From NCBI RefSeq assembly GCF_001194135.2, contig NC_068992.1, positions 24,530,715 to 24,575,532 on the forward strand: DNA of 44,818 nucleotides. Direction: 5' to 3'. This stretch comes from Octopus bimaculoides. Lineage: Eukaryota. A model generated the notes under the pieces. The model worked only from the letters and a program-made list of their open reading frames with translations, ran no database searches and was not told the DNA's origin. The position numbers and the translations under genes were made by a program. Shown here piece after piece: positions 1 to 44,818 of this stretch (its first letter is position 1; each line of letters begins with the position of its first letter).

Positions 1-22677: not shown

Positions 22678-22915
22678 GGTGATGAGCTGGCAGAATCATG
22701 AACATGCCTAGCAAAATGATTAGCAGCATTTTTAGACCTGTCTTTACATTCTGAGTTCAAATTCCACTGAGGTCAACTTCGTTTTTCATCCTTCCGGGGT
22801 CGATAAATTAAGCACCAGTTACATAGTGGGGTCGATCTATTCGACAGCCCCCACCTCCCCCAAAATTTTGGTCCTTGTGCTTAGCGTAGAAAAAATTGTT
22901 ATTATTATTATTATT
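22632..22915 (+). mobile_element. SINE family B (B2, 22676-22895) embedded in (TTA)n on both sides
   Basis: (TTA)n-AAGGTGATGAGCTGGCAGAATC...GAGTTCAAATTCC...GGTCCTTGTGCTTAGCGTAGAAAAA-(TTA)n. Confidence 0.88.
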
Positions 22916-23122
22916 TCTGAGTGAGAGAGCGGTGCATGCCACCAAAGTGACACTGGGATAAAATATACTAAGCCCAGTATACCCATCATGACTATCTGTG
23001 TGATAAGGGCACACCAGGCACATGCATCACAACCAAATGTGCACAACATGGTGACCTCATATCAAAATTAACAGCGCATGACCTTGCAGGTGGGGGCCCA
23101 GTTAGAACTTTCTTCAGGTTGA
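22916..23122 (-). mobile_element. (AAT)n-tailed retroposon 3' fragment, family not identified
   Basis: Minus strand ends CCCAGTGTCACTTTGGTGGCATGCACCGCTCTCTCACTCAG-AAATAATAATAAT and shares the microsatellite with the adjacent B2 tail. Confidence 0.55.
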
Positions 23123-23554
23123 AATACCGCTAAGTATTTCGTCCAGTGTGCTATTACCGATATTATGGCAGTAACAGTAGCAATGAGCTGATAGAATCGT
23201 TAGCATATCAGGCAAAGTACTAAGATCCTGGAATCAAACAGGCATGATGAGTCAATAAATAAGCAATTTCTCTTTTCCTTATCTATAATCATTATGTCTG
23301 GTCTATTATCCTTAAATTAATTGTAAGGCATAAATATGTTTTATAGTTATATGCATGTTTTAATACAATACATACACAGACATGCATTATATAGTTTTAA
23401 AACAAATGGTGCAACAGATGCTCCTATATGTGTAAAAGCATAATAAATATGAACTTTATAATAAGTATTGTGTACATCTTTCGTATGATATCAAATTACT
23501 TTTATTATAACCTGTCACGAAAACACATTAATGACATTAATATAAGTGTGCCAT

Positions 23555-23870
23555 CATCATTTTAATGTCCATTTTCTATGACGGCATTGGTTGAATGATT
23601 TGAAAGGAGCTAGCCAGCCAATTGTCTATTGTGGCTTGTTTTCTATGGCTGGATGCCCTTCCTAATGTCAACCACTTTACAGAGTATGCTGGGTGCCTTT
23701 TACGTGCCACTGGCATGAGTATATTGTATGTGACACTGGTACCTGGAAAGGACAAATCTATATGTATGGATGTCAGTGATTTTATTTTGCTTGACATATC
23801 TTCTCAAGTACAGCAAATCACTACAATTTCTGGTCCCTTCTCATTTCCTCAGTGAGGTATTGAAGGGGTT
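23555..23870 (-). mobile_element. RTE LINE 3' end (ORF C-terminus + UTR)
   Basis: Minus translation LTEEMRRDQKL**FAVLEKICQAK* at ~23780-23860, then the family C UTR with (GAT)n tail. Confidence 0.75.
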
Positions 23871-24202
23871 TGTGCCATTTTGAATGACCAAAGCTGTAGA
23901 GAGGCAGAGACTGGTATCTTGTTGTAGAGTAAATATCTGGTCACCCCAGTTGGAAAAGAAAGGAGATTGACTGAATGTGTGATATAAAGGGAGCAATATT
24001 AACACAATACCTTCCATAATTCTATTAACTGGAATTTTTTATGAAACTTTGATTTCTAGCATAAAACAGCCTTAGAAACATGCTGGAATGATCAAAATAA
24101 CATTTCAAAATAACATTTTAAATAGAAATAAGCGAGATATTCGGTGAAAAATTAGCGAACCTCATTTGAATATCAGAGAAATATACCTAAAGTTATCTTC
24201 TA

Positions 24203-24394
24203 GAGTCATGCTGACTCTTAAGGGCTGGTTTTTCGAGTCATGCCGATTCTTAAGGGTTGGTTTCTCGAGTCATTCCGACACTTAAGGGCTGGTTTCTCGA
24301 GTTGTGTTGACTCTTAAGGGTTGGTTTCTCGAGTCATTCCGACACTTAAGGGTTGGTTTCTCGAGTCATGCTGACTCATAAAGGCTGGTTTCCC
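24203..24394. repeat. Six tandem copies of a 32-bp unit
   Basis: Consensus GAGTCATKCYGACTCTTAAGGGYTGGTTTCTC; units start at 24203, 24235, 24267, 24299, 24331 and 24363. Confidence 0.97.
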
Positions 24395-24590
24395 AGTTTC
24401 CATGGTGAATAAATTCTCCACATGGACAGGACACCAGTCCATCACAGGGTTACTCATTTTTTGCCAGCTGGAGCAATGTGAAATGAAGTGTTTTGCTCAA
24501 GAATACAATGCATCACTCAGTCCAGGAACTGAAACCACAATTTTACAATCGTGAGTCCAACACTCTTAACACTAAGCCACATGCCTCCAC
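24203..24590 (-). mobile_element. SINE family D head + body D3 (V/Nin-like central motif), 3' end tandemly amplified
   Basis: Minus strand: GGAGGCATGTGGCTTAGTG..TTCAGTTCCTGG..TTCTTGAGCAAAACACTT (CORE-like)..GAGTAACCCTGTGATGGACTGGTGTCCTGTCCA..GGAAACTGGGAAACCAGCC, then the 32-bp units. Confidence 0.8.
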
Positions 24591-25060
24591 TAGAAAGGAG
24601 GTGACTGGTGGAGACAGTAGGAAGGGAAAAATAAGAAGAAATGGGAATGGTTTGAGGTAGGGAAATAAAAGTAACTGATAAAGCTGTCGGGTGGGGAATG
24701 TAGTATATGCCTTCTCTACTCTCAAATAATAGAGAAGGAATATTTATTGAGCTTTTCTAACAGTGGAACTTGAAGAAGATAAAGCTACACACAATAGTTC
24801 ATAAATCATTGGGGAAAAAATTGCCAAAGGCTAACTATGGGATGCAAACCCACAGCTTTTGTGGGCATAACAGGTGTGCTACCGTTCAATATGACTTTCA
24901 ACATTTTCATCTATTGAAGGTTTTTTTTTTCTTTTTTTTTGGTTTTCTTTTAACGAAATGTTCTACATTTACAACTTTATCTACTTTGAGTTGCACCATT
25001 GAAAATAGAATTATTTATTCCATATCTCTGGAAATTTCCAAAAAAAATTTCTTATAGCAT

Positions 25061-25061
<1 letters not shown>

Positions 25062-25103
<42 letters not shown>

Positions 25104-25108
25104 CACAC

Positions 25109-25142
<34 letters not shown>

Positions 25143-25232
25143 AGATATAGATATGTATATGTAGACACATGTACAGATGCATATATACACTTGTATATAC
25201 ACTTGTGTTTTGTTTTTATTTTTGCATTTACA

Positions 25233-25284
<52 letters not shown>

Positions 25285-25443
25285 ACATATACATATATAT
25301 ACACATATATATGCATACACACATATATATGCACATAAACACATTTATGTATACTCACATATATACATATATATATATACACATATACATATATATCAAT
25401 ACACACACATGCATACACATACATATACACACATGTGCATATA

Positions 25444-25482
<39 letters not shown>

Positions 25483-25680
25483 GCATATATATATGCATAT
25501 TCATACACACACGCACATACATATATATACATTCACACATACATATATACATATTCATATACACACAGGCACATCATCATCATCATCGTTTAACGTCCGC
25601 TAGCATGGGTGCACACACATACACACACACGCACACACACACACACACACACACGCACACATGCACGCACGCACACACAC
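25062..25680. repeat. Compound CA/TA/TG microsatellite with a family C tail tip at ~25573-25610
   Basis: Directly visible; CATCATCATCGTTTAACGTCCGCTAGCATGGG is embedded. Confidence 0.9.
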
Positions 25681-26161
25681 TTGCCTTCGCGTATGTGTTG
25701 CATTCTCACTATCGAACTACCTGCAACCAAACAGTCCATTAAAAATAGCTTGACAATATTAAGTAGTACCATTTTGTTATATTGATCTCTCATATTGGCT
25801 TATAAAGTATGTTTAAGTGCAACTAAAACATTTAGTCTGATATGACTTAACCAATAATTCTAATGTTGATGTAAATGGTATTCAATAAAAATAATTTATG
25901 ATTCTGTTGTTACGTTAGGCTAGCCTCGTCTCAATTTTAATTGAACCAGACCTGAATTATTGATTTTAGAGATCATAAGTTTTATATCGGCATCAGGTTT
26001 TACCATGACATAGAAGTAACGGTGAAAATTTCTTCTAATTATTATTCGCTTGCCTGATATTTTTGCAGTAGATGCCATAATGAGCATATTCTGATGTTAC
26101 GCCAGATACAGCAGTTGGATGTACCTGAGATGTACATGTGATGATCAGAAGAGGTGTAAAG

Positions 26162-26240
26162 CAGTGCTTCACAAAGTATCTGATGTGGCATACCGGTAGT
26201 TTTTTTACCCAATGTCCCAGGGACCGGTAATATTTCTTAG
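26162..26240 (+). mobile_element. Possible hAT-like terminus
   Basis: CAGTGCTTCACAAAGT resembles Charlie-type TIRs (CAGTGNTTCNCAAA). No partner end seen. Confidence 0.3.
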
Positions 26241-26321
26241 TAATATTAATTTATACCAGAAACAATATATATAATGAATATGATTAAAGCTGACAATTTT
26301 TTTCATCTTATATTTATTTTA

Positions 26322-26649
26322 GGCGCAGGAGTGGCTGTGTGGTAAGTAGCTTGCTTACCAACCACCTGGTTCCGGGTTCATTCCCACTGCGTGGCATCTT
26401 GGGCAAGTGTCTTCTACTATAGCCTCGGGCCGACCAAAGGCTTGTGAGTGGATTTGGTAGACAGAAACTGAAAGTAGCCTGTCGTATATATGTATATATA
26501 TATATATATGTGTGTGTGTGTATATGTTTGTGTGTCTGTATTTGTTCCCCCAACACCGCTTGACAACCGATGGTGGTGTGTTTACGTCCCCATAACTTAA
26601 CGGTTCGGCAAAAAAGACCGATAGAATAAGTACTAGGCTTACAAAGAAT
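26322..26649 (+). mobile_element. SINE family A (head + microsatellite + tail 1), truncated by gap
   Basis: GGCGCAGGAGTGGCTGTGTGGTAAG...GGTTCATTCCCAC..TTGGGCAAGTGTCTT...GAATAAGTACTAGGC. Confidence 0.92.
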
Positions 26650-26973
26650 NNNNNNNNNNNNNNNNNNNNNNNNNNNNNNNNNNNNNNNNNNNNNNNNNNN
26701 NNNNNNNNNNNNNNNNNNNNNNNNNNNNNNNNNNNNNNNNNNNNNNNNNNNNNNNNNNNNNNNNNNNNNNNNNNNNNNNNNNNNNNNNNNNNNNNNNNNN
26801 NNNNNNNNNNNNNNNNNNNNNNNNNNNNNNNNNNNNNNNNNNNNNNNNNNNNNNNNNNNNNNNNNNNNNNNNNNNNNNNNNNNNNNNNNNNNNNNNNNNN
26901 NNNNNNNNNNNNNNNNNNNNNNNNATATATATATATATATATCAACCATCGTCATCATTTAATGTCTGTTATA

Positions 26974-27372
26974 TTCTTTTGTTCTTTTATTCTTTTATTT
27001 GTTTCAGTCATTTGACTGTGGCCATGCTGGAGCACTGCCTTTTAGTCGAACGAATCGACTCCGGGACTTATTCTTTGTATGCCTAGTACTTATTCTATTG
27101 GTCTCTTTTGCCAAACTGCTAAATGATGGTGATATAAACACACCAACATCAGTTGCCAAGCGATGCTGGTGGGGGAGCGGCAAACACAGACACACAAACA
27201 TATATATATGACAGGCTTCTTTCAGTTTCCGTCTACGAAATCTACTCACAAGGCTTTGGTCATGCCAAGGCTATAGTAGAAGACACTTGCCCAAGGTGCC
27301 ACACAGTGGGACTGAACCTGGAACCATGTGGTTGGTAAGTAAGCTACTTACCACATAGCCACTCCTGCGCCT
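26974..27372 (-). mobile_element. SINE family A, full length
   Basis: Runs from the tail (TTCTTTTA)n to the head end GCCACTCCTGCGCCT. Confidence 0.92.
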
Positions 27373-27418
27373 ACATGCATTCCTTTATATTCCTTCAAGA
27401 CTGGACCGGGACAGACAA

Positions 27419-27690
27419 GTGAATGCAACTGGAAGATGATAGCTGTGTGAGGAATTGGCAACAGATTCAAACAAAATAGAAACTGATAGACGAAAAAGAC
27501 TGAAGAAGACATTTTAAAAAATGGTGAAAGATCTCAGAGTGTTGACACTACAGGCAAAAGATGATGATGGACAAGTGGCAAGAAACTGACCGGTACAATC
27601 CCTGAAACTACAGGCAAAAGATGAAGATGGACAAATGGCAAGAGACTGGTCTGGAGATGACCTGTACAGTCCTTGAAACTATGGGAAAAA
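27419..27690 (+). mobile_element. Decayed RTE-like ORF C-terminus with a local ~60-bp duplication
   Basis: Frames give MQLEDDSCVRNW and LKKTF*KMVKDLRVLTLQ, resembling RTE MRMDEDSCVKKC and RKTWDEVVK.DLR. Duplicated units start at 27547 and 27607. Confidence 0.5.
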
Positions 27691-27764
27691 TTATGTAAAA
27701 CGATGATGACATATATATGTGCGTGCATGTGCATCTGTATGTGTGTGTGTATATGTGTGTATAT

Positions 27765-28030
27765 ATGTTTACCTGTCCCAGAAAGCACTTTCTCTTTGTC
27801 CTACTTCCGGTCATTTCAGAAATGTAACTAAACATGGACTGTTGGCAATTTGTTTCCACCTTCTTCCTTTTCTTTAGGATTTTCCTACGTCTCGTGTTTC
27901 TGAAGAAGAGCTTTGCTCGAAATGCAAAACAACCACTCTTTCTTTTCTTCTCTGAGCGTTTCATTAATATCTTGCATGTACTACATCCTCATGTTTTGGG
28001 GTTTTTTTGTTGTTTTTTTTCCCTCCATTT
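27765..28030 (+). mobile_element. Penelope-like element terminal (pLTR/3') fragment
   Basis: Contains CTGAAGAAGAGC..GCTCGAAA, the hammerhead-type motif typical of Penelope termini, followed by pyrimidine- and T-rich sequence. Boundaries uncertain. Confidence 0.55.
27895..27931 (+). ncRNA. Minimal type I hammerhead ribozyme motif (degenerate)
   Basis: Stem I TGTTT/AAACA; core CTGAAGA; stem II GAGC-TTT-GCTC; GAAA; cleavage triplet reads GCA instead of GUH. Confidence 0.55.
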
Positions 28031-28052
28031 TTTAAAATTAATTATAAATATA

Positions 28053-28214
28053 GGCGCAGGAGTAGCTGTGTGGTAAGTTGCTTGCTTACCAACCACATGG
28101 TTCTAGGTTCGGTTCCACTGTGTGACACCTTGGGCAAGTGTCTTCTACTACAGCCTTAGGCCAACCAAAGCCTTGTGAGTGGATTTGGTAGGCAGAAACT
28201 GAGAGAAGCCAGTC

Positions 28215-28248
<34 letters not shown>

Positions 28249-28479
28249 ATGTTTGTGTATCTGTGTTTGTCCACCCCCAATATTGCTTGACAACCGATAA
28301 CTTTGCCCCCCACCCCATCAACATCACTTGACACTATACCTTTGTGGTTCGGCCTAAGAACCAGATAGAATAAATACTAGGCTTACAAAGAATGAGTCCT
28401 GAGGTCGATTTGCTCAACTAAAAGGTGGTGCTCCAGCATGGCCACAGTCAAATGACTGAAACGAGTAAAAGAATAAAAG
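28053..28479 (+). mobile_element. SINE family A, full length
   Basis: Runs from GGCGCAGGAGTAGCTGTGTGG to GGTGCTCCAGCATGGCCACAGTCAAATGACTGAAACGAGTAAAAGAATAAAAG. Confidence 0.92.
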
Positions 28480-28796
28480 GATGAATGAATGAATGTATAT
28501 ACAGGTACATGTGTCTGAGTATATATCTTGTTTTTAATCTTTTACTTGTTTCAGTCATTTGACTGCGGTCATACTGACATATATATGTTTGTATGCATGT
28601 ATTCCATTAGTTTCCAATATAATTCTCATATCGTACCTCAAAAATTGAATACTGCGTAACTCCAATAACATTTTTATATATTATTTTCCTTTTTTATTTA
28701 TACATACATACATATACATAAAATATATATATATATATATATATANNNNNNNNNNNNNNNNNNNNNNNNNNNNNNNNNNNNNNNNNNATATATATT

Positions 28797-29146
28797 TCAT
28801 GGCACTCCATCGGTTACAATGGTGAGGGTTCCACTTGATCCAATTGACAGAACAGCCTGCTTGTGAAATTAACATGCAAGTGGCTGAGCACTCCACAGAC
28901 ACACGTACCCTTAACGTAGTTCTCATGGAGATTCAGCGTGACACAGAGTGTGACAGGAGGAAGAAAGAGTGAGAGAAAGTTGTGGTGAAAGAATACGGCA
29001 AGTTTCACCACTATCCCCTGCCTGAGCCTGGTGGAGCTTTAGGTGTTTTCGCTCAATAAACACTCACAACACATGGTCTTGGAATCGAAACCGCGATCCT
29101 ATGACCATGAGTTTGCTGGTTTAACCACCGGGCCATTGCACCTCCA

Positions 29147-29147
<1 letters not shown>
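28797..29147 (-). mobile_element. tRNA-derived SINE, family G head + D1/G tail
   Basis: Minus strand GTGGAGGTGCAATGGCCCGGTGGTT..GGTTTCGATTCC (B box). Tail GTGTCACGCTGAATCTCC..AAGGGTACGTGTGTCTGTGGAGTGCTCAGCCACTTG is shared with 41857-42146. Confidence 0.85.
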
Positions 29148-29180
<33 letters not shown>

Positions 29181-30030
29181 NNNNNNNNNNNNNNNNNNNN
29201 NNNNNNNNNNNNNNNNNNNNNNNNNNNNNNNNNNNNNNNNNNNNNNNNNNNNNNNNNNNNNNNNNNNNNNNNNNNNNNNNNNNNNNNNNNNNNNNNNNNN
29301 NNNNNNNNNNNNNNNNNNNNNNNNNNNNNNNNNNNNNNNNNNNNNNNNNNNNNNNNNNNNNNNNNNNNNNNNNNNNNNNNNNNNNNNNNNNNNNNNNNNN
29401 NNNNNNNNNNNNNNNNNNNNNNNNNNNNNNNNNNNNNNNNNNNNNNNNNNNNNNNNNNNNNNNNNNNNNNNNNNNNNNNNNNNNNNNNNNNNNNNNNNNN
29501 NNNNNNNNNNNNNNNNNNNNNNNNNNNNNNNNNNNNNNNNNNNNNNNNNNNNNNNNNNNNNNNNNNNNNNNNNNNNNNNNNNNNNNNNNNNNNNNNNNNN
29601 NNNNNNNNNNNNNNNNNNNNNNNNNNNNNNNNNNNNNNNNNNNNNNNNNNNNNNNNNNNNNNNNNNNNNNNNNNNNNNNNNNNNNNNNNNNNNNNNNNNN
29701 NNNNNNNNNNNNNNNNNNNNNNNNNNNNNNNNNNNNNNNNNNNNNNNNNNNNNNNNNNNNNNNNNNNNNNNNNNNNNNNNNNNNNNNNNNNNNNNNNNNN
29801 NNNNNNNNNNNNNNNNNNNNNNNNNNNNNNNNNNNNNNNNNNNNNNNNNNNNNNNNNNNNNNNNNNNNNNNNNNNNNNNNNNNNNNNNNNNNNNNNNNNN
29901 NNNNNNNNNNNNNNNNNNNNNNNNNNNNNNNNNNNNNNNNNNNNNNNNNNNNNNNNNNNNNNNNNNNNNNNNNNNNNNNNNNNNNNNNNNNNNNNNNNNN
30001 NNNNNNNNNNNNNNNNNNNNNNNNNNNNNN

Positions 30031-30088
<58 letters not shown>

Positions 30089-30294
30089 GTATATATATGT
30101 GTGTATATATATGGATATATATATACAAATTTATATATGTATGCCCATGTATGCACACCCACACATGCACACACACACATACACACACACACATATATAA
30201 ACATGTATGTTGTTACAAATGAAAAAGAAATCTATTCTATAATTTGGTTTTTAAAGTCAGTATAATAAATTTGCATTTTATGCAAATTTATGAA

Positions 30295-30590
30295 CTCTCT
30301 CCCTCTTTTTCTCTCTTTCCCTCGTTTTTCTCTCTCTCTCCATCTTTTTCTCTCTCTTTCCCTCTTTTTCTCTCTCTCCCTCGTTTTACTTTTTCCTTCT
30401 CTTTCTCTCTCTTTTTCTCTCTCTCTTTCCCTCTTTCTCTCTCCCTATTTTCTCTCACTCTCTATCCTTTTCTCTCACTCCCTCATTTTTCTTTCTCCCT
30501 CGTTTTCGTTTCTCTCTCCCTTTCGCTCTCTCCGTTTTTCTCTCTCTCTTTCCCTCTTTTTCTCTCCCTCCATCTTTTCTTTCTCTTCCT
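30295..30590. repeat. CT-rich low-complexity tract
   Basis: Directly visible. Confidence 0.9.
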
Positions 30591-30815
30591 TCATAAGCAT
30601 TTTGTTATTGTTAGCAATGTGATGTGTTCTCTCTATTCCTAAGTATACATCTTCACATATGCTTTCCAACCTGCACAAATACAGACCCGAAAATAGAACT
30701 GTTGACGAGGAGCAAAATTAATGAGTAAAGCTGTGATGTTACCATTGTGTTGTCTGTGGGTGCATACAGTATGGCCAAATCAGTCTTGTTATGTCATGGA
30801 AGGGCCACTGCACCA

Positions 30816-30851
<36 letters not shown>

Positions 30852-30852
30852 G

Positions 30853-31051
30853 TCCTTTCTACTGAAGGCACAAGGTCTTGAAATTTGGTGGGGATGGGGA
30901 ATAGTTGATTACATCGACCCCAGCATTTCATTGGTACTTAAATTATTGACCCTGAAAGGATGAAAAGCAAAATCGACCTCATCGGAATTTGAACACAGAA
31001 CATACAAGCATTTTGCCCAACGTGCAAACAATTTTGCCAGCTCGCTGCCTT
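30853..31051 (-). mobile_element. SINE family B (B2) between (AAT)n tracts
   Basis: CCTTTCTACT..GGCACAAGG..GAAAGGATGAAAAGCAAAATCGACCTC..TTTGCCAGCTCGCTGCCTT. Confidence 0.88.
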
Positions 31052-31085
31052 AATAATACTAATAATAATAATAACAATAATAATA

Positions 31086-31462
31086 TTACCAGCAGATGAC
31101 AACGTTTCTCTAAAAGAAATGGAAAAACTTTCAAAATACAAAGACCTGGAAATAGAGGTAACTTGAATGTGGAATCTAAAAACAGAAACAATTCCTATCG
31201 TAGTAGGTGCCTTAGGTATAATAAAAAAATATTCAGACAAATACATAACAAAAACACCAGGACTTATAAATATATATAACATACAGAAAATTGCACTACT
31301 GGGTACTGCACACATTCTACGCAAAACACTTTCAATACAGTAACCATAAGAGCACCACAGCAAACCACAGCACATACCCAAGGCGCACAGAGCTGTGCTC
31401 GGTAGTGAAGTGAAAGCACGTTATAAAAATAAAACTACTGAACAATAATAATAATAATAATA
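31086..31462 (+). mobile_element. R4/Dong-like non-LTR retrotransposon 3' end, family 1 (restriction-like endonuclease C-terminus + 3' UTR + (AAT)n tail)
   Basis: 31086-31343 translates LPADDNVSLKEMEKLSKYKDLEIEVT*MWNLKTETIPIVVGALGIIKK..IQKIALLGTAHILRKTLSIQ*, with one premature stop. Confidence 0.85.
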
Positions 31463-31468
31463 AAAATA

Positions 31469-31673
31469 AGGATTTCAAATTTTTGTCACAAGGGTAACAT
31501 GGGGGAGGAGAATTAAGTCGATTACATTGAGCCCCCAGTCTTTCACTGGTACTTAAATTACCAACCACGAAAGGATGAAAAGTAAAGTCGACTTTGGCAG
31601 GATTTGAACTCAGAGCGTAAAAGAATGGCAAAGTACCACTATGCATTTTGCCCAGCATGCAAACGATTCTGCC
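31469..31673 (-). mobile_element. SINE family B (B2) between (AAT)n tracts
   Basis: GGATTTCAAATTTTTGTCACAAGG..GAAAGGATGAAAAGTAAAGTCGACTTTGGCAGGATTTGAACTC..AAACGATTCTGCCA. Confidence 0.85.
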
Positions 31674-31712
<39 letters not shown>

Positions 31713-31713
<1 letters not shown>

Positions 31714-32232
31714 GTGGACTTGACAGTGCAAAAAATTGGTATGACCACAAAGCTGAAGGCATCATTGAAAATAGAAATGCAAAGATCTTATGTGATTTTA
31801 TGATTCAGTGCGACCATGAGATCGAGAATAGGAAGCCGAACATAGTCTTAATTGAGAAAGAACACAAACTATGCTGGATCATAGCATGCCCAGCTGGCAA
31901 CAAGATATGCGATAAGGAAGAAAGAAAAGTTGAGAGATATGACAGGTTAGCTTGGGAAATTAAGCAGTTGTGGTGGATGAAAAAGGTAGCAGTAGTACCA
32001 CTAATTGTCGGAGCCCTGGGAACAGTGAGCAAAAATCTCGAGAAGTACATGGAACAAATAGGGGCTGCAATAAGGGTGCAGCACTTGCAGAAAACAGCAC
32101 TGCTTGGAACCGCTCGAATACTCCGTAAGGTGCTCGAAAAATAAGAGTTGTTACCTTAGTTCACTGATAGTGAACAGCTGACCCCATAGTACATCTCCAG
32201 CATTAGAAGCTGTGCAAAGGTAATAATAATGA
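31713..32232 (+). mobile_element. R4/Dong-like non-LTR retrotransposon 3' end, family 2
   Basis: Open frame to the stop at 32144: WYDHKAEGIIENRNAKILCDFMIQCDHEIENRKPNIVLIEK..KEERKVERYDRLAWEIKQLWWMKKVAVVPLIVGALG..LQKTALLGTARILRKVLEK*. 3' UTR ends in TAATAATAAT. Confidence 0.9.
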
Positions 32233-32401
32233 GAATAATAAACAAGGTAGACTTTGATGAGAGAGGGCATGTCATTGATGAAGTAATGAACAGTGATGAA
32301 AGGACTTTGACAGACAAACAATCAAATGATAGCTTAACGAGCATATTAAATAAATGATCAATTAGTTAGTTGATTATCTATCTTACTGAATGATTAATGA
32401 T

Positions 32402-32798
32402 ATCTTTTATCTTTTACTTGTTTCAGTCATTAGGCCACGGCCATGCTGGGGCACTGCCTCGAAGAAGTTTTAGTTAAATGTATTGACACCTGTGCATATT
32501 ATTTACAGCCTGGTACTTATTCTATCGGTCTTTTTTGCCAAACTGCTAAGTTACAGTGACATAAGCACACCAGCACCAGTTGTCAAGCAGTGGTGAGCAG
32601 ACAAACACAGACTCTAATACACACACAGACACACACACACACACACACACACACATTTATATGATGAGCCTCCTTCAGTTTCTTTCTTCCAAATCCATTC
32701 AGAAGGCTTCAGTTGTCCAACGTACCACATAGTGGGACCGAACCCGGAACCATGTGGATGGGAAGGAAACTTCTTACCACACAGCCACACTTGTGCCT
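32402..32798 (-). mobile_element. SINE family A, full length
   Basis: Tail 1, (CA)n, and head ending CTTACCACACAGCCACACTTGTGCCT. Confidence 0.88.
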
Positions 32799-33157
32799 AC
32801 AGAGAAGTGATATTGAACCAGTATTTATTATTATTATCATTATTATTATTATTATTATTATTGGCATTATGACCCTTGCAAAACCCAACTGGATTTGTTC
32901 CAAAACACAAATGCACTTTAAGAATTTTTGCAAACCAAATACAAAAAAAAATTAATCACACTTGTAAGTTATGAAACCAGATTATAATAGTAGAAGATGC
33001 TCGGCAGAGGACTGAAAGAAGGGGGCTTCAATAAAGGTCCCTTGCCAATGCTACAATATATAAATGTGTGAACGCAGATAAAATAGGTGGTATGAAAGAT
33101 TTAGTGATAAAAATTCTGGAAACTGAATGTGTTAAAAGGAAAGATTACAAAGTCAAA

Positions 33158-33163
<6 letters not shown>

Positions 33164-33230
<67 letters not shown>

Positions 33231-33250
33231 TGTATGTATGTATGTATGTG
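33164..33250. repeat. (TA)n-(TATG)n microsatellite
   Basis: Directly visible. Confidence 0.95.
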
Positions 33251-33879
33251 TATATACGTGCGTAGTAAAATAGATACAAAATGTCTAAAATCTTTGAATG
33301 GAATAGAAGCTGCTCCTAGTTCTTTTGTTATGAAATTAGTCTTTATAAGAGTTTTGGCCATATTTTCTGGCAGAGAAGAAACACCTGCAAAAGATGCAGA
33401 CACCTGAAGATTGGCTCCCTGCCATTGATGTGATGAAATACCAATTGATAGAATCTGCCCAATTTCTTTGATTGAGTAGGAGCCAAACTTTTGAGTTACC
33501 TTTCTTTTTCCCTTCTTTTTTTTTTATTTTGCATAGTTTTTTCTTTTTATTTCACAATTGATGGCTTGAATAAATTTTTTATATATTTTTTATATTTACT
33601 TCTTGAGTTTTTTTCTTGTTCCCCTTCCAATTCCATTAATGATACTGTCCTCTACAGCAACATGCAAAGCTATATTTTCTTTTCTTTTATTTATTTATTT
33701 TTTTTTTGTTAATCTTCTCAAAAATTTGTTATAATATACTTTTCGCCCTGAACGATGTAACATACTAAATGACAAATTATACAGACAGGCAAAAGAGACA
33801 AGATTTATTTGGTTGGTAAAAAACAAACCAACTTTAATCCAAAAAAATATACGTTTCCATTTGATTATACAATGTAGAC

Positions 33880-34275
33880 TTTTATTCTTTTACTTGTTTC
33901 AGTCATTTCACTGTGGCCATGCTGGAGTACCACAATGAAGGGCTTTTAGTCGAAGAAATCAACCCCAAAACTTATTCTTTGTAATGTCTGTTTTCCATGC
34001 TGTACTTATTATTCTATCGGTCACATTCACCATACTGCTAAGTTACAGGGACATAGACACATCAAAATTGATTAAGTGATGGTTGGGGGCAAACATACTC
34101 TCTCTCACACACACACACACACATACATACATATAACAGGCTTCTTTCAGTTTCCATCTTCCAGGTCCACTCACAAGGCTTTGATCAGCCCAAGGCTATA
34201 GAAAACGACCCTTGCTGAAGGTGCCATGAAGTGAGACTGAACCCAGAAGCATGTGGTTTGGAAGCAAGCTTCTTA
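33880..34275 (-). mobile_element. SINE family A (5'-truncated)
   Basis: Tail 1, (CA)n, and head to GAAGCAAGCTTCTT. Confidence 0.85.
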
Positions 34276-34292
34276 GAGTGTAGATAAATATT

Positions 34293-34432
34293 GATTTCAA
34301 ATTTTGTCCTGGGTACAGCAATTTCAGAGCTGGGGGTAAATTGATAAGATCAACCCAAGTATGCAACTGGTGCTTGCTTTATTGACCCCAGATGGATGAA
34401 AGGCAAAATTGACCTTAGCAAAATTTGAACTC
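34293..34432 (-). mobile_element. SINE family B (B2) fragment
   Basis: GATTTCAAATTTTG..GGATGAAAGGCAAAATTGACCTTAGCAAAATTTGAACTC. Confidence 0.75.
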
Positions 34433-34460
34433 TAGTATAGGTAACTATTATTACATTTAA

Positions 34461-35280
34461 CTCTTTAGCATTTAAACCAACCCTTTAATGTGGTGCTCCA
34501 GCATGGCTGCAATCAAAAGCCTGAAACAAGTAAAAGAAAGATGAAAAAAAGTGAAGAAAGAATATCTGGATGAGATATTCTCCCTGTTTTATGTTCAAAC
34601 CAGCAAGATCTGGCCTCTCCCACTTACCCTACAATGTCATTTTAAAAATAAACAGTCACATCAAGCATTGGGCCTCATAGAGGCGAAGTGGCTGAGCTCT
34701 TTTCAAGTGTTGGACTTCACAGAAGCAATGACCAAATCCTTTGGCATAATGTCGTGCTTGAGAGGAAGGCCCATCAAGCTGAGTGAAAGTGCAGTTGGGG
34801 CAGATACTGGTGTCACGCAAATGGCACCCATGTCAGTGGCACGTAAAAGCACCCATTACACTCTCAGAGTGGTTGGTGTTAAAAATGGCATCCAACCATA
34901 GAAAACCATGCTAAATCAGACTGAAGCTTGGTACAGCCTTCCAGCGTACCAGCCCAGTCAAACTGTCCAACCCATGCCAGCATGGACAATGGACATTAAA
35001 TGATGATGAGGATGATCATAATGATGACAATGATGAGATCAAATTTTGAAAGCTATGAGAGAATGCATGACAAATTCAAAATAATCATTTCTACTATAGA
35101 CACAAGGCCCAAGATTTTACGGGAGTGGGATAGTTGATTACATTGAGACCCAGTAAGCAACTGGTACCTACTTCGTTGGCCACCAAAAAGGATGAAAGGC
35201 AAAGTTGACCTCGGCAGAATTCCAAAACAATGTGAATAAATAAGTATAACATTCGACAGAGTAATCTGAATGCTAAAGAG
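34461..35280. mobile_element. TTAA MITE split by three insertions: SINE tail-1 tip (~34483-34560), RTE 3' end (~34664-35038, +), B2 fragment (~35086-35220, -)
   Basis: TTAA-CTCTTTAGC ... GCTAAAGAG-TCAA. The four remaining segments are colinear with 17552-17771. Confidence 0.8.
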
Positions 35281-35510
35281 TCAAAAATTAAGAAAACACA
35301 TTTTCCATTTCTTACAATTAATTTGTTGGTGCTAATTATCCAAGAAATGATGTTAGTTTTTTAAAGCATTTAAATGGTTAATGAATCAAATGATTTCCAA
35401 ATAGAAGATTGATCAATATCCGGGGTACAAAATCACTACTACCGCTTTCACCTCAGTACTACTCCTTCCTTCCAATTGAGGGTTTTTTTTCTTTTAGTCT
35501 TGCAAGTAGT

Positions 35511-35844
35511 GAAGGTGCATGGCTCAGTGGTTAGACCGTCGAGCTCACGATTGTGAGGTTGTGAGTTCGATTCCTGGACCGGGCTGCATGTTGTGTTCTT
35601 AAGCAAGACACTTTATTTCCCATTGCTCCAGTTCACTCAGCTGTAGAAACGAGTTGCGCCATCACAGGTGCCAAGCCGTTTTGTCCCCTTTACCTTTCCC
35701 TTGGATAACATCAGTGGTGTGGAAGAGGGGAGGCTGGTATGCATGGGCGACTGCTGGCCTTCCACAAACAACCTTGCCTGGACTTGTGCCTCAGAGGGTA
35801 ACTGTCTAGGTACAATCCCATGGTCAGTCATGACCGAAGGGGTC
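35511..35844 (+). mobile_element. SINE family D head + body D2, full length
   Basis: GGTGCATGGCTCAGTGGTTAG (A box)..GAGTTCGATTCCTGG (B box)..TTCTTAAGCAAGACACTTTATTTC (CORE-like). Confidence 0.9.
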
Positions 35845-35894
35845 ATGTTACTCAGTGACCCTGTTGGTCCTGGTGCCACCTAAACAAAAGCACA

Positions 35895-36157
35895 GGTGCT
35901 GGCACCACATGAAAAGCATTCGGTATGTTCTGTAAAGTGGTTGGTGTTAGGAAGGGCATGCAGTTATTAGAAACCACTGGCATGGCCCTCTGGCCTTACC
36001 AACATCTACCAAAGTGTCCGACCCCAGGCCAGCATGGAAAACAGACATTAAATGAGGATGGTGATGATGGTGATAGTGATGATGACAACGGTGGTGGTGG
36101 TGGTGATGATGAGGATGATGATGATGATGACAACAATGACGACGATGACAGTGATGA

Positions 36158-36189
<32 letters not shown>

Positions 36190-36260
36190 ATGACAATGAC
36201 GACAGCGATAACAGTGATGATGATGATGATGATGACAACATTGATGCTGCTACCGATATG
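35895..36260 (+). mobile_element. RTE-type 3' UTR fragment with a greatly expanded (GAT)/(GAC)/(GGT) tail
   Basis: GTGGTTGGTGTTAGGAAGGGCATG..CCAGCATGGAAAACAGACATTAAATGA, then ~200 nt of triplet repeats. Confidence 0.8.
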
Positions 36261-37707
36261 ATGAAGATCTGCTACATCCTATAATTCATCATTGTTATGC
36301 TAATTCGTACATGTAAATAAATTATATGTTGCCAGAAAGCTTCAATACAGCCGCAGCAGTTTAAACAACTTTCAGTGACATGTCTCAGCTCCAGTTCTTC
36401 TAGAATACATTGAAACATTTTTTTGTTGCAAGAAATTAAGACCAGATGTCTCATCTGAAGATAACTTGCTGCCTTCTTATACACCGTTATCAACTGCAAC
36501 AAGTTGTGGTTAGTTACCATTTTGCTCCCACAAGTCTCAGAAACCCAAAAAACGTCAGGACCACTTCTCCACTTTCTTGTAATTAAACCATGAAATACTA
36601 AGACACATCTATCTACAACAGTACAGTAAAAATCTTAAACACAGGTATACAGAGCAAGCATGAATTCAATAGCTTTGCTTACTCCAAGCATTACACTAAA
36701 ATAGGAGCATTCTGTGCAGCATGGAATTTTGTCAGTGAACAGGACATGGTCTCAAAGCGATGAAAATATTTTGGCAAATTAAATTTGAATGTTGAAGTGA
36801 ATCTAACGGTTTTTGTGTGTTTCTTAAATGGCTTATAAACACCTTCCATGCTGGAATTGTTTTCGTTCCAGCACACAATCTCAGATCAGGTCACTTGCTA
36901 AGCAAGTACATCTCCGTAATATGTACATACATACATACATANNNNNNNNNNNNNNNNNNNNNNNNNNNNNNNNNNNNNNNNNNNNNNNNNNNNNNNNNNN
37001 NNNNNNNNNNNNNNNNNNNNNNNNNNNNNNNNNNNNNNNNNNNNNNNNNNNNNNNNNNNNNNNNNNNNNNNNNNNNNNNNNNNNNNNNNNNNNNNNNNNN
37101 NNNNNNNNNNNNNNNNNNNNNNNNNNNNNNNNNNNNNNNNNNNNNNNNNNNNNNNNNNNNNNNNNNNNNNNNNNNNNNNNNNNNNNNNNNNNNNNNNNNN
37201 NNNNNNNNNNNNNNNNNNNNNNNNNNNNNNNNNNNNNNNNNNNNNNNNNNNNNNNNNNNNNNNNNNNNNNNNNNNNNNNNNNNNNNNNNNNNNNNNNNNN
37301 NNNNNNNNNNNNNNNNNNNNNNNNNNNNNNNNNNNNNNNNNNNNNNNNNNNNNNNNNNNNNNNNNNNNNNNNNNNNNNNNNNNNNNNNNNNNNNNNNNNN
37401 NNNNNNNNNNNNNNNNNNNNNNNNNNNNNNNNNNNNNNNNNNNNNNNNNNNNNNNNNNNNNNNNNNNNNNNNNNNNNNNNNNNNNNNNNNNNNNNNNNNN
37501 NNNNNNNNNNNNNNNNNNNNNNNNNNNNNNNNNNNNNNNNNNNNNNNNNNNNNNNNNNNNNNNNNNNNNNNNNNNNNNNNNNNNNNNNNNNNNNNNNNNN
37601 NNNNNNNNNNNNNNNNNNNNNNNNNNNNNNNNNNNNNNNNNNNNNNNNNNNNNNNNNNNNNNNNNNNNNNNNNNNNNNNNNNNNNNNNNNNNNNNNNNNN
37701 NNNNNNN

Positions 37708-37742
<35 letters not shown>

Positions 37743-38460
37743 CATATATTGTATAGCAAGATAACAGGTAATACCGTTAGTAGGAGAGGTTGAGAAGGTA
37801 AAATAGAAGGATGAAATATTGTAACACACACATAAATTCTTATAAATCTTAATCTTTGAATTCTGGAAGGTGAAGGCTTTTGTACCATGCGTGATGGCAT
37901 ACAAGACATACTTTCTGTCCCCCCCCAAAATAATCCCTCAAGGCTGTATATGTGAAAATGCACCTCCCATGGTCTTTACTGCACTAAAACCTTGTTTTTC
38001 TTTTTTTTTTTTTTGAATATGCACTGCTGAAATTGAGGTGTGTCTTTTATATGCTTTTGTCTTTGTCTTTTTTTTTTATGTCATCAAATACAGGAGTGAT
38101 TTCTCACTGCTTGATACGAAAGACAAGACACAAGACACGATAGTTATTTCACCGTAACAATGTCAGTGAATGTAAAATGATACACTGACAAATATGTGTA
38201 TACTTGCTGGGAGGTAAACATCTCAGAATCAAAACATCTCATTCACAGGTATTTATATCGTTGACAGTCATCCAGAAATGATTATATGAAACATGATCAA
38301 CAGAAAAATTACTTTTGTTTTTACTGGGGAATGTTATCTGGAGAGCAGCGAGTTAAAACACAGTTTCTGTGTGGTGTGCTCGTTAATACAATTTGAGAGT
38401 TTTAGGAAGGAAATAGATTAGATGTTTGGGTTATCTTTCATTTTTTACTTGCATCAGTTA

Positions 38461-38571
38461 GTGAAGGCACGTGGTTTAGTGGTTAGAGTAACAAGTTCAT
38501 GATAATAAAACCATGAGTTCAATTCCCGGTGCCGCATTATGTCCTTGCGCAAGACACTTTATTCCACTTTT
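38461..38571 (+). mobile_element. SINE family D head, interrupted by a hAT element
   Basis: GAAGGCACGTGGTTTAGTGGTTAG..GAGTTCAATTCCCGG..GTCCTTGCGCAAGACACTTT. Confidence 0.8.
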
Positions 38572-38579
38572 CTCTAGAC

Positions 38580-38812
38580 CAGGGGTTTTCAAACTGCGGT
38601 CCGCGGACCACAGGGGGTCCGTAGACAGCAAATACTTTTTATGGGCAATTTGATCTTATATATGTTTTTTAATCGAAATCTTTTAATTGACAATAGACCT
38701 ATTTGTTAAATACTGTTAAATAAATAAATGTAAAAATATATGTTATTTTAAGCAAATATTTATGTATAAATTTCATAAGCGTTTATAAGAGGGTCCCTAA
38801 GGTAAAGCCTGA
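38580..38812 (+). mobile_element. hAT (Charlie-like) non-autonomous element, right end lost in gap
   Basis: CTCTAGAC (38572-79, fits the NTCTAGAN Charlie target preference) followed by CAGGGGTTTTCAAACTGCGGTCCGCGGACC. Confidence 0.8.
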
Positions 38813-39580
38813 NNNNNNNNNNNNNNNNNNNNNNNNNNNNNNNNNNNNNNNNNNNNNNNNNNNNNNNNNNNNNNNNNNNNNNNNNNNNNNNNNNNNNNNN
38901 NNNNNNNNNNNNNNNNNNNNNNNNNNNNNNNNNNNNNNNNNNNNNNNNNNNNNNNNNNNNNNNNNNNNNNNNNNNNNNNNNNNNNNNNNNNNNNNNNNNN
39001 NNNNNNNNNNNNNNNNNNNNNNNNNNNNNNNNNNNNNNNNNNNNNNNNNNNNNNNNNNNNNNNNNNNNNNNNNNNNNNNNNNNNNNNNNNNNNNNNNNNN
39101 NNNNNNNNNNNNNNNNNNNNNNNNNNNNNNNNNNNNNNNNNNNNNNNNNNNNNNNNNNNNNNNNNNNNNNNNNNNNNNNNNNNNNNNNNNNNNNNNNNNN
39201 NNNNNNNNNNNNNNNNNNNNNNNNNNNNNNNNNNNNNNNNNNNNNNNNNNNNNNNNNNNNNNNNNNNNNNNNNNNNNNNNNNNNNNNNNNNNNNNNNNNN
39301 NNNNNNNNNNNNNNNNNNNNNNNNNNNNNNNNNNNNNNNNNNNNNNNNNNNNNNNNNNNNNNNNNNNNNNNNNNNNNNNNNNNNNNNNNNNNNNNNNNNN
39401 NNNNNNNNNNNNNNNNNNNNNNNNNNNNNNNNNNNNNNNNNNNNNNNNNNNNNNNNNNNNNNNNNNNNNNNNNNNNNNNNNNNNNNNNNNNNNNNNNNNN
39501 NNNNNNNNNNNNNNNNNNNNNNNNNNNNNNNNNNNNNNNNNNNNNNNNNNNNNNNNNNNNNNNNNNNNNNNNNNNNNNNN

Positions 39581-39840
39581 NATACAAGGTATTGGAATCT
39601 TATATGTATACCATTCTGCCTAAACAATGGATTTACAAATACAATATCCCTACATTCATTCTCTATTTCCTACCTTATCTAAACTAACTATTGCTTAACC
39701 ATCCTCTCACACCGTCTCCGATGAAGGGATATAATAAATATCCTGGAAACAGCTGTAAGACCTTCTATTTATAAATGTTCTATAATGTACACAGCCTTGT
39801 TTTTTTGTATCTCATTACAAAAAGTAAATCCTATATATGT
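39581..39840 (+). mobile_element. Penelope-like element terminal fragment
   Basis: Carries a (C)CGATGAAG..GAAACAGCTGTA hammerhead motif in pyrimidine-rich flanks, as in Penelope pLTRs. Boundaries uncertain. Confidence 0.55.
39714..39761 (+). ncRNA. Minimal type I hammerhead ribozyme motif
   Basis: Stem I GTCT/AGAC; core CCGATGA; stem II GGATAT-AATAA-ATATCC; GAAA; stem III AC-AGCT-GT; GUA cleavage triplet ending at 39757. Confidence 0.62.
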
Positions 39841-40029
39841 ATATATTATTGCAATACAACAGTATTATTTTCCAGCTATTGTACTGTAATAATATTATCT
39901 TCGCCACCTGCACACACCTTTGCTTCTATACATCCAGTGAAGCTTTGCATAGCATTGTGCAGTTATCGACTGCTATTTTCAGCAAAACTTGGTGCCTTGT
40001 TGTGCCACTATTTTATATGTATATGACCC

Positions 40030-40209
40030 TCATGCCGGTGACATGTAAAAGCACCCACTACACTCTCAGAGTGGTTGGCGTTAGGAAGGGCATCCAGCTG
40101 TAGAAACTCTGTCAGATCAGATTGGAGCCTGGTGCAGCCTTCTGGTTCGCCAGTCCTCAGTCAAATCATCCAACCCATGCTAGCATGGAAGGCGGACGTT
40201 AAACGATGA

Positions 40210-40213
<4 letters not shown>
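40030..40213 (+). mobile_element. RTE-type 3' UTR fragment (family C)
   Basis: GTAAAAGCACCCACTACACTCTCAGAGTGGTTGGCGTTAGGAAGGGCATCC...GCGGACGTTAAACGATGATGAT. Confidence 0.9.
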
Positions 40214-40245
<32 letters not shown>

Positions 40246-40251
<6 letters not shown>

Positions 40252-40390
40252 AGCTTCTCACAGTTTCCATCTACCATATCCACTCACAAGGCTGAGGCTA
40301 TAGCAGAAGGCACTTGTCCAAGGTGTTACGCAGTGTGGTTGAACCAAACACCATGAGGTTCAGAAGCAAACTTCTTACCACACAGCCAAG
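40246..40390 (-). mobile_element. SINE family A head
   Basis: CAGTTTCCATCTACCATATCCACTCACAAGG..CACTTGTCCAAGGTG..CTTACCACACAGCCA. Confidence 0.8.
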
Positions 40391-40552
40391 TTTGTGTATA
40401 TGTTTGCACATGTTTGGTAAAGCAAATAATTTTATTAATATCAGTGAATTCATTCAATTCTCATTAAGAAGTTGAAAAGCAGAATGTGAGAAAGACAAGT
40501 ATTGCAGGCATGTTTATTATGATTCAAAACTCAGGAACAGAATTTCTCTTAC

Positions 40553-40612
40553 CTGGCTGGTGGAAACGGAAAAGATATTTTCACGTGTAACAGAAAAATG
40601 GTGAGAACTTAC
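40553..40612 (-). other. Candidate 60-nt exon / recursive-splicing exon
   Basis: Minus strand ...ATTATTTTTCTGTCTTGTCTTTCAG|GTAAGT...CCAGCCAG|GTAAGA. Only phase 0 is open (VSSHHFSVTRENIFSVSTSQ). Confidence 0.45.
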
Positions 40613-40939
40613 CTGAAAGACAAGACAGAAAAATAATATATCAGAACACAATAAAAGAATTGCAATAGAATTAAATTAAATAAAGAATTAGATGAATTCA
40701 ATAAAAATTTTTGATATTTTTAGTTTAACATCATTATATATGAACCACCGAAAGCTATGAAATGATATCCCAAATTTCTTATTAATAAAGCTTCTGTTAT
40801 TTAATCTTCAAAACAATAGTAAATAATTTAATATTTGGCGAAGTAATGGCATTATCCTCTCTCAATGTTTAGTAACATTTTACTGAACAATTAAAAATAA
40901 AATACGCTAGTAATTCAATTTTATTCTTGAGCTTATGTC

Positions 40940-40959
40940 TTATTCCATTATTTCATTTG

Positions 40960-40990
<31 letters not shown>

Positions 40991-41110
40991 ATTATTATTA
41001 TTATTAGTAATAGTAGTATTCTCATTATTATTACTATTATTTTTATTATCATCATCATCATTATTATTATCATTATTATTCTTATTTTCATCATCATTAT
41101 GATCATCACC
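40940..41110. repeat. (TTA)/(ATC) triplet low-complexity tract
   Basis: Directly visible. Confidence 0.9.
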
Positions 41111-41856
41111 TTCATTTAATCTTGATCTTTTGTTCACAACAATGCAAGATATGAAATTAAAGAAAGTAAAGTTTTTTCATGAGAAAACATTGAAAAACCG
41201 AAATAATATTTTTAAAAAAAATTGGAATTACTTTAAAAAAAACCCATATTAATAATAACAATATATCTTATATAAAATTTGCAACCTGGAGCAACCCTCT
41301 AGTCACCTATCCCTCATACATAGACACAACAAGTCTTACATAATAAATATTTACTGCCACAAACACACATTCACACAAGAACATTCACAAAATAATATCA
41401 TAAACTAAGAATCTAATAAGGTTATTATAAAGACAGAAGCTTGCAGTATAATGTTTGAGAAAATTTCTTCCTTTTCATCATTAAAAAATTTTTTTACTTA
41501 TTTTCATTTTAGTGTCATTTTATGACGACATTGTCCAAACTTTTTACATTATTTCTAACATTTTTCTTATACATATAAAACTATAACGTTTCATTTCATC
41601 GCAATATCATCTCGGATGGTAAATGTTATTAAGATTTTATTTAGCTGTTTCTTTAGCAGATATTTTTTTTTTTCTTTTTGTATTCTTGTTCCTGATATCT
41701 ATGGAATATCTGCTACAGAAAGAAAGATGAATATTTACAATAACAAAAAGACAGCAACAAGTAACTATTAAAAAGAAATTAACAGTGAAATATTCATCAC
41801 CAACATAAAAAAAGTTAAAACAAATTTTCTATATATATTTCTATGTGTACACACAC

Positions 41857-42146
41857 GTGAAGGCATGTGGCTTAGTGGTTAGGGCATTTAACTCACGATT
41901 GTAAGGTCGTGAGTTCAATTCCTGGCAATGCATTTTGTCCTTGAGCAAGACACTTTATTTCACATTGCTCCACTCTACTCATCTGGCAAAAATGAGTAGT
42001 ACCTGTATTTCAAAGGGACAGCCTTGTCACATTCTGTGTCATGCTGAAGACCTGCGTTAAGGGTACGCATGTCTGTGGTATACTCAGCCACTTGCACATT
42101 AATTTCACAAGCAAGCTGTTCCATTGATCACATCAGCTGGGACCCT
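41857..42146 (+). mobile_element. SINE family D head + D1/G tail
   Basis: GAAGGCATGTGGCTTAGTGGTTAGGG..GAGTTCAATTCCTGG..GTCCTTGAGCAAGACACTTT..GTACCTGTATTTCAAAGGG..CAGCCACTTGCACATTAATTTCAC. Confidence 0.9.
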
Positions 42147-42641
42147 ACACACACATGTGTATATGCATGCACATATGTGCACACACACACACACACACAA
42201 ATATAAACACATACACATACAGATATACACGCACACACATGTATATAGATGCACACATCTGTGCACACACCCTTCCACCCACGTATACATGCACATATAT
42301 GCACACACAGACACACATATACAAACACACACCTTTTGAAAGATGTCTGAAATTCACTATTATATATTTCTCTCTACCTTCACTAAATCCTTTTCCTTCT
42401 CTTTGATAAAGAATATTACCTGAAACATCAAATTGCCTTCTATTTCTTCCACCAGTGGATTTATCTTAATTGTACACTTCTTTGATTGTAGTTTTTTGAG
42501 ATTTATATTTCTACACTCTTTCACTTACATGCTTTCACGTGTCTAACTCAACATGTTACCTCATTATTTGTCACCTCTCTGTTTCATAATTTTAAACTTT
42601 CCATATCTATTTATCTATATATATACGCATACAAACACACA

Positions 42642-43105
42642 TCATGATCATTTAATATCTGCTTTTCCATATTTGCATGGATCTGACAGAATTCATCAAG
42701 GAAGATTTTCGATGGTTGGATGCCTTTCCAATCACTGACCTTCATCTGTTTCTTAGGAAGCTAATATTTGACATAGCTAGACATATTTTTCATGAAGACT
42801 GGAAACAACCTCATTTGCATGTTGGTGAAATTCACTCACAACAACCATGTGACATTAAGACAAGGGCACACACACACACGAACACACACACACAAACACA
42901 CACAGGCACAGATACATATGCACCCACATACACACATATATGTGTGTGTGTGTGATGGGCTTCTTTCCATTCCTATCAACCAATTTTACTCACAAGGTTT
43001 TGGTCATTCCTGATTTACAGCCAAAGACACTTGCCGGAGGTGCCAAACAGTGCTTTGAACCTTAGACCACCTGAATAGGAAGGAAGCTTCTTAACCACAC
43101 AGCAG
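42642..43105 (-). mobile_element. SINE family A with RTE-type tail (diverged, near full length)
   Basis: CATGATCATTTAATATCTGCTTTTCCATATTTGCATGG tail, CA/TG tract, head ending CTTCTTAACCACACAGC. Confidence 0.75.

Positions 43106-44818: not shown

What the first reader, a model, noticed from the sequence alone, without database searches (positions are those of the whole stretch)
40545..40760. Recursive-splice-site (ratchet point) architecture on the minus strand
Seen: a CTGAT branch-like motif, a long polypyrimidine tract and TTTCAG|GTAAGT, i.e. a 3' splice site that regenerates a perfect 5' splice site. No other AG occurs for ~140 nt upstream. Exactly 60 nt later there is a second strong donor, CAG|GTAAGA. 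The site lies in repeat-poor unique DNA. Established: this AG|GT plus short cryptic-exon layout defines recursive splicing in long Drosophila and vertebrate neural introns. To my knowledge it is not characterised in cephalopods, whose genes have very long introns. The alternative is an ordinary or alternatively spliced 20-codon exon (VSSHHFSVTRENIFSVSTSQ) that happens to begin with GTAAGT.
Basis: partly seen in the sequence, partly recalled or inferred. Interest (0 to 1): 0.7.

Follow-up and report, generated by a model that had tools for sequence, protein, structure and literature searches.

The report
Candidate recursive splice site, untested
A 60-base exon-like unit on the minus strand starts with a sequence that would rebuild a perfect splice donor once spliced, as at recursive splice sites in flies and vertebrates. 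Nothing available here shows that the region is transcribed or that the site is used.

Summary
These are CTGAT (branch A at 40641), an 81% pyrimidine tract, TTTCAG|GTAAGT (first base 40612), a 140-nt AG-free zone upstream, and CAG|GTAAGA exactly 60 nt later.

The combination is not background. It holds the only AGGTAAGT in the window, the 3rd-best acceptor of 4,364 AGs, and the 1st and 5th best donors of 4,871 GTs. None of 300 local shuffles reproduced the full layout.

It meets all the sequence-level criteria of a ratchet point with a short cryptic RS-exon, including TT at -5/-6 and a downstream donor within 100 nt.

The 20-aa peptide matches nothing among 5.8 billion protein clusters. No coding exon was recognisable anywhere in the 44.8-kb window, so it is not a known coding exon.

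Three defining features could not be tested: sense transcription inside a long intron, splicing intermediates, and cross-species conservation. The cephalopod origin was also not confirmed by any tool.

My estimates: recursive site about 0.4, unannotated ordinary, poison or non-coding exon about 0.3, chance about 0.2. If real, it would be a new member of a known kind.

The parts
40615..40756 (-). AG-exclusion zone: 140 nt without AG upstream of the 3' splice site. It is AT-rich (GC 0.21) and 63% pyrimidine.
   Evidence: Not unusual on its own: 12 minus-strand and 15 plus-strand runs of at least 140 nt occur in the window.
40640..40644 (-). CTGAT, a putative branch point matching yUnAy. The branch A is at 40641, 29 nt upstream of the exon start.
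   Evidence: Inferred from consensus only.
40615..40640 (-). [quoted passage not shown]
   Evidence: acceptor context ranks 3rd of 4,364 AGs in the window; TT at -5/-6 is found in 99.5% of fly ratchet points.
40613..40614 (-). AG of the candidate recursive 3' splice site (TTTCAG|).
40607..40612 (-). GTAAGT at the first six bases of the unit. It would regenerate a consensus 5' splice site after ligation to an upstream exon (the ratchet-point donor).
   Evidence: It is the only AGGTAAGT in the window and the best-scoring donor of 4,871 GTs.
40553..40612 (-). 60-nt candidate RS-exon. One frame is open (VSSHHFSVTRENIFSVSTSQ) and two frames contain stops. Its 3' half is itself pyrimidine-rich.
   Evidence: No protein match. 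Not a tandem duplicate of the upstream 60 nt.
40547..40552 (-). GTAAGA of the downstream 5' splice site CAG|GTAAGA. This would be the exon-definition donor of the RS-exon.
   Evidence: 5th best donor of 4,871.

Best explanation
The unit at 40612-40553 on the minus strand is a splicing-competent RS-exon, that is, a ratchet point, inside a long minus-strand intron.

Proposed mechanism; every step is inferred by analogy and none is shown here:
1. U2AF and U2 recognise the strong polypyrimidine tract, CAG and the CTGAT branch site.
2. U1 bound at the downstream CAG|GTAAGA defines the 60-nt unit by exon definition.
3. The upstream exon is ligated to base 40612, which removes the first part of the intron.
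4. The junction now reads NNN|GTAAGT, a consensus 5' splice site.
5. That site competes with the GTAAGA donor 60 nt downstream.
6. If the regenerated site wins, the 60 nt leave with the rest of the intron and no trace remains in the mRNA.
7. If the downstream donor wins, a 60-nt cassette is included. In one phase it preserves the frame and adds 20 aa. In the other two phases it introduces a stop.

The two donors are nearly equal in strength, so partial or regulated inclusion is as plausible as complete skipping.
For: - All the sequence elements are present and contiguous.
- The unit is the best acceptor-plus-donor pair in the window. Its acceptor ranks 3rd of 4,364, and its donors rank 1st and 5th of 4,871.
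- The full layout appeared in 0 of 300 local shuffles, and its expectation from real-sequence frequencies is about 1e-5 to 5e-4 per window.
- It matches the published definition. Fly ratchet points are tandem acceptor|donor pairs with a short (about 50 nt) cryptic RS-exon and a downstream donor (PMC8605326).
- TT at -5/-6 occurs in 99.5% of fly ratchet points (10.1101/006163).
- Most fly sites have a second 5' splice site less than 100 nt downstream (PMC6224609).
- Mouse RS sites are enriched for AGGTAAGT and polypyrimidine (PMC8797253).
- The peptide is absent from 5.8 billion protein clusters.
- None of 100 non-repeat ORFs from both strands of the window matches any protein. This is compatible with a deep-intronic position where the intron would be at least about 45 kb.
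Against: - There is no evidence that the minus strand is transcribed or that the window lies in a gene. It could equally be intergenic.
- No conservation data could be obtained.
- The unit is 60 nt, a multiple of three, with an open frame. Fly cryptic RS-exons are 'generally out of frame', so this looks more like an expressed cassette.
- The downstream donor CAG|GTAAGA (11.3 bits) is about as strong as the regenerated donor can be (8.9 bits from +1 to +6, plus an unknown exonic part). The donor hierarchy typical of always-skipped RS-exons is therefore not evident.
- In mouse brain, only 19 of 84 AGGT sites supported by junction reads were true RS sites, and 46 were unannotated exons.
- The scores come from my own crude position-weight matrices, not from MaxEntScan or a cephalopod-trained model.
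Confidence: 0.4

Rival explanations
1. It is an ordinary but unannotated exon that happens to begin with GTAAGT. It could be an alternative cassette, a poison exon, a UTR exon or a lncRNA exon. It would be included in mature RNA through its downstream donor, with re-splicing from the regenerated site absent or minor.
For: - Both splice sites are strong and exon-like, and the length of 60 nt is a multiple of three with one open frame.
- The downstream donor is as strong as the regenerated one.
- In mouse brain, most AGGT candidates supported by junction reads (46 of 84) were unannotated exons.
- Hundreds of annotated human exons begin with a 5' splice-site-like motif and are still included.
Against: - The peptide matches no predicted or annotated protein, so the unit is not a known coding exon.
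- No neighbouring coding exon was recognisable in 44.8 kb on either strand.
- A perfect GTAAGT at an exon start is rare and makes re-splicing mechanistically likely. This rival therefore overlaps the RS-exon model rather than excluding it.
Confidence: 0.3
2. It is a chance juxtaposition of splice-like motifs in AT-rich, T-rich non-coding DNA, either intergenic or on the untranscribed or antisense strand. It has no function, and it was noticed because the reader was scanning for patterns.
For: - The bare octamer is expected 1.26 times per window.
- The looser polyY-CAGGTAAGT pattern appeared in 15 of 100 whole-window shuffles.
- AG-free runs of at least 140 nt are common here.
- An open frame in 60 nt is uninformative.
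- There is no independent evidence of transcription, conservation or a host gene.
- A genome of billions of bases would hold some such sites by chance.
Against: - The full combination is rare: 0 of 300 local shuffles and a joint expectation of about 1e-5 to 5e-4 per window.
- Two of the five best donors and the third-best acceptor in 81 kb of sequence (both strands) fall within 62 nt on one strand.
Confidence: 0.2
3. The splice-like unit belongs to a low-copy or old transposable element. This would be an exonisation-prone fragment that is single-copy in this window but repeated elsewhere in the genome.
For: The window is dense in repeats. About 29% is repeated within the window itself. SINE-like copies lie immediately downstream at 40023-40396, and the SINE head itself carries donor-like GTGGTAAG sites.
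Against: The region 40440-40940 has no similarity to anything else in the window and no protein-level hit. The two donors of the unit lie outside the SINE.
Confidence: 0.1

Closest known systems
Drosophila intronic ratchet points with cryptic RS-exons (Ubx, kuz, Bx, luna; Hatton 1998, Burnette 2005, Duff 2015, Joseph 2018/2021)
   Same: It has a juxtaposed polyY-AG|GTAAGT, TT at -5/-6, a short unit (60 nt against about 50 nt) closed by a second donor less than 100 nt downstream, and stops in two of three frames.
   Different: The host intron, transcription and conservation are unknown. The unit preserves the reading frame and has one open frame. The downstream donor is not clearly weaker than the regenerated donor. 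The organism is neither an insect nor a vertebrate (probably an octopod, unconfirmed).
Expressed RS-exons: Ubx microexons mI/mII (51 nt) and EJC-protected annotated RS-exons of vertebrates (Blazquez 2018)
   Same: It is an exon that starts with a 5' splice-site motif, has a frame-preserving short length, and has two competing donors of similar strength.
   Different: No evidence of inclusion exists here, and the peptide is absent from all predicted proteins searched. Whether EJC repression applies in this lineage is unknown.
Vertebrate cryptic RS-exons in long neuronal genes (CADM2, LSAMP, etc.; Sibley 2015; mouse brain study PMC8797253)
   Same: It shares the AGGTAAGT motif, a strong polypyrimidine tract, the exon-definition layout, and PTC-generating frames.
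   Different: Vertebrate sites lie in introns longer than 51 kb within genes longer than 294 kb, mostly in the first or second intron. None of these context features can be checked here.

Membership tests
Intronic recursive splice site (ratchet point) with cryptic RS-exon | [quoted passage not shown] | tested here: met
   TTTCAG|GTAAGT at 40618-40607 on the minus strand, with 21/26 pyrimidines upstream. It is the only AGGTAAGT in the window.
Intronic recursive splice site (ratchet point) with cryptic RS-exon | TT at positions -5/-6 of the 3' splice site (99.5% of fly ratchet points) | tested here: met
   The sequence ...tcTTtcag| is seen. The criterion comes from 10.1101/006163.
Intronic recursive splice site (ratchet point) with cryptic RS-exon | A second 5' splice site less than 100 nt downstream, defining a short RS-exon (about 50 nt) | tested here: met
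   CAG|GTAAGA lies 60 nt downstream and is the 5th best donor of 4,871.
Intronic recursive splice site (ratchet point) with cryptic RS-exon | Lies in sense orientation inside a long intron (tens of kb or more) of an expressed gene | not testable with these tools
   No annotation or RNA data are available. The only indirect evidence is that no coding exon was recognisable in the 44.8-kb window on either strand.
Intronic recursive splice site (ratchet point) with cryptic RS-exon | Splicing intermediates: upstream-exon-to-site junction reads, saw-tooth nascent RNA coverage, and lariats from the regenerated donor | not testable with these tools
   No transcriptome data can be reached from here.
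Intronic recursive splice site (ratchet point) with cryptic RS-exon | Strong cross-species conservation of the AG|GT motif and of the downstream donor, with a poorly conserved exon body | not testable with these tools
   No related genome could be reached. The peptide search found nothing, a 24-mer metagenome scan gave 0 hits, and window ORFs are not on record.
Intronic recursive splice site (ratchet point) with cryptic RS-exon | Regenerated donor stronger than the RS-exon donor, so that the RS-exon is skipped | tested here: inconclusive
   Positions +1 to +6 score 8.9 bits for GTAAGT against 7.3 bits for GTAAGA. The totals are 11.3 bits for CAG|GTAAGA against an unknown value for the regenerated site, because the upstream exon end is unknown.
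Intronic recursive splice site (ratchet point) with cryptic RS-exon | RS-exon absent from mRNA, and generally out of frame or carrying a PTC | tested here: inconclusive
   The peptide is absent from 5.8 billion protein clusters, and two of three frames have stops. However, the length is 60 nt (a multiple of three) with one open frame.
Ordinary protein-coding cassette exon | Encodes a peptide found in an annotated or predicted protein, or conserved at protein level | tested here: not met
   No candidate shares three 5-residue words with the 52-aa read-through that includes the 20-aa peptide.
Ordinary protein-coding cassette exon | Neighbouring coding exons of the same gene | tested here: not met
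   A composite of 100 non-repeat ORFs of at least 35 aa from both strands gave 2,004 word-sharing candidates, none with E <= 0.01. Exons shorter than 35 aa, or lying outside the window, would be missed.

The most novel reading that the evidence does not exclude
The site is a functional ratchet point in a long intron of a cephalopod gene. That would show that RS-exon-mediated recursive splicing operates in lophotrochozoans as it does in flies and vertebrates, and would give a concrete locus for testing it.
Probability: 0.35. Interest if true: 0.45.

Novelty: new member of a known kind. Interest (0 to 1): 0.3.

Why it matters
Recursive splicing has been documented in Drosophila and in vertebrates. 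The paper library held here contains no study of it in molluscs or cephalopods.

A validated site in a cephalopod would extend the mechanism to a third major bilaterian branch. It would support an ancestral origin tied to long introns. It would also let one ask whether this lineage follows the fly pattern (many cryptic RS-exons, weak EJC repression) or the deuterostome pattern (many included RS-exons) described in PMC6224609.

On present evidence this is one motif-level candidate and not a demonstration. Its value is as a precise, cheaply testable locus.

Tried and rejected
1. Coding-exon test. A protein search with the 52-aa read-through ORF containing the 20-aa peptide found no candidate.
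2. Host-gene search. I scanned by eye and by PWM for exons on both strands. I then ran a 4,855-aa composite of 100 non-repeat ORFs and got no hit.
3. Taxon confirmation. The RT-like ORF search returned only distant homologues (74% identity or less). These came from unnamed ENA contigs, an octocoral and a ctenophore. A literature search for the SINE sequence string found nothing. Cephalopod origin therefore rests on my memory of the octopus SINE.
4. Locating the window or an orthologous locus. Two window ORFs are not on record, and a 24-mer metagenome scan gave 0 hits.
5. Tandem duplication as the source of the two AGGTAAG motifs. I rejected this: TRF found nothing, and the alignment showed about 46% identity.
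6. A repeat origin within the window. I rejected this for 40440-40940.
7. Rfam and tRNA scans of the window were empty.
8. The 140-nt AG-free zone as independent evidence. I rejected this because such runs are common here.
9. I did not use the exhaustive representative search or structure prediction. A 20-aa peptide cannot give a significant remote hit or a meaningful model.

Full report
**Observation.** The described layout is present on the minus strand base for base.
- CTGAT lies at 40644-40640, with its A at 40641, 29 nt upstream of the exon start.
- The tract 40640-40615 is 21/26 pyrimidines.
- TTTCAG|GTAAGT lies at 40618-40607, and the first base after the AG is 40612.
- The nearest upstream AG is at -144.
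- The 60-nt unit 40612-40553 ends in CAG and is followed by GTAAGA.
- Only frame 1 of the unit is open (VSSHHFSVTRENIFSVSTSQ). The other two frames have stops.

**Chance.** The bare octamer AGGTAAGT means little: it occurs once and is expected 1.26 times per window. A looser polyY-CAGGTAAGT pattern appeared in 15 of 100 shuffles. The full combination is rare.
- A strong polypyrimidine acceptor followed by GTAAGT is expected 0.017 times per window.
- Adding a strong donor 25-150 nt downstream gave 0 of 300 local dinucleotide-preserving shuffles.
- Within the real sequence, the acceptor context ranks 3rd of 4,364 AGs. CAG|GTAAGT is the best and CAG|GTAAGA the 5th best of 4,871 GT sites.
- The joint expectation from observed frequencies is about 1e-5 to 5e-4 per window, depending on thresholds.
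- The unit is also the top acceptor-donor pair in the window.

These scores use my own approximate weight matrices, not a trained model. The thresholds were chosen after seeing the site. AG-free runs of at least 140 nt occur 27 times in the window. An open frame in 60 nt is expected more than half the time.

**Context.** The window is draft eukaryotic genomic DNA.
- It has 10 N gaps, abundant TA/CA/ATT microsatellites, and about 35% GC.
- It contains mariner-like transposase fragments, an RT-like retroelement tail, and several SINE-like families. About 29% of the window is repeated within itself.
- The segment 40440-40940 around the site has no paralogue in the window. SINE-like copies begin about 155 nt downstream, and an ATT microsatellite lies about 340 nt upstream.
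- The two AGGTAAG motifs are not products of a tandem duplication.
- Rfam and tRNA scans found nothing.

**Is it a known coding exon?** The evidence says no. The 52-aa read-through translation that includes the 20-aa peptide shares fewer than three 5-residue words with every protein in a 5.8-billion-cluster collection.

I found no convincing coding exon by eye or by splice-site scanning on either strand. A composite query of 100 non-repeat, non-low-complexity ORFs of at least 35 aa from both strands gave no hit at E <= 0.01. The window therefore looks entirely non-coding. That fits a deep-intronic position, where the intron would be at least about 45 kb. It fits intergenic DNA equally well.

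**Taxon.** No tool confirmed a cephalopod origin.
- The RT-like ORF has only distant homologues (74% or less) in unnamed ENA contigs, an octocoral and a ctenophore.
- The window carries copies of a SINE whose sequence (...GGTGCTCCAGCATGGCCACAGTCAAATGACTGAAAC...) I recall as the abundant octopus SINE. This is a recollection, not a test.
- A literature search for that sequence string found nothing.

**Comparison with known systems.** Published definitions were read.
- Fly ratchet points are tandem acceptor|donor motifs in long introns, with a short (about 50 nt) cryptic RS-exon closed by a downstream donor.
- 99.5% of fly ratchet points have TT at -5/-6.
- Most have a second 5' splice site less than 100 nt downstream.
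- Mouse RS sites are enriched for AGGTAAGT and pyrimidines. They lie in introns longer than 51 kb within long genes.

The present site meets every sequence-level criterion. It departs from the typical always-skipped cryptic RS-exon in two ways. First, it is frame-preserving (60 nt) with an open frame. Second, its downstream donor is about as strong as the regenerated donor can be. That profile resembles expressed RS-exons such as Ubx mI/mII or a regulated cassette. The context criteria could not be tested here: a long transcribed intron in sense orientation, splicing intermediates, and conservation.

**Weighing the hypotheses.** Chance expectation is low. Mechanistically, any exon that begins with GTAAGT regenerates a strong donor once it is spliced. 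I therefore rate a functional RS-exon or ratchet point as the single most likely reading, at about 0.4.

The main rival is an unannotated ordinary, poison or non-coding exon, at about 0.3. In mouse brain, 46 of 84 AGGT candidates supported by junction reads turned out to be such exons, and only 19 were true RS sites. Pure chance, at about 0.2, and a low-copy repeat origin, at about 0.1, remain open because nothing shows transcription. These readings overlap. An exon starting with GTAAGT is a 'putative RS-exon' by the definition in PMC6224609.

**Novelty and interest.** Recursive splicing is well established in flies and vertebrates. The library held here has no study of it in molluscs or cephalopods. 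If real, the site is a new member of a known kind in a new lineage. It would be a useful test locus, but it would not surprise a splicing specialist. As it stands it is a well-formed candidate supported by sequence alone, so I set interest at 0.3.

Noticed in passing
window 31608-32141 (+) and about 30940-31420: An RT-like retroelement C-terminal ORF is present, with a second degraded copy beside it. Both are sense on the plus strand. Homologues are widespread in marine invertebrates: the best is 74% identical on an ENA metaMDBG-style 1.55-Mb contig, and the only named hits are Paramuricea clavata and Mnemiopsis leidyi.
   Followed up: partly
window 10602-10890 (-) and 18135-18330 (-): Translations look like fragments of a mariner/Tc1-type transposase (for example 'LHDNARLLTA' and 'SGRPSLSQNKELVEKAWQIVLED'). 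I recognised them by eye only.
   Followed up: no
window 40023-40396, with copies at about 14396-14521, 18831-18939, 9695-9812, 21361-21538, 26332-26509, 27200-27361, 28065-28209, 34123-34275: Two adjacent SINE-like repeat families each have at least 6 copies in the window, in both orientations. The SINE head (GGCTGTGTGGTAAGAAG/T) supplies donor-like GTGGTAAGT sites (27351-, 28073+, 26342+). This inflates the count of 'strong donors' in this genome.
   Followed up: partly
window 40612, 16147, 14124, 11306, 40552, 4768 (all minus strand): The six best donor-like sites by PWM in the whole window all lie on the minus strand, as do 8 of the top 10. This may be chance (roughly p = 0.03) or a strand property. 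Its meaning is unclear.
   Followed up: no
window 11155 (-) and 12835 (-): Two weaker polyY-AG|GT sites also lie on the minus strand. One is ttattcAAG|GTAGGC at 11155, with a donor 42 nt downstream. The other is gcttCAG|GTGATT at 12835. No such sites occur on the plus strand at the same threshold. The 11155 site abuts a TA/CA microsatellite and a repeated element.
   Followed up: partly
window 40553-40582 (-): The 3' half of the 60-nt unit is itself pyrimidine-rich (TCTTTTCCGTTTCCACC) and ends in CAG|GTAAGA. The second donor is therefore also a weaker AG|GT ratchet-like motif (acceptor score 4.4), giving two AG|GTAAG motifs in tandem 60 nt apart.
   Followed up: partly
window 6936-7532, 9997-10371, 20986-21201, 26650-26924, 29181-30030, 36942-37707, 38813-39581, 44265-44502 and two short gaps: There are ten assembly gaps (4,138 N in total), mostly bordered by TA/CA microsatellites. 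The region is a draft assembly, and distances across the gaps are uncertain.
   Followed up: no
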